NCBI GenBank assembly: GCA_963766715.1 | Contig: CAVYBH010000012.1 | Location: 160,001-224,000, forward strand | From: an uncultured delta proteobacterium | Lineage (GTDB): Bacteria; Myxococcota; Myxococcia; Myxococcales; Anaeromyxobacteraceae | Reading direction: 5' to 3' | Length of the DNA: 64,000 nt | Shown: positions 1 to 64,000 of the stretch, one piece after another | Numbering within the stretch: position 1 is the first letter of the stretch | Layout: every line of letters starts with the position of its first letter | Position numbers and translations under genes: made by a program | The notes under the pieces: model-generated | The model's input: the letters and a program-made list of their open reading frames with translations, nothing else | Database searches by the model: none | What the model was told of the DNA's origin: nothing

Positions 1-544
1 GGGCTCCCGGCCGTTGGCGAGCCGGAACTGCCGATGGAGGTCGTGCGGCGCCGGTCCCGGGCCTCGGCGACGACGGTGGCCTTCGCGGCCGGGAGCGGGA
101 CGTTCCGCACCTGGGAGGACGCGCGCCAGGGCCGCGCGCTCACCCACGACATCACCGGAGCCCGCGCCAACGGGTACGGGGCCGGGATCCCGCCGCGGGA
201 GCCCGAGGAGGCGGCAGGCGATGCTCCTCGCGGTCGCGCGCGCCCACGACCTGACCCTCTTCGAGTTCTTCGAGACCGACGAGGCCGGCCACGCCCGGTC
301 GATGGATCGGGCGGTGGAGGCGCTCGGGCGGCTCGACCGCTTCGCCCGGACGCTGGTCGCCGGGCTCCGCGAGGGGGACTCGCTCGTGGTGGCGAGCGAT
401 CACGGAAACGTCGAGGATCTCTCGACTCGCAACCACACCCGCAATCCGGTGCCGGTCCTGGGGTTCGGCCGGGCGGCCGCGCTGGTGGACGGAGTCGCCG
501 ACCTCACCGGGATCGCGCCCTTGCTGCGGGCGGTCTCGGGGTAG
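1..544 (+). CDS. Alkaline-phosphatase-superfamily metalloenzyme (cofactor-independent phosphoglycerate mutase-like), 5'-truncated, frameshift near 220
   Basis: Motifs FFETDEAGH, VVASDHGN and NHTRNPVP typical of the iPGM/metalloenzyme C-terminus; upstream part (ALTHDITG) lies in another frame. Confidence 0.75.
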   Translation, partial: GSRPLASRNCRWRSCGAGPGPRRRRWPSRPGAGRSAPGRTRARAARSPTTSPEPAPTGTGPGSRRGSPRRRQAMLLAVARAHDLTLFEFFETDEAGHARSMDRAVEALGRLDRFARTLVAGLREGDSLVVASDHGNVEDLSTRNHTRNPVPVLGFGRAAALVDGVADLTGIAPLLRAVSG

Positions 545-552
545 AACGGAGC

Positions 553-1350
553 ATGTCCGGACTCCGCGCCCCGCGCCTCCTCCTGATGCCGCCGCCCTCC
601 TGCCCGCCATGACCTCTCCCGCCCGTGCCGCCGAGGACCGCCACCGCTTCGCCCCGCTGTCGGACCGACCGGTCCAGGTGGCCTTCCTCCTCTCGGAGGG
701 CGCGACGCTCATCGACTTCGCCGGCCCGTGGGAGGTCTTCCAGGACGTCATGGTCGACGCCGCCGGGAAGCCGGTCACCCAGGCGGCCCAGCTGGGCCCG
801 GGCTCCACGGCCCGCCACCCCTTCGCCCTCTACACCGTGGGGGAGAAGCGGGAGGCCATGCGGGTGAGCGGCGGCCTCACCGTGATCCCCGACCACACCT
901 TCGCCGACGCGCCCCCGCCCGACGTCATCGTGGTCGGCGCGCACCGGCCGTCCGAGGCCGAGCTGGCCTGGCTGAGGCAGGCGAGCGCCCGGGCCGGCCT
1001 GACCCTGTCGGTCTGCACCGGAGCGAGCGTGCTCGCCCGGGCGGGGCTCCTCGACGGGAAGCGGGCCGCCACGCACTACTGGTTCACGGAGGAGTTCGGC
1101 AAGCGCTGGCCCGCCGTCACCTTCGTGGGCGGCGCCCGGTTCGTCGAGAGCGGCAACGTGGCGTCGTCGGCGGGGCTCAGCGCCGGGATCGACCTGGCGC
1201 TGCGGGTGGTGGAGCGCTACCTCGGGCGGGAGGTGGCGCAGGGCACGGCCGACTTCATGGAGTACCAGGGCGAAGGCTGGAAGCAGCCTCCGGGCGCGCC
1301 TCTGCGGCTTCCGGCGGCCGCCGCGGCCGCGCCGCCGTCGCGGCCGCTGA
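553..1350 (+). CDS. DJ-1/PfpI family protein with probable signal peptide (ends approximate, frameshifts)
   Basis: IDFAGPWEVF, SVCTGA nucleophile elbow, LLDGKRAATHY, SAGLSAGIDLAL; ATG at 553 plus hydrophobic leader; the ORF-track run-on to 1577 overlaps the convergent kinase. Confidence 0.8.
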
Positions 1351-1354
1351 TCCG

Positions 1355-4229
1355 TCACCTCGGATCCGTTCCCAGCCCCTCCTGCACCGCCTTCGCCTCG
1401 GCGAGGAGCGGGAGGTCGGGGGCGGCGTCCCGCCAGGCTTCGAGCAACTCTCCGATCCGCTGCCTGGCCTCGTCGCGACGGCCGAGCGCGTCGAGGGATC
1501 TGGCCGCCACGAGGAGGCTGCGAGGCCAGGCGACGCAGGACCATCCCACCACCGTGGACACGGGGCTCGATCGGTAGGCGTCCATCGCCGCCACGGCCTC
1601 TGCGTGGCGACCGCGTGCGGCCTCGATCTCCCCGAGAGCGTACTGGGCGGCGACGGTCGCCACTCCCTTCCCCTCACCGACCGACCTGGACAGGGCCTCC
1701 GCCTCGTCGAGCCTCCGGGTGCGAAGCGCCTCGAGCGCACGGACGAGGAGGTCGTTCGGCGAGCCGGCGGGGACGGTCCCCGCCAGTTCGGCCGCGAGCG
1801 GGGTCCCCCCGGCAAGCAGGGCGCCTGCGAAGGCGAACCTCGCGACACCCGAGCGAACCTTCTCGGTGCTGCCCGCTCCCCGCCATCCGGGGGCCAGGAT
1901 CTCCAGCTCCTCCCGCGCGTCCTCGCTCCTGGCCGGCGCAGAGGAGACGCACGAAGCGTTGGGGGTGATAGGTCTCGGGGAAGGGCTCGCGCATCGGCTC
2001 CAGCGCCGCGAGGGCATCCTGGCTCCGTCCCTGGAGCGCGATGGCAGCCGAGAGCTGGACGACCGGGTCGCGAATCGTCGGGCGCTGCCCACCGAGGACC
2101 GACGGGCGAAGGAGCGCCTCCACCTCGGCGAAGGCGGCACGCTGGAGCAGCACCGTGGCGAGGGCGTCGCGCGTGAGCGGGGTCGGCTGCATCTCGTACC
2201 CGCGCCGCGCGCTGGCCAGCGCCTCGTCGAGGCGTCCGTTCATGGCGAGCGCATAGGCGAGCATCCGATGGGAAGTGGGGCCGGGCGCGCGCTCCACCCA
2301 TCGCCGGGACAGGTCGAGGAACTCGGCGCCCTTGCCCTGGGAGCGGAGGCACTGGGCCACGTGGATCAGCGCCGGCTCGTAGTGGGGATCGAGCTGCCGA
2401 GCCCGCTCGAAGTACGGGAGGGCCTTCTCGCAAGCTCCCTCGTGGAAGTGGAGGTCGCCCGCCATGTAGAGCACTTCCTTCTCCTCCGGCCAGGACTCCG
2501 CCGCCTGCTCGTACAGTCGATGGGCCTCGTCGTTCCTGCCGTCGAGGTGCGCCTTCCACGCCTGGATGAGAAGCTGGTCCTTCCGGCCCAGCTTTCCCGC
2601 CTGGGCCACGGCCGCCTCGGCGTGGAGCATCGACACGTCGCGTCCCAGGAAGGCCTGATCCGCCCGGACGGCAATCTGGTAGTGGGCGAGGGCAAAGTTC
2701 GGGTCCGCTGCGATGGCCTTGCGGTACTCCGCGCTGGCGTCGTCGTACAGGGACCGCTCGTCCAGTTGACGCCCCCGGAAGTAGTGCTCGTACGCCTCCA
2801 GGCTGGCGGTCGTGGCGTCGGCCACCCGGACCCTCGAGAAGGAGAGGCTGCCCTCCGGGTCGTGCAACTCGGCTCGCGTCCAATCGGAGAGACGGTCGAT
2901 GAGGGAGAGCAGGCCCTTCTTTCCGGTCGTCTGCTCCCGCATGGTGAAGAGGTAATCGTCCCGCTGCGGGTCGAAGGCGCGCATCTCCACCACGTAGACG
3001 TCGTCGAGCCTCCGGACTCCCGCGAGGAGCAGGGCGCGCGCGCCCGACCGCCTCCCGACCTCGCGCGCCAGGGGCTCGTCGATGCGCTCCGCGTTCTCCT
3101 TCCCCAGGGCGCGGAGGTGGTCCGACATCCGCCCTCGCGTCACCACCCGGAGCTTCTTCGACTGCTCGAGGGAGGTGATGAGGAGGCCGGACAGGCCGTC
3201 GAGGGCCGGGTCGCCGGTCTGGTTGGCGAAGTCGGCGACGGCCACCGTGATGCGGCCGTCGCCGTCCTCGAGGAACTGCGTCCTCCAGATGCGCCACGTG
3301 GCCATGCCGGCGACGAGGACCCCCAGGAGCAGGAAGAACCCGCCGAGGAGGGCGAGGCGCCGGAGGCGAGCAGGTCGATCCAGGGCGCGCCGGGTCGCCT
3401 GGAGCACGTCGAGCCATGCCCGACCATCCCGGGGACGCGCCGTCGGGTCGATGGAGGTGGCCGAGGCGACCACCTGGTCCAGTCGGCCGGGGCGTCTCTC
3501 GCCGAGCATCTCGCCCAGCACCCGCCCGGCTGCGAACACGTCCGCCCGCTGGTCCACCTCTTCCCCGCGGGCCTGCTCTGGAGCCATGTACGCGGGGGTA
3601 CCGGCGCCCTTCGCGTCCTGGCTGCCCAGCAGGTGGGCCAGCCCGAAGTCGAGCAGCTTCACCCGCCCGTCCTCGCAGAGGAACACGTTTGCCGGCTTGA
3701 GGTCGCGGTGCAGGACGCCGCGCTCGTGCGCGTGGGCCAGCCCCTTCGCCATCTCCTCCGCGATCCGCAGCGCATCCGCGGAGGACATCGGGCCCCCGGC
3801 AATCCGGCGGGCGAGGGTCTCCCCTCGGAGGAGCTCCATCACGAGGTACGGCCCGGACGAGCAGGACCCGACGTCGAAGAGGGTCACGATGCAGGGATGG
3901 TCGAGGCGCGCCACCGCCTCGGCCTCCTGCTTCATCCAGTCCGTGGAGAGGTCGCTCCTGGGACGGCGGAGCCGCAACGCCTTGACGGCGACGGTCCGGT
4001 TCAGCTGGGTGTCGAAGGCCTCGTACACGGCCCCGAACCCGCCGCGTCCCACCTCGCGCCGGATCTCGAAGCGGCCGACTCGGTCCCCGGCGCGCAACTC
4101 GCACTTCCAGGCAAGGAGGGCGTCCTCGCCGGGAGCGTCGGCCAGTTCCTGGAGGAGTCGGGAGAGCGGTCCGGGGTCGCCGGTGCCCGATGGGTCCGCG
4201 CTGTCGCGCTGCCCGTCGATCCCCGCCAA
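1355..4229 (-). CDS. Ser/Thr protein kinase with TM helix, TolB-N/FlgO-like domain and TPR repeats (frameshift ~1950)
   Basis: GRGGFGAVY, VAVK, HRDLKPAN, DFG, GTPAYMAPE; TM helix; VAVADFANQTGD; TPR-like helices continuing in ORF 1355-2140. Confidence 0.9.
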
Positions 4230-4371
4230 GACGAGCCTCCCCGGAACGGATTGGCCAAAGGCTAGCAGGGTCGTTCCGCGGGTGTCACCTGACCCTCCCG
4301 GCCGCGGTCCGGGCGGGGTCGCGCCGACCCCTCGTGGCGAGGCTCCGGGCCGCGCTTAGAATCAGGCGCGC

Positions 4372-6030
4372 GTGCGCCAGTTCGGCAAGTACCTCCTCAT
4401 CGAGCCCATCGCCTCCGGCGGGATGGCGGAGGTGTGGCGTGCGGAGGTGGCCGGGCCGGCCGGGTTCGTGAAGCAGGTGGCGGTGAAGCTCGTGCGCGCC
4501 GATCGCGGCGACGACGACGAGATGATCCGCATGTTCATCCAGGAGGCCAAGCTCGCCTCCTGCCTCCACCACGCGAACATCGTGCAGGTGTACGGGCTCG
4601 ACCTCATCGAGGGACGCTACGTCATCGCGATGGAGCTCGTGCACGGGCGCAGCCTCCGCGCCGTCCTCGATCGCTGTCGGGAGACCAACGTCCGGTTCGG
4701 CCTTCCACGCGCGGTCCACGTGGTCGAGCAGGTGGCCCGCGCGCTGGCGTACGCCCACCGCCCGGTGGCCGAGGGCGGTCCGGCGGGGCTGGTCCACCGC
4801 GACGTGTCGCCGCACAACGTGCTCGTCTCCTTCGAGGGCGAGGTGAAGCTCACCGACTTCGGCATCGCGCGCGTCGAGGGCGCCGGCGGACTGACCGGCC
4901 CGGGCACCTTGAAGGGCAAGATCGGCTACATGGCGCCCGAGCACGCCATGGCGGCGCCGGTCGACGCGCGCGCCGACCTCTTCGCCCTGGGCGTCGTGCT
5001 CTGGGAGATGTGCACCGGCCAGCGCCTCTTCGCGCGCGACACCGAGGCGGCCACGCTGCGCGTGCTCATCGGGGACGAGCGGATCTCGCCGCCCTCCTTC
5101 TGGAACGAGCTCGTCCCGCCGGAGCTGGACGCCATCGTCCTCGGGGCGCTGGAGCGCGACCCGGCCCGACGCACGTCGTCGGCCGACGAGGTGGCCCGGC
5201 GGCTGGCCGAGGTGGAGCGGGCGCTCTCGCGGACGCCGGAGGATCGGGACCTGCGGCCGCTCATGCGCCGCCTCTGGCCCGGCGAGCTTCCCTCGCGCCC
5301 CACGCCGACGGCGTCCTCGGTGACTGGAGAGGATCGCCCAGGCCCGGCCGACGTCGCGCCGTACCCGCAGGACGCTCCCACGGCGACCTGGCCGCCCCGG
5401 AAGCGGTGGCGCCTCGCCGCATCGATCGCCGGACTCGTCGCGGTGACCGCTGCGGTCGGCGTGGGCGCCTGGATGGGCGCGCGCGGGGGCGCGCCGGCCC
5501 GCGCCGCCGGCGAGCCGTTCCCCGTCGCACTGGAGGCGAAGGCCACGCCGTCCGCGCCGGCCCCCTTCGGCGCCGCCCCGTCCGCCGGTTCCGTCTCGCA
5601 GTCCGCCGTCGCGCCACCCGCCGCCACCCGCCGGTGGCCGTCGCCCGTCCGTCACCGGCTTCGGCCCCGGCAGGGGAGGGGAGCGGTGCCGGGGCGCCCG
5701 CCCGCGCCGGCTCCGCCCCGGTCCGCTCCGGCTCCGTCCGCTGCGCCGGCGCGCACGAAGCGCCCCGTCGTCCTGGCCTCCGCGGACGCGCTCGAGGGGC
5801 TCGAGGTCCCGCCCGCGTCGAGCGGCCAGGGCATCCTCTTCGTGAACGCCACCCCGTGGGCGGAGATCCACGTCGACGGGATCCCGGAGGGCTACACGCC
5901 CCGGGAGATGCGGCTCGCCGCCGGCACCCATCGGCTGAAGCTCGTCCATCCCACCCGCGGCACGGTGGTGAAGGACGCCCAGGTCCGCGCCGGCGAGCGC
6001 GTGCGCATCGAGACCAGCCTGGGTCCGTAG
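4372..6030 (+). CDS. Ser/Thr protein kinase with TM helix, Pro/Ala-rich linker and C-terminal PEGA domain
   Basis: [31 protein letters not shown]-terminal [28 protein letters not shown] pattern. Confidence 0.9.
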
Positions 6031-6109
6031 CACCCGCCGGTCCCGCTCCACCCACGGTCCTTCCTCCTCCGTCCGGAGGCACGCCCCACGTGTCCCCCTC
6101 CCGTGGGCA

Positions 6110-6138
6110 TTGACGGGATCCATTCAATGGATTAGCGT
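6110..6138 (+). promoter_or_regulatory. Sigma70-type promoter with palindromic operator in the spacer
   Basis: TTGACG(6110-6115)-17 nt-TAGCGT(6133-6138); perfect inverted repeat ATCCATT-C-AATGGAT at 6118-6132. Confidence 0.6.
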
Positions 6139-6168
6139 TCCGTCCAGATTCGCAAAACCAAATCTTGA

Positions 6169-6675
6169 ATGGATTTCCTGGTTCCACAGACCGAGATTGG
6201 CCGGCTCGAGCGAGAGCGGGCCGGAGGCATCACCAGCCGCGAGGTGGTGCGGATCTTCGAGTCGCGTGGGGCCCGGCTCTCCGAGTCGACCTTCCGCAAG
6301 TACGTCCAGGTCGGGCTGCTCCCCCGCAGCCGCCGGGTGGGGCGCAAGGGCAAGCACACCGGGTCCACCGGGCTCTACCCGGTCGACGTGGTGCGCCGGA
6401 TCAACCTCATCAAGCGGATGATGGCCGAGGGCATGACCCTCGAGGAGATCCGGGACAGCTTCGTGGGGCTGAAGAACCAGCTCTGCGACGTCGAGCAGGG
6501 CTTCTCCACGTTGCTCTCCGAGCTGTCGCGAAAGGCGCGGTCGCACCCGCACCGGCGGCAGATGGAGGGCGAGCTGGGGAGGGCGCAGCGCGAGGTCCGC
6601 CAGGCGCTCCGGCGCATCGAGAAGGTCGGCGGGAGGGTGGCGACGGTGAGGCGAGAACTGGTACAGGCGAGCTGA
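6169..6675 (+). CDS. MerR-like HTH transcriptional regulator
   Basis: [41 protein letters not shown] matches the MerR wHTH pattern; coiled-coil C-terminus. Confidence 0.75.
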
Positions 6676-6737
6676 GCATCGGCCGGCGGCACCGCAAACG
6701 GCGGGGCCCGGCGTGTACGGGGAAGGGAGGCGGCGTG

Positions 6738-7286
<549 letters not shown>

Positions 7287-7372
7287 GGCCGCGAGCGCGC
7301 CCTGCTCGGCGCGCTTGAAGTCCCCCGCGGCGAACGCTAGAAGGGACGCCCCCGCTCCGCCGGAGGTGTCCC

Positions 7373-8950
7373 TTGGCCGTTCGCCGCGCATTGCTTTCCG
7401 TCTCCGACAAGACCGGGCTCGTGCCCTTCGCGCGCCGCCTGGCGGCGCGAGGCATCGAGCTCCTCTCCACCGGGGGCACCCAGAAGGCCCTCGCCGACGC
7501 CGGGATCCGGGTCACCCCGGTCGGCGACTACACCGCCGCCCCGGAGATCCTCGGCGGCCGGGTGAAGACCCTCCACCCCCGCGTCCACGGCGGCATCCTC
7601 TACCGGCGCGGCCTGGCCTCCGACGAGGCCGACGTGAAGGCCCGCGACATCCCGCCCATCGACCTCGTGGTGGTGAACCTCTACCCGTTCCGCGAGGCGG
7701 TGGCGGCGGGGAAGCCCTTCGACGAGGTGGTCGAGGAGATCGACATCGGCGGCCCGGCCATGGTCCGCAGCTCGGCCAAGAACTCGGCCCACGTGGGCGT
7801 GGTGGTCGACCCCGCCGACTACGAGCGGGTGGCCGGCGAGATCGAGAAGGACGGGGTCCTCTGCGACGCCACCCGCTTCGCGCTGATGAAGAAGGCCTTC
7901 GCCCACACGGCGGCCTACGACGCGGCCATCGCCGAGTACCTCTCCTCCCGGCCCCAGCCCGACGCCGCGCCGGTCCGCTTCCCGGTCACGCTCGCCGCCA
8001 CCTGGAACAAGGTGCAGGACCTCCGCTACGGCGAGAATCCCCACCAGGCCGGCGCGTTCTACCGCGCTCCCCGGGAGCCGGAGGAGCCCACCGTGGCCTT
8101 CGCCCAGGTGCTCCAGGGCAAGGAGCTCTCGTACAACAACCTGCTCGACCTCGAGGCGGCGCTCGCCGCCGTGAAGGAGTACGACGCCACCGCCTGCGTG
8201 GTCATCAAGCACAACACGCCGAGCGGCGTGTCGATGGGGGCGACCCCGGCCGAGGCCTTCGCCCGGGCGCGCGACTGCGATCCGGTCTCGGCCTTCGGCG
8301 GGATCGTCGCGCTGAACCGGCCCGTGGACGCGGCGGCGGCGAAGGAGCTGGCCGGCCTCTTCCTCGAGTGCGTCATCGCCCCGGCCTACGCGGACGAGGC
8401 GCGCGAGCTCCTGGCCACGAAGAAGAACCTCCGGCTGCTCCTGAGCCCGCGGCTCGGGGAGCCCCGCGCCACCTGGAAGCGCCGTCCCGAGGAGGCGCGC
8501 GAGCTCCGCTCCATCACGGGCGGCCTGCTGGTCATGGACCGCGACCTGGGGAGCATCCGGCGCGAGGACTGCAAGGTGATGACGAAGCGGGCCCCGACCG
8601 AGAAGGAGTGGGAGGACCTGCTCTTCGCCTGGAAGGTCGTGAAGCACGTGAAGTCGAACGCCATCGTCTTCGCCGCCGGCGACCGGACGCTGGCCATCGG
8701 CGGCGGCCAGACCAGCCGGGTCGAGTCGGTCAAGATCGCCCGGATGAAGGCCCGCTTCCCCCTGGCCGGCAGCTCGGTCGGGTCGGACGCCTTCTTCCCG
8801 TTCCCCGACGGCGTGGAGGAGATCATCGCCGCGGGGGCCTCCGCCATCATCCAGCCTGGGGGCTCCGTCCGGGACGCGGAGGTGGTCGCCGTGGCCGACG
8901 CCGCCGGGATCGCCATGGTGGCCACCGGGATGCGTCACTTCCGGCACTAG
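7373..8950 (+). CDS. purH: Bifunctional AICAR transformylase/IMP cyclohydrolase
   Basis: ALLSVSDKTG, GRVKTLHP, LRYGENPHQ, KHVKSNAI, SDAFFPF, IIQPGGS, TGMRHFRH. Confidence 0.98.
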   Translation: MAVRRALLSVSDKTGLVPFARRLAARGIELLSTGGTQKALADAGIRVTPVGDYTAAPEILGGRVKTLHPRVHGGILYRRGLASDEADVKARDIPPIDLVVVNLYPFREAVAAGKPFDEVVEEIDIGGPAMVRSSAKNSAHVGVVVDPADYERVAGEIEKDGVLCDATRFALMKKAFAHTAAYDAAIAEYLSSRPQPDAAPVRFPVTLAATWNKVQDLRYGENPHQAGAFYRAPREPEEPTVAFAQVLQGKELSYNNLLDLEAALAAVKEYDATACVVIKHNTPSGVSMGATPAEAFARARDCDPVSAFGGIVALNRPVDAAAAKELAGLFLECVIAPAYADEARELLATKKNLRLLLSPRLGEPRATWKRRPEEARELRSITGGLLVMDRDLGSIRREDCKVMTKRAPTEKEWEDLLFAWKVVKHVKSNAIVFAAGDRTLAIGGGQTSRVESVKIARMKARFPLAGSSVGSDAFFPFPDGVEEIIAAGASAIIQPGGSVRDAEVVAVADAAGIAMVATGMRHFRH

Positions 8951-8993
8951 GCGCTTTCGAGGACGGCCGCCCGCCGTGATATACCGCCGGCTG

Positions 8994-10271
8994 ATGCGAA
9001 TCCTCGTCGTCGGAGGGGGCGGACGGGAGCACGCCCTCGTCTGGAAGATCGCCCAGAGCCCGCTCGCGGAGAAGGTGTTCTGCGCGCCCGGCAACCCGGG
9101 AACCGCGCGCCTGGCCGAGAACGTCGCCATCCCGGCCGACGACGTGGACGGCCTCGCCGGCTGGGCGGTGGAGAACCGCATCGACCTCGTCGTGGTCGGG
9201 CCGGAGGCGCCGCTCGTGCTGGGCATCGCCGACCGGCTCGCCGCCGCCGGGATCGCGGTCTTCGGGCCGAGCGCCGCCGGCGCGCAGCTCGAGGGGTCGA
9301 AGGCCTTCGCCAAGGAGGTCATGAAGGCGGCCGGCATCCCCACCGCCGACCACGGCGCCTTCGAGGCCCTGGGCCCCGCGCTCGCCCGGGCCCGCGCCGC
9401 CGACGGCCGGGTGGTGGTGAAGGCGGACGGCCTCGCGGCGGGCAAGGGCGTCGTGGTGTGCGGGAGCCTGCCCGAGGCCGAGGACGCGCTTCGCGCCATC
9501 CTGGTCGACCGGATCCACGGTGCGGCCGGGGCCCGGGTGGTGGTGGAGGAGCTCCTCGAGGGGCCCGAGGTGAGCGTCATCTCGCTCGTCGACGGGGAGC
9601 GGGTGCTGGTCCTTCCGCCGGCCCAGGACCACAAGCGGATCTTCGACGGCGACCGCGGTCCCAACACCGGAGGAATGGGGGCCTTCACGCCCACGCCCAC
9701 GGTGGACGCCCGCTTCCTCGACGACGTCCGGGATCGCGTGCTGCTCCCCACGGTGCGGGAGATGGCGCGGCGCGGAACCCCCTTCCGCGGGGCGCTCTAC
9801 GCCGGGCTGATGCTCACCAAGGACGGCCCCAAGGTCCTGGAGTTCAACACCCGGTTCGGCGATCCGGAGACCCAGCCCATCCTGATGCGGCTCTCGGGCG
9901 ACCTCGTTCCCGCGCTGCTCGGCGCGGCGCGAGGCGACCTCTCGCAGGTCCAGCTGGAGGTCGACCCCCGCGCGGCCGTCGGCGTGGTCATGGCGGCCGA
10001 GGGCTATCCGGGCCGCGTCACCACCGGAGACGTCATCGAGGGAGCCGACGGGCCGTTCCCGCCCGGCGTCCAGGTCTTCCAGGCCGGGACCCGGCGCAGC
10101 GCCGACGGGCGCCTGGTGACCTCCGGCGGGCGCGTCCTCACCGTCTGCGCGCTCGGCGCGGATCGAGCCGAGGCCGCGGCGCGCGCTTACGAGACCGTGG
10201 CCCGCGTGCACTTCCGGGGATCCCAGTACCGCCGTGACATCGGGCGCACCGGCCCCAGGGAGGCGACATGA
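8994..10271 (+). CDS. purD: Phosphoribosylamine--glycine ligase
   Basis: GGGGREHAL, LEGSKAFAK, KADGLAAGKGV, QDHKRIFDGDRGPNTGGMG, RFGDPETQ. Confidence 0.98.
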   Translation: MRILVVGGGGREHALVWKIAQSPLAEKVFCAPGNPGTARLAENVAIPADDVDGLAGWAVENRIDLVVVGPEAPLVLGIADRLAAAGIAVFGPSAAGAQLEGSKAFAKEVMKAAGIPTADHGAFEALGPALARARAADGRVVVKADGLAAGKGVVVCGSLPEAEDALRAILVDRIHGAAGARVVVEELLEGPEVSVISLVDGERVLVLPPAQDHKRIFDGDRGPNTGGMGAFTPTPTVDARFLDDVRDRVLLPTVREMARRGTPFRGALYAGLMLTKDGPKVLEFNTRFGDPETQPILMRLSGDLVPALLGAARGDLSQVQLEVDPRAAVGVVMAAEGYPGRVTTGDVIEGADGPFPPGVQVFQAGTRRSADGRLVTSGGRVLTVCALGADRAEAAARAYETVARVHFRGSQYRRDIGRTGPREAT

Positions 10272-10783
10272 GCGCGAAGGTCCTCATCCTCATGGGATCC
10301 GACTCGGACTGGGAAGTGATGTCCGAGGCGCGCAAGGCGCTCGAGGAGATGGGGATCGAGGCGGAGATCCACGTCTCGTCGGCCCACCGCACCCCGACCC
10401 GCACCGGCTCGCTGGCCCGGGAGGCCGCCTCGCGCGGCATCCAGGTCATCATCTGCGGCGCCGGCGCCGCCGCGCACCTGGCCGGCGTGGTCGCCGCGGA
10501 GAGCGAGCTGCCGGTCCTGGGCGTCCCGCTGCCCTCGAGCGACCTCTTCGGCCTCGACGCGCTCCTCTCCACCGCGCAGATGCCCGGCGGGGTTCCGGTG
10601 GGGACGATGGCGGTCGGCAAGGCCGGGGCCCGGAACGCCGGGCTCCTCGCCGCCCGGATCATCGCGCTCTCCGACCCGGCGCTGGCGGCCCGGGTCCGGG
10701 AGCAGCGCGCCCGGATGGCCCGCGAGGTCGAGGCCAAGGACGCGGCCCTCCAGCTGAGACTGCAGGCCGACAAGAAGGCGTGA
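10268..10783 (+). CDS. purE: N5-CAIR mutase / AIR carboxylase
   Basis: MGSDSD, SAHRTP, GAGAAAHLAGVVA, QMPGGVPVGT. Confidence 0.97.
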   Translation: MSAKVLILMGSDSDWEVMSEARKALEEMGIEAEIHVSSAHRTPTRTGSLAREAASRGIQVIICGAGAAAHLAGVVAAESELPVLGVPLPSSDLFGLDALLSTAQMPGGVPVGTMAVGKAGARNAGLLAARIIALSDPALAARVREQRARMAREVEAKDAALQLRLQADKKA

Positions 10784-11880
10784 CGCGGCTCGACCGCTAC
10801 CTCGCGCGCGAGATCCTGCTGCCGTTCGCGGCGGCGCTCCTGTTCCTCACGCAGCTCCTGCTGGCCTCCCAGCTCCTCGCCCAGGCCGACGTCCTCTTCG
10901 GGGGCGGCGTGTCCCCGCTGGACGTGGCGCGCATCCTCGTCGACCTCATCCCGCACCTCCTCGAGTACGTGCTCCCGGTGGCCTTCCTGCTCGGCGCGGT
11001 GCTCGGAGTGGGCCGGCTGGCGGAGGACCGGGAGGTGGTGGCGCTCTCGTCGGTCGGCGTCTCGCCGGTCCACCTGGTGCGGGTCCCGCTCCTGCTCGGG
11101 GGCGCGGTGTCGCTCGTGGCGCTCGTCATGGCCCTCGTGGTGGCGCCGGCGGGCCTGCGCGACGCACGCCGCCGGGTGGACGACGTGATCCGCAAGAACC
11201 TCCAGGGGGAGATCCGCTCCGGGGTCTTCTACGAGGAGATCCCGGGGATCACCCTCCACGCCGCGCACGCCGGCAAGGACGGCTACCGGGACCTCCTCAT
11301 CGCCGACCGGACGAACCCGTCGGCGCCGGTGCTGGTCTTCGCGCGGTCCGGCATTCTCGAGGCCACCGCGTCGGGCGGGCTGCGGCTCGTCCTGCGCGAC
11401 GGCGAGATCCACCGGGAGGAGCCCGGCGCCCGCGACTACGTCCTCGCCCGCTTCGCGCGCGCCACCGCCGACCTCGGCCTGGGACGGGCGCTCGACGCCC
11501 GCAACACGCTCTCCGGCTCGGCCTTCGAGCTCCGGCCCGGCGAGATCCTGGCGGCCGCCGGCGACGGGAAGCCGGGGAGCCGGCAGTACTGGCTCACCTT
11601 CCTCTGGCGGCGCATCGCCGTGCCGCTCGGCATCCTGGCGCTGGGGCTGCTCGCCGTGCCCATCGCGGCCATGCGCCGGGGCGGGAGGGCCGCCGGGTAC
11701 GGCGTGACGTTGCTGGCCGTGGTGGGCTACTACGCGCTGCTCCGGGTCGGGGAAGGGCTCGGGCACGACGGGGTGCTCCCTCCCTGGCTGGCCGCCAACC
11801 TCGCCAACGTGGTGGTGGTCGCCGCAGCCGTCGGGATGCTGGCCGTGCTCGCGCGGCGGGGCACGGGGGCGGTCCGGTGA
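10780..11880 (+). CDS. lptF: LPS export ABC transporter permease LptF-like
   Basis: RLDRYLAREIL, GRLAEDREVVAL, TM pattern with central periplasmic domain; GTGA overlap with purE. Confidence 0.8.
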   Translation: MTRLDRYLAREILLPFAAALLFLTQLLLASQLLAQADVLFGGGVSPLDVARILVDLIPHLLEYVLPVAFLLGAVLGVGRLAEDREVVALSSVGVSPVHLVRVPLLLGGAVSLVALVMALVVAPAGLRDARRRVDDVIRKNLQGEIRSGVFYEEIPGITLHAAHAGKDGYRDLLIADRTNPSAPVLVFARSGILEATASGGLRLVLRDGEIHREEPGARDYVLARFARATADLGLGRALDARNTLSGSAFELRPGEILAAAGDGKPGSRQYWLTFLWRRIAVPLGILALGLLAVPIAAMRRGGRAAGYGVTLLAVVGYYALLRVGEGLGHDGVLPPWLAANLANVVVVAAAVGMLAVLARRGTGAVR

Positions 11881-12953
11881 CGCTCTTCCTCCACCTGGCG
11901 CGGCGCGCGCTGGCCGGGTTCCTCGGCGCGCTCGCGGCGGTCGTCGTCCTGTTCCTCGCGGTCGAGTTCGCGGAGGGTGCGAGCGCCTTCAAGGGCGAGG
12001 GCGCGCTGCGGGCCGCGGCGATGGTCTACCTGTACCGGGCCGCGGCGGTGGCCTGGCAGACCGCCCCGGCCGCCATGCTGCTCGCCGCATCCCTGACGGC
12101 CTCCGGGATCCGGCGGACCCGCGAGTACGACGCCATGCGCGCCCTCGGCCTCGGACCGTGGCGGGTCGCGCTCCCCGTCCTCGCGGTGGCCGCGGCGGTG
12201 GCGGGCGGCATGGTGGTCTTCGACGACCACTTCGCCGCCGGTGCGGCCGCGAAGGCCGACGAGATCAAGGCGGCGCGCGGGGTCGGCAGCAACGCCTGGG
12301 CGCGGTGGCAGGAGCGGAAGACCTGGTTCCGCGGGCGGGACGGGAAGCGGCTGTACGAGCTTCGCGCCTCGGGTCCGGAGGGGTCGTTCGAGCGGGTCAC
12401 CATCCTCGACGTCGGGCCGTCCTTCCGGCTGGTCCGGCGCGTGGACGCCGCCCGGATGGTTCCCGGCCCGGGGGGCGAGTGGATCCTGGAGGAGGTCGAG
12501 GAGAGGCGATTCGCCGACGACGGGACCATGGCGCTCGACCGGACGCCCCGGCGCGCCTACCGGTTCGACGAGGACCCGATGGCCTTCGCGGTCCGCCCCG
12601 GCTGGCCGGCCCAGATGAACCGGGCGGTGCTCGCGGAGCAGGTGGCGGTCCGGTCGCGGCTCGGGCTCCCCACCGCCGAGTACGCGCTCGAGTGGTACCG
12701 CAAGCTCGCCTATCCGTTCGCCGCGGTCCCGGCCAGCCTGCTGGCGCTGGCGCTGGCGCTCCGGCGAAACCGGAAGGGCTTCGTCACGGCCTCCCTGATC
12801 GAGTCGGTGGGGGTCTCGCTCGTCTTCTACGCGCTGCAGGGGCTCTCCTGGTCGCTCGCCCGGTCCGGGCAGCTTCCGCCGGCCGCCGCGGCCTGGCTGC
12901 CCGACCTGGCGTTCGCGGCCGCCGGGCTGTGGGCGCTTCGCCGGTGGAGGTGA
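11877..12953 (+). CDS. lptG: LPS export ABC transporter permease LptG-like
   Basis: REYDAMRALGLG, RKLAYPF, LPPAAAAWLP; paired with lptF. Confidence 0.8.
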   Translation: MTLFLHLARRALAGFLGALAAVVVLFLAVEFAEGASAFKGEGALRAAAMVYLYRAAAVAWQTAPAAMLLAASLTASGIRRTREYDAMRALGLGPWRVALPVLAVAAAVAGGMVVFDDHFAAGAAAKADEIKAARGVGSNAWARWQERKTWFRGRDGKRLYELRASGPEGSFERVTILDVGPSFRLVRRVDAARMVPGPGGEWILEEVEERRFADDGTMALDRTPRRAYRFDEDPMAFAVRPGWPAQMNRAVLAEQVAVRSRLGLPTAEYALEWYRKLAYPFAAVPASLLALALALRRNRKGFVTASLIESVGVSLVFYALQGLSWSLARSGQLPPAAAAWLPDLAFAAAGLWALRRWR

Positions 12954-12958
12954 GGGGA

Positions 12959-13585
12959 GTGGCGGAGATCACCCGGGACGTCGCCGTCGCCGCCGCCGCC
13001 CTGCGGCGCGGTGCGCTCGTGGCCTATCCCACCGAGACCTTCTACGGCCTGGGTGCACTGGCGTCGCTTCCGGAGGCGCTCGCCCGGCTCACCGCCGCCA
13101 AGCTCCGCCCGGAAGGGAAGCCGCTTCCGCTGGTGGCCTCCGCCCCGGACGTGGCCTTCGCGCTGTGGCGGGACGTCCCGCCGTCGGCGAGGCGCCTCGC
13201 GGGGGCCTTCTGGCCGGGGCCGCTCACGCTCGTCGTGGCGGCGGCGCCCGGGCTGCCGCCGGAGATCGCGCTCGGGGGAAGCGTGGGGGTGCGCGTCCCG
13301 GGCCTGCCGCTGGCCCGCGAGCTCTCCCGCCTCGCCGGAGGGGCCATCGTGTCCACCTCGGCGAACCCCTCTGGCGGGGAATCCCCCACCGCTCCCTCCG
13401 GCCTGGCCCCGGAGCTGCTCTCCCGGATCGACCTGGTCCTGGACGGCGGCCCCACCCCGGGCGGGCTGCCCAGCACCGTGGTGGAAGTCGGCCCTTTCGG
13501 CGCCCGGCTCCTCCGGACGGGGGCGGTACCCTGGGCCCAGGTCGAGGAGAGGCTCGGGGCGCCCTTGCCCTCCCGAGGCGGCTGA
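12959..13585 (+). CDS. tsaC: L-threonylcarbamoyladenylate synthase (TsaC/YrdC)
   Basis: VAYPTETFYGL, FWPGPLTLV, VGVRVP, STSANPSG, PSTVV. Confidence 0.92.
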   Translation: MAEITRDVAVAAAALRRGALVAYPTETFYGLGALASLPEALARLTAAKLRPEGKPLPLVASAPDVAFALWRDVPPSARRLAGAFWPGPLTLVVAAAPGLPPEIALGGSVGVRVPGLPLARELSRLAGGAIVSTSANPSGGESPTAPSGLAPELLSRIDLVLDGGPTPGGLPSTVVEVGPFGARLLRTGAVPWAQVEERLGAPLPSRGG

Positions 13586-13602
13586 TCTACGGTCCCGCGC
13601 CC

Positions 13603-14934
13603 GTGCCGGTGATCGCGCCATTCCAGGGACTCCGCTACGCCGCCTCCGGCCGGGAGCTGTCGGCGCGCATCGCGCCTCCCTACGACATCATCACGCCCGC
13701 GCAGCGGGATGCCCTGGCCGCCCGGGATCCGCTCGGGATCGTCCACCTCATCCTCGACAAGCCGCTCCCCGGCGACGCTCCCGGGAGCGATCGCTACTCG
13801 CGGGCGGCCGATCGCCTCCGCGACTGGACCGCCTCGGGGATCCTGAAGCGCGACCCTCGCCCGGCGCTGTACGGGCTCGAGCAGGCCTTCGTCGCGCCCG
13901 ACGGCCGGGAGCGGATCCGGCGGGGCGTGATGGCCGCCGTCCACCTCCACGACCTGCGCGAGGGCATCGTCCGCGCCCACGAGGCCACGGTTCCCGCGAC
14001 GGTGGAGGACCGGCTGGCGCTCCTGCGCCACGTCCGGACCGACCTCTCTCCGGTGTTCGGGCTCCACGAGGATCCGCGGGGCGAGGTGGCCTCCGCGCTG
14101 GCCAGCGCGTTCCAGCGCGACCCGGTCGCCGAGGCGACGGCGGACGACGGCACGCGCCACCGCCTGTGGCGGATGGACGAGGCCTCGACCATCGCGGCCG
14201 TGCAGAAGGCGATGGCCGACCGGCGCGTCCTCATCGCCGACGGCCATCACCGCTACGCTGCGGCGCTCGCCTACCGGGACGAGCTCGATCGCGTGAAGCC
14301 GGGCCTGCCCGCCGACGGCGGCCACCGCTTCACCCTCATGTACCTGCTCGCGAAGAGCGACCCCGGCCTGGTCATCTTCCCGACCCACCGGCTGCTGCGA
14401 TCCCTGTGCGGCGTCTCGCCCGACGAGCTCGCCCGCCGGCTCACGCCCTACTTCCAGGTCGAGGCCATCGAGGAGGACATCCGGCGCCCGACCGGCCGGG
14501 CCTGGGCCATCTCCCGCCTCTCCGAGCACATGGGCAAGTCGAGCGCCTTCCTGCTCGTCACCGCGCAGGACCGCAAGGCGCGCCTGATCACCCTCCGGGA
14601 CGGCGCGGACCTCTCCGGCCTTCCGCTCCCCGCCCACGAGACGCTCCGGGCGCTCGACGCGAGCGTCCTGCAGGGCGTGGTCCTCGAGGGGGTCCTGGGA
14701 TCGGCCTCCTGCGAGCCCGCGAACCTGGCCTTCCTCCGGGACGCCGGCGAGGCGGTGACCCGCACGCTGAGTGGAGAGTACGAGGCGGCCTTCCTCCTCA
14801 ACCCGACCCCCATGTGGCAGGTGCAGGCGGTGGCCGACGCCGGGCTCACGATGCCGCAGAAGAGCACCTGGTTCCACCCCAAGATCCCGAGCGGACTCGT
14901 GCTGCGCCCGGTCGATCCGAACGGCCCGCCGTAG
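13603..14934 (+). CDS. DUF1015 family protein
   Basis: IAPFQGLRY, APPYDII, HEAT, LIADGHHRY, MPQKSTWFHPKIPSGL. Confidence 0.9.
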   Translation: MPVIAPFQGLRYAASGRELSARIAPPYDIITPAQRDALAARDPLGIVHLILDKPLPGDAPGSDRYSRAADRLRDWTASGILKRDPRPALYGLEQAFVAPDGRERIRRGVMAAVHLHDLREGIVRAHEATVPATVEDRLALLRHVRTDLSPVFGLHEDPRGEVASALASAFQRDPVAEATADDGTRHRLWRMDEASTIAAVQKAMADRRVLIADGHHRYAAALAYRDELDRVKPGLPADGGHRFTLMYLLAKSDPGLVIFPTHRLLRSLCGVSPDELARRLTPYFQVEAIEEDIRRPTGRAWAISRLSEHMGKSSAFLLVTAQDRKARLITLRDGADLSGLPLPAHETLRALDASVLQGVVLEGVLGSASCEPANLAFLRDAGEAVTRTLSGEYEAAFLLNPTPMWQVQAVADAGLTMPQKSTWFHPKIPSGLVLRPVDPNGPP

Positions 14935-14991
14935 GGCGAGCCGCCGCGCGCGCCCCTTTCCCACCGGTCCGGTTTGCGCTAAGAACCGCGC

Positions 14992-16220
<1,229 letters not shown>

Positions 16221-16224
<4 letters not shown>

Positions 16225-16763
16225 TGCGCGACGCGCGTCCGGAAGGTTCGCCGTACCCGAAGGCCGATCTCTGGCTGCGCGGCCTGGCCCGGGGCGTCGA
16301 CTTCCTGCTCGCCTTCGCGCTGGCCACGCTGGGCCACGAGCTGGGGGCCATCCTCGCGGTGGTCTACCTCCTGCTCGCCGACGGGTTCCTCCACGGCCAG
16401 TCGCCGGGAAAGCGGCTCTTCGGCGTGCGCGCCATGTACATCCCGCGCAAGACCCCGGCCGGTTACCGGGAGTCGATGCTGCGCAACGCCGACTTCGCTC
16501 TGGTGGCCCTCTTCTACGTCGTCCCGCTGGGGTGGATCCTGCTGCTCCTCGTCGGGCTGCCCATCATCGCCTTCGAGTCCTGGATGGTCTGGACCGACCG
16601 GCTGGGGATCCGCATCGGCGACATCTTCGCCGACACCCAGGTGGTCGACGGCAAGGTGGTGACCAAGATCGAGGTGATCGCCACCCACGCCTTCCCCATG
16701 TCTCCGGCTCCCCCGGGGCCGTCGGCGACGCGGGACATCGGAACGGCGCCGCGGGCGGCGTGA
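16221..16763 (+). CDS. RDD family membrane protein
   Basis: [34 protein letters not shown]. Confidence 0.88.
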
Positions 16764-16860
16764 CCCCCGCGTCCCGGCCGGAGCGCTGAACAGGTGGCGC
16801 GCCCCCCTCGCCGTGCTATACGTGTGCCGCTTTCGAAACCCCCTACACGAGGTGATCAGG

Positions 16861-16974
16861 ATGGCCCGTTCCAAGAGCAAGCACATGCGGGTGAAGAGCG
16901 CGAAGAAGCAGTCGTGGAAGGCCCGCCGCAAGCGTCAGAAGGCGGCGGCGAAGAAGACCCCCGCCAAGAAGTAG
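16861..16974 (+). CDS. 37-aa very basic small protein (MARSKSKHMRVKSAKKQSWKARRKRQKAAAKKTPAKK)
   Basis: Strong SD GAGGTGAT at 16849-16856, ATG..TAG, every Lys codon is AAG; below the ORF-track cutoff. Confidence 0.75.
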   Translation: MARSKSKHMRVKSAKKQSWKARRKRQKAAAKKTPAKK

Positions 16975-18330
16975 CTCGTCCCCGCTCCCGCGAGATCCGC
17001 TCCCGCCGCGCCATCGCGGCGGCGCTGGCGGCGATCGACGGCCTGGGCGCGGGGCGCCCGCTGCGTCTCGCGCTGGCCGCGTCCCTCGCGGAGCACCCCG
17101 GCATCGGACCGAAGGAGCGGCGTCACGCCGCGGCCGCCGCCCGTGCGGTGGCTCGCTGGCTGCGCGTCGCCGACGCGGCGCTCGTCCGGGCCGGGGCCCC
17201 GAAGTCCATTCCGGCCGACCGGTCGCTCCTGCGCTACCTCGCCTGGCGTGTGGCCGTGGAGGGAGAGCCACCGGAGGCCGTGGCGCGCGATCTCCGTCTT
17301 CCCGGTCCCCGGCGGCCCCGCACCCTCTCCGACGCCGACCTCCTGGGCGTCGCGCGGGCGCTGCCTCGCCCCGGGCCGGACGGGCCGCTCGCCGTCGACG
17401 CCCAGGGGAAGCCCCTCACGCCACCGTCCGATCCGGTCGTCGCCCTCGCCTTGCGGGGCAGCGTGCCCGACGCGTTCGCTCGCCGGCTCCTCCGGGATCT
17501 CGGCCCGGCGGAGGCGGAGGCGTGCCTCCGGGCGCTCAATCGCGACGCCGGTATCGCACTTCGAGTGAATGTCGCGCGGGCCACGCGGGAGGAGGTCCGC
17601 GCGGCGCTCTCGGGCGCCGGGATCCCGGCCGCGCCGGGGGAGGGGCCCTGGTCGCTCCGGGTGGAGGATCGCGCCGGCCTCTTCGACGCTCCGGCGCTCC
17701 GCCACGGGCTGGCCGAGGTCCAGGACGAGTCGAGCCAGAGGGTGGTGGAGGTGTGCGGGGCGAGGGCCGGGGAGCGCTGGCTCGACCTCTGCGCCGGGAG
17801 CGGCGGCAAGTCGCTCGGGCTCGCGGCCGCGGGGGCGACGGTCGTCGCGTGGGACGCCGTGGCGCGCCGTCTCGGGGACCTGCCGAGGCGGTCTCGGCGG
17901 GCCGGGGCCCGGGTCGAGGTCCTGCAGGGCGGAGCCGGAAGGGGCATTCGACGGCGTGCTCGTGGATGCGCCCTGCAGCGGGTCGGGAGCGCTCGCCCGG
18001 GAACCGGACGCTCGCTGGCGCATCGACGACGCCGCGGTGGCCGGGTTCCACGCCACCCAGCGAGAGGTCCTGGAGCGCGCGGCGGGGCTCGTCCGTCCCG
18101 GCGGCGCCCTCGTCTTCGCCACCTGCTCGGTATTCCGGGAGGAAGGGGAGGACGTCGTCGACCCGTTCCTCGAGCAGCACCCCGACTTCCGCGTGGCGGT
18201 CGAGGAGCGGCGCTGGCCCCACCGGGACGCGGGAGCCGGCTTCTACCTGGCCCGGATGGAGCGGCACGCCAAGGAAGGCGGGCGTTTTCGGGGGCGAACC
18301 CGCTTGACGCGGCACGGGGCGCTGCGTTAG
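16975..18330 (+). CDS. RsmB/NOP family SAM-dependent RNA m5C methyltransferase (start uncertain, frameshift ~17930)
   Basis: VQDESSQ, LDLCAGSGGKS, then VLVDAPCSGSG, LVFATCS in the second frame. Confidence 0.88.
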
Positions 18331-18390
18331 AAAGCGCCCTCCCGTCGGGGGTCTGCAGTTCCGATCCACGCCCGCGCAGGGAGGGTTGAC

Positions 18391-18660
18391 GTGGCGCTAC
18401 GCGATTTTCTCTTCGGCATCCGCGACCGCATCGTGCAGCGGTCCCAGATCGGCAAGGAGAAGCTGGACGCCGCCTTCGCCCGCAGGGAGCTCGACCAGAG
18501 GCTTCAGGAACTGGGAGAGAGGTACTACTCGCTGGCACGCCAGGGAGTGGCGGGTGTCCCGGACGATCTCCGGAACCTCCTCGCGGAGGTGGACGCACTC
18601 GCCGCGCAGTTGCAGACGCTTCGCGAGCAGCTGAGGCGGCTCGAGGAAGAAGCGGCCTAG
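18391..18660 (+). CDS. Hypothetical coiled-coil protein
   Basis: GGAGG SD, amphipathic helical 89-aa ORF with coding-like codon usage. Confidence 0.65.
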   Translation: MALRDFLFGIRDRIVQRSQIGKEKLDAAFARRELDQRLQELGERYYSLARQGVAGVPDDLRNLLAEVDALAAQLQTLREQLRRLEEEAA

Positions 18661-18677
18661 ACGCCGCAGACATAGAC

Positions 18678-18753
18678 GGGCCCGTGGCGCAGCTGGGAGC
18701 GCGCCTGAATGGCATTCAGGAGGTCACCGGTTCGATCCCGGTCGGGTCCACCA
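18678..18753 (+). tRNA. tRNA-Ala (GGC)
   Basis: Cloverleaf: acceptor GGGCCCG/CGGGTCC, anticodon stem CCTGA/TCAGG with loop ATGGCAT, T-loop GGTTCGATCC, encoded CCA. Confidence 0.97.
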
Positions 18754-18770
18754 AAAGGCAGAACAAGGTC

Positions 18771-18806
18771 GGGCGGTTCCGGAGCAACGGGCCGCCCGGT
18801 CTCTTT
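18771..18806 (+). terminator. Possible intrinsic terminator after tRNA
   Basis: GGGCGG...CCGCCC stem followed by a weak CTCTTT tract. Confidence 0.35.
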
Positions 18807-18892
18807 GAGCGGGCTACTCTTCGCCTGTCGAGCGACGCCGGGCCGCGGTTTCGCTCGGAAGTTCGTCCCCGGTTGAGGCGGAGGAGAGAACC

Positions 18893-19793
18893 GTGCACGC
18901 CCTTGCGACCCTGGCTGCGCTCCTCGCGATGGCGGCGGGCGGAAGCGCACCTCCACTGCAGAGCGAGGAGACGAGAGGTGCCCTGAAGGCCTCGTTGAGC
19001 GTTCCTCGAACGGTGGACGCGGGGCCCGAGGTCGACCTCCGGATCACCCTGGTGAACGTCAGCGGCGAGCGCCAGACCTTCCGCCTCGAGGTCCCCAGCG
19101 CGTCGTTCGTCGTGAGGGGCGCCGGCGGAAGCCTCTTCTTCGCGCCGGAGTCTTGCCCGCAGGCCTGGAACTGCTCCCAGCCGGCGCTGGCGCAGTACGT
19201 GACGATGGAGCCGGGCGCGCGGAGGGAGTTCGTCGAGCACTGGAACCTGGCGTCCCGGTGCGTCCAGCCCGGCTCCTACACGGTCGTGGCGCGGCTGCGC
19301 GCCTACCAGGAGGTGCAGCCGCCCGGCACCGTGGACGCGGGGAGCTTCGAGCCGTTCGTGATGCAGGCCGACGTGCAGCTCCATCCGGGCGCCGACGGTG
19401 GCCGCTGCGTGGGGAGCGCGCCGCACGTGGAGGGGCAGGAGTTCGATTGCCCGGCGGGCGGCGGCAAGCTCGCACCCGCATACTTCGAGCTCGGGCAGGC
19501 CGTCCTGACGCCCGAGGCCATGGCGAGCCTGGGGGGCGACGCGAGCTGCATCCGCCGGCGCGGATTCGCGAAGGTCGTCATCGAGGGCAACTGCGACGAC
19601 CGCGGCTCGGAGGCGGCGAACGTCCAGCTGGGGCAGCTCCGCGCCGAGGCGGTGCAGGAAGTACCTCGTCGACCGGGGCGTCGACGCCAGGGCCATCCAG
19701 ACGGTGAACTACGGCGAGGAGCGCCCCGCCTGCACGGAGCAGACCGAGGCGTGCTGGCAGAAGAACCGTCGCGCCGACGTCGTGGCGGAGTGA
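18893..19793 (+). CDS. Secreted protein: BsuPI-like Ig domain fused to OmpA/Pal-type peptidoglycan-binding domain (frameshift ~19655)
   Basis: Signal peptide; EGNCDDRGS..N..LG..RAEAV then KYLVDRGV..TVNYGEERPAC..CWQKNRRAD in the alternate frame. Confidence 0.8.
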
Positions 19794-19863
19794 GGCCACC
19801 GGCGGCCAGGTGCCGCCCGGATATGTCACGTGCGGCAGCAAGGATTTTGCTAGGGTGTCGCGC

Positions 19864-21804
19864 ATGATTCCTGGCTCCCTGCGCCCAGTTCTCGCCGGCC
19901 TCGCCCTGTTCTACGCACTTCCCACCCTCGCCTGGATCTGGCCCGAGCACCGGGACATCGCGGCGACGGCGGTGAACGATCTGCCGGCGGCGCAGCGCAA
20001 GACGCTCGACGCGATGTGGGCCGAGACCCAGCAGCTGGGCGGGAAGCAGGTCTGCACGAAGCTGGTCGACCCCGGCGCGCAGCCGGACGTGAAGTACGGA
20101 GAGTGGGAGAAGGTCTGCGTCGACTTCGCGTCCTTCCCGGCGCTGGCGGCCGACCACTCCTGCTCCGCCGACGAGCTCTGGGCCGACGTCTCCAGGGAGC
20201 TGTGGGCGGTGAAGGTGGTCTGGGTCGCGGCCCGCACCAAGGAGAAGCTCGCGACCTCCACGAGCTCCGCGCAGCACGAGGACGTCTGGAGCCTCTCGCA
20301 CCTGGCCATGCAGTACGTCGATCCCCGGTACCTGACCCGGGCCGAGGGCAACAACGCCCACTTCCTCGTCCCGCGGGCTCCGGTGCAGTCGAAGGAGGAC
20401 CTGGACACGTACCTCGACCGGGTGCTGTTGCCGGCCACCGAGATCAACGCCACCGGGCTGTACACCGAGTACCACATGCTGGCGCTGCGGCTGGCGGCGC
20501 TCTACCACGCGGCTCCGGCCGCCGAGAAGGCCGACCTGGCGCGCCGGGCGCTGGTGGCGGAAGGCGTGGCGCTGCACTTCCTGGAGGACTCCTTCTCGTC
20601 GGGCCACTACGCCGCGACCTGGGGAGGCGCGGCCTGGCAGAAGGGCACCCACGACTTCTACTCCACCATCGGGCTCACCACGATGACGTGGAAGGGAGAC
20701 CTCTTCGCGAGCCACGGCGACGCCAACATGACCGAGCAGGACATGCGGGTCGCCGCGGTGACCATCCGGCAGAGCCTGGCCCAGGTCGCCAGCGCCGCCG
20801 AGGGGCGGATGCCGCTCGCCGGCCGCGCGCTCTCTCCCGCGGAGAAGGAGATCGAGGCGCTCAACTTCTGCAAGGCGGAGCACCTGCCCCCGCCGCCGGT
20901 GGACACGGTGGCCCGGAGCGCCACGACGATGGTTCTCCAGAACAGCCCGGTCCCGGCGGGGGGCAAGGACGAGATCCATCCGCCCCGGGCTCGCGCCGAC
21001 ATGGGTCCGTTCGTCGGCGCCATCTCCGGCTACACGCTGGGAACGGCGATGGGCGGGTACGACAGCTGGGCCAACACGCGGCTCCGGTCCGAGTTCGAGA
21101 TCGGCGCCCGGCTGGGCTACGGGCTGGAAGGACTGCTGACGAGGAGCATGGACGGGCAGATGTGGGTGCAAGGAGAGCTGGTGTCGGACCCGGTCCAGCT
21201 GGACCTGGGGTGCACGACCTGCACCCCGTACCCCGCGGCCTCGTCGGGGAAGCGGACCGGCGTCTCGGTCCCGCGGGTCGGCGCCCGCTCCGCGCTGAAG
21301 CTCTCCCTGCGCATGCCCTTCTACGTGGTTCCGTTCGACCTGGTGATCCTGGCCCCCGTGCTGATGTTCACCTCCCCGCAGGCGCTGACGAGCGTGGTCT
21401 TCGCCTCGGCGGCGGGAGGGCTCCTGCCCATCGAGCGCAAGTTCGAGACCGACATCGGCACGTTCCAGTTCATGGCCGGCCGCGAGGTCGGGGTCACCCT
21501 GTGGGGGTTCACGGGCCACACGAACCAGTTCCTCTACACGCCCATCCCGGACAAGGCAGCAATCCGTGCGGTGAACTACGACTCGCTGGAGCTGGATTTC
21601 CCGATCTTCGAGTACGTGCCGCCGCGCGTCTTCGCGACCACGCTCTCCCTCGCCGCAGAGTTCCAGCTGGGCTTCAACGTCGAGATCCCGATGAACGTGG
21701 CCTTCGCCGATAACGGGCAGACGTTCAGCCTCGGACCCAGCTGGAACATCTACCTTCGCTTCCGCCTCGACGCGCGCAAGTACTTCGGCGGATCCTCCGA
21801 CTAG
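19864..21804 (+). CDS. Secreted protein with zinc phospholipase C/P1-nuclease-like motifs and beta-rich C-terminus
   Basis: Signal peptide followed by W-I-W-P-E-H; HFLEDSFSSGH and THD motifs; intact long ORF. Confidence 0.6.
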   Translation: MIPGSLRPVLAGLALFYALPTLAWIWPEHRDIAATAVNDLPAAQRKTLDAMWAETQQLGGKQVCTKLVDPGAQPDVKYGEWEKVCVDFASFPALAADHSCSADELWADVSRELWAVKVVWVAARTKEKLATSTSSAQHEDVWSLSHLAMQYVDPRYLTRAEGNNAHFLVPRAPVQSKEDLDTYLDRVLLPATEINATGLYTEYHMLALRLAALYHAAPAAEKADLARRALVAEGVALHFLEDSFSSGHYAATWGGAAWQKGTHDFYSTIGLTTMTWKGDLFASHGDANMTEQDMRVAAVTIRQSLAQVASAAEGRMPLAGRALSPAEKEIEALNFCKAEHLPPPPVDTVARSATTMVLQNSPVPAGGKDEIHPPRARADMGPFVGAISGYTLGTAMGGYDSWANTRLRSEFEIGARLGYGLEGLLTRSMDGQMWVQGELVSDPVQLDLGCTTCTPYPAASSGKRTGVSVPRVGARSALKLSLRMPFYVVPFDLVILAPVLMFTSPQALTSVVFASAAGGLLPIERKFETDIGTFQFMAGREVGVTLWGFTGHTNQFLYTPIPDKAAIRAVNYDSLELDFPIFEYVPPRVFATTLSLAAEFQLGFNVEIPMNVAFADNGQTFSLGPSWNIYLRFRLDARKYFGGSSD

Positions 21805-22106
21805 GACTCTCCCACGAGGAGAGCCCACACGTCGTCGCCGGGAGCGCCTGTCTCCTCCCGCGCGTCCGCGCTCGGCTCGTCCGACAGGACCATCGGAACC
21901 GGGAACCGGCGCGCGGCGAGCAACTCGCGTGCCTGCCCGGCGTCCGCAGCGGCGACGTGCACCCAGCTTCCAGGCAGGCGACCGGCCACGACGTCCCTCA
22001 CGCACACCGGGATCCCGGCGTCGCGGAGGATGGCGATGGCCACCACGGCCGTCTCGACGGGCACGCCAGCGAGCACTTCCACGGGATTCGCATTCACAGG
22101 AAGCAT
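21801..22106 (-). CDS. Small hypothetical protein (DUF2007-like)
   Basis: AIAILRDAGIPV..VHVAAADAGQARELL pattern. Confidence 0.5.
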   Translation of the reverse strand: MLPVNANPVEVLAGVPVETAVVAIAILRDAGIPVCVRDVVAGRLPGSWVHVAAADAGQARELLAARRFPVPMVLSDEPSADAREETGAPGDDVWALLVGES

Positions 22107-22196
22107 CCTAGAAGGCGGCTGGCGGGTGCGTCTTGCGCCCACACAGGTCCCCCCGGACAGGTGGTCCCCGGGTGAAGCCCCCCGCAAGCGGCACGA

Positions 22197-22673
22197 TCAG
22201 TCCGGATTCCCGGTTCGCAGCCACATCGCGCTCTGGTCTCCCTCGTAGACGAGGGCGCCCTCCTGCTCGAACTCGAAGCGATAGCGCGCCAGGATCCGCT
22301 CGCGGCCCCGGCGAACGTGGGTCGACCAGCCCCGCAGGACGAGCGGCGCTCCGGGCCGCGCCAGGCCGTGGAAGCGCGCCGAGTGGATCCGGGCTCCGTA
22401 GCCAATCCAGCCGTCCCGGTGCCGCAGGTCGAGGATGTAGTAGGCGTGGACGAAGCCGAGCATCCCGCTCATGTGGACCAGCAGCCCTCCGTTCAGGTGC
22501 GCGGGGTGCTTCCGGGGATCGGTGCGCTGCTCCCGGGTGAGCGGCAGGTCCGCGGAGGTCGGCATCCGCGCGACGACCAGGCCGCGCTCCCGGTCCACCA
22601 CCAGGATGTCGTCCAGCAGCAGGCCGCCCGGTCCGTACGGGGAGTCGGCCACGAAGTCGGGTTCGAGAGCCAT
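22197..22673 (-). CDS. Hotdog-fold (FabZ/FabA-like) protein
   Basis: SPYGPGGLLLDDI..HPAHLNGGL..ARFHGLARPGAPLVL..RYRFEF. Confidence 0.65.
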   Translation of the reverse strand: MALEPDFVADSPYGPGGLLLDDILVVDRERGLVVARMPTSADLPLTREQRTDPRKHPAHLNGGLLVHMSGMLGFVHAYYILDLRHRDGWIGYGARIHSARFHGLARPGAPLVLRGWSTHVRRGRERILARYRFEFEQEGALVYEGDQSAMWLRTGNPD

Positions 22674-22822
22674 GTCGTGGCTCCGGATGTTCCATCATCG
22701 ACCCGTCCGGTTGTCGAAAAAGGAACGATGGGGCCAGAAGAATCTGACGCTTCACTCCCGGACCCGAAAGGCAGTCGCGCCCTATCCAGGCGTCGGTGCA
22801 GGGGGTACGGTGGATAGATTTC

Positions 22823-25628
22823 ATGGATCGTGCGCCCAGAGATGCCGAGGCCCGCACGCGCGAGCAGCGCGTGAACGCGGCCCGTCTGGAACTGCTGGAG
22901 CGCGATCCCCTCCGCGACCCTGAAGGACCTCCTCACCGCGACGCTCGACCTGGCCGAGGCGCTCACCGGCAGCCAGATCGGCTTCTTCCACTTCGTCGAG
23001 GAGGATCAGGCGACCCTCTCGCTGCAGGCCTGGTCCACGAACACGGTGGCGAGGATGTGCACCGCCGAGGGCGCCGGGGCCCACTACCCGATCGACCAGG
23101 CCGGCGTGTGGGCCGATTGCGTCCGGCGGGAAGGCCCGTCGTGCACAACGACTACGCGTCCTTGGGCACCAGGAAGGGCTTGCCGCCCGGGCACGCCCGC
23201 GTCGCTCGGGAGCTCACCGTGCCCGTGCTGCGCGCCGGCCGGGTGTGTGCCGTCCTCGGCGTGGGGAACAAGCCCGTCGATTACGACGAGCGGGACGTGG
23301 AGGACGTCGCCAATCTCGCCGACCTCGCCTGGGACATCGCCGCACGCAAGCGCGCCCAGGACGGCCTGCGCGCCAGCGAGGAGCGCTACCGGGACCTCGT
23401 CGAGCTCTCGCCCGACGCGATCTTCGTGAACCGGGCCGACCGGGTCGAGTTCGCGAACCGGGCGGCCCTCTCGCTCTTCGGCGCGGAGCGGGCCGGGCAA
23501 CTCGTCGGCAAGCCCATCCTGGAGCTCTTCCACCCCGGTTCGCACGCCCTCATCCGGGAGCGCATCGCCAGGCTCCTCGAGGGGGAAAAGGTGCCCATGG
23601 TCCGCGAGCGGGTGATCCGCCTCGACGGAACGGTCCGCGACGTGGAGGTGGCGGCGGCCTCGTTCCGCGATGCCCGGGGAATCGCCATCCAGGTGGTCCT
23701 TCACGACGTGACGGAGCAGCTGCGTCGCGAGTCGGCCCTGCAGGCCAGCGAGGCGCAGTTCCGGGAGCTGGTCCGGTTCCTCGCGGTCCCGATCGCCCTC
23801 AGCGATCCCCAGGGCCGGATCGTCCTCATCAACGACCGCTTCACCGAGGTCCTGGGCTACACGCCGGAGGACATCCCCACGGTGGAGGCGTGGTTTCCCG
23901 CGCGCCTATCCGAACCCGGCCTACCGCGCCCAGGTGAGGGAGACGTGGGGCGCGGCCGTCCGGCGGGCGGCCGCGGCCGGAGGGGAGATCGCGCCGGAGG
24001 AGTACCGGGTCACGTCGAAGTCCGGCGACGTGCGGGCCATGGTCATCTCCGGCATGCCGGTCGGGGAGAACCTCCTCGTCACCTTCGTGGACGTCACCGA
24101 GCGGAAGCGCGCCGAGGAGGAACTGCGCCTCCAGCAGAGCCGGCTCGACCTCGCCGTCCGGTCCGGAAGGGCAGGGCTCTGGGACCTGGACCTGGCGTCG
24201 GGCCAGGCCTGGCGCACGCTCCAGCACGACCGGCTCTTCGGCTACGACGAGCTCCAGCCGACCTGGGGAGCCGAGGAAGCCATTCGTCACGTCGTCCCCG
24301 AGGATCGCCCCGTCTTCCTGAAGGCCTTCGAGGACGCGCTCGCGAGCGGGCACTTCCACTACGAGCTCCGCATCGATCCGCACGCCGGGCCGCGGCGCTG
24401 GATCGAGGCGACCGGGGAGGTGTACCGGGACGAGGACGGACGAGCCGGTCCGGATGGCGGGAACGGTCGTGGACGTCACCGATCGCAGGCTGGCCGAGGA
24501 GGCGATCCGGTCCGCGTCCGCCTACGCCCGCAGCCTGATCGAGGCGAGCCTCGATCCGCTGGTGGTCATCGGCCCGGACGGGAAGGTCACCGACGTGAAC
24601 GCGGCGACGGAGGCCATGACCGGCGTGCCGCGCGGCCGGCTCGTCGGCAGCGACTTCGCCGACTACTTCACCGAGCCCGAGAAGGCGCGTGCCGGCCTGC
24701 AGCGCGTGCTCTCCGCCGGGGCGCTCCGCGACCACTCCCTCACGATCCGTCATGCGAGCGGCCGGACCACCGAGGTGATCTTCAGCGCCTCGGTCTACGC
24801 CGGCCCGGACGGCAATGTGCGGGGCGTCTTCGCCGCCGCGCGGGACGTCACCGAGCTGCGCGCCCTCCAGGCCAAGGTCGCCCTGTCGGCGCGCCTGGCG
24901 GCGATGGGAACGCTGGTGGCGGGCGTGGCGCACGAGATCAACAACCCGCTGGCCGCGGTGATGGCAGGCCAGGGGCTGACGCTGGAGACGTCCCGCGAGC
25001 TGCGGAAGCGGCTCCAGGATCGCATGCTCCTCGACCCCGAGACCGAGATCCGGCAGCTCGACGAGGGGATCGAGGCCCTGGAGGACGCATGGGAGGGCGG
25101 GCAGCGGATCGCGGGCATCGTCAAGGAGCTGGCGGCGATCGCCCGGCCCGACCCGACGCGAGAGCGGGTCCGGCTCGCCGACGTCGCGGCCCAGGCGGTC
25201 CGCTGGGTTCGTCCGTTCCTGGACGACGGACCTCGCCATCGTGGTGCAGGACCTGGGCGCCCCCGACGTCCTGGCCGCGGCCAGCCGGATCGAGCAGGTG
25301 GTCGTGAATCTGCTGACGAACGCAGCCAAGGCCACCGCGCCGGGAAAGCAGGCCGAGGTCGTCGTCCGGGTGGGGCCCGGCGCGCCGGGCCAGGCGCGCG
25401 TCGAGGTCATCGATCGCGGCGCGGGCATCCCTCCGGCCATCCTCGACCGGATCTTCGAGCCGTTCTTCACCACGCGCCAGGTGGGGAAGGGAAAAGGGCG
25501 CCGGGCTCGGCCTCGCCCTGAGTCACGCGATCGCGACCTCCCACGGCGGAACGCTCACGGCGGAGAGCGCGCTGGGCCAGGGCTCGACGTTCCGCCTCGA
25601 CCTGCCCGCTGCGCCCGGAGGGACTTGA
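22823..25628 (+). CDS. GAF + multi-PAS sensor histidine kinase (several frameshifts)
   Basis: GAF (HNDY..RELTVPV..GVGNK), PAS repeats, H-box AGVAHEINNPL, N-box QVVVNLLTNA, FEPFFTT, G-box. Confidence 0.85.
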
Positions 25629-25727
25629 GCGCATCCAGGTTTCGGTGTCCGAGATTGGCCGTGGCTCGTCCACTGGTTGCAGGTCTTCGGGAGCGTGAGG
25701 AACGTCGGCGGGCCCAGGGGGCTGGGC

Positions 25728-28588
25728 ATGAACCCACAAAGGACGAGCGCAAGACGCTGCGGTCGAGAGCCGAGGCGAAGCTGGCTTGCAGGCGGCGTCG
25801 CCGGCGCCGCCGGCCGTGGACTCGTCCGCGCTCGTCCACGAGCTCCAGGTCCACCAGATCGAGCTGGAGATCGCAGAACGAGGAGCTCCGGCGGGCCCAG
25901 CTCGAGCTCGAGGAGGCCCGGGACCAGTTCGTCGACCTGTACGATTTCGCCCCGGTCGGCTACCTCACGCTCGACCGACGGGGAGTCGTCACCCGGGCCA
26001 ATCTCGCGGGAGGGCAGCTCTTCGGCGATGAATCGGGCCCAGCCTGGTGGGGCGCCCGTTCGCGAGCCTCGTCTCGCCCGGCGAGCGCCGACCGATGGCA
26101 TCTGCTCGTTCGCGTCCCAGCTGCGGAGGCCCGACGAGCGGCAGGTCTGCGACCTCGCGCTGCGGCGCGGCGACGGATCGGAGTTCGAGGGTCGCCTCCT
26201 CTGCCGGTTTCGCGCGCTCGACGACGCGGCCGCCGCCGTGCAGGTCGCCATCACCGACGTCACGGTGGAGAAGCGGGCCCAGGCGCTCGCCCTGGCGCCC
26301 GAGCGGATGGTGGCCCTGCGAGCCGCCATCGACGCGCTGCCCATCGGCGTGACCCTCGTCGAGCTCGCGCCGGACGACACGCCGCGCTTCGTCACGCACA
26401 ACTCGGCGTACGACCGCAACTCGGCCTCCATCTCGCCCGCGGCGTCGAGCGTACGAGGAGCTTCCCGTCGAGATCTTCAGGCCCGATCGCGTCACCCCGG
26501 TGCACGGCCCTGGAGTTCCAGGTCCCCGAGCCGCCCTGACGGGAGAGACGGTGTCCGACGTCGAGATCCACGCCTTCGGGGACGGAGCGTGGAGGGTCTT
26601 CTCGGTGAGCGCCGCCCCCATCCCGAGGAGCGACCCCGCCGACCCGCGCCGCGCCGTCGCGGTGCTCCTCGACATCACCGAGAGGGTGGAGCAGGCCAAG
26701 CAGGTCGAGGCGGTGAAGGCCCGGCTCTCCCGCGTCCTCGACGGGTCGAACGACGCCTTCTTCGACTGGGACCTGCGGACCGGGCGAGGTGAAGTACAGC
26801 CGGAGCTTCGCCACCCTGCTCGGATACGACCTCGCCGAGCTGGAGCCGAGCGCGGCGACCTGGATCTCCCTCATCCACCCCGACGACCGGAAGATCGCCC
26901 GGGAGGCCGCCGGGCGGCACGAGCGAGGGGAGGCCGAGCAGTACCTGGCCGAGGTCCGGCTGCGCCACAAGGACGGACGGTGGATCTGGGTCTCCTCCCG
27001 CGGAAAGATCGTGGAGCGGGACGCCGAGCGGCAAGCCGCTGCGCATGTCGGGGACCAACACCGACGTCCGCGTGCGCAGGCGGGCGGAGGAGGCGCTCCG
27101 GGAGAGCGAGAGCCGCTTCCGCATCGTGGCGAACCAGACGCCGGTCGGCATCTTCCAGCTCGACGCGCGGAGCCAGGTCGTGTTCTTCAACCGGGCCTTC
27201 GAGGAGATGACGGGGTGCCCGGCCGCCACGACGACCAACGTCGAGCTGAAGGCGCTCCTCCACCCAGCCGACCTGGAAGGGTCGTCGGGGTCTGGCGGGA
27301 GAGCGTCGAGGCGACGCTCGCCCCTCTCGGTCGAGCTCTCGCCTCCGGCCCAGCGGGAGGCCGGCGATCTGGGCGCGATTCTCCGCTGCCCCGATCCAGG
27401 ATTCGTCGGGCGCCGTCGTGGGATCGGGTCGGCGCGCTCGTCGACGTCACCGAGGCCCGCAAGGCGGCGGCCTACGCGCGAAGCCTCATCGAGGCGAGCC
27501 TCGATCCGATGGTGACCTTCGGTCTCGACGGAAAGATCACCGACCTGAACGCGGCGACGGAGGCCGCGATCGGGCTTGCCGCGCGATCGAATCGTCGGAA
27601 CCGAGGTCGGCAACTACAGCGCCGACCCCGAAAAGGCCCGCGCCGGCTTCCGGCAGGCGCTGGCCGCCGGAAGCGTCCGGGACGTCGCCCTGCGCATCCA
27701 GCCACGTGAGCGGCCGGGGCACCGACGTGATCTTCAACGCGACCGTCCTCCGCGACCAGGACGGGGAGGTGCACGGCGTGCTGGCCGCCGCGCGCGACGT
27801 CACCGAGGTCCGGGCCCTGCAGACCCAGCTCGAGATGGCTCGGCCGGCTGGCGGCGATGGGAACGCTGGTGGCGGGCGTCGCGCACGAGATCAACAACCC
27901 GCTGGCAGCGGTGATGGCCGGGCCAGGGGCTGACGCTCGACGCGGCCCGGGCCATGAGGAGGCGGCTCCACGAGCGGTCGATGAAGGATCCCGAGGCGGA
28001 GATCCGGGACGTCGACGACGTGATCGAGGCGATGGAGGACGCCCGGGACGCAGGGCTGCGCATCGCGCGGATCGTCAAGGACCTGGCGGCCATCGCCCGG
28101 CCCGACCCGAGGCGGTCGCGAGTCCGGCTCGTCGACGTCGCGGCCCAGGCCGTCCGGTGGGTGCGCCCGCTCGTCGAGCGGGACGCCCGCATCGAGCTGC
28201 GGGACGAGGGGGCTCCGGACGTCGCGGTCGCCGTCGGCCAGGTCGAGCAGGTGGTCGTGAACCTCCTGACGAACGCGGCGCGCGCCACGCCCAGGGGGTC
28301 GAAGGGCGAAATCGTCGTCCGGGTCGGTCCGGGAGCTCCCGGGATGGCGCGGCTGGAGGTCATCGACCGCGGGGAGGGCATCGCCCCCGAGATCGTGGAC
28401 CGGATCTTCGAGCCGTTCTTCACCACGCGCCAGGTCGGCCAGCGACCGGGGGCCGGGACTCGGTCTCGCCGTATGCCACGCCATCGCGGAGGCGCACGGC
28501 GGTACCCTCGGCGTGGAGACCGGTCTCGGACAGGGCTCGACCTTCCGGCTCGAGTTGCCCGTCGCGCCGGACGACTGCACCTGGGTAA
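25728..28588 (+). CDS. Second multi-PAS sensor histidine kinase (many frameshifts, end approximate)
   Basis: HELQVHQIELE..NEELR..DLYDFAPVGY, PAS/PAC repeats, AGVAHEINNPL, QVVVNLLTNA, FEPFFTT, GSTFRLELP. Confidence 0.8.
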
Positions 28589-28597
28589 CCTGTCGGC

Positions 28598-30115
28598 GTG
28601 CCCCCCGACCGGAGACCCGCGCCACCGCGAGGCCGACGACGAGCGACCGCGGCCGTCGCGGTCGTGATCCTCGCTCTCCGCGGCCGCCGCCACCTGGCAG
28701 GCCACGCGGCGGACGCCGCCCGCCCCGCCTCCGGTGCCCGCTCCGGAACCCATCGCGCCGCCGCCGGCGCCACCTCCCGGCAGCGGAGGTCCCCGACCCC
28801 CGGCCGCGCCTCGTCGCGGCCCGCGCGAGCCTCACGTGCGGAGGGGCCACCGGCGAGGCCGTCTTCGTCGCCCCGGACCGCGCGCTGGGCTCGCTCCCGT
28901 GCCCGGAGGGGCAGGGACAGCTCCACCTCTCCGACGGCCGCGACCTGCTCGCCCGGACCGCCCCCGGAGCGCCTGCCGGCACCTCGATCCTCGACCTTCC
29001 GGGCGCGGCGGCGCCGTTCGTGCCGCCGGGCGCCTCGACTGCCCTGGCGGAGGGTGCGCCGCTGCTCGTCGGCCTCGAGGGAGGAGGGCCGGCGGTGATC
29101 GGAGAGGCCTCGGCGCGCGGGTACGCCTCCGTGGCGGGGGTGGCGCTCCTGCGGGCCGAGGACGCGGCCGGGCCGCTGGCCGGCCCCGTGCTCGACGCGC
29201 GCGGAAGCCTGGTGGGGGTCGTCCCGTCCTCCCCCCCGGATCCCGGGCGCCCGTGGCTGGCGGTTCCCGTCGAGGCGTTCGCCGGACCGCTCGGGCGAGA
29301 GGCGACCGATGCCTGGCGAAGGGCCGCAGAGGAGGCCGCCGACGTCGAACGGCGCGCCCAGGGCGATCTGTGGGGCCGGCTCCGGGGGCCGGCGGCGGTG
29401 CTGCTCGCCGCCGTTCCGGGTTCCGACGGGCTGGACCTCTTCGTGGTCCGCGCCGTGGCGGGGCGACCTCCGGCGGAGACGGTCCGCCTGATCCTCGACC
29501 CGCCGGTGCGCGGCTGCACGCTCCTCGGCCGGATCGGCGACTGGAGCACGGGCCCGCGCGCCTTCCAGGGGACGCCCGTGCCCGCCGAGGTGCTCGGGCG
29601 CCTGAGCCGCCTCGTCGCCCCGGCAGGCGGGGGCTCCGTCTGGATGGGGCGGGGCCAGGCACGGCTCGACTGCGATCTCTCCGGGGTGGCCGAGGACGCG
29701 ACCCTGGCCGTCGAGGGGAGCGACCCGGTCGTCCCGGTGCCGTTCCCGCGTGCGGGGCTTGCCGATGCCCTCGGCTCGCGGGGAGCGCAGCGGGGCCGAG
29801 TCGGCGCGGCAGGAGAGCCAGGCAGCCGCCCAGGACCTGGCGGCCCGGGCCGAGGAGGAGGCCGCGCGGGAGATTGGCTGGCGCGACGCCTTCCGGGAGG
29901 CGAACGCCCGCATCGCCCGCGCCAGGGAGCAGGTCCGGGCGATCCAGGCCCAGCGGGACGACGCCCGAGGCAACTTCCAGTACGTCCTGGAGGAGCAGCT
30001 GAACGGGGACCTCGAGGCCGCCCGCCTGGAGGTGAAGCGGGCCGAGATGGCCCTCGACGACCTGGACCGGCGCGCCTCGCTCGACGCCGTGCCGCGCGCC
30101 TGGCGCCGGGAGTAG
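28598..30115 (+). CDS. Membrane-anchored protein with degenerate trypsin-like domain and C-terminal coiled coil (frameshifted)
   Basis: N-terminal basic+hydrophobic segment; AGPLAGPVLDARGSLVGVV; C-terminal WRDAFREANARI...LDRRASLDAVPRAWRRE. Confidence 0.5.
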
Positions 30116-30180
30116 GATTCCGGGACGATTCGGCGTCACGTTTCGGCCCCTCGTCGGTAAAGGGAGGGAGACCGGACACC

Positions 30181-30762
30181 ATGCGACTCCCCTGGCCCAT
30201 CCGCGAGGCGCGACTCGGCCGGCTGGCCGCCCTGGCAGGCAAGGGCGATCGGGCTGCCGTGGTCGCCCTGTTCCGCGCCCTGCATCCGGACGTCGCCCGG
30301 TTCGTGGGCCGCCGGGTGGCGTCGAGCGCCGACGCCGAGGATGCGGTCGCCACCACGTTCCACCGCCTGCTCGAGTCGCTCGACCGGATCGACGGCGCGC
30401 GCGGGTCGGTGACGGGCTACGCCCTCGCGGTCGCCCGAAGCGTGCTGTCGGACGGCGGCCGGTCCAGGCGCGAGGCCTTCCGGCTCGAGGACGCCCCGGA
30501 GCTCCAGGATCCCCGCGCCGACGCGCTCGGCCGCCTCCTCCAGGGCGAGGCCGAGGCGCAGCTGCGCCGCTGCCTGGCGGCGCTGCCCCCGGAGACGCGG
30601 GACCTGCTCGCGCTTCGATTCGCCGACGGCCTGCGGTGGTCCGAGATCGCGGCCATCCTCGGGGACTCGGAGTCCGCGCTCCGGCAGCGGTCGTCCCGGG
30701 CGCTGCGGGAGCTCCGGGAGTCCCTGCGGGAGCCGGCCAGGAAGGAACTCGCCCATGAGTGA
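30181..30762 (+). CDS. ECF sigma-70 family factor
   Basis: ADAEDAVATTF (region 2), LPPETRDLLALRFADGLRWSEIAAILG (region 4); GGGAGGG SD. Confidence 0.88.
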   Translation: MRLPWPIREARLGRLAALAGKGDRAAVVALFRALHPDVARFVGRRVASSADAEDAVATTFHRLLESLDRIDGARGSVTGYALAVARSVLSDGGRSRREAFRLEDAPELQDPRADALGRLLQGEAEAQLRRCLAALPPETRDLLALRFADGLRWSEIAAILGDSESALRQRSSRALRELRESLREPARKELAHE

Positions 30763-31564
30763 AACGATTGCGGCGTGGCTGCGCCGAAAGGCCCGTCCCC
30801 CGGTCCTCCCGGGGGCGGCGCATCGGGATTCCCTGGAGAAGGACCTCGCCGCCCGGTTCGGTGCGGCACGAAAGGAGCAAAACATGTGGACCGTACTGCT
30901 TCGCGCCGGAGTGGCCGCCGGACTGCTCGTGGCCGTTGGGGCCGGGGCGTCGCAACTCCCCGCCACCTACCAGGCCGAGATCGGCAAGCGCATCGAGATC
31001 CGGACGCCTGCGCCGCCGGGGCCGGAGGCCGTCCAGGCGGCGGTGAAGTCCATCGAGGGAGGAGCGCAGGCGGGGAAGCGGGAGATCCAGGTCCGCGTGC
31101 GCGTCACACGGGAACCCGGACAGGACGTGCTCACCCGCATCGACGCCTTTGGCGACACCATCGGCCTGGAGGGGATCCCCGACGCCATCCGCGCGTCCGC
31201 GTCCGCCTTCGCCGGGGCCCGGATCACGATCCAGCCCGTGGAAGGCCCCGTGGAGGGCGACCTCGCCGGGCTCGTGGGAACCCGGGTCCTGGGTGAGCGG
31301 CTCAACGAGGCCCAGGTCGAGGCAGCGGTGAGGAAGCTGGAGGCGGATGCCGCCCGGCTCGACGCCGACGCGGCCCGCCTGGACGCCGAGGGACGACGGC
31401 TCGAGGCAGACGAGGCGCGGCTGGGAGCCGAGGTCCGGCGCCGGATGGCCGCGGACGGGACGCCCGGCGAGGTCCAGGTCGAGGTGAAGGACGGGCCAGA
31501 TGGCCAGGTACGCCGGGAGGTCCGGGTGATCGTGACGAAGGAGAAGGAGGAGCCCGCCCGGTAG
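30755..31564 (+). CDS. Putative anti-sigma/membrane protein coupled to the ECF sigma
   Basis: Overlaps the sigma stop; short N-terminus, one TM, extracytoplasmic region with heptad repeats. Confidence 0.55.
   Translation: MSETIAAWLRRKARPPVLPGAAHRDSLEKDLAARFGAARKEQNMWTVLLRAGVAAGLLVAVGAGASQLPATYQAEIGKRIEIRTPAPPGPEAVQAAVKSIEGGAQAGKREIQVRVRVTREPGQDVLTRIDAFGDTIGLEGIPDAIRASASAFAGARITIQPVEGPVEGDLAGLVGTRVLGERLNEAQVEAAVRKLEADAARLDADAARLDAEGRRLEADEARLGAEVRRRMAADGTPGEVQVEVKDGPDGQVRREVRVIVTKEKEEPAR
31337..31441 (+). repeat. Five degenerate 21-nt in-frame repeats (L-[EDG]-A-[DE]-x-x-R)
   Basis: ctggaggcggatgccgcccgg / ctcgacgccgacgcggcccgc / ctggacgccgagggacgacgg / ctcgaggcagacgaggcgcgg / ctgggagccgaggtccggcgc. 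Confidence 0.75.
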
Positions 31565-31656
31565 CTCCGGGCCCGGAGGGATCGCCGTCCGAAACGGCGA
31601 GCCGATTTCGGCCGGGCGAGGTAGACTTCCGGCCCCTCCGGGACCGAGGAAAACCT

Positions 31657-34656
31657 TTGCCTTCCGTCACGCGCATCGAGGTCGGGACCCGTCCCGGCTT
31701 CACAGACAGCCTGGGTAGCTCCGTCGCCCGCCGGATCAAGGAACACCTCGGGCTCGCCCCCGGGCGGGTCCGGACCCGGGACGTCTTCCACGTCGAGGCC
31801 GCGCTCTCCCCGGCGGAATCCGAGGCGGTGGCCCGGGAGTTCGCCGGCCCGATCGTGCGCCAGGGCGCCGTGGGACGCCTCGACGACGGCCCGTTCGGCG
31901 TCGCCGTCTCGGTGGGCTACAAGCCGGGCGTCACCGACCCGGTCGCGAAGAGCGCCCGGGTGGCGATCGAGGACCTGCTCGGCCGTCCCCTGGGCGAGGG
32001 CGCCCACGTCTACACCTCGCGCCTCTACCTGCTCGACGGCGTCTCGGAGGCGGAGGCCGGGCGCATCGCCCGGGCGCTGCTCGCCAACGAGGTCATCGAG
32101 CGGGTGGGCGTGCAGTCGTACGCGCAGTGGAGCGCGTCCCCGCCCGACCTCTCGGTGCCGCGGGTGGCGGAGCATGCCGCCCGGCCGGTCGAGACGGTGA
32201 GCCTGGAGCTCTCCGACGACGCGCTCCAGGCGCTCTCGCGCGAGCGGCTGCTCGCCCTGTCGCTCGAGGAGATGCGGACGCTGCGCGACTTCTACCGCGC
32301 CGCCGGGATCCGACCCGGTGCGCCGCGCCGCCGGGCTGGGCGCGTCGCCCACCGACGTCGAGCTGGAGTGCCTGGCCCAGACCTGGTCGGAGCACTGCAA
32401 GCACAAGATCATGAACGCGGTCATCTCCTACCGGGAGGAGGGCCGTCCCCCGGAGGAGATCCGGTCCATCTTCAAGACCTTCATCCGCGGCACCACCGAG
32501 GCGGTCGACCAGGCCATCCAGGCACGCGAGGGCAAGAGCTGGCTCGTCTCGGTCTTCCACGACAACGCGGGCGTCATCGCGGCCACCGACCGCTACCACC
32601 TCGTCTACAAGGTCGAGACCCACAACAGCCCCTCGGCCCTCGACCCGTACGGCGGCGCCATCACCGGCATCGTCGGCGTGAATCGCGATCCCTTCGGCAC
32701 GGGGATGGGCGCCGACCTCCTCTCGAACACCTGGGGCTACTGCTTCGGCCCCCCGGAGTGGTCCGCGGAGTTGCCCCCGGGCCTCCTGCACCCGCGCCGC
32801 ATCCGGGACGGCGTGCACTCCGGCGTGATCGACGGCGGCAACCAGTCGGGCATTCCCTACGCCCGTGGCTGGGAGTTCTTCGACGAGCGCTTCCTCGGGA
32901 AGCCGCTCGTCTACTGCGGCACGGTGGGCCGCATGCCGGTCACCATCGCCGGCGCGCCGGGGGAGCAGAAGCACGCCCGGGCCGGCGACCGCATCGTGAT
33001 GGTGGGTGGACGCATCGGCAAGGACGGGATCCACGGCGCCACGTTCTCGTCCGCGGAGCTGACCGAGGAGAGCCCGGTCCAGGCCGTGCAGATCGGCGAT
33101 CCCATCACCCAGAAGATGATGTTCGACTTCCTCCTCGAGGCCCGGGAGCGCGGCCTCTACTCGGCCATCACCGACAACGGGGCGGGCGGCCTGTCGTCGT
33201 CGGTGGGCGAGATGGGGAAGCAGCCCGGTGGCGCCCGGCTCGACCTGGCGCTGGCGCCTCTCAAGTACCAGGGCCTGGCTCCCTGGGAGATCCTGGTCTC
33301 CGAGGCCCAGGAGCGCATGACGGTGGCGGTGCGCCCGGAGAAGCTCCCCGAGTTCCTCGAACTGGCGCGGCTGCGCGAGGTGGAGGCCACCGATCTGGGC
33401 GAGTTCACCACCGAGCCCCTCTTCCACCTGCTCCACGCCGGGCGGACGGTGGGGCTCATCCCCATGGCGTTCCTCCACGACGGGGATCCGGAGATGCGGA
33501 TCGTCGCGGAGTGGAAGGAGCCCGCGATCTCGGCGTTCCCGGCCACCCCGGTCCCGGGCGGCCGACGAGGGGAACGCCCTCGCCCGGGCCCTGCTCGGCC
33601 GCGACAACCTGCGTTCGTCCGAGGACCTCGACGCGCACCTACGATCACGAGGTGAAGGCGCTCACCGTGGTGAAGCCCTGGATCGGAGCCTCCCGCGACG
33701 TGCCGGCCGACGCGGCCGTGCTCCAGATCGCCCACGACGGTGGCCACGTCGGGTACGCGCTCGGCGAGGCCGTCTTCCCGACCTACTCCGACCAGGACGC
33801 CCACGCCATGGCCCAGGCCGGCGTGGACCTCGCGGTCCGGCGCGTGGTGGCCGCCGGGGCCCGCCTCGACCGGATCGCGCTGCTCGACAACTACTGCTGG
33901 CCCGATCCGCTCGAGGGGCCGAAGAACCCCGACGCGCGCCACAAGGCGGCCCAGCTCGTCCGCGCCTCCCGCGGTCTCTCCGAGATTTGCCGCGCCTACG
34001 GGGCCCCGCTCATCTCGGGCAAGGACTCGATGAAGAACGATGCGGTGGTGGGCGGGAAGCGCATCTCCATCCCGCCCACGCTGCTGGCGTCCGCCATCGC
34101 CATCGTCCCCGACGTCCGCAAGGCGCTGACCCTCGAGGCCTCCGGTCCGGGCGAGGTGCTGTTCCTCGTGGGCGAGACCGGCGACGAGCTGGGGTGCTCC
34201 GAGTACGCCGCGCTGCGCGGAACCGCCGGCGGGCTCGTGCCCCGCTGTCATCCGGAGGCCTTCCACGCGCGCTACCGCCGGGCGTCCCGGGCCATCGCCG
34301 AGGGGCTCGTCACCGCGGCCCACGCACCGGGACGCGGAGGCCTGCTCGTGTCCCTGTTCTTCCTCGCCCGGGCCGCGGGGCTCGGGCTCGACGTCGATCT
34401 CTCCCGGGTCCCGACCTCGGGGTCGCCGGGCTGGGAGGCTCTCCTCTTCGGCGAGTCGGCCGGCCGGCTGCTGCTGGCGGTGAAGCCGGGACAGGTGGCC
34501 GAGTTCACCCGCCGGCTCGAGGGCGAGCCGGTGGCGCGGCTCGGAACCTACGGTCCGGGCAGCCGGCTGCGCATCTCCCTCGGCGGCCGCGCGGTCGTCG
34601 ACGAGGACGTCGACGAGCTGGCGCGCGCCTGGAAGCGGGAAGGGGGTCGCGCGTGA
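31657..34656 (+). CDS. purL: FGAM synthase PurL with fused N-terminal PurS-like region (frameshifts ~32320 and ~33570-33635)
   Basis: PGVTDP, QTWSEHCKHK, KVETHNSPS, DGIHGATFSS, DNGAGGLSSS, SEAQERM, ISGKDS, LFGESAGR. Confidence 0.93.
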   Translation: MPSVTRIEVGTRPGFTDSLGSSVARRIKEHLGLAPGRVRTRDVFHVEAALSPAESEAVAREFAGPIVRQGAVGRLDDGPFGVAVSVGYKPGVTDPVAKSARVAIEDLLGRPLGEGAHVYTSRLYLLDGVSEAEAGRIARALLANEVIERVGVQSYAQWSASPPDLSVPRVAEHAARPVETVSLELSDDALQALSRERLLALSLEEMRTLRDFYRAAGIRPGAPRRRAGRVAHRRRAGVPGPDLVGALQAQDHERGHLLPGGGPSPGGDPVHLQDLHPRHHRGGRPGHPGTRGQELARLGLPRQRGRHRGHRPLPPRLQGRDPQQPLGPRPVRRRHHRHRRRESRSLRHGDGRRPPLEHLGLLLRPPGVVRGVAPGPPAPAPHPGRRALRRDRRRQPVGHSLRPWLGVLRRALPREAARLLRHGGPHAGHHRRRAGGAEARPGRRPHRDGGWTHRQGRDPRRHVLVRGADRGEPGPGRADRRSHHPEDDVRLPPRGPGARPLLGHHRQRGGRPVVVGGRDGEAARWRPARPGAGASQVPGPGSLGDPGLRGPGAHDGGGAPGEAPRVPRTGAAARGGGHRSGRVHHRAPLPPAPRRADGGAHPHGVPPRRGSGDADRRGVEGARDLGVPGHPGPGRPTRGTPSPGPCSAATTCVRPRTSTRTYDHEVKALTVVKPWIGASRDVPADAAVLQIAHDGGHVGYALGEAVFPTYSDQDAHAMAQAGVDLAVRRVVAAGARLDRIALLDNYCWPDPLEGPKNPDARHKAAQLVRASRGLSEICRAYGAPLISGKDSMKNDAVVGGKRISIPPTLLASAIAIVPDVRKALTLEASGPGEVLFLVGETGDELGCSEYAALRGTAGGLVPRCHPEAFHARYRRASRAIAEGLVTAAHAPGRGGLLVSLFFLARAAGLGLDVDLSRVPTSGSPGWEALLFGESAGRLLLAVKPGQVAEFTRRLEGEPVARLGTYGPGSRLRISLGGRAVVDEDVDELARAWKREGGRA

Positions 34657-35454
34657 AGACCGTTCGCGTGCTCGTCCCCGTCGGGTTCGGCCTCAACTGC
34701 GAGGACGAGACCGCCCATGCCTTCCGCCTGGTGGGGGCCGAGGTCGACCTCGTCCATCTCACCGATCTCTTCGCCCGCCGCCACCCGCGCCGCATCGCCG
34801 ACTACCAGGTGCTCGCCATGGTGGGCGGCTTCTCCTACGGCGACCACGTCGCCGGCGGGCTGGTGCTCGCCACCCGCATCCGCGCCCACCTGAAGGACGA
34901 CCTGGGCGCCTTCCTGTCCGGCGGGGGCAGGGTGCTCGGCATCTGCAACGGGTTCCAGGCCCTCACCCGGCTCGGGCTCCTGCCCGGACCGGAGGCCGGC
35001 GCGCCGGACTTCACGCCCCGTGCGACGCTCACGAACAACGAGCGGCAGGGGTACCGGGACTGCTGGGTCCGGGTCGCGCCGGATCCCGGGAGCCACTGCG
35101 TCTGGACGAAGGGGCTCTCCGCCGTGGACCTGCCTTCCCGCCACGGCGAGGGGCGGTTCGTCGCCGAGTCGGACGAGGCGCTCCGCCGCCTCGATGCCGG
35201 CGGGCGGCTGCCGCTTCGCTACGTCGACGCGCGAGGGGAAGATCGCGGAGCGCTGGCCGGAGAACCCCAACGGCTCCGCGCTGGGCGTGGCCGGGGTCTG
35301 CGACGCCACCGGGCGCATCCTCGGGCTCATGCCGCACCCGGATGCCTTCCTGTACCCCTGGCATCACCCCGACTGGCCGCGCCGGCGCCGGGAGCTCGAG
35401 GCGATCGAGGCGGGCGGACTCGGGTTCTTCCGGGCGGGCGTGGAGGGAGTCTGA
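34653..35454 (+). CDS. purQ: FGAM synthase glutaminase subunit (frameshift ~35238)
   Basis: GFGLNCEDET, GGFSYGD, GICNGFQ, HGEGRF, NPNGS, GLMPHPD. Confidence 0.93.
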
Positions 35455-36729
35455 TGGGCGGCCGGGGGCGACTCCTGCTGCTCGTGCCCACGCAGAGCTA
35501 CCGCGCCGAGGACTTCCAGGCCGCGGCGGCCCGGCTCGGCGTCGAGGTGGTGGTGGGCACGGACCGGTGCCATCGCATCGAGGACGCGTTCGGGCCGAGC
35601 GAGGGGTTGCTGTCGCTCGACTACCGGAAGCCGGAGGCGGCGGCCGAGGAGATCGGCCGCGAGGCCGCCGCGCGCGAGATCGCCGGCATCGTCCCCGTCG
35701 ACGACGGGACCGCGGTGATCGCGGCGCTCGCCGCCGAACGGCTCGGACTGCCGCGCAACCCGCCCGCCGCGGCCCGGCGAACGGCCAACAAGCTCTCCCA
35801 GCGGCAGGCGCTCCAGGCTGCCGGGGTCCCGGTGCCGCGCTTCCAGGCCTTCCCGCTCGCCGGAGGCCCGGACGGCCCGGCCGCCGGCGTCGGGTATCCC
35901 TGCGTCCTGAAGCCCCTCGGCCTGTCGGCCAGCCGGGGCGTCATCCGCGCCGACGACCCGTCCTCCTTCCGGGAGGCCTGGACGCGCATCGTCGCCATCC
36001 TCGCCTCGGCCCGCAGCGAGCGAAAGGCCCGGGAGGAGGGGGCCGGAAGCCAGCTCCTCGTCGAGGACTTCGTGCCCGGGCCCGAGGTCGCGCTGGAGGG
36101 GCTCCTGCGGGGCGGCCGCCTCGAGGTGCTGGCCCTCTTCGACAAGCCCGACCCGCTCGACGGGCCGTTCTTCGAGGAGACGATCTACGTGACGCCGTCC
36201 CGCCATCCCGCCGCGGCGCAGGCCGAGGTCGAGCGGGTCATCGGCGCGGCCGCGGAGGCGCTGGGACTCCGCGAGGGGCCGGTTCACGCCGAGGCCAGGC
36301 TGGGTCCTTCGGGTCCGGTGGTGCTGGAGGTGGCGGCCCGGACCATCGGCGGGCTCTGCGCGCGGGCGCTCCGCTTCGGGACCGGCGCGTCCCTCGAGGA
36401 GCTGGTGGTCGCGCACGCCATGGGGCTGCCGCTGGCCTCGGTCCGCAGGGAGTCGCAGGCCTCGGGCGTGATGATGCTCCCCATCCCGAGGCGCGGCGTC
36501 CTCCACGGGGTGGCCGGCGTCGCCGCGGCCCGGGAGGTGGCCGGGGTCGAAGGACGTGGTGATCACCGTCCCGGAGGGGCGCGAGGTGGTGCCCCTGCCG
36601 GAGGGGGACGCCTACCTGGGCTTCCTCTTCGCGCGCGGCAAGACGCCCGAGGGGGTGGAGTCCGCGCTGCGCGAGGCCCACCGGAGGCTGTCGTTCGACA
36701 TCCGGGCGCCGCTCCCCACGATCGGCTAG
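35454..36729 (+). CDS. ATP-grasp ligase (L-amino-acid-ligase-like; frameshift ~36550)
   Basis: NKLSQRQAL, YPCVLKPLGLSASRGVIRAD, LVEDFVPGPEVALEG, HAEAR, LEVAARTIGG; YLGFLFARG in the next frame. Confidence 0.88.
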
Positions 36730-36739
36730 GGCCGGCGCG

Positions 36740-38155
36740 TCACTTCGGGTCGAGCGGGGCCACCTGCCCCGCGGTGGGCTCCGCTCAACAGAACCAGTTC
36801 TCGGTGAGCCGGGGCGTCCCGGCCGTGGAGAACGGGCGGGCCACGTGGGAGTGGGTCCGGCCGGCGGCCGCGAGCGCGAGCGCCTTCACCCGGGCCATCG
36901 TCGCCTGCGCATCCTCCCCCCGCGTGGCCGCGGCGTCCACGACGGCGGCGACGCGGGACTGGAGCGCGTCCATCCGCGGATCGGGGTGGCGCCAGCGCCA
37001 GCTGAGCGCCGCCTCGTCGAGCTCCTCGAGCCGCAGCCCGGGGTCGTCGAGGAGCAGCGACCCCGGAGGAACGAGGAGGCGCAGCGAGAGCTGGACCGGG
37101 TCGATCCGCTCCAGCCAGCCCTGCTGCTCGAAGGTCTCGAGGACGTCGAGGTAGCCCTCCAGCGTCTCCCAGGGGGTGAAGGGCACCAGGGTGGGCCGGA
37201 GCGGCAGTCCGGCCCGGTCGCACAGCTCGAAGGCCCGGAAGACGTCGTGGCGGGTGTGACCCTTCGCGAGCCTGGCCAGCACGAGGTCGGAGAGCGACTC
37301 GACGGCGGTGACCGCGAAGGCGGCTCCGGAGGCGACGAGCTCCGGGAGCACGTCCTCGTCCCGGACGAGGTGCTCCACCTTGGCGGTGAAGTCGAAGGTG
37401 AGGGCCGGGAAGCGCCGGTGGAGCTCGCGTGCGATCCGGAGCGCGTGGACCGGCCCGTTCAGGAAGTCGGGGTCGCCGAAGGTGACGTGGGTGACGCCGG
37501 CGCTGACCTGCTGCTCCACGTCGGCGAGCACCGTCTCCGCGGGGACGGCGAAGAAGCGCCCGTCGTACACCGCCGGGATGGGGCAATGGCGGCAGCGGTG
37601 CAGGCAGCCGCGGGTCGTCTCGGCGTAGCCGGCCAGCCGCTCCCGGCCGTCCGGCTCGCGCAGGCGGGCATAGCGCTCGGGAGCGGGCAGGCCCTCCCGC
37701 CGGGGGACCGGAAAGTCGAGCCGCCGGAGCGAGGCGGCGCTCCCGCCGCGCTGGACGAAGCGGGAGAGATCGTCTCCCCGCTCGAGCGCCCCGGCGAGCG
37801 CCACCAGCTCCTCCTCGCACTCCCCGCCGAGCACCGCCGACGCGCCGGCCTCGAGCAGGAGGGGAGCGTGGAGCGGAGCGTACGTTCCGTGAAAGGCGAG
37901 GACCGCGCCGGGATGGAGGGCCCGGATGCGAGCGGCGGCGTCCAGGCCGAGCCGCAGCGCGGTGTGCATGGGGACGGAGACGGCGACCAGCCGGGCCCGG
38001 CGCACCCGTCCGGCGTCGAGCGGCTCCACGGCCAGGTCGAGCGTGGAGGGGCGAAACCCGGCGCGCGACAGGAACGCCAACGGGACCGCGATGCCCTGCG
38101 GCTGGTGACCCAGCTCGTAGGTGGAGACGAGGAGGATCTCTCCCTCGCCCCGCAT
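36740..38155 (-). CDS. CUAEP-tail radical SAM selenoprotein (Sec encoded by TGA at 36787-36785)
   Basis: RGCLHRCRHC CxxxCxxC motif, N-terminal cobalamin-binding-like domain; C-terminus reads WF-C-TGA-AEPTAGQVAPLDPK-TGA. Confidence 0.9.
36754..36772 (-). promoter_or_regulatory. Bacterial SECIS-like hairpin
   Basis: GCGGGGC-AGGTG-GCCCCGC, a perfect 7-bp stem starting 12 nt after the in-frame TGA, with G early in the apical loop. Confidence 0.75.
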
Positions 38156-38162
38156 GACCGGC

Positions 38163-38441
38163 CTAGCCCTTGCGAGGAGGCGGGACGTAGTCCGGCGGGA
38201 GCTGGGCGCCCGCGCCGAAGAAGAACTGCTCCGCCTGCTGGAAGAGGATCTGGTTCGTCTTCGGGTCGCCCGGGGCGAGGCGGTACTCGTTCAGGATCAT
38301 CTTGAAGTGCTCGAGCCACATCTTCCAGGCCTCCTGGGAGATGGAGTCGAAGATGCGCTGGCCGAGCTCGTTCGGGAAGGGCTTGAAGGCCATTCCCGGG
38401 AGTTCCTTTCCGAGCTTCTTGCAGTGGACCGTACGAGCCAT
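38163..38441 (-). CDS. yggX: Fe(II)-trafficking / oxidative damage protection protein
   Basis: [50 protein letters not shown]. Confidence 0.93.
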
Positions 38442-38532
38442 CGGGGGAGCTCTCCTGTGGGCGAGGAAGAGGAGATAAGCGAGACGCCCGCCGCTTGCAC
38501 GACGGGCGCCGCGGGTCCTGCCTGGAAGCCGG

Positions 38533-38766
38533 TCAGGAGATGAGCGAGGCGGGGCTCACGCCGAGCGCCTTGGAAAGCGACTCGAGGGTGTCGAGGGGCG
38601 GCGTGCGCTGCCCGCGCTCCAGCATCGAGATGTAGGACACGGAGAGGCCGGCCTTGCCGGCCAGGGTCTCCTGGGACAGCTTCCGGCGCAGTCGCTCGGA
38701 CTTGAGGTTGGCGGCGAACTTGTCGGAGAGCGATGCGCTGCGGCGGTTCTTGGAGGGATTTGCCAT
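38533..38766 (-). CDS. XRE family HTH regulator
   Basis: [32 protein letters not shown]. Confidence 0.88.
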
Positions 38767-38869
38767 GGCCTGTCTGTACCTGGGAGTCTTTCCGGAAGAG
38801 TGAGTGGATACGCGGTTTTCTAACATCGCCTTCACCCCGGGGCGAGAAAAACGGATAGCCCGAACGGGG

Positions 38870-40085
38870 CTACCCGGACGGAGCGCGAACCAGGATGGCG
38901 TCCACCATCTGTCCGCGGCGAATCCGCGCCGGTCCGGCGGGCAGGACGGCCAGCGCGTCGACCCCCACCACCGACGTGAGGTGACCGCTCTGCTGCGTCC
39001 GCAGCGGGTCTACCCAGAGTGAACCGGCCTCGCGGCGGACCTTGCACCGCAGGAAGACGGTGAGCTCGGGGGGCTTCTCCTCGGCCTCCCCGAGGCGCGC
39101 CCGCAGGAGCATGCGACCGCTTCCCTGGAGTCCGGCCAGCGCCCGGAGCGCGGGGCGGACGAAGAGCTCGAAGGTGACGAGCGAGCTGGCCGGGTTGCCG
39201 GGCAGCCCGAAGACGGCCATCGTTCCCCAGCGTCCGAAGGCCACCGGCTTGCCCGGACGCATGGCCACGCGCCAGAAGTCGAGGCGGGCGCCGGAGCCGG
39301 CGAGCCCGGCCCGCACCAGGTCGCGGTCGCCGACCGAGACCCCGCCGATGGAGACGAGCGCATCGAGCCCGCGCGCCGCGGCGAGCGAGCGGCGCAGCGA
39401 GGCCCGATCGTCGCCGGCGAGCGGGAGGCGGAAGGGAACCGCCCCGGCCTCGACGCAGGCGGCGGCGAGCTGGTGGCCGTTCGACTCGAAGATCTGCCCC
39501 GGGCCCGGCACGGACCCCAGGGGGACGATCTCGTCGCCCGTGGCGAGGATGCCCACGCGGGGCCTGCGCCGCACCGCGAGCTCGGAGCGCCCGAGCGCCG
39601 CGGCGAGCCCGATGGCGCCCGCGTCCACCTCGAGGCCGGCCCGGAGCGCGACGCTCCCCGGCGCGACGTCGGCCCCCGCCGGACGGACGTAGCGCCCCGC
39701 GATGCCCGGCCGCCGGAAGCGCGCCACGCCGCCCTTCCGGGAGACCTCCTCCTGCATCTCCACGCAGTCGGCGCCCGGGGGCAAGCGGCGCGCCGGTGAA
39801 GATGCGCGCGCACGACCCTGGCGGGAGCACGCGACCGCGGTCGTCCCCGGCGAAGACCTCGAAGGCCACCGGGAGGCGCGCCCCGGCGCGCGGCGCGTCG
39901 ACGGCTCGAAGCGCGTACCCGTCCATCTGCGAGTTGTCGAAGGGCGGGAGCGGCCGCTCGGCCCGGACGTCCTCGGCGAGGGCTCGCCCCAGGGCATCCG
40001 AGAGGGGCACCCGCTCGGCCGGGAGGGGGGCGACGGCGTCGAGAGAGCCGAGGATGCGCTGCAGGGCTTCGGTGGGCGAGAGCAC
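38870..40085 (-). CDS. moeA: Molybdopterin molybdotransferase (frameshift ~39785)
   Basis: PPFDNSQMDGYA, RIFTGAP, PGADCVEMQE, ATGDEI, GGVSVGD, MRPGKP, GLPGNP. Confidence 0.93.
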
Positions 40086-40130
40086 CCACCGGTTCTAGCG
40101 GGCCGGACGCGTCCGTGACAACATCCGCGC

Positions 40131-42525
40131 ATGCCCCAACGCCCTCTTCCCGACGTGCGACCCGAGGCGCTGCTCGCCGAGTTGCGCCTCGCCGGAGGGC
40201 GGGCCCTCTCGCTCCCCGACCTGCTCCAGCGCGCCCACCTGCACCCGCGTAGCCTGCGGGACGCGAAGAAGGTGATGAAGAAGCTGGTCCGGGACGGGAC
40301 GGTGCAGGAGGCCGGGAGCCGGTTCGTGCTGGCCTCCGCGGCGACTCCGGGGTCCGGATCGGGGCCTCGCGGGCGCCGCGAGCGGGGAGGGCGCGAGGGC
40401 GCGCCGGCCCCAGGGTGCGGATCGCCGCGTCCTGCAGGGCGGCAAGGGGCTCGTCGGGCTCTACACCCGGCACCGCGACGGCTTCGGCTTCCTGGCCCGG
40501 CTCGATCGGCAGGGGCCCGACCTCTTCGTCGCTCCCGGCGACGGGGGCAAGGCGGTGGACGGCGACGTCGTCCGCTTCGAGATCTTCCCCGGCCGCCGCG
40601 GCGAGCAGGGGCGGGTCACCGAGGTGCTGGAGCGCGGGCGGCGGATGCTGCTCGGCGCCTACGCGGCGCGCGGGCAGGACAGCTTCGTCGTCCCCCTCGA
40701 CGAGCAGCTTCCGCCCACCGTGCCGGTTCCGGAGACGCGGCTCGTCAAGAACGGCGAGGTCGCGAAGGTCTGGCTCGACGCCGGCCAGGGGCCTCTCGCC
40801 GGGCGCGTGGTCGACCGCATCCCGAACCCGCAGGCGCCCTCGGTCGAGGTGCTCCGCGCGGCCTACGCCCACGGCTTCGCCGACGTCTTCCCGGAGGACG
40901 TCCTCGCCGAGGCGGAGGCCACGCCCGACCGGGTGCGGAAGGAGGACTGGGAGGGGCGGCGCGACCTCACCGGGATCCCGCTCGTCACCATCGACGGGGA
41001 GGATGCGCGCGACTTCGACGACGCGGTCTTCGTCGAGAAGCTCCCCGGCCGCGGCTACCGGCTGGTCGTGGCCATCGCCGACGTGTCGCACTACGTCCGC
41101 CCGGGCCGCCCCCTCGACGCAGAGGCCCTGCGCCGCGGGACCAGCGTGTACTTCCCGGGCACCGTGCTGCCCATGCTCCCGGAGCGGCTCTCGAACGGCG
41201 TCTGCTCGCTCAACCCGGAGGTCGAGCGGCTCTGCATGGTCGCCGACATGCGCTTCGACGCCGCCGGGACCCCCGGCATGGTCGAGGTCTATCCGGCGGT
41301 GATGCGGTCCGTCGCGCGCTGCACCTACACCGAGGTGGCGCGCATGCTCGACGGGGAGCGCGTCCCGCACCGCGAGTTCCTGCGGGACGACTTCGTCCGC
41401 ATGGGCGAGCTGCAGGAGATCCTGGGCGGCGTCCGCCGCCGGCGCGGCTCCATCGACTTCGATCTCCCCGAGTCGAAGATCGTCCTCGGCGAGGACGGCA
41501 AGGTGCTCGCCATCGAGCGGCGCCCGCGCAACCGCGCCCACCGCGTCGTCGAGGAGTTCATGCTCGCCGCCAACGAGGCCGTGGCCCGCTGGTTCGGGGA
41601 GCGCGACCTGCCCACCATCTACCGGGTCCACGGGCTGCCCGACGAGGACAAGCTCCAGACCTTCCTCGACCTGGCGCAGGCCCAGGGGTTCGAGGTGCCG
41701 GAGGTCGGCGCCGGGCCGCTGGCGCTCGCCAACCTGCTCGACCGGCTGGCCGGCCATCCCCAGCAGCGCGCCCTCAACCAGCTCCTGCTGCGGGCCATGA
41801 TGCAGGCGGTCTACAGCCCGGAGAACATCGGCCACTACGGCCTGGCCGCGGTCCACTACCTGCACTTCACCTCGCCCATCCGGCGCTACCCCGACCTGGT
41901 CGTCCACCGGCTGCTCCGCGACGCGCTCGGCGAGGATCCCGCCCGCCGCCCGCGGGCGGGCGAGCTGGAGCGCATCGCCATGGTCGCCTCCGACCGGGAG
42001 CGCGCCGCCATGAAGTCCGAGCGGGACGTGAACGCCTACTACGCCACGCTCTTCATGGCCGATCGGATCGGCGAGCGCAGCCCGGGCACCGTCTCGGCGG
42101 TCGTGGAGTTCGGCATCTTCGTCTCCATGCACCGCTGGTTCGTCGAGGGGCTCGTGAAGACCGAGGACCTCGGCGACGGGTTCGTCTTCGACAAGGACGG
42201 TCACGCGCTGGTCGAGAAGCACAGCGGGCGAGCCTACCGGGTGGGAGACGAGATCGAGGTCCAGGTCTCGGCTGCCGAGCCGGCCCGTCGCCGGATCGAT
42301 CTCCTGCTCGTCGAGGGCGGCGAGACCCGGGAGGCCGTGCCGGCCCGGAACCTCGGGAAGCGGCTCCTGCAGGAGAAGGCGCGGCGCGGCCGCGGGGAGG
42401 GGTCCGGCAAGCAGTCCCGTCCGGCGAAGCCGGGCAAGGGCGGCAAGCCGGGCAAGCGGGACGCCTCCGGAGGCAAGCCGCGGAATGGCGGGAAGGCCCA
42501 GCGGTCGAAGAAGCGCCGGCGGTAG
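40131..42525 (+). CDS. rnr: Ribonuclease R (frameshift(s) ~40340-40440)
   Basis: HRDGFGF, TIDGEDARDFDDA, AIADVSHYV, EEFMLAANEAVA, HFTSPIRRYPDL, S1 domain, basic tail. Confidence 0.93.
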
Positions 42526-42534
42526 CGGCCGGGC

Positions 42535-42861
42535 CTAGGACGCGGACGGCGGAGGCTTCTCGCCCCTGCAGGCGCGGACGAAGCGGCGGGTGCGCTCGAT
42601 CCCCGCGGCCAGGGTCGGATGGCGCTCCAGCGGGCGTCCGGCCGCCGCCGGGATCGGGGCCGCGGCCGACGGGTCCTCGGTGTCCCAGGCCATGACGAGC
42701 CCGGCCGAGTCGAGGGCGGCGAAGAACGGCTCCCATCCGGTCCGCCCCGCGTTCTCGCCCTCGTCCACCAGGCGCGGGGCGCCGTCCACCAGGGCGGGCG
42801 AGAGGTGGTGGAATCCTGCGAACGAAAGAACCTCGCCGCGGTCGTGCGTCGCCACCTTCAT
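42535..42861 (-). CDS. Hypothetical protein
   Basis: AGGAGG SD before ATG, 108-aa ORF (GWEPFFAALD). Confidence 0.55.
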   Translation of the reverse strand: MKVATHDRGEVLSFAGFHHLSPALVDGAPRLVDEGENAGRTGWEPFFAALDSAGLVMAWDTEDPSAAAPIPAAAGRPLERHPTLAAGIERTRRFVRACRGEKPPPSAS

Positions 42862-42937
42862 GGTCGGGCCTCCTGCGACGGACTCTACCGTCGCCTCCGG
42901 TGGCGCACCAGCGCCCCGGCCAGGGTAGGATGTCGCC

Positions 42938-43696
42938 GTGCACGAGCATCCGTGGCTCCTTCTCGCCGTGGCCGCCTTCGGCGCCGGGGTGGTCAACGCC
43001 ATCGCCGGCGGTGGATCGCTCCTCTCCTTCCCCGCCCTGCTCTTCGTCGGCGTGCCGCCGGTGGCGGCGAACGCCACGAACACCGTGGCCATCTGGCCGG
43101 GCACCGTCTCCTCCACCTGGGCCTACCGCAAGCTGATCGGGGAGGAGAGGAAGCGCGCGCTCATCCTGTCCCTGCCGTCGCTCGCGGGCGGCCTGGCCGG
43201 CTCGATCCTGCTCCTCCACACCCCGGAGAAGGCCTTCAAGGCGGTGGTTCCCTGGCTCATCCTCTTCGCGGCCGGGCTCCTGTCGCTGCAGGGGCCCGTC
43301 TCCCGCTGGGTGGCGAGGAAGCTTCCGATGGCCGGCGATCGGGTCCCCCCGCCGCTCTGGGTGGCCCAGTTCCTCATCTCGCTCTACGGCGGCTACTTCG
43401 GCGCGGGGATCGGCATCCTCATGCTGGCGGCCATGGCCATCTTCCTGCCCGACACGCTCCAGCACGCCAACGCCCTCAAGGTGCTCTTCTCCCTGCTGAT
43501 CAACGGGATCGCCGCCCTGTACTTCCTCTTCGCGGGCGCCGTGCACCTTCCGGAGGCCGGGCTCATGGCCGTGGCGAGCGTGCTGGGCGGGTGGGTGGGT
43601 GCCCACGTCGCCCAGCGGCTGCCGGCCTGGCTGCTCCGCTACTCGGTGATCGCCTTCGCGGTGGTGGTGGCCGCGAAGCTCCTGCGGGACGGGTAG
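42938..43696 (+). CDS. TauE/SafE family sulfite exporter
   Basis: NAIAGGGSLLSFP, ANATN, YGGYFGAGIG, ANALK. Confidence 0.9.
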   Translation: MHEHPWLLLAVAAFGAGVVNAIAGGGSLLSFPALLFVGVPPVAANATNTVAIWPGTVSSTWAYRKLIGEERKRALILSLPSLAGGLAGSILLLHTPEKAFKAVVPWLILFAAGLLSLQGPVSRWVARKLPMAGDRVPPPLWVAQFLISLYGGYFGAGIGILMLAAMAIFLPDTLQHANALKVLFSLLINGIAALYFLFAGAVHLPEAGLMAVASVLGGWVGAHVAQRLPAWLLRYSVIAFAVVVAAKLLRDG

Positions 43697-43699
43697 GGG

Positions 43700-44143
43700 C
43701 TACTTCCCGAAGGCCTTGGCGAAGCCGATGAGGGCCTCGAGCGCGTTGGTGGTGGTCAGGATGCCCACCAGCTTCTCGCCCTCGTCCACCACCACGACGC
43801 CGTTCAGCTTGCGATCGTGGAGGAGCTGCGCCACGTCGGCGATGTCGTCGTCGGGGTGAACCTTGTGCGGCTTCGGGTTCATGGCCGCCGTCACCGGCGT
43901 GCGCGCGAGCAGGTAGTGCACCTCCCAGGTGTCGAGGCTGGTGGCCTTGCTGGGGGTGAAATCCTTGAGCATCTTCTCGGTGACCACGCCGACGAGCTTG
44001 CCGTCGTGCATCACCGGCAGGCGCCGGATGTTCTTCTCCTTGAGCTTGTGGATCGCCTCCACGATGCTCGCGGAATCCTCGATGGTCATGGGGCTCGGCG
44101 TCATCCAGCGCCGGACCTTGGTCATGCTCGGGTCGGTGGACAT
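43700..44143 (-). CDS. CBS-domain protein (AcuB-like)
   Basis: Two CBS repeats; IRRLPV, PSKATSLDTWEVHYLL. Confidence 0.88.
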   Translation of the reverse strand: MSTDPSMTKVRRWMTPSPMTIEDSASIVEAIHKLKEKNIRRLPVMHDGKLVGVVTEKMLKDFTPSKATSLDTWEVHYLLARTPVTAAMNPKPHKVHPDDDIADVAQLLHDRKLNGVVVVDEGEKLVGILTTTNALEALIGFAKAFGK

Positions 44144-44150
44144 GGTTCGA

Positions 44151-44855
44151 TCAGGCTCCCAGGAACGCCTTCTTGACGTGCTCGTTGACCAGCAGTGCCT
44201 CTCCGGTCCCGGAGAGTACCACCCTTCCGGTCTCGAGGACGTAGGCCCGATGGGAGATGCGGAGGGACTGGAAGACGTTCTGCTCGACCAGGAGGATGGT
44301 GATCCCCTGGCGGTTGATCTCCTTGATGATCTCGAAGATGTTCTTCACGAATAGTGGGGAGAGCCCCAGCGACGGCTCGTCGAGGAGCAGCAGGCGGGGG
44401 TTCGTCATGAGCCCGCGCCCGATGGCCAGCATCTGCTGCTCGCCACCCGACAGGGTACCCCCCAGCTGCTTCTGGCGCTCGGCCAGCCGCGGGAAGAGCG
44501 TGAAGGCCCGCTCGAGGTTCCGCTGCCGGTCCGGTCGGGTCGCCTTCACGAAGGAGCCCATCCGGAGGTTCTCGAGGACGGTCATCTCCGGGAAGATGCG
44601 TCGCCCTTCCGGGACCTGGACAATCCCCATCTCGACCACCTGGTGGGACTCCAGCTTCTCGAGGTCCTTGCCCTCGAAGGTGATCGTCCCCCGGGTGGGA
44701 CGGACCAGGCGGGAGACGTTCCGGAGGGTGGTGGACTTGCCGGCGCCGTTGGCTCCCAGCACGGTGACGATCTCCCCCTGGTTCACCTGGAGCGAGACGC
44801 CCCAGAGGACCTGGAGGTCGCCGTAGCTGAAGTCGAGGTTCTCGATCCGGAGCAC
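44151..44855 (-). CDS. livF: Branched-chain amino acid ABC transporter ATP-binding protein
   Basis: GANGAGKST, VPEGRRIF, LSGGEQQMLAIGR, LDEPSLGL. Confidence 0.93.
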   Translation of the reverse strand: MLRIENLDFSYGDLQVLWGVSLQVNQGEIVTVLGANGAGKSTTLRNVSRLVRPTRGTITFEGKDLEKLESHQVVEMGIVQVPEGRRIFPEMTVLENLRMGSFVKATRPDRQRNLERAFTLFPRLAERQKQLGGTLSGGEQQMLAIGRGLMTNPRLLLLDEPSLGLSPLFVKNIFEIIKEINRQGITILLVEQNVFQSLRISHRAYVLETGRVVLSGTGEALLVNEHVKKAFLGA

Positions 44856-44868
44856 GCGGTCCCCTCGT

Positions 44869-45591
44869 TCAGGCCTGGGCCTCGCCCAGGTAGGCGGTGA
44901 TCACGTCGGGGTTCGAGACGATCTCCTGGGGGGCGCCCTCGGCCAGCATCTCGCCCGAGTTGAGCACCACGATGCGATCCGAGATCCGCATGATGGCCTT
45001 CATGTCGTGCTCGATGACCATCTGCGTGAGCCCTCGCTTCTTGATGTCGAGGATGAGCTGGATGATCTCCTCGCTCTCGGTGGGGTTGAGGCCGCCCATG
45101 ACCTCGTCGAGGAGCAGGAGGGAGGGGCGGGTGGCGAGCACCCGCGCCACCTCCAGCTTCTTCCGCTCGCCGATGGGGAGGCCGCCGGCCAGGAAGTCGG
45201 CCTTGTGGGCCATCTTCACGACCTGCAACTGCTCCCGGGCGATCTCCCGGGCCTCGCGCACCGAGCGGGTCCGGACGAGCGCGCCCACCACGACGTTGTC
45301 GAGCACGGTGAGCTTCGCGAGCGGACGGACCTTTTGCCAGGTCCGGACCATGCCCCGCTTGCAGACGCGGTCGGGCGTCATCCCGTGCAGGCTCTCCTGC
45401 CGGAAGAGGATCTCGCCCTTGGACGGCGGGTAGTAGCCGGTGATGCAGTTGAAGAGGGTGGTCTTCCCGGCGCCGTTGGGGCCGATGAGCCCCATGATCA
45501 TCCCCTCCTCCATCGAGAAGGAGACGTCGGAGTTGGCGGCCAGCCCTCCGAAGAACTTGCTGACGTGCCGGATCTCCAGGATGGCGCTCAT
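44869..45591 (-). CDS. livG: Branched-chain amino acid ABC transporter ATP-binding protein
   Basis: FGGLAAN, GPNGAGKTT, LLLDE, IEHDM, VITAYLG. Confidence 0.92.
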   Translation of the reverse strand: MSAILEIRHVSKFFGGLAANSDVSFSMEEGMIMGLIGPNGAGKTTLFNCITGYYPPSKGEILFRQESLHGMTPDRVCKRGMVRTWQKVRPLAKLTVLDNVVVGALVRTRSVREAREIAREQLQVVKMAHKADFLAGGLPIGERKKLEVARVLATRPSLLLLDEVMGGLNPTESEEIIQLILDIKKRGLTQMVIEHDMKAIMRISDRIVVLNSGEMLAEGAPQEIVSNPDVITAYLGEAQA

Positions 45592-46684
45592 CGGACGCCT
45601 CCCGGCCGCGGCCCGCGCCTGGCGCCTGCGCGCCCAGCTCTTGAAGGCGCCGAGCACGCCGTCCGGCATGAAGAGGATGGTGAGCGCCACCAGGATGCCG
45701 TAGATGAGCATGTGGGCGTGGGACAGGTTGTCGCGCAGGAACGTCCCCACCGTCGAGGTCGGCGCTGACGAGCCCCGAGCCGACCAGCGCGTCGGTGAGG
45801 GCGTTGGACCGCAGCGCCTCGGAGAGCGCGACCAGCAGCGCGGCGCCCACCACCGGGCCGAGGATGGTGCCGATGCCGCCGATGATGGCGGTGAGGACAA
45901 TCTGCACCGAGATGTCGAGCCCGACCGCCGTCGACGGGTCGATGAATCCCACGTACAGGCCGTAGAGGGCGCCCGGCCCAGGCGGTGAAGACCGCCGAGA
46001 TGACGAGGGCGACGTTCTTGTAGAAGGTGAGCGGGATGCCGAGCGAGTTGGCCGCGTCCTGGTCCTCCCGGATGGCCTGCAGGTAGTAGCCCGAGCTTGG
46101 AGCCCTGGAACCAGACGGTCACGAGGACGACAATCACCGAGAGGGCGAGCCCCATGTAGTAGTAGGGCACCTTGGAGACGAAGTCCGTCACCACCGCGCC
46201 CCCCACGACCAGCGGCGGGACGTCGGAGAGCAGGATGCCCTCGGCGCCGTTGGTCAGGTCCTTCCAGTTGAGGGCGGCGAGCCGGAAGATCTCCGCCACG
46301 GCGATGGAGGCCAGCACGAAGTAGGGCCCGCGCAGGCGAAAGGTGATGCTGCCCACGATGGCCGCCACCACGGCCGCGAGGACGAGCGCCGGGAAGAGCC
46401 CCCACCAGGGCGCGATCCCCTTCGTCTGCAGGAGGACGATCACCGTGTAGGCGCCGATGCCGAAGTAGGCGGCGTGGCCGACCGAGTACTGGCCCCCGTA
46501 TCCGCCGATCAGGTTCCACGCCTCTCCCATGATCACGGAGAGGAAGAAGAGGATCATGAGGTGCAGCGCGTACGGGCTGTCCACGAATCTCGGGAAGACG
46601 GCCAGCGCCGCCACCAGGACGCGCCGCGAGGAGCACGGGGAGGGCGGCCAGGCCGCGCTGTCTGGAGCTCCGGAGGGGGGACAT
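45588..46684 (-). CDS. livM: Branched-chain amino acid ABC transporter permease (frameshifts)
   Basis: WNLIGGYGGQYSVGHAAYFGIGAY, RLRGPYF, LTNGAEG, IIGGIGTILGP, FMPDGVLG. Confidence 0.88.
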
Positions 46685-46688
46685 TCCG

Positions 46689-47555
46689 TCAGACCCGTGA
46701 CTTGCCGAAGAGGCCGGCCGGCTTGAAGAGGAGGATGGCCAGGAAGAGGACGTAGACCACCAGGTCCTTCATCCCCGCGCCGATGTAGGCGCCGGCCAGG
46801 GACTCGGTGGCGCCGATGAGGATCCCGCCCACCGTGGCGCCCATCACGCTGCCCATCCCGCCCAGCACCACGATGACGAACGCCTTCAGGGTGAAGGGCT
46901 GCCCCACCTGCGGGAAGATGTAATAGGTGGGCGAGATGAGGGAGCCGGCCACCGCGGCCAGCCCCGCGCCGATGCCGGTGGCGAGCACGCTCATGCGCCG
47001 GACGTTCACCCCCATGAGCTGGGCCGCGTCCCGGTCCTGGGCGGTGGCGCGGATGGCCTGCCCGGTGTCGGTCTTCAGGAGGAACCAGTAGAGGACCGCC
47101 GTCACCGCCGCGGTGATGACGAAGGAGAGGAGCAGCGGGACCGACACCGAGATCTCGCCGATCCGGAAGCTCGCCGAGGAGTAGGGGGTCGAGATGATCC
47201 GGTAGTCGGAGGTGAAGAGCAGCATCATCGTGTTGCTGAGGATGAGGCCGATCCCGATGGTGAGCAGGATCTGGTTCTGCGGCAGCGCGTTCAGGACCCG
47301 GTTGATGACGGTCTTCTGGAGGACGGCGCCGAAGAGGAAGAGCGCCGGGAAGACGAAGACGATGGAGACGAACGGGTCCACGTGACCCATCGTGAACAGG
47401 AAGTAGGACGCGTACATCCCCAGCATCACCAGCTCGCCGTGGGCGAAGTTGATGATGCGCATCACGCCGAAGATGATGGTGAGCCCCACGCCGATGAGCG
47501 CGTAGGCCCCGCCGATGAGGATTCCCGACAGCAGCGACTGGAGGAAGATGGTCAT
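46689..47555 (-). CDS. livH: Branched-chain amino acid ABC transporter permease
   Basis: GLTIIFGVMRIINFAHGE, GQAIRATAQD, KAFVIVVLGGMGS, KPAGLFG. Confidence 0.92.
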   Translation of the reverse strand: MTIFLQSLLSGILIGGAYALIGVGLTIIFGVMRIINFAHGELVMLGMYASYFLFTMGHVDPFVSIVFVFPALFLFGAVLQKTVINRVLNALPQNQILLTIGIGLILSNTMMLLFTSDYRIISTPYSSASFRIGEISVSVPLLLSFVITAAVTAVLYWFLLKTDTGQAIRATAQDRDAAQLMGVNVRRMSVLATGIGAGLAAVAGSLISPTYYIFPQVGQPFTLKAFVIVVLGGMGSVMGATVGGILIGATESLAGAYIGAGMKDLVVYVLFLAILLFKPAGLFGKSRV

Positions 47556-47573
47556 CGGCGGGCGAAGCCGCGG

Positions 47574-48731
47574 CTACTTCCAGCCCGGGAACGGCCAGAC
47601 GGGCTTGGCGCTCTGCTGGCCCGGGGGCCACACGGTGAAGTACTTCCCGTCCTGGACCTGCTCCACCAGCATCTGGTGCTTGTTCTGGTTGGTGTAGCCG
47701 TCGAAGTCCTGGAACTTCACCGGCCCGAAGAGGCCGTCCCAGCTGCCGGCCCGCAGCCCGGCGGCGATCTTCTCCCGGTCGCCGCCGGCCTTGGCCGCGG
47801 TCTCGCCGAGGATCAGCATGGCGGTGTAGGCGTTGGCGGCGTGGTAGGTGGGCACCTTGCCGAAGCGCTTCTGGTAGCGATCGCCGAAGGCCTTGGCGCC
47901 CGGCCAGTTCACGTCCGGCGTCCACTGGGTGCTGGAGAAGACGCCGTTCGAGATGTTCTTCTCGCTGGCGAACTCGGCGGTGGAGAAGCCGGCTCCGGCG
48001 CCCAGGAAGGCCATGGGCGTCAGCTGCAGCTCGCGCGACTGGCGCATCAGCGTGATGGCGTCGGCCACGTAGGAGACCATGAACATGAGGTCGGGACTGG
48101 CTCCCTTCACCTTCACGAGCGTGGAGCGGTAGTCGGGGGAGCCGGGGGAGTAGGCCTCCTCGAAGACGACCTTGATGCCCCGCTTCTCGGCGTAGGCCCG
48201 GGCGCTCTTCGCGCCGGAGACGCCGAAGTCGGTGTTCTCGGAGAGGATGGCGATGCTCTTCGGCTTGCCCAGCGTGGTGGCCATGTCGAGGAGGATCGAC
48301 GTGTAGTCGCCGGTCGTGGCCGAGACGCGGAAGACGTACTTGTAGCCCTGCCGCGTGATCTCCTCCTTGGCGGCCACCGGGTTCACGAGCGGCACCTTGT
48401 ACTGCTCGGCCTTCTTGGCCACGGCGTTCGTCACCGCGGAGGTGTAGGCGCCCACCACGGCGGCGACGTTGTCGCGGGTGGCCAGCTTGTCCATGGCGGA
48501 GAGCCCGACCTGGGGCTTGCCGGTGTCGTCCTCCCAGACGAGCTGGACCTTGATGCCCTTCGCCGCGAGGTCCTCCTCGGCGAGCTTGATGCCGTTCGTG
48601 AGGTTCTCGCCGATGGGCGCCTGCGGCCCGGTCATCGAGTTGATGACGCCGATCTTGACCTGGGCGGAGGAGAGCGCCGGCGAGAGCGCCAGCAGGGCTG
48701 CGAGCAGGACGGGGGAGCGCATCGGGTTCAT
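47574..48731 (-). CDS. LivK/LivJ-like ABC substrate-binding protein
   Basis: Signal peptide, VKIGVINSMTG, EDDTGKP, VGAYTS, YVFRV, ENTDFG. Confidence 0.9.
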   Translation of the reverse strand: MNPMRSPVLLAALLALSPALSSAQVKIGVINSMTGPQAPIGENLTNGIKLAEEDLAAKGIKVQLVWEDDTGKPQVGLSAMDKLATRDNVAAVVGAYTSAVTNAVAKKAEQYKVPLVNPVAAKEEITRQGYKYVFRVSATTGDYTSILLDMATTLGKPKSIAILSENTDFGVSGAKSARAYAEKRGIKVVFEEAYSPGSPDYRSTLVKVKGASPDLMFMVSYVADAITLMRQSRELQLTPMAFLGAGAGFSTAEFASEKNISNGVFSSTQWTPDVNWPGAKAFGDRYQKRFGKVPTYHAANAYTAMLILGETAAKAGGDREKIAAGLRAGSWDGLFGPVKFQDFDGYTNQNKHQMLVEQVQDGKYFTVWPPGQQSAKPVWPFPGWK

Positions 48732-48790
48732 GGCTGGCCTCCTTCGATCGCGAACGGGAGAATGGCCCGGGAGGATAGCACCCCGGAACT

Positions 48791-49250
48791 TCAGGTGTCG
48801 CCGGGCGCCCTCGGGAAACGTGCCCCTGGCGTGCACGACCAGGACGCTCCGGTCGCCGAGGTTCACGACCCGGGCCGCGTTGGTTCCGAGCACGCGGTCC
48901 AGGCCGCCGTACCCGTGGCTGCCGATGACGATCAGGTCGACGTCGAGGCGCTCCGCGACGGCCAGGATCGCCTTCCAGGGAGGCGTCTCGCTCATCTCGA
49001 GGGGCTCCAGCACGACGTCCGGCGCATCCGCCGACCAGCTGCCCGCAGGTCGCGGTCGGCCTGGGACTGCATGCGGGAGGCTCCCCGGTCGTCGTCCGAG
49101 TGGGCCTGCGGCCGGGATGTCCGGCGGGACGTAGAGGGCCCGGTAGACGTGGATGCGGGCTCCGAATCGCCTCCCGACCTCCAGGGCCGCGGCCAGGACG
49201 CCGGGGGCGCGGCGGGAGGAGTCGACGGCGGCGAGGATGGACCGGATCAC
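48791..49250 (-). CDS. Universal stress protein (indels; end approximate)
   Basis: ILAAVDSS, DLIVIGSHGYGGLDRVLGTNAARVV..SVLVV. Confidence 0.85.
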
Positions 49251-49257
49251 GGGGGCC

Positions 49258-52200
49258 TCACGGGGTGGCGGGAGCGTGCGCGGGGGCAGCCGTCCCTGCC
49301 GGCGCCGGCTCCGCCGGGCGGCGGGCGAGCAGGAGGAACATCGTCGGCACGAGGAAGAGGGAGAGCGCCGTGGAGGAGGCGAGGCCTCCCACCACCGCGA
49401 GCGCCAGCGGCCGGTTGGCCGCGGTGCTGGCCTCGAGCCCGAGCGCCGTCGGGAGCAGGCCGATGATGGTGGCGAGGCTCGTCATGAGGATGGGGATGAA
49501 CCGGGTGCGCCCGGCCGTGACCACGGCCTCCACCTTCTCCATCCCGCGCAGGTACCGGTTGTTGGCCTCGTCGACGAGGAGGATCCCGTTCGACACGGCG
49601 ATGCCGATGACCATCAGCATCCCCATGAGCGCCGTGATCGAGAAGCCCTGGCCGGCGGCGAGCAGCGCCAGCACCACGCCCACCAGGGAGACCGGGATGG
49701 TGAAGAGCATGACGAAGGGGAGCCGGAGCGACTTGAACTGGGAGGCCATCACCATGAAGACGACCATCACGGCGAGCCCGATGGCCAGCCCCAGGCCGCC
49801 GAAGGTGGTCCGCATCAGCTCGACCTGCCCCACGAAGTGGTACCGGACGTCCCTCGTGCGCGGATCGGCCGCGAGCTTCCGCTCCAGCTCGGCGGCTGCG
49901 CTCCCGATGTCCCTGTCGCTCGGTCATCATGAGGAGGTGGCCGGCGCGCTCCAGGTTGTTGCGCTCCACGAGGATCGGGCCCGCCGAGCGCTGGACCGTG
50001 GCGTAGGCGCCCAGCGTGACGGCCTTGCCGGTGTCGCTCACCCGCACCGGGATCCGGGCCAGGTCCTCGGGCCCCAGGATGGTCCGGCCGTCGTAGGAGG
50101 TGACGACGTAGTACGACTGCCCGTTCCCGCCGTCGACCCAGATGCTCGGCGAGTTGATGTTGCCGAGGGTGGCCTCCAGGGTGGCCTGCGCCGCGGCGCG
50201 AGGCGACACGCCGACCAGGCCGGCCCTGGTGCGATCGGTGTCGATGCGCACCTCGGGGTAGCTGGTCTGGGTCGGTCGAGTAGATGTCGCCGATCCCCGG
50301 GACGGTCCGGGCCACGTCGGCCACGACGTCGAGCTCGGCGGCGAGCTTGTCGAGGTCGTCGTTGCGGACCTCGAGCGCGAGCGGGGCGCGGTAGCCGTTC
50401 GCGAAGACGCTGGCGACCAGCCCGCCGGGCGCCTGGAGGAACTCGACGCCCGGATAGTGCTTGCGGAGGATGGCGCGGGCCATGTCCGCGATCTCCCCCT
50501 GCGTCTGCTTGCGATCCTCCGCGTCGACGAGCTGGAGCCGGATGTAGCCCATGTGCGGACCGGCGTTGAAGCTCCCCATGGCGGCGCGGATGTTCTGCGG
50601 GACGCCGATGTTGGTCAGCACCAGCTTGACGGTGTCCTTGGGCAGCTCGTCGACGACCGTCTTCGCCATCTCGTCGATGCGGCGCGAGGCGTCGCCAATC
50701 GACACGCCGGGCGCGAAGCGGACGTAGATCCGCTCCATCGACTCGTCGATCTCGGGGAAGAAGGTGCTGGGGAGGCGCGAGGCCGTCACGCCGGCCGCGA
50801 TGACCAGCACCGCGATGCCGGAGAGGAGCCAGGCGCGGTAGGGGAGGACCCGGCGCAGGGCGCTGGCGTAGCCGTCGGCGATCCTTCCGATGAAGCCCCC
50901 GACGACCTTGCCGACCCTCCCGGGCTCCTCGTGCCCGAGGAAGTACCGGCAGGCGAGCGGGGTCACGAGCATGCTGACGAAGTAGCCGGCGAACATGGCC
51001 ACCGCCACGGTGAGCGCGAGCGGCCCGAAGAGCTTTCGGGCCAGCCCGTAGAGGAGGACGACCGGGAGGAGGACGGCCACCGTGGTGAGGGTCGCCGCCA
51101 GCGCCGGCACGGCCACCGAGTTGGCTCCGCCCAGGGCCGAGGCGCTCGCGTCCTCTCCCCCGGCGCGATGCCGGTGGATGGCCTCCAGCACCACCACCGA
51201 GATGTCCACCAGCGGTCCCATGGCGAGCGTCAGGCCACCCAGCGTGAAGGCGTTCAAGCTCTGTCCCGTGGCGTACAGGACGATGAGGATGATGGCGAAG
51301 GAGATGGGAATGGCGATGGCCGCGATGAGCATCGACCGGGCGCTCTGGAGGAAGAGCAGGATGACGAGGGAGATGAGGACGAGGGCCTGGACGATCTCCT
51401 TCTTCAGTCCGGAGTAGGTGTTCCGGACGAAGGTCGACTGGTCGAAGATGGGCTCCACCTTCAGGCCCGGGGGCAGGTTCTTGAGCTCCGCCACCGCCTT
51501 CTTGACCGCGTCGACCACCTCGAGCGTGTTGCCGCCCGGCACGCGCAGCACGTTCAGGTAGACGGCGTCGTTGCCCTGGATGTTGACCGCCTGGGTGCGA
51601 GGCGTTCCCGAGTCCTCGACCCGGGCCACGTCCTTGATGAGGACCTGCTGGTTGCCGCGGACCTTGACCGGGGCGTCGCCGATGTCCTTCACCTTCCGCG
51701 CCACGGCGTTGGTGTAGACGTTCGCGTCGAAGGTGGGAGCGATGAACTCGCCGGAGGGGAGCAGCGCGTTCGACTGCGCCACCGCGGCGGCCACGTCGGC
51801 CGAGGTCACGTTCCGGGACTGGGCGCGGGCCTGGTCCACGATCACGTTGATCTGGCGCTGCCGGCCGCCGTTGATGGCGGCGCTGGCCACGCCGGAGATC
51901 CCCTCGAGGATGGGCTCGATGTCGTTCAGCGCGTAGTCGTAGAGCTGCGGCCCGGTGAGGCCTCCGCCGTAGACCGCCACCTGGATGACCGGCGCGTTCG
52001 AGGGATCCCACTGGATGACGAAGGGCGGGAGGACGCCCAGCGACTTCGGGACCGCGCTCATCGCGAAGGCCACGTTCTGCTGCACGAGCGTCTGGGCGGA
52101 GTTGAGGTCGGTGCCCCACTTCAGCCACACGAAGACGATGCTCAGGTTGTTGCGGGACGTGCTCTCCACGTGATCCACGCCCGGCGTGGCGCTCACGTAC

Positions 52201-52401
52201 TTCTCGATGCGCCAGCTGATGGTCTTCTCCACGTCCTTGGGGCCGAGGCCCGGGGCGAGGGTTCCGACCACCAGCACCGGCGGCGTGAGCTCCGGGAAGG
52301 TGTCCACGCTCATGCGCGGCGTCAGCACGAGCGGCGAAGACGATCACCGCGATCGACGCCATGAGGATGGCGATGGGGTTTCGAAGCGCGAGTCCGGTCA
52401 T
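49258..52401 (-). CDS. RND efflux permease (AcrB/CusA family; several frameshifts)
   Basis: ALRNPIAI, DTFPELTPP, DQSTFVR, FFPEIDE, MASQFKS, GIAVSNGILLVD, RFIPILMTSLATIIG. Confidence 0.9.
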
Positions 52402-52413
52402 GGGGATGCCTCC

Positions 52414-53594
52414 TCAGTCCCGGCTGGCGCGGGGCGGGAGGGACGGCTCGACCGCCGCCTTGACCCGATCGCCGTTCTGGAGGGACCCGCGCCCTTCCGT
52501 CACGACGACGGTCCCGGGCGCGAGCGACGGCCCGACGAAGAGGCGTCCCTCGCCCTCGCCGACGACCTCCACCGTCTTCTTGCTGGGCCACGCCGCCCTC
52601 CACCGTCATCACGGTGGCCTTCTCTCCCCGGACGGTGGCGGCGGTGAGGGGAATCTCCGTGGCCGGGATCGGCTTGCCGGCCTCGATGGACAGCTCGGCG
52701 GTGGTGTAGACGGGCAGGCGCCGTCCGGGATCCGGGACGTCGATCTCGAAATGGATGGTGCGGGTCGACCGGTCGGCGGCCGGAGAGCGCCGGGAGATCG
52801 TGGCCGGTGAGCTCGGCGCCGGTGGACGTGATCCGGATCTTCACCGGCGTCCCGGGTGCGACGTTCGCGAAGTCCGCCTCCGGGACGTCGGCGACGACCC
52901 GGACGACGGAGCGGTCCACGACCGAGAGCGCCCAGGTGCCCGGGCGGGCGAAGGCGCCGGGGTCCATCTCGCGGGCTCCCACCTCGCCGTCGAACGGGGC
53001 CCGCAGGATGCAGTCGTCGACCTCGAGCGACGAGCGAACCAGCTTGGCGCGGGTGCTCTGGAGCTCGGCCTCCTTGCTCGCGCTCTCGGCGTTCTTCTGC
53101 TCGGCCTCGTTGGGGGAGACGAAGCCCCCCGCGAGCAGGCCGCCGACGCGCGAGGCCTCGTGGGCGAGCGCTTCCTGGCGCGCCTCGATGGCGCGGGCCT
53201 GCGCGGCGACCGCCTTCGATTCGGCGGAGGCGTTGCGGCAGTCCAGCGTGCCCAGGACCTGCCCCTTTCGCACGGCCGCGCCCGGGCGCACGAGGATGGT
53301 GTCGACGTAGGCGGCGACGAACTGTGGCCCCAGGCGCGCCTCGATCCAGGGCTCCACCGTCCCGACGTAGTGGGCGATGGGCTGGAAGCTCGCGGCGACG
53401 GCGGTGCCGGTCGCCACGCCCTTCGGCTCGGCGGACAGGGGCACCTTGTTCACCCGGCTCGTCGAGCGGGCGAGGAGCAGGCCCCCGCCGGCGAGGACCA
53501 CCAGCACGACGATGGAGATCGCGAGGGGAACCGGAGGAAGCCTCCGGAACCACGAGCGCGCCGGGGCGTCACCGGTCTTGCTGGGGTCTGTCAC
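52414..53594 (-). CDS. RND periplasmic adaptor (MFP; frameshifts)
   Basis: TM anchor, VRPGAAVRKGQVL, LRAPFDGEV, VPEAD. Confidence 0.88.
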
Positions 53595-55016
53595 GTTCCC
53601 TCCACGATGAGGCGGCCCAGGATGGCTCGCTGCCGGGCGAGCTCGAACTGGCCCAGGGCGAGCCCGATCTCGGCGTTCGTCCGGAGCGCCTCGGCGTCGG
53701 TGAGCTCGACGATGGTGGCCAGGCCGGCCCGGAACCGGGCGTCGGCCTGCGCCGAGTTGGCGACGGCCGCCTCGACCTCGCGCTGGAGCGCCGCGATGGC
53801 CTTCCGGGCGGCGTCGACGCCCACCCAGGCGCGCTGCACGGACGCCGTCTGCCCCTGGCGGACGAACTCCAGCTCCGCCCGCCGGACCTCCTCGCGCTGC
53901 CGGGAGGCGTCGACCCGCTTCCAGGTCACCCAGTCGAAGATGGGGATGCGGAGCACGAGGGCGACGTCCCAGTTCGGGACGTCCGGGAGCCAGCCGCCGT
54001 GCGGAGCCGCCGCGTCGCGCGGCAGGGCGGGCGGCGCGCCGCCCTCGCGCCCGGAGAAGCTGCCGCTGAGGAGGAGGGTGGGGCGCAGCGAGGCGGAGAT
54101 CGACTCGGTCACCGCCTCCTGGGTGCGAACCTGCGCCGCGGCGGCGCGGACGACCGGGTCGCGGGTCGCCGCCATCTCGATGGAGACCTGGAGCGAAGGC
54201 AAGGTGGTGACGGGCGGAGGGGCCCCGGACGCGTCCAGCCGCTCCTCCGGGATGCCCACCGCGGCCGCCAGCGCGGCCTGGGCGGCGAGGAGCCCGCCCT
54301 TCTGCCCGGACCCGGCCGACGTCGTAGCGCGCCACGTCGGCCTCGGCGCGGGTCAGGTCGAGCGGAGGGCGCAGGCCCGCCTTCACGCCGGCGCCCGCCT
54401 GGTCGCGGTGCACGGTCGCTCTCCGGTAGGCCTCCTCCGAGGCCTGGAGCACGTTGCGGGCGGCCTGGACGGCGAAGAAGCTCTCCTCGACGCCGAGCGA
54501 CGACGAGGAGGAGCTGCGCCTCGGCGCCGAGCTTCTGGTACTCGACGACGGCATCGTCGACGGAGGCCTGGGCGGCGATGCGTCCGAAGTCGAAGACCTG
54601 CTGGGTCACGCCCACGCCCGCCAGGGTCGACGGCGTACGGGTCGAGAGAGCCCGTGGCCGTGACCGGCGTTCCGCCGATTCGAGGGAGGTCCACGCCTGC
54701 CGAGTTGAAGTACGAGGCGGTGGTGTTGTTGGCGGTGCCGCCGAGCAACTGGGCCGTCGCTCCGACGTACGGGAACCACTGCGCCCGGGTGGCGCGGGCG
54801 TCGGCCTCGCTGGCCTTGATCCGGGCGAGCGCGGCGGTCACGGCCGGCTGGTGCTCCCGCGCGTAGGCGAGGGCGTCGGGAAGCGTCATGGACCGGACGT
54901 TCGCGCCTGGCTCGGCGGCGCGCGCCGGAGGGGCGCCAGCGACGGCGAGCGGGAGTGCGAGAAGGCACCACTTCGGCAGCGCGAAGTGCGCGCGTGACGG
55001 AGGTGGACTCGTTCAT
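53591..55016 (-). CDS. TolC family outer membrane efflux protein (frameshifts; start approximate)
   Basis: Signal peptide, MTLPDALAYAREHQP, QQVFDFGR, IPIFDW, RFRAGLATIVELTDAE. Confidence 0.85.
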
Positions 55017-55030
55017 CGAAGCCGGGACAA

Positions 55031-55047
55031 AGCACGCCACGAGCCAA
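55031..55047 (-). promoter_or_regulatory. Sigma54 -24/-12 promoter for the tolC-MFP-RND operon
   Basis: Minus strand TTGGCTCGTGGCGTGCT = GG-N10-GC. Confidence 0.6.
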
Positions 55048-55101
55048 GGGAATCGGGCTCTTCATTCCAGGGAGTTGAGCAAATCCGCCTCCGGCGAGGT
55101 T

Positions 55102-55136
55102 CGGGAAATTTTCCGGTGCGATGCGGAATATTTCCG
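55102..55136. promoter_or_regulatory. Tandem palindromic enhancer-like sites
   Basis: GGAAA-T-TTTCC (55104-55114) and CGGAAT-A-TTTCCG (55124-55136), centres 21 bp apart. Confidence 0.6.
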
Positions 55137-55252
55137 TTACGTTCGCCGGAGACCCGTCCGTGTCCTGCGCCATCTCGGGGCCTTGGCGCCATCGACCTCC
55201 GCGGTCTGCTTCTTGCTGGATGCGCCCGAGGCCCATGAGGTACGCGCTCGTC

Positions 55253-56637
55253 ATGGATGCAAAGGCGGCCCGGCGGGAGTTCGCCGGCGAGGGCGGGCCG
55301 GCGCGCGCTTCGCGTGCCCTGGCTCGCGCTGGCCATGGTCGCCGCCGTGTGCGCCGTCGGAGGCGCCGCCTACTGGGACGAGGAACGCGAGTCGGCGGCG
55401 GCCCTGGAGGATTTCGCCCAGGAGCAGTCGACGCTCGCCCGGAGCGTCGCCGCCACCATCCAGTCGCGGCTCGCGGCGGAGGCCGGACGGCGACGGCGAC
55501 CCTCGGGCCGTTCTCGCCAGGGGGCTCGGGGACCTGGAGCGGCCCGGCGCCCTGCTGGTGCTGCTCCTGCCGCCGTCGGGAAGCCGGCTCCAGGCGTCCG
55601 ACGGACGCACGCTTTCGTCCCAGCCCATCCTCGACGCGATGGCGAAAGGGGACCTGGCCGTTCGACTCCCCCCGCCCGAGGCCGCGGAGCTCGGGCTCCC
55701 GCGGCGGACCGCCGTCGCCGGCCTCGCGTGGATCGACGGTGGAGCCCGGGGCCGATGGGGCGTGGCGGTCGTCGCCAATGCCGAGCGGCTCCGGGACCGC
55801 GAGCGACGGGCGCGGCTTCGCCTCGTGCTCGCCACGGTGCTCGCGGGCGGACTCGTCCTCACGTTCGGCGGCAGCGCCCTGCGGCGGCAGCGGAAGGAGC
55901 TGGAGCTCGAGCGGGAGCTCGCCATCGCAGCGCTCCAGCGCCGACGGGACGAGCGGCTCGAGCGTGCCGACCGGGCCGCCACCCTGGGGACCTTCGCCAT
56001 GGGCATCGCCCACGAGATCTCCACGCCCCTCGGCGTCATCGCGGGGCGGGCGGAGCAGCTCCTGCCGGGCGTGCAGGCGGACGAGAGGGCGGAGCGCTCC
56101 GTGCGCGCCATCCTCGACCAGACCGACCGGATCCACCAGGTCATCCGGGCCTTCCTGGGGCTGGTGCGCGGCGACGCGCCGACGGCCCTCGATCTCGGCG
56201 CCGGCCGACATCGCCTCGCGCGCGCTGGCGCTCTGCGAGCACCGGTTCACCCGGGCCGGCGTGGCGCTCGTCGGCGACCTGCCGGAGGGGCTTCCGCAGG
56301 TCCGCGGGGACCCGAGCCTCCTCGAGCACGCGCTCGTGAACCTGCTGCTCAACGCCTGCGACGCCTGCGAGCGCGGCGGCAAGGTCCAGCTCGCCATCGA
56401 GGGAGGGCCGACGGTCGCGTTCGTCATCTCCGACGACGGGATCGGGATCACCAGCGCCGATGCCCTCCGCGCGGTGGAGCCCTTCTTCACGACCAAGTCG
56501 AGCGGGAAGGGGACCGGCCTCGGGCTGGCGATCGTCACCGAGATCGCCAAGCACCATCGCGGCAGCCTGACGCTCTCCCCGCGCAAGCCGCACGGGACCG
56601 TCGCCAGGCTCGAGATTCCCGCCTCGCGGGGGCAGGC

Positions 56638-56641
<4 letters not shown>
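55253..56641 (+). CDS. Membrane sensor histidine kinase (frameshifts ~55495 and ~56200)
   Basis: Two TMs, GIAHEISTPL, ALVNLLLNA, DDGIGI, EPFFTTK, GTGLGL. Confidence 0.9.
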
Positions 56642-58005
<1,364 letters not shown>

Positions 58006-58164
58006 AATCGGGCCGCCGGCCGTCCGGGAACCGGGAGATCCGGGGCACCCCGCCGATTCGCCCGAATCGTTTTCCTCGTCGCCACGGGACCGTCACACTC
58101 GCCCGTCAGGTTGCGTCGCCAAGGAATCAACCGAACCGAACTCTTGAAAGCAGGTGGAGGACAC

Positions 58165-59664
58165 ATGCGAAATTGGATTCGAGGCGCGGCGCTCCTGGCG
58201 GCGCTCACGGCGAGCGTCCCGGCGCTCGCGCAGGGCGCTGCGACGGGCACGGCTTCGTCGCCGCCCCCGAAGACGGCCCTTCAGCTGATGCTCCAGAAGG
58301 GCGTCATCACCCAGGCCGAGTACGACGCGGCAATCGCGGCGCCGGCTGCCACCGAGGTCATCAAGGAGGTCCGCGAGACGGTCGTCGTCCAGGAGTCCCC
58401 GAAGCTCAACCCGCCGCCGGTCACGAGCAAGTGGAACGCGACGATGTACGGCTTCATCGAGGCCGACTTCATCTACGACTCGACCCAGAGCTTCGCCGAC
58501 CTCGCCGGGAACGGGGTCATCGCGGCGAATGGCTACGCCGCGAAGAATCACCGGCTGCAGTTCAGCGTCCGCAACACCCGCCTCGGCTTCCGCTTCGCCG
58601 CCCCCGAGTGGGGGAGCGTGAAGTCGACGGCCGTCCTGGAGATGGACTTCTTCGGCAACCAGCCGAGCAACCCGCCGCCGGCGGCGGGCTCCCTCGTGTC
58701 GGAGGGCCGGCTTCTTCAACAACCCGGGCATGCGCATCCGCCACGCCTACATGAAGCTGGAGTCGCCGATCGTGGACTTCCTCTTCGGCCAGACCTGGGA
58801 GCTCTTCGGCTGGCAGTCTACTTCCACCCGAACACCGTCGACCTCCAGGGCGTGCCGGCCAGGTCTACTCGCGCACCATCCAGGCCCGCGTGTCGAAGAC
58901 CATCAGAGCGACCCGGTCAACGTGGAGATCGCCATCGCCGCTTCGCGTCCCCCGCAGCGTGACTCGTACGTTCCGGACGTCCAGGCCGGCCTGAAGTTCA
59001 ACCTGAACAACTGGAAGGGCGTCGCCACCGCCGGCGGGACCGGGACGAGCTTCTTCCTGCCTCCCTCGCGGCTCCGGGACTGGCGCCGCTTCCAGGTGCA
59101 GGAGTCAACCCGCGACCGGGAACCCGAACGCCAGCGCCGTCGACCCGGCTGGGGCTACCGCTCGACGTCCTCCTGCCATCATCCCGGTCCATGACGGGAC
59201 CGCTCCAACGCCTGACCTTCACGGGTCGTTCGTGAACGGTTCGGGCATCAACGACCTTACACTGGGCTGAACGGCGGCCTGTCGGCAGACGGCGCCTCGG
59301 CTCCCGGCCACCGCGCACGGGCTACGTGCCGAACATCGACCCGGGCTACGTGGTGTTCCCGCAGAACGGGAAGCTCAACACCATCAACTGGCGCTCGTTC
59401 ATCCTGGGCCTCCAGTACTACCTGCCGGACTCCGGTCGCGTCTGGGTCTCGGCGAACTACTCGAACATGTACTCGACAACATCCGCTGTACGCGAACCCG
59501 GCAACGATCTTCCAGCGCGCCCAACTCGCCGACGGCAACATGTTCTGGGACGCCACGAACGCCGTGCGGTTCGGCCTCGAGTACGCCTGGTTCTTCCAGA
59601 ACCGTCCGAACGGGGACCGGCCACGAACAACCGCGTCCAGTTCTCGGCGTACTACCTCTTCTAG
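58165..59664 (+). CDS. Outer membrane porin-like beta-barrel (DcaP-like; heavily frameshifted)
   Basis: Signal peptide, LLQKGVITQAEY-type leader, YGFIEAD, NTRLGF, EMDFFG, RIRHAY, GQTW, C-terminal QFSAYYLF. Confidence 0.75.
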
Positions 59665-59756
59665 GACGCCTCGGACCGGTCCGGAAGGGGTTGCTACACG
59701 GGGACCGGCCCGGGTGGGCCGTCCCGTCTCTCGCCTCCGGGAGGTAGCCATCGCGA

Positions 59757-60284
59757 ATGCGCTTCCCACGTCCTCGTCGCCGTCGGCATCGGGCGGTCCG
59801 CTACTTTCGGGCTGCGCGACCCTCCGAGGCCGCGGACAACGCGCGGTCGAGCGCGCTGCAGGCCGAGTTCGAGGAGCATCCCTTCCCGCAAGCGTGCGAC
59901 GGGCTCTGGCCCGATGCGCTCAGCGTGGCGGCGCGAGGCGGGCTTCGCGCTCTCATCGAAGGACAAGGCGCTCGTGGGCGAGATCCCGGACGGCTTGATG
60001 CGCAGGCGCATGTCGGCCGCGACCCAGACCTACCGGCTGCCAGGAGGGCGGCCTCGCGTCCTCGACGGACTGGAACCGGGAGAGCGGCACGCGGCTGCGG
60101 ATCACCGGCGACCCCGCCGGGGAGAACGCCTGCAAGGTCCGCTACGACGTCATCGCCGGTGGGGTCACCACCGCCGACGAGCAGGAGCTGGGCCCCGACT
60201 GGAGCTACGACCTCGATCTGCTGCAGGTGCGTGGATCCGGCGAAGGCCGCAGCGGTCGAGACGAAGCTCCCTGCGCCGCGGTGA
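59757..60284 (+). CDS. Putative lipoprotein (frameshifted)
   Basis: LLSGC lipobox-like segment; coding-like fragments across frames. Confidence 0.45.
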   Translation: MRFPRPRRRRHRAVRYFRAARPSEAADNARSSALQAEFEEHPFPQACDGLWPDALSVAARGGLRALIEGQGARGRDPGRLDAQAHVGRDPDLPAARRAASRPRRTGTGRAARGCGSPATPPGRTPARSATTSSPVGSPPPTSRSWAPTGATTSICCRCVDPAKAAAVETKLPAPR

Positions 60285-60290
60285 CCGAGG

Positions 60291-62683
60291 TCAGCGCCGG
60301 AGCGGACCACCGTCACGGCGTCTCCGCCCTCGTGCGACTCCCCTCGGCGGAAGGAGCCCACGTAGGGGGAGGCGCCCAGGTGGTCGCGAAGCGCCTGCTT
60401 CAGCGCGCCCGTGCCATGGCCGTGGAGGATGGACGCATCGGCCGCGCCCTCCGCGTAGAGCCGGTCGAGGAAGGCGTCCACCTCGCGGAGCAGGTCGTCG
60501 ACGCGCATCCCCCGCACGTCGAGCCGCCGCTCGCCCGAGGTGAGCGCCGCGGGGCGGGCCCCTTCCGCCTCGCGGAGCCGCTCGTCCCGCGCCCGCGCGA
60601 GCTTCGCCGGCGCTGGCTTCCCGCGCAGGGGCAGGAGGTCGGCCATCGGGCGGCGCATCTTCAGCCCGCCGAGCCGGATGACGGCCTCGTCGCCCGAGAT
60701 CTCGAGCACCTCTCCCTCCTGACCCAGCGAGGCGACGCGGACGCGGGCGCCGGGCTCGACCACGCCGCCGGGAGCGGCCTCCGGAGCTGCGGCCGCCTGC
60801 GAGCCTGCCACGCGGGACGCCTTCTCCATGGCCGCGGACCAGGATTCGAGCTGGCGTGCGGCCTCGGTCGCCTTCCTCACGGTCGGGGCGGACTGCAGGC
60901 TGGCGAGGACGCGGCGGACCTCGTCGCGCGCCTCCTCGACCTCCTCGGCCAGCGACGCGGCCACCCGGGCGGCGGCCTCCTTCTCGGCGCGGAACGCGGA
61001 TTCCTCGCGACGCCGGGCCGCCTCCTCGCGCTGGCGGGCCGCCTCGGCCTCCCGCGCGAGGTCGGCGCGCTGGGCCTCCAGGCGGGATCGCTCGTCCGAG
61101 AGCGCGCGCAGCGCCTCGCCGAGCGCACCGCCGCGCCCGGACAGGGAGGCCCGCGCCCGCTCGATCAGGGACTCGGGCAGGCCGACGCGACGGGCCACCT
61201 CGATGGCGGACGAGCTTCCCGGGCTGCCCAGGTGCAGCTGGAAGGTGGGGGCGAGCCTCTCCGGATCGAATCCGACGCGGGCGTTCGCGAAGCGGTCGTC
61301 GGACAGGGCCAGCGCCTTCAGCTCGTCGAGGTGCGTGGTGACGAGCACGTGGGCGCCGCGATCGAGCAGGTCCTCCAGGATGGCCGACGCGAGCGCCGAC
61401 CCTTCGCGCGGGTCGGTGTCCGCCGCGATCTCGTCCACCAGCACCAGCGACGCGGGGCCGGCGGCGGCGGCGATGTCGCGCACCGCCGTCAGGTGTGCGG
61501 TGAAGGTGGAGAGGTCGCGGGCCAGGTCCCCGTGCTCCTCCACCGCGGCCCGGACGGCGCCGTAGAAGGGAAGGCGGGAGCCGCGCCCGGCAGGGACGGG
61601 CAGCCCCGCGCGCAGCATGAGGGCGGAGAGCCCCACGGCGGTGATGGCCACGGTCTTCCCGCCGCCGTTCGGCCCGGAGACCACCAGCGCCCGGTGCGGG
61701 GGCTCGAGCCGGACGTCGCTCGCCACGACCTTCTTGTCCTGGAGCACCAGGATGGGGTGGCGCAGGTCGCGCAGGGAGAACCCGTCCGCCGGCGTGACGA
61801 CCTCGGGGGCCGATGCGTCCAGGTCGGAGGCCAGCCGCGCCTCGGCCTCCAGCAGGTCGAGGGCGGAGAGGATCGACAGGTCGCGCTGCAGGTCGGCGGC
61901 GCGGGCCGTCACGCCCTCCGAGAGGTCGCGCAGGATCCGCTCCTCCTCCTCGGCGGCCATCGCGCTCGCGATGGCGAGCTCGTTTCCCAGCTCGACCATC
62001 CCCTCCGGCTCGACGAAGAGGGTCTGCCCGGACTGCGAGGCGTTGTGGACGATGCCGGGGACGGCCGAGCGGGAGCTGGCCAGGATCGGCAGCACGTAGC
62101 GGTCGTTTCGGATGGTGAAGTAGGCGTCGCGCAGGTGGCGCGTCATCTCCTCGTCGACGAGCAGCGACTCGACCCTCGTCTTCAGGGCCTTGTGGAGCCC
62201 CCGGGACCGCTCGCGCAGGCGGGCGAGCTCCGGGCTGGCCCGCTCCGAGACGGAGCCCGCGGGCTCGATGGCGGCCTCGATCCGGTCGGCCAGGCGTCCC
62301 GCGTCGGACAGGGGCTCCGCCAGGGCCCAGAGGCGGGGGAGGTCCGGCGCGCGGGAGGAGAGGACCTTCCGGGTGCGGGCCGCGGAACGGGCCAGCGCGG
62401 CGACCTCCCGGAGCGCGAGCGGCTCGAGCACGCCGCCCTTGGTGGCGCGTTCCAGGCTCCCGGACGGATCGGCATCGGCCCCGATCGGGAGCGAGGTCTG
62501 GGACTCGGAGAGGGCACGGGCCTCGGCCAGCCGAGCCAGCGCGTCGCGGACCTCGGCGGGCAGGTCGAGGAAGGGAAGCGACGCGGCCATCGCGCGCCCG
62601 CCCGGTGTGCGGCACCGCGCGGCGAGCGCCTCGAGGATGCGCGGCCACCCCAGCTCTTCGAGCGTGCGCTCGAGTGCGCTCAA
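60291..62683 (-). CDS. mutS2: Endonuclease MutS2 with Smr domain (terminal frameshift)
   Basis: RNDRYVLP, SQSGQTLFVEP, SGPNGGGKT, LSTFTAH, DEIAADTDP, TTH, LDVRG..HGHGTGAL..EGGDAVTVV. Confidence 0.93.
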
Positions 62684-63108
62684 CGAGCCTCCGGGGCGGG
62701 CCCCTGGAGCCGCAGCAGCACCCACGCGATGGCCAGGCTTCGCGGGATGCCGGTGGCGAGCGCCGCGATCACGGCGCCGGCGGGGGCGTCCAGCCACACC
62801 CAGGCGAGCAGTCCCTCCGCGAGGGCCCAGAAGCCCACCAGCCAGCCGGACAGGGCGAGGAGGCGGCGGGGAGCCTCGGGCGGCACGATCGAGAGCATGA
62901 GGAGGTCGATGGCGGCGAGCACCACCGACGCCATGGGGGCGAGCACCGCGGGCGAGACCATCCCGCGGATCATCTCCGGCATGTACGCGTGCAGGAGGTG
63001 GGGCGGGGCCAGCGCCGGGATCACCCAGCCGAGCCCGTCGAAGGCCAGGTTGGCCCCCCATGCGGCGAGGAAGAGGACGAAGGGCCCGGCTCGTTTCCCA
63101 GTCGACAT
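62680..63108 (-). CDS. Hypothetical multi-TM membrane protein
   Basis: About four hydrophobic segments; stop overlaps mutS2 start. Confidence 0.6.
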   Translation of the reverse strand: MSTGKRAGPFVLFLAAWGANLAFDGLGWVIPALAPPHLLHAYMPEMIRGMVSPAVLAPMASVVLAAIDLLMLSIVPPEAPRRLLALSGWLVGFWALAEGLLAWVWLDAPAGAVIAALATGIPRSLAIAWVLLRLQGPAPEAR

Positions 63109-63188
63109 GCCGTCTCGCACCCCCTCCGCGGCGCAGGAGTCTGCCACAGGTGGCCGCGAGTCGGGAAAGGCCGGTTAGAATGTCGGCC

Positions 63189-64000
63189 ATGGCGAGGCGG
63201 CGGACGGTCGAGGTGGTTCCGGGCCTGGAGGTGCTGGTGAAGAGCCGCTTCGCCCCGCTGCGGGGGATGCGGGTCGGCCTGATCTGCAACCCGACCTCGG
63301 TCGACCGGCGGTTGCGCCACGCCGCCGACCTGCTGGCCGGCGCGCACGGCGTTCGGCTCGCCGCGCTCTTCGGTCCCGAGCACGGCGTCCGGGGCGACGT
63401 GCAGTACATGGCCGCCGTGGGAGACGACCGGGACCGCGTCACCGGCCTCCCCGTTCACTCCTTGTACGGAGCGTCCCCGGAGTCGCTCCGCCCCCGCCGG
63501 TCGCAGCTCGAGGGGCTCGACGCGCTGGTCTTCGACGTCCAGGACGTCGGCGCCCGCTACTACACCTACCAGGCCACCATGATGCTGTGCATGGAGGCGG
63601 CCGCCGAGGCCGGGCTGCGCTTCGTGGTGCTCGATCGCCCCAACCCGGTGGGCGGCCTGGAGGTGGAGGGGCCCGCCCTTCGACGCGGGTTCGAGAGCTT
63701 CTGCGGCATGCACGATCTCGCGGTGCGGCACGGGATGACGGTGGGCGAGCTGGCCGCACTCTTCCGCGAGGAGCGGGCCCTCGATCTCGATCTGGCCGTG
63801 GTGCCCTGCGAGGGGTGGAAGCGGGGCATGCGGTTCCCGGAGACCGGGCTGCCCTGGGTGCTTCCTTCGCCCAACATGCCCACGGCGGAGACCGCGCTCC
63901 TCTACCCGGGGATGTGCCTGCTCGAGGGGACCAACCTCTCCGAGGGGAGGGGGACGACCCGACCCTTCCACCTCTTCGGCGCGCCCTGGCTGGACGGCAT
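63189..64000 (+). CDS. namZ: Exo-beta-N-acetylmuramidase NamZ (DUF1343), 3'-truncated
   Basis: Translated directly: VGLICNPTS, LFGPEHG, SLYG, FDVQDVGARYYTY, VLDRPNP, RHGMTVGELA, PSPNMP. Confidence 0.9.
   Translation, partial: MARRRTVEVVPGLEVLVKSRFAPLRGMRVGLICNPTSVDRRLRHAADLLAGAHGVRLAALFGPEHGVRGDVQYMAAVGDDRDRVTGLPVHSLYGASPESLRPRRSQLEGLDALVFDVQDVGARYYTYQATMMLCMEAAAEAGLRFVVLDRPNPVGGLEVEGPALRRGFESFCGMHDLAVRHGMTVGELAALFREERALDLDLAVVPCEGWKRGMRFPETGLPWVLPSPNMPTAETALLYPGMCLLEGTNLSEGRGTTRPFHLFGAPWLDG

Follow-up and report, generated by a model that had tools for sequence, protein, structure and literature searches.

Among radical SAM enzymes, the closest described relative of the protein considered here is ArsL, from the arsQML arsinothricin cluster. 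According to the accessible text of two reports (bioRxiv 10.1101/2024.02.01.577332; 10.64898/2026.04.29.721666), ArsL forms an aminocarboxypropyl (ACP) radical together with methylthioadenosine (MTA) while arsenite is held by C-terminal cysteines, and its RCCLKC motif provides the three arsenite-binding cysteines. The accessible part of the second report calls ArsL an outlier among radical SAM enzymes, in that a canonical cluster motif is combined with a non-canonical cleavage to the aminocarboxypropyl radical (10.64898/2026.04.29.721666). ArsL has a much larger sister family, NF040546, which is without known function and most of whose members use selenocysteine. The original prediction for the DNA analysed here had described this CUAEP/CCAEP-tail family as lacking an established function, in agreement with the available portion of the Haft 2022 preprint, the only paper found to name the family in a literature search of sources other than subscription journals and supplements. 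The same portion of that preprint places the Cys-Sec (CU) dipeptide mainly in metal-handling proteins and counts NF040546 among the few families with the motif. A second point of reference is the L-amino acid ligase BL00235, which takes methionine as its first substrate and for which Met-Gly and Met-Met are the products listed in the accessible text of PMC6920838.

Layout of the locus

The window, a 64,000-nucleotide stretch of DNA from an uncultured delta proteobacterium (GCA_963766715.1 CAVYBH010000012.1:160001-224000), does contain the three genes described, with yggX and a radical SAM gene on the minus strand and an ATP-grasp ligase gene convergent on the plus strand (Table 1). Two spacings claimed earlier were found as described: 7 nt separate the yggX stop codon from the radical SAM start codon on the same strand, and 10 nt lie between the convergent ends of the ligase gene and the true radical SAM reading frame. 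The claimed coupling of the ligase to purQ stood only in part. The two genes overlap by one base in the window (the purQ TGA is at 35452-35454), but the arrangement is lineage-specific rather than general; purL-purQ adjoins the ligase in 7 loci only, none of them outside the window's genus and one sister genus.

Table 1. Positions of the module's genes and sequence features, counted from the first letter of the window
Feature	Position	Strand	Remarks
ATP-grasp L-amino-acid-ligase-type gene, N-terminal and central part	35454-36555	+	367 aa; ATG 35454-35456
Frame break in ligase gene	36545-36556	+	One base more than four same-genus relatives, near 36548
ATP-grasp ligase, C-terminal part	36556-36729	+	57 aa; LAL_C2 domain; other frame; TAG 36727-36729
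CUAEP-tail radical SAM selenoprotein gene	36740-38155	-	471 aa with TGA read as Sec; ATG 38153-38155; stop TGA 36740-36742
SECIS-like hairpin	36754-36772	-	7-bp stem, 5-nt loop AGGUG; begins 14 nt past the UGA
In-frame TGA, predicted selenocysteine U457	36785-36787	-	Tail WFC-U-AEP; codon conserved across loci, hairpin downstream
CX3CX2C motif, [4Fe-4S] cluster of radical SAM	37583-37606	-	C184, C188, C191; sequence GCLHRCRHCP
yggX	38163-38441	-	92 aa; TAG 38163-38165

A selenocysteine-containing sister of ArsL

The radical SAM protein is a full member of NF040546 (653.5 bits over model positions 1-467 of 468, with a cut-off of 500; 646.9 bits in the genome search) and carries a Radical_SAM domain (PF04055, 55.4 bits). 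The three cysteines of the cluster motif are invariant in alignment A1. So is C456, with E452 and W454 nearly invariant, and the tail, ...TENWFCUAEPT..., fits the C-terminal motif W-F/Y-C-U/C-A/S-E-P.

The resemblance to ArsL that had been suggested was borne out by a score of 275.9 bits on the ArsL model NF040542 and by 33% identity, over about 415 residues, to the ArsL-model protein P0275. The score lies well below the curated ArsL cut-off of 450 bits, and the match covers only model positions 1-411 of 423. P0275 itself reaches 437.7 bits, just short of that cut-off, while P0251 and P0257 from the same protein search exceed it. Members of the two families score 276-362 bits on each other's model, and ArsL is by far the nearest characterised relative of the window's enzyme, at 276 bits versus at most 43 for any other named family. 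The three-cysteine RCCLKC motif is absent from the enzyme's tail, which reads FCUAEP. Judged by its sequence, the enzyme is a sister of ArsL and not ArsL itself, and 33% identity does not prove ArsL-type cleavage of SAM.

Under translation table 11, the radical SAM frame ends after ...TENWFC at the TGA listed in Table 1; read through that codon, it continues as U-AEPTAGQVAPLDPK up to the second TGA. Across 121 loci the codon at this site is TGA in 101 and TGC or TGT in 12, the motif not being found in 8 that are truncated or unmatched, and 44 of the 46 Myxococcota matches have one in-frame TGA. The residues that follow the TGA are kept across phyla, and beyond the AEP motif the sequence varies in length and composition among loci. 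In the alignment of the hairpin, 84.8% of cells are paired, and 41 cells have changed on both sides versus 15.7 in shuffles, none of 500 shuffles reaching 41; slid controls were all lower. The single-sequence fold was no better than that of shuffles (z -0.23; the DNA is 72% G+C). An Rfam scan of 35000-39500 with E values up to 1 matched no family, and the SECIS assignment therefore rests on the alignment made in this analysis. The genome also contains tRNA-Sec, selA, selB and selD. On the combined evidence of the covarying hairpin, the Cys orthologs and the Sec machinery, the TGA is decoded as selenocysteine and the radical SAM enzyme is a bacterial selenoprotein.

The ATP-grasp ligase

The N-terminal and central part of the ligase matches PF13535 (98 bits) and PF18130 (42 bits), and the C-terminal part matches PF18603 (34 bits). 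The domains ATPgrasp_N, ATP-grasp_4 and LAL_C2 are thus all present, but they are distributed over two frames in the window and lie in a single frame in relatives. The break in frame falls at about 36551-36556, with neither gap nor overlap between the two pieces. This break does not figure in the original prediction. The broken ligase retains all 64 of the invariant columns in the family alignment, and other genes of the same metagenome-assembled genome are broken as well, namely purL, which is interrupted twice, and RNase R within the window, and selA and selB outside it; both observations argue for an assembly error. The extra base is most likely an assembly indel, and the ligase of this strain could instead be a very recent pseudogene. 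Four metagenome runs yielded only short contigs of relatives, none of which spans 36551 with an indel. The highest share of sampled words in any sequencing run was 0.31, and the matching runs listed included no RNA run.

A profile built from the ligase orthologs aligns over its full length with BL00235 (PDB 3VOT) at E 5e-67, a moderate similarity of 230 bits, and matches BacD at about E 2e-30 and LysX and RimK at E 1e-4 or weaker. The window's ligase likewise gives weak matches to the LysX and RimK models, and no NCBIfam equivalog reaches its cut-off on it. The substrates are not predictable from the similarity to BL00235, and dipeptide formation by the window's ligase is a putative activity.

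Association of the ligase with the radical SAM enzyme

Co-occurrence of the two genes across genomes had been set beforehand as a test of the proposed association, and the outcome was clear: of the genomes with the radical SAM gene, 45 of 46 in Myxococcota and 22 of 23 in Acidobacteriota also have the ligase. Of 301 Myxococcota genomes surveyed, 46 had the radical SAM gene, 46 a ligase ortholog (best E no higher than 3e-88), 45 both and 254 neither, and 15 further genomes had weak ligase paralogs only (E 1e-58 to 1e-41). Among 151 Acidobacteriota genomes the corresponding numbers were 23, 27, 22 and 123; these counts, like those for Myxococcota, include related genomes and are not independent samples. 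The Myxococcota exceptions amount to one genome each way, both fragmented assemblies (730 and 460 contigs), and those in Acidobacteriota to five genomes with a ligase and no detected radical SAM gene and one with the reverse. Where the ligase does not lie beside the radical SAM gene, it is usually elsewhere in the genome: 29 of 31 such genomes from other phyla have a ligase match, 25 of them full-length at >530 bits. The ligase subfamily is a near-obligate genomic partner of the radical SAM enzyme and is almost unseen without it.

Gene neighbourhoods gave the same picture, with the ligase beside the radical SAM gene in six named phyla and in one locus of doubtful label. Four arrangements were seen: convergent, ligase upstream on the same strand, ligase downstream on the same strand, and radical SAM followed by ligase, YggX being on the other strand. 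In the cultured Thermogemmatispora carboxidivorans PM5 the ligase is convergent and YggX lies upstream. The fetched flanks contained the ligase in 33 of 40 Myxococcota loci, 36 of 77 loci from genomes of many phyla and 32 of 80 metagenome loci; where at least 3 kb was available on both sides, the ligase was present in 24 of 43 genome loci and 15 of 20 metagenome loci. When the 4161 ORFs lying no more than 6 kb from the radical SAM gene in 88 loci were clustered de novo, the only cross-phyla partners besides the ligase were YggX, Nfu and DUF169, and the recurrent genes included none for arsenic, selenium or another metal(loid), no methyltransferase and no conserved exporter. Several other clusters (c16, c18, 1, 2, 5 and 6 among them) resembled additional partners but were rejected as shadow ORFs, antisense to radical SAM, ligase, Nfu or formyltransferase genes. 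All five Gemmatimonadota loci lacked a partner gene in their flanks, and unlinked ligases had no neighbour conserved across phyla. The gene set recurs in bacteria of many phyla from soil and sediment, habitats in which, as in freshwater, the radical SAM family is common.

A few long proteins bear on the association. P0235, a predicted protein of 850 aa and a single sequence, combines the ligase and the radical SAM enzyme in a single reading frame. P0131, also a single predicted protein, has a CCAEP radical SAM followed by a MerB-like domain and is the sole direct tie to metal-handling CU proteins that was seen; its contig was not recovered in a metagenome scan, the best match being 72% identical over the radical SAM part only, and no MerB-like gene came up in the fetched loci or in the window's genome. 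The apparent fusions P0276 (AMP-binding plus radical SAM), P0277 and P0278 were read as frameshift read-throughs, with an out-of-frame-looking arginine-rich stretch at the junction.

Helper genes for iron-sulfur clusters

The window's yggX scores 124.3 bits on NF003817 (cut-off 74) and 122.7 bits on PF04362 (cut-off 27), and C7, the conserved N-terminal cysteine of YggX, is invariant in alignment A5. In most phyla the radical SAM gene has a gene for an iron or Fe-S helper, either YggX or Nfu, next to it. In 38 of 40 Myxococcota loci and 19 of 22 Chloroflexota loci this neighbour is yggX, directly preceding the radical SAM gene in the same orientation. In Acidobacteriota, Methylomirabilota, Planctomycetota and Nitrospirota it is Nfu or a bare NifU domain, placed immediately after the radical SAM gene; the small ORF between radical SAM and ligase in Methylomirabilota is such a NifU domain. 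The proposal that YggX belongs to the pathway can accordingly be kept only in a weaker form. The gene is retained beside the radical SAM gene, but it is not dedicated to the module: Nfu takes its place in other phyla, and 131 of the 301 Myxococcota genomes have YggX, among them those of a genus with no radical SAM gene. Because YggX is so much more widespread than the radical SAM enzyme, it is a shared helper at most.

A proposed pathway and its alternatives

Our preferred reading, to which we give slightly less than an even chance, is that the locus encodes a widespread, uncharacterised two-enzyme module in which ArsL-type radical SAM chemistry on a heteroatom is followed by dipeptide ligation. 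Its chemistry is drawn in part by analogy with ArsL and BL00235. The radical SAM enzyme would cleave SAM reductively at the C-gamma-S bond, as ArsL does, to give methylthioadenosine and a 3-amino-3-carboxypropyl radical, which would attack a soft heteroatom or metal(loid) substrate held by the flexible C-terminal Cys-Sec (or Cys-Cys) dyad. The product would be a methionine-like 2-amino-4-X-butanoate, which the ligase would condense with a second amino acid to form a dipeptide, and YggX or Nfu would keep the [4Fe-4S] cluster of the radical SAM enzyme loaded or repaired. The two thiol or selenol ligands of the tail, versus the three arsenite-binding cysteines of ArsL, count against this reading, and so does the lack of recurrent metal(loid), methyltransferase and exporter genes in the flanks.

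In a more specific form, which we regard as doubtful, a selenium-dependent ArsL sister found in at least 10 phyla and in about one-seventh of the sampled Myxococcota and Acidobacteriota genomes would forge a C-heteroatom or C-metal(loid) bond on its Cys-Sec tail, the ligase would then make the dipeptide, and Nfu or YggX might rebuild a consumed or damaged cluster. If true, this would mean that soil bacteria make a whole class of organo-chalcogen or organometal(loid) metabolites that has so far escaped notice.

The alternative that survives best accepts the conserved module and has the radical SAM enzyme direct a 5'-deoxyadenosyl radical at the ligase product or another small molecule, with Cys-Sec serving as a redox pair (for electron delivery or radical quenching) and not as a substrate site. 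Thioredoxin reductase, which ends in Gly-Cys-Sec-Gly, offers a parallel for such a pair. In its favour, the tail has only two chalcogen ligands, and 12 of 113 scored loci have Cys in place of Sec, a substitution often seen where Sec is redox-active. Against it, the vicinal dyad is carried, as ArsL's cysteines are, by a C-terminal tail, and the available text of the Haft 2022 preprint finds CU mainly in metal-handling proteins. The canonical CX3CX2C motif and Radical_SAM domain, and the outlier status given to ArsL's own cleavage (accessible part of 10.64898/2026.04.29.721666), favour 5'-deoxyadenosyl chemistry, while the wide gap in score between ArsL and every other named family speaks against it. 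The failure of metal(loid) genes to recur nearby also suits this alternative, which we consider possible though on balance unlikely.

Still less probable is that the module modifies a protein or the enzyme itself, with an aminocarboxypropyl or other radical product placed on its own Cys-Sec tail or on another protein and the ATP-grasp enzyme ligating an amino acid to the tethered group. LysX and RimK, which are carrier-protein ligases, provide the model, and the ligase does match their models weakly; it is nonetheless far nearer the free-amino-acid ligases BL00235 and BacD. The dyad sits on a flexible tail, but the residues past AEP vary in length and sequence. The predicted in-frame fusion P0235 and the lack of a conserved exporter or further tailoring enzyme in the flanks are consistent with tethering, whereas the cluster contains no conserved small substrate protein, the Methylomirabilota candidate being a NifU domain. 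Finally, local synteny without shared function, with the ligase part of a purL-purQ purine operon (its first codon shares a base with the purQ stop, and the radical SAM unit runs towards it) and radical SAM plus yggX a separate unit, is very improbable, given that purL-purQ accompanies the ligase only in the window's genus and one sister genus and that the co-occurrence counts contradict it, the ligase tracking the radical SAM gene across phyla in both content and position.

With a ligase partner and a recurring Fe-S helper, an orphan family becomes a defined, testable two-enzyme pathway. Should the proposed ArsL-type pathway be correct, it would add a new reaction type to those of radical SAM enzymes and a new role to those of selenocysteine, and its products would probably form a new natural-product or cofactor family.

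Comparison with known systems

The metal-handling CU selenoproteins described in the available part of the Haft 2022 preprint (HgcA, a MerB-like protein of the SAO locus and MerT variants) share with the window's enzyme an adjacent Cys-Sec near the C-terminus. Their folds are unrelated to that of the radical SAM enzyme. The helper genes recall systems in which a small iron or Fe-S carrier gene lies directly beside a radical SAM gene. NfuA, for example, rebuilds the sacrificed cluster of lipoyl synthase; for the window's enzyme, both cluster sacrifice and contact with the helper protein are conjectural, and YggX differs in being a general protein of Myxococcota genomes. The ligase has the domain set (ATPgrasp_N, ATP-grasp_4 and LAL_C2) of BL00235 and BacD/YwfE (3VMM), and methionine, a substrate of BL00235, shares its carbon skeleton with the predicted aminocarboxypropyl adduct. 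Unlike those enzymes, it belongs to a distinct subfamily that is tightly conserved (mean column identity 58% over six phyla) and travels with the radical SAM enzyme. The strongest parallels are with ArsL (NF040542), which has the same N-terminal Rossmann-like domain, CX3CX2C core and C-terminal vicinal-cysteine extension. The two families differ in that the R-C-C-L-K-C tail of ArsL, with three ligands, is replaced by W-F-C-U/C-A-E-P, with two chalcogen ligands, and in that the window's family consists mostly of selenoproteins, is partnered by an L-amino-acid ligase and YggX or Nfu, and spans many phyla, including about 15% of the sampled Myxococcota and Acidobacteriota genomes.

Ligase and Radical SAM in Genome Content and Position

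The L-amino-acid-ligase-type ATP-grasp gene tracks the CUAEP/CCAEP-tail radical SAM gene in two independent ways, in genome content and in position. Related genomes are not independent in counts of this kind, and the pattern recurs in separate families and phyla: among 301 Myxococcota genomes, with the radical SAM counted over its cut-off and a ligase ortholog defined by a best E of 3e-88 or lower, 46 carry the radical SAM, 46 the ligase, 45 both and 254 neither. The exceptions (G203 and G276) comprise 730 and 460 contigs, and 15 more genomes hold only distant ligase paralogs (E 1e-58 to 1e-41). Within the window's own family, one genus has the radical SAM in none of its seven genomes and the ligase in just one. 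The sampled Acidobacteriota (n = 151) gave 23 genomes with the radical SAM, 27 with the ligase, 22 with both and 123 with neither, the five ligase-only genomes including the unpublished G355. The co-occurrence expected from the original prediction of a shared pathway was thus found in both phyla. In other phyla, 29 of the 31 genomes in which the ligase was unseen beside the radical SAM (a set that includes the unpublished G315) have a ligase match elsewhere in the genome, 25 of these full-length at >530 bits and four partial or frameshifted.

The ligase lies inside the fetched flanks of the radical SAM in 33 of 40 Myxococcota loci. The same is true of 36 of the 77 genome loci of many phyla that remain after removal of duplicates, and of 32 of 80 metagenome loci; for loci with 3 kb or more of flank on each side, these two figures become 24/43 and 15/20. 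The arrangement varies. The two genes converge in Myxococcota and Chloroflexota. They share a strand in four other groups, where the ligase precedes the radical SAM (Blastocatellia) or follows it (Methylomirabilota, Planctomycetota and Nitrospirota). In a further order, shown by at least 25 metagenome loci, the radical SAM is followed by the ligase on one strand and then by yggX on the opposite strand. Linkage that persists through rearrangement is a classic sign of shared function. For the ligase, the neighborhood is more than local synteny, and mere synteny as an explanation is essentially excluded by the tracking in both content and position. The coupling of the ligase to purQ, also part of the original prediction, holds in the window and is otherwise narrow: no more than 7 loci, counting the window, have purL-purQ next to the ligase, and each of them belongs to the window's genus or to a single sister genus. 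Where the ligase stands apart from the radical SAM, its own neighbors show no further conservation.

An apparent in-frame fusion of the two proteins is predicted from a single sequence on one 16-kb NCBI contig (P0235, 850 aa), in which a short linker connects the ligase domains to a radical SAM with a CCAAP tail. Three other long forms were considered as fusions and rejected, as they look like frameshift read-throughs.

The Locus and its Reading Frames

The window lies on contig C12 of a MAG of 18 contigs (4.2 Mb, 72% G+C, 84.6% complete), which has Anaeromyxobacteraceae as its nearest named relatives. The predicted spacings, 7 nt between yggX and the radical SAM and 10 nt between the ligase TAG and the true radical SAM stop, proved correct when read from the sequence. 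The small XRE-type gene keeps its place 5' of yggX only within the window's family.

Features of the locus and of related genes elsewhere (positions without a contig or locus handle are those of the window; C, contig of the MAG; L, fetched locus)
Feature	Position	Strand	Remarks
Ligase	35454-36729	+	ATG shares one base with the purQ TGA; TAG 36727-36729
Ligase, residues 1-367	35454-36555	+	ATPgrasp_N, ATP-grasp_4
Ligase, last 57 residues	36556-36729	+	LAL_C2, other frame
Radical SAM	36740-38155	-	ATG seven bases past the yggX TAG; table-11 ORF closes at TGA 36785-36787 after ...TENWFC; final stop TGA 36740-36742
yggX	38163-38441	-	92 aa; NF003817 124.3 bits (cut-off 74), PF04362 122.7 bits
XRE-type HTH gene	38533-38835	-	Small; between the moeA terminator-like hairpin and yggX
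Terminator-like hairpin and T run	38852-38876	-	3' of moeA
selD	C9:55113-55955		One in-frame TGA; 362.9 bits on TIGR00476
tRNA-Sec, regular	C12:514470-514565		ARAGORN
tRNA, identity unassigned	C11:135346-135444		ARAGORN; 99 nt, four-base anticodon (atca)
selB and selA	C15:338055-339981 and C15:349417-350803		Fragmented
Formyltransferase paralog (example)	L106:4898-5857	-	Chloroflexota

The ligase is split over two frames, and near 36548 four same-genus loci are one base shorter than the window. Because the family alignment places the two pieces end to end without gap or overlap, with 64 of 64 invariant columns retained, and because other genes of the MAG are broken as well, the break is read as an assembly indel, with a very recent inactivation still conceivable. 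Compared with an intact same-genus ortholog, purL has two frame changes and RNase R one (window 31657-35454 and 40131-42525), purQ occupies two frames with a junction near 35239, and selB and selA are in fragments. The assembly looks indel-prone, so a lone frame break in this MAG is no reason to call a gene a pseudogene.

Selenocysteine Decoding

Reading through the first TGA of the radical SAM adds U-AEPTAGQVAPLDPK, and the resulting protein scores 653.5 bits on NF040546 (cut-off 500) over model positions 1-467 of 468, so that the tail is included in the match. The codon at this site is TGA in 101 of 121 loci and TGC or TGT in 12, the other 8 being truncated or unmatched loci without a recognizable motif, and AEPT.GQ[LF] after the site is kept across phyla. 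A 7-bp hairpin begins 14 nt past the UGA, and across 33 sequences that span about ten phyla 84.8% of its cells are paired. Pairing survives two-sided changes in 41 cells as against 15.7 in shuffles, none of 500 shuffles reaches 41, and every slid control falls below the observed score. No Rfam family matches the hairpin in a scan, and its single-sequence energy is unremarkable against this G+C-rich DNA. The genome encodes tRNA-Sec, selA, selB and selD. Judged from its sequence, then, the UGA is a selenocysteine codon. Selenophosphate synthetase is itself probably a selenoprotein here, given the in-frame TGA of selD. The unassigned tRNA could be a second tRNA-Sec-like gene altered by an indel error.

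Helper Genes and Other Neighbors

When 4161 ORFs from 88 loci were clustered, the only partners shared by two or more phyla were YggX, Nfu and DUF169. YggX is directly upstream of the radical SAM on the same strand in 34 loci, confined to Myxococcota and Chloroflexota. Directly downstream of the radical SAM, 15 loci carry Nfu (Nfu_N plus NifU), and 5 Methylomirabilota loci carry a NifU domain alone (99 aa). YggX is not dedicated to the module, since 131 of the 301 Myxococcota genomes have it, among them all seven from the genus without the radical SAM. Its replacement by Nfu in other phyla suggests that the radical SAM has a recurrent need for iron or Fe-S cluster supply. DUF169 adjoins the radical SAM at 10 loci, which belong to Nitrospirota, Planctomycetota and Poribacteria (L119, L127, L134, L141, L090, L128, L140 and others). 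Single-lineage neighbors are an Atg22-like transporter (Blastocatellia only) and a formyltransferase paralog (110 bits against an Fmt cut-off of 201.5) that is seen in Chloroflexota alone, at 13 loci, where it precedes yggX in divergent orientation.

A further predicted protein (P0131, 695 aa) joins a CCAEP radical SAM through a proline-rich linker to a domain that resembles MerB (alkylmercury lyase) and has a C-x-x-D motif. It is a singleton from one 8.3-kb JGI/IMG contig, which was sought and not recovered; the form is not reproduced elsewhere, and neither the fetched loci nor this genome yielded a MerB-like gene. According to a figure legend in a preprint, a DUF169 gene of Nitrospina adjoins an HgcA-like gene and MerR (10.1101/648329), and Haft, in another preprint, places the CU dipeptide mostly in metal-handling proteins (10.1101/2022.07.06.499078). 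Together these observations give at most hints of organometallic chemistry.

Proposed Function and Known Systems

The CUAEP/CCAEP-tail family is named in NCBIfam and called uncharacterized in the sole paper found that names it (bioRxiv 10.1101/2022.07.06.499078), in agreement with the original prediction that it has no established function. An association of the radical SAM with the ligase, YggX or Nfu was not found in print, subscription journals and supplements lying outside the coverage.

The predicted kinship with ArsL was borne out. The radical SAM scores 275.9 bits on the ArsL model and at most 43 bits on every other named family, making ArsL its nearest characterized relative, and over 415 residues it shares 33% identity with a protein whose best-scoring model is that of ArsL (437.7 bits, slightly below the 450-bit cut-off; two others in the search exceed it). 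Unlike ArsL, it falls short of the score cut-off and has a different tail; with these two defining features missed, it is by sequence a sister of ArsL, not a member. An aminocarboxypropyl adduct has the same carbon skeleton as methionine. Among proteins of solved structure, the L-amino acid ligase BL00235 (3VOT, E 5e-67) comes nearest to the ligase, with BacD next, and the products of BL00235 are given in a review as Met-Gly and Met-Met (PMC6920838). According to two preprints, ArsL converts SAM to MTA and a 3-amino-3-carboxypropyl radical, which is added to arsenite held on three cysteines of a C-terminal RCCLKC motif (bioRxiv 10.1101/2024.02.01.577332; 10.64898/2026.04.29.721666).

The best reading of the module, which we hold tentatively and at somewhat less than even confidence, is one in which we infer every chemical step. 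The Cys-Sec dyad would offer a heteroatom or metal(loid) to which an aminocarboxypropyl radical is transferred, the resulting methionine-like amino acid would be condensed by the ligase into a dipeptide, and YggX or Nfu would service the Fe-S cluster. Canonical 5'-deoxyadenosyl chemistry, with the dyad serving as a redox pair, is an unlikely but serious alternative, and action of the module on the radical SAM's own tail or on a protein is improbable. The module is an ArsL-like system that differs from ArsL in having another tail, a selenocysteine and a ligase partner.

Follow-up and report, generated by a model that had tools for sequence, protein, structure and literature searches.

In classical bacterial SECIS elements, such as that of E. 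coli fdhF, a hairpin within the coding sequence lies just 3' of the UGA and presents G and U in its apical loop. The candidate element described here resembles them in its AGGUG loop, located 19 nt from the UGA (AGUUG in 31 of 68 relatives). It differs in its short stem of 7 bp, in its position within the last 15 codons of the gene and in that the same bases encode a conserved peptide as well as the structure.

The gene that contains this element belongs, as an unremarkable member, to a radical SAM family that is already on record, NCBIfam NF040546, "CUAEP/CCAEP-tail radical SAM (seleno)protein". The family was named and, in the passages of the preprint that concern it, called uncharacterised (Haft 2022, bioRxiv 10.1101/2022.07.06.499078). 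The name thus already stands in the 2022 preprint and in NCBI annotation, and the present gene adds nothing new on selenoproteins. Full-text literature searches, with most subscription journals outside their scope, returned this preprint as the sole relevant paper for "CUAEP" or "CCAEP", and nothing on the NF040546 family for radical SAM combined with selenocysteine and 3-amino-3-carboxypropyl.

The closest studied relative is ArsL, the enzyme that forms the C-As bond of arsinothricin. SAM cleavage by ArsL yields a 3-amino-3-carboxypropyl radical, and the C-As bond is formed on arsenite held by its C-terminal cysteines. The tail binds As(III), and its removal preserves SAM cleavage but abolishes the product (bioRxiv 10.1101/2024.02.01.577332 and 10.64898/2026.04.29.721666). 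The likeness between ArsL and the protein described here extends over the whole catalytic body, which is homologous and shares the canonical CX3CX2C motif, and includes a short C-terminal tail with functional residues, a Cys-Cys or Cys-Sec pair. However, the ArsL tail reads RCCLKC, with three cysteines, whereas that of the present protein reads WFCUAEP..., with two chalcogen ligands, and the NF040546 family, unlike ArsL, is a selenoprotein in most lineages.

Our preferred reading, to which we assign a probability of about 95%, is that the gene encodes a 471-residue NF040546 enzyme in which the UGA at codon 457 would be decoded as selenocysteine via the SECIS hairpin.

The reading frame and its family

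Within the window (the whole stretch of 64,000 nucleotides that was analysed), the minus strand reads TGG TTC TGT TGA GCG GAG CCC ACC GCG GGG CAG GTG GCC CCG CTC GAC CCG AAG TGA. The ORF list holds a 456-aa frame (36785..38155, minus strand) closed by the first TGA at 36787-36785. Translating this codon as selenocysteine (U) yields ...TENWFC-U-AEPTAGQVAPLDPK, up to the second TGA at 36742-36740. The initial annotation had described this sequence, the end of the ORF, the read-through frame and the hairpin, and every one of these elements is present in the position it had given (Table 1).

Table 1. Features of the radical SAM locus, with positions in the window
Feature	Position	Strand	Details
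CUAEP-tail radical SAM selenoprotein (predicted), full CDS, 471 codons	36743..38155	-	ATG at 38155; Sec codon 457; true stop TGA 36742-36740
In-frame TGA, predicted selenocysteine U457	36785..36787	-	Aligned codon TGA/TGC/TGT in homologous loci
Tail codons after Sec, AEPTAGQVAPLDPK	36743..36784	-	A/S458, E459, P460 and Q464 conserved family-wide
Radical SAM cluster motif C184-x3-C188-x2-C191	37583..37606	-	Sequence GCLHRCRHC
Candidate SECIS hairpin, inside tail codons	36754..36772	-	7-bp stem, 36772-36766 with 36760-36754; loop AGGUG 36765-36761; starts 12 nt after UGA
yggX (Fe2+-trafficking protein)	38163..38441	-	PF04362, 122.7 bits; ends 7 nt upstream of radical SAM start codon
L-amino-acid-ligase-type ATP-grasp gene	35454..36729	+	Convergent with radical SAM gene; ends 10 nt from its stop

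Assignment to NF040546, which bears out the CUAEP/CCAEP family signature initially proposed, passes the curated cut-off of 500 bits both for the truncated protein (632.6 bits) and for the read-through protein (653.5 bits). The latter aligns over residues 7-466 with profile positions 1-467 of 468, its tail contributing positions 458-467. A six-frame search of the genome with the same profile gave 646.9 bits with one TGA inside the match. The protein shares with the family its length, the CX3CX2C motif, the W-F-C-U-A-E-P tail and a Sec at the same profile position, and we see no substantive difference between the two; this copy was recovered from a metagenome-type assembly that is incomplete, and plain ORF calling cut it at the UGA. 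We suggest that the gene should be called with 471 codons and Sec at position 457. The Pfam radical SAM domain PF04055 matches the protein at 55.5 bits, and the B12-binding domain PF02310 scores 24.0 bits, under its cut-off of 32.1.

Conservation beyond the TGA

The nearest proteins in the database share 95-67% identity with this one, and nearly all of them measure 455-458 aa, which places their ends at the same codon. In NCBI, the proteins of Anaeromyxobacter oryzae and A. paludicola (68-69% identity) bear the name of the family. We fetched 80 homologous public loci, of which 77 reach the Sec codon, the other three being cut by contig ends. The aligned codon is TGA in 68 of the 77, TGC in six and TGT in three. 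In all 77 the frame runs on as C-(TGA|TGC|TGT)-[A/S]EP, and the [A/S]EPxxxQ tail is kept in TGA and Cys-codon loci alike. The substitution of Cys at the TGA position next to a conserved AEP, which the initial annotation had proposed to look for, is therefore found in 9 of 77 loci, and the homologues do not end at WFC. On the family tree these Cys forms require at least six changes, three of them forced by well-supported branches.

This pattern bears on a rival reading in which the first TGA truly stops translation, giving a 456-residue protein with WFC at its C terminus and leaving the open frame and hairpin beyond it as 3' sequence that is not translated. Such a stop would agree with the closure of the frame in the ORF list and with the position of the convergent ATP-grasp gene, which ends just 10 nt from the second TGA. 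Against it, the amino-acid tail is conserved past the TGA in 68 loci that span many phyla, and variation in codons +1 to +3 falls mostly on the third position (1.1, 0.6 and 1.67 bits, versus at most 0.38 at positions 1-2). The nine homologues with Cys at this codon continue into the same tail, and the NF040546 profile extends through it. In 71 aligned family members the only invariant Cys/Sec residues are C184, C188, C191, C456 and U/C457; E459 and P460 are likewise invariant (71/71).

A different doubt concerns the codon itself: a true TGC or TGT, in a plain Cys-Cys (CCAEP) protein, could have been miscalled or misassembled as TGA. The assembly does hold at least two apparent single-base frame errors, and Cys forms exist in 9 of 77 loci. 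However, none of the errors observed is a substitution; all break the frame by a single base, in one case through an inserted T. Moreover, the nearest database proteins (95% and 92% identity) are likewise 456 aa long. In a survey of 41 genomes, comprising this one and 40 relatives, 25 of the 27 matches, our own included, contain exactly one TGA, and the other two are partial and end before the tail; since every tail-reaching match thus carries the TGA, we do not regard a miscall as credible.

One collection of genomes contains at least 574 loci of this large family, which is nearly universal in Anaeromyxobacteraceae, the taxonomic family of this genome, where the gene is present in 22 of 24 genomes.

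The SECIS hairpin

The stem sequences are GCGGGGC and GCCCCGC, and RNAfold of the 33-nt segment returns exactly the hairpin initially annotated, at -16.2 kcal/mol. Folding of 66 nt gives another minimum-energy structure, in which the UGA region is paired differently, with z = 0.00 versus shuffles, a value that also suits a real stop at the first TGA. We attribute this value to the very high G+C content of the DNA. Single-sequence folding is uninformative in such DNA, and we therefore relied on comparative analysis. Taken alone, the hairpin of this one sequence could be due to chance.

Across the 68 TGA loci, 81.5% of stem cells are paired. Cells changed on both sides number 84, versus 31.8±4.1 in shuffles (0/500). 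The stem reaches a covariation score of 0.450, versus 0.189 in shuffles and at most 0.217 in any slid register. An uninterrupted stem of 5 bp or more occurs in 62 of 68 Sec forms and in none of the nine Cys forms, whose pairing reaches at most 2 contiguous bp. In line with this, the 33-nt segment folds with a mean energy of -13.4 kcal/mol in the 68 Sec forms and -5.1 kcal/mol in the nine Cys forms. The bacterial SECIS geometry claimed at the outset is thereby upheld: the stem begins 12 nt past the UGA, covaries among TGA loci and is absent where the codon is Cys. Chance is excluded because 68 of 77 loci have TGA, the tail is conserved downstream and the stem covaries, and by these comparative data the hairpin is a selected structure. 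The presence of a 7-bp stem here, against at most two contiguous pairs in Cys forms, also argues against a miscalled Cys codon.

The same data weigh on the real-stop reading, which could take the hairpin for a product of chance in G+C-rich DNA, say, or for a structure at the transcript ends of the two convergent genes. Covariation of the stem is confined to the TGA forms, and a promoter and terminator scan of 36500-38700 found nothing, so that no terminator-like site supports a transcript end. We consider termination at the first TGA extremely improbable.

An alternative register with a 4-nt loop (columns 19-25 with 30-36) was rejected as poorer overall, with 62.8% of cells paired and a covariation of 0.217. 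Some relatives, for example L033 and L044, nevertheless use it. RNAalifold retained only the inner five pairs and a three-pair element over the UGA; the latter is uninformative because two of its three pairs never vary. An Rfam search of 36650-36900 gave no match, as we had expected, since bacterial SECIS elements of this type are not known to us to be modelled in Rfam.

On the decoding reading, the 7-bp hairpin with its 5-nt AGGUG loop, 12 nt past the UGA, would be bound by SelB carrying Sec-tRNA(Sec), which would deliver selenocysteine; for both hairpin binding and insertion we infer this from the textbook bacterial mechanism. Translation would then proceed through 14 further codons to the second TGA, which has no hairpin behind it.

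Selenocysteine machinery and assembly quality

Selenocysteine insertion implies selA, selB, selC and selD elsewhere in the genome, as the initial annotation had pointed out. All are present in an assembly of 84.6% completeness: the tRNA-Sec scores 82.5 bits (anticodon TCA by ARAGORN), selB 275 bits and selD 363 bits, so the genome does not lack the machinery. The selD gene has its own in-frame TGA, reads GAGUACK and places Sec at the active-site loop. The caveat concerns selA, which scores 278 bits over two same-frame pieces and a further 188.6 bits in a shifted frame. In this assembly one extra T at L009:1499-1500 breaks the VVED-LGSGAL motif, an apparent +1 frameshift.

If the extra T were real, the strain could not make Sec-tRNA. 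This allows a reading in which the gene is designed for selenocysteine, but the broken pathway lets the UGA terminate in the source strain and leaves the truncated enzyme only. The split of the selA match over two frames and the interruption of its motif speak for it. In contrast, the extra T is absent from the contigs that cover this place in three public runs, which come from near relatives that may differ in strain: one contig each from runs X1 and X2, and two contigs from X3 that account for a depth of 17.8 of 37.6, and hence for part of that run's depth only. In addition, a second conserved gene, the neighbouring ATP-grasp gene, is also split in this assembly, by an apparent frameshift at about 36544-36551 that is absent in relatives, where the gene is a single ORF that encodes 409-439 aa and the domains ATPgrasp_N, ATP-grasp_4 and LAL_C2. 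The breaks in the two genes point to consensus errors in the assembly. Furthermore, selB, selD with its in-frame TGA, tRNA-Sec and the gene's own TGA and SECIS hairpin are all intact. A pathway disabled by selA is, in our view, very unlikely. Decoding of the UGA as selenocysteine thus remains our reading; it rests on the sequence itself, on conservation of the tail, on covariation in the hairpin and on the Sec genes of this genome.

Enzyme body, tail and structural relatives

The enzyme body would comprise an N-terminal Rossmann-like domain and a radical SAM barrel with the CX3CX2C motif. The ArsL model NF040542 scores 276.1 bits, short of its cut-off of 450, and aligns residues 7-405 with profile positions 1-411 of 423; the alignment ends at residue 405, before the tail. 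The RCCLKC/CCXXC motif of ArsL, with its three arsenic-binding cysteines, is absent here, the tail holding C456 and U457 only, and a third invariant Cys outside the cluster motif is absent from the NF040546 family (71 sequences).

The AlphaFold model has a mean pLDDT of 90.4 over the body and is weak over residues 441-471 (block means 65, 67, 46 and 33), which fits a mobile tail. By analogy with ArsL, this flexible W-F-C-U-A-E-P tail would bring its Cys-Sec pair into the active site, either to bind the substrate or to act in redox chemistry. By the same analogy, the 456-residue product of termination at the UGA would probably retain SAM cleavage and be unable to carry out the real reaction, like the tail-less ArsL variant. 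Ordinary gene calling thus delivers a protein without the tail that the real reaction may need.

The best structural matches to the model are AprD4 (PDB 6fd2; TM 0.67-0.70, E = 2e-19) and the cobalamin-type radical SAM enzymes TsrM, OxsB and MgmA. AprD4 has an N-terminal domain of the B12-binding type but is not known to contain cobalamin. The two-domain layout, a Rossmann-like N-terminal domain followed by a radical SAM barrel, is common to AprD4 and the predicted enzyme. However, identity to AprD4, TsrM, OxsB and MgmA is just 14-20%, and none of them has a Cys-Sec tail. Searching the PDB by sequence gave only AprD4 (best, E = 1.5e-5) and 9ccb, so a close solved relative is absent.

Gene neighbourhood

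The upstream gene yggX and the radical SAM gene are probably co-transcribed, and in 23 of 80 homologous loci yggX is the gene immediately upstream. Either a YggX or an Nfu gene, the two being mutually exclusive, adjoins the radical SAM gene in many loci. The convergent ATP-grasp gene recurs near it in 38 of the 80 loci, across several phyla. No arsM was seen among the conserved neighbours of the radical SAM gene, and no arsenic-related genes were seen among the annotated neighbour groups. The recurrent linkage with the ATP-grasp gene and YggX or Nfu offers a concrete starting point for finding the reaction of the family.

One speculative and rather doubtful possibility is that the family, rather than acting as an isolated enzyme, catalyses the first step of a small, widespread, undescribed pathway combining Cys-Sec tail chemistry, ATP-grasp ligation and service by YggX or Nfu. 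If, in the manner of ArsL, the 3-amino-3-carboxypropyl group of SAM were transferred to a soft atom on the Cys-Sec tail, for example a metalloid or a sulfur or selenium species, an unusual amino acid would result. The L-amino-acid-ligase-type ATP-grasp enzyme would join this amino acid to another residue, and YggX or Nfu would service the iron-sulfur cluster. Bacilysin and tabtoxin are examples of dipeptide antimetabolites made by other ligases of the L-amino-acid-ligase type.

The first clustering of neighbours was confounded by antisense shadow ORFs of the high-G+C DNA and was redone more strictly. Two further groups were rejected as lineage-limited and not linked to the gene: an enoyl-CoA hydratase in nine loci, whose listed members are mostly Gemmatimonadota with two Rokubacteria/Methylomirabilota, and a response regulator in eight loci, all of Anaeromyxobacteraceae type. 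A cluster labelled "141-aa protein" proved to consist of the ATP-grasp gene read in its antisense frame.

Reading frame and genomic features

On the minus strand, positions 36790-36740 read TGT TGA GCG GAG CCC ... CCG AAG TGA, exactly as written in the initial annotation, and the mechanical ORF list indeed ends a 456-aa ORF at the first TGA. When this TGA is read as selenocysteine (U457), as had been proposed, the translation becomes ...PRLTENWFC-U-AEPTAGQVAPLDPK and runs into a second TGA. The same triplet TGA has two readings inside 48 nt, first Sec and then stop. The genome contains one copy of the radical SAM gene.

Coordinates of the selenoprotein gene, its neighbours and the selenocysteine genes (window positions unless a contig is named; L009 and L021 are loci of the same assembly)
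Feature	Location	Strand	Details
Radical SAM selenoprotein gene	36743..38155	-	471 codons; Sec TGA is codon 457
ORF to first TGA	36785..38155	-	456 aa
SECIS stem	36772-36766 with 36760-36754	-	GCGGGGC/GCCCCGC, loop AGGUG
True stop	36740-36742	-	TGA, 15 codons past Sec UGA, 11 nt past hairpin
yggX		-	ends 7 nt upstream of radical SAM start codon; PF04362, 122.7 bits
L-amino-acid-ligase (LAL)-type ATP-grasp gene	35454..36729	+	converges on radical SAM 3' end
AIRS/AIRS_C domains	32201-33655	+	FGAM synthase piece
GATase_5	within 33987-35400	+	FGAM synthase piece
tRNA-Sec	contig 12, 514471-514565		82.5 bits; ARAGORN: tRNA-SeC, anticodon TCA
selD	contig 9, 55113-55955 (L021:1501-2403)	-	362.9 bits, one in-frame TGA
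selA frame break	contig 15, ~350218 (L009:1499-1500)		one extra T inside conserved VVEDLGSGALF, after VVED

Family membership

The protein belongs to the CUAEP/CCAEP family, as its signature had suggested. It exceeds the 500-bit cut-off of NCBIfam NF040546 ("CUAEP/CCAEP-tail radical SAM (seleno)protein") with or without the read-through tail: the 456-aa form scores 632.6 bits over profile positions 1-457 of 468, and the read-through form reaches 653.5 bits, covering positions 1-467. The runner-up NCBIfam model, ArsL (NF040542), reaches 276 bits, below its cut-off of 450, and covers residues 7-405 only. In Pfam, the Radical_SAM domain scores 55.5 bits, and a B12-binding domain stays below its cut-off (24.0 against 32.1 bits).

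The family is already known from this curated model, from the Anaeromyxobacter oryzae and A. paludicola proteins to which NCBI applies the family name, and from a preprint whose available text calls it uncharacterised (Haft, bioRxiv 10.1101/2022.07.06.499078). The initial annotation was right in both observation and interpretation, and the result corrects the annotation of a single gene and is no discovery.

Conservation of the codon and tail

Thousands of relatives emerged from a protein search; of the 120 listed (95-67% identity), nearly all are 455-458 aa long and end at the same codon. In the few longer relatives that were fetched, the extra length consists of insertions or N-terminal extensions, and the ends are still WFC. 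Scanning one genome per species turned up at least 574 loci that encode a relative, of which the best 80 were kept. In 77 of these 80 loci, the frame does not end at WFC but goes on to [A/S]EP, the codon after W-[F/Y]-C being TGA in 68, TGC in six and TGT in three; the other three loci (L055, L070, L099) end at contig ends. Cysteine thus occupies the TGA position in nine of 77 loci with the AEP-type tail kept, and in all nine a hydrophobic residue comes after the retained [A/S]EPxxxQ.

In the 68 TGA forms, the three codons after the TGA (A, E and P) vary at the third position, by 1.1, 0.6 and 1.67 bits respectively; positions 1 and 2 do not exceed 0.38 bits. Such variation marks a translated peptide under selection. 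The only invariant Cys/Sec residues in a 71-sequence alignment are C184, C188, C191, C456 and U457; W454, E459 and P460 are also invariant, and F455 and Q464 are kept in 70/71 and 69/71 sequences. This alignment omits L031, L034, L037, L056, L063 and L088 (additional stops, greatly extended tails or truncation) and L049 (internal frame change).

On a quick maximum-likelihood tree of the aligned sequences, the nine Cys forms are nested in Sec clades and correspond to at least six changes, three of them forced by well-supported branches; as the tree is unrooted, it does not give the direction of change. The gene is present in 22 of 24 other genomes of the taxonomic family. Across 41 genomes (this one and 40 relatives), each of the 25 matches extending into the tail, the gene's own included, has exactly one TGA, and the two matches without TGA are both partial.

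Loci L072, L083 and L095 have unexpected positions: the copy in a record whose title names the archaeon Nitrosotalea sp. pairs with one from Dormiibacterota (100% support; end branches 0.12 and 0.083), and two records titled uncultured Clostridia nest within the Blastocatellia clade. The Nitrosotalea- and Clostridia-titled copies seem to reflect wrong binning or labelling of contigs, or else transfer in recent times.

A covarying SECIS hairpin

The proposed stem and loop are present and begin 12 nt past the UGA. Folded as a single sequence, 66 nt adopt a different lowest-energy fold whose stability does not exceed that of shuffled sequences (z = 0.00), and a 33-nt segment folds to exactly the proposed hairpin at -16.2 kcal/mol. 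Because the DNA is so G+C-rich, one-sequence thermodynamics cannot decide, and we therefore relied on comparison. In a 63-nt alignment of 68 TGA loci, the window among them (L088, at a contig end, omitted), the hairpin register (columns 19-25 with 31-37) is paired in 81.5% of cells. Changes on both sides occur in 84 cells versus 31.8±4.1 in 500 column shuffles, none of which reaches 84, and the covariation score is 0.450 versus 0.189 when shuffled. Slid registers are all lower (at most 62.8% paired and 0.217 covariation). A register with a 4-nt loop is worse overall than the 5-nt-loop register and is still used by some relatives.

In 62/68 TGA forms, the site has five or more contiguous pairs in one or another of three registers, and each of the other six has an interrupted or shifted hairpin by RNAfold. 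In the nine Cys forms, no more than two contiguous pairs form there, and the mean segment energy is -5.1 kcal/mol versus -13.4 kcal/mol for the TGA forms. Covariation in the TGA forms and loss of the structure with TGC or TGT are what would be expected of a SECIS. The loop sequence is AGUUG in 31 of the 68 TGA forms and AGGUG in five; the region has no Rfam match.

Selenocysteine machinery

The implied machinery is encoded elsewhere in the genome (18 contigs, 4.2 Mb, 84.6% complete; the window is contig 12, 160001-224000): tRNA-Sec, selB (275.3 bits), selD and selA were all found, selA being split between two frames. The selD translation (...SHGAGUACKIRP) places the TGA in the glycine-rich active-site loop (GAGUACK), which makes SelD a second selenoprotein in this genome.

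The extra T in selA is probably a consensus (assembly) error. One base is left out at the break in contigs from three public sequencing runs: one contig in X1 (763 nt, with eight other differences over 646 nt), one in X2, and two in X3 (depth 17.8 of 37.6); in X4 the site is uncovered. These contigs come from near relatives, not necessarily of the same strain, and they suggest that in-frame selA is the common form. A second match to the tRNA-Sec model (contig 1, 7012-7097; locus L002), at 50.7 bits against a gathering threshold of 47, may be another long-arm tRNA.

Proposed recoding and enzyme chemistry

The case for recoding combines the in-frame UGA, the conserved translated tail, the covarying hairpin 12 nt downstream and the four Sec genes. 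By the established bacterial mechanism, the hairpin would be bound by SelB carrying Sec-tRNA(Sec), so that Sec is inserted at codon 457, and translation would end 15 codons later, at a second TGA that no hairpin follows.

Of the relatives that have been studied, ArsL is the closest. In the available text of two papers (bioRxiv 10.1101/2024.02.01.577332; 10.64898/2026.04.29.721666), ArsL cuts SAM at C-gamma-S, yielding a 3-amino-3-carboxypropyl radical, and makes a C-As bond; As(III) is bound by the three C-terminal cysteines of the enzyme, and the tail-less enzyme still cleaves SAM but forms no product. By analogy, the Cys-Sec pair would be the substrate-binding or redox-active element, on a flexible tail. 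As the tail has two ligands here rather than the three of ArsL, and no arsenic genes were seen near the radical SAM gene, we do not claim arsenite as the substrate.

An AlphaFold model from a 24-sequence alignment has a mean pLDDT of 90.4 and a pTM of 0.89, with block means of 65, 67, 46 and 33 over residues 441-471. The top structural matches are AprD4 (TM 0.67-0.70), then TsrM, OxsB, MgmA and MiaB; no ArsL structure is among the matches listed.

Gene neighbourhood

An LAL-type ATP-grasp gene lies within about 4 kb in 38/80 loci, either convergent or on the same strand downstream or upstream; these records are titled Anaeromyxobacteraceae, Rokubacteria/Methylomirabilota, Acidobacteriota, Planctomycetota and Chloroflexota. 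YggX is encoded directly upstream in 23/80 loci (Myxococcota and Chloroflexota). An Nfu-type iron-sulfur carrier, its NifU domain Pfam-checked on two representatives, also occurs in 23/80 loci, in 21 of which it starts 34-260 nt past the Sec codon on the same strand. YggX and Nfu occur together in 0/80 loci, and DUF169 follows the radical SAM gene in 8/80 (one representative checked). Since many loci are short, these counts are lower bounds. They suggest a candidate pathway in which an amino-acid product would undergo further ligation and the iron-sulfur cluster would need a helper.

The window's ATP-grasp gene switches frame at about 36544-36551. Its nearest relative, at L025, has one frame throughout, and L028 and L093 each encode the homologue as one uninterrupted ORF (439 and 409 aa). 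The frame change is apparently a second single-base error or a pseudogene; having no counterpart in relatives, it fits an assembly with occasional single-base errors. A 1055-aa ORF (33987..37154, +) is a single frame spanning several genes and was rejected as a gene. Just upstream of the ATP-grasp gene, the window contains pieces of FGAM synthase (32201-35400, +).
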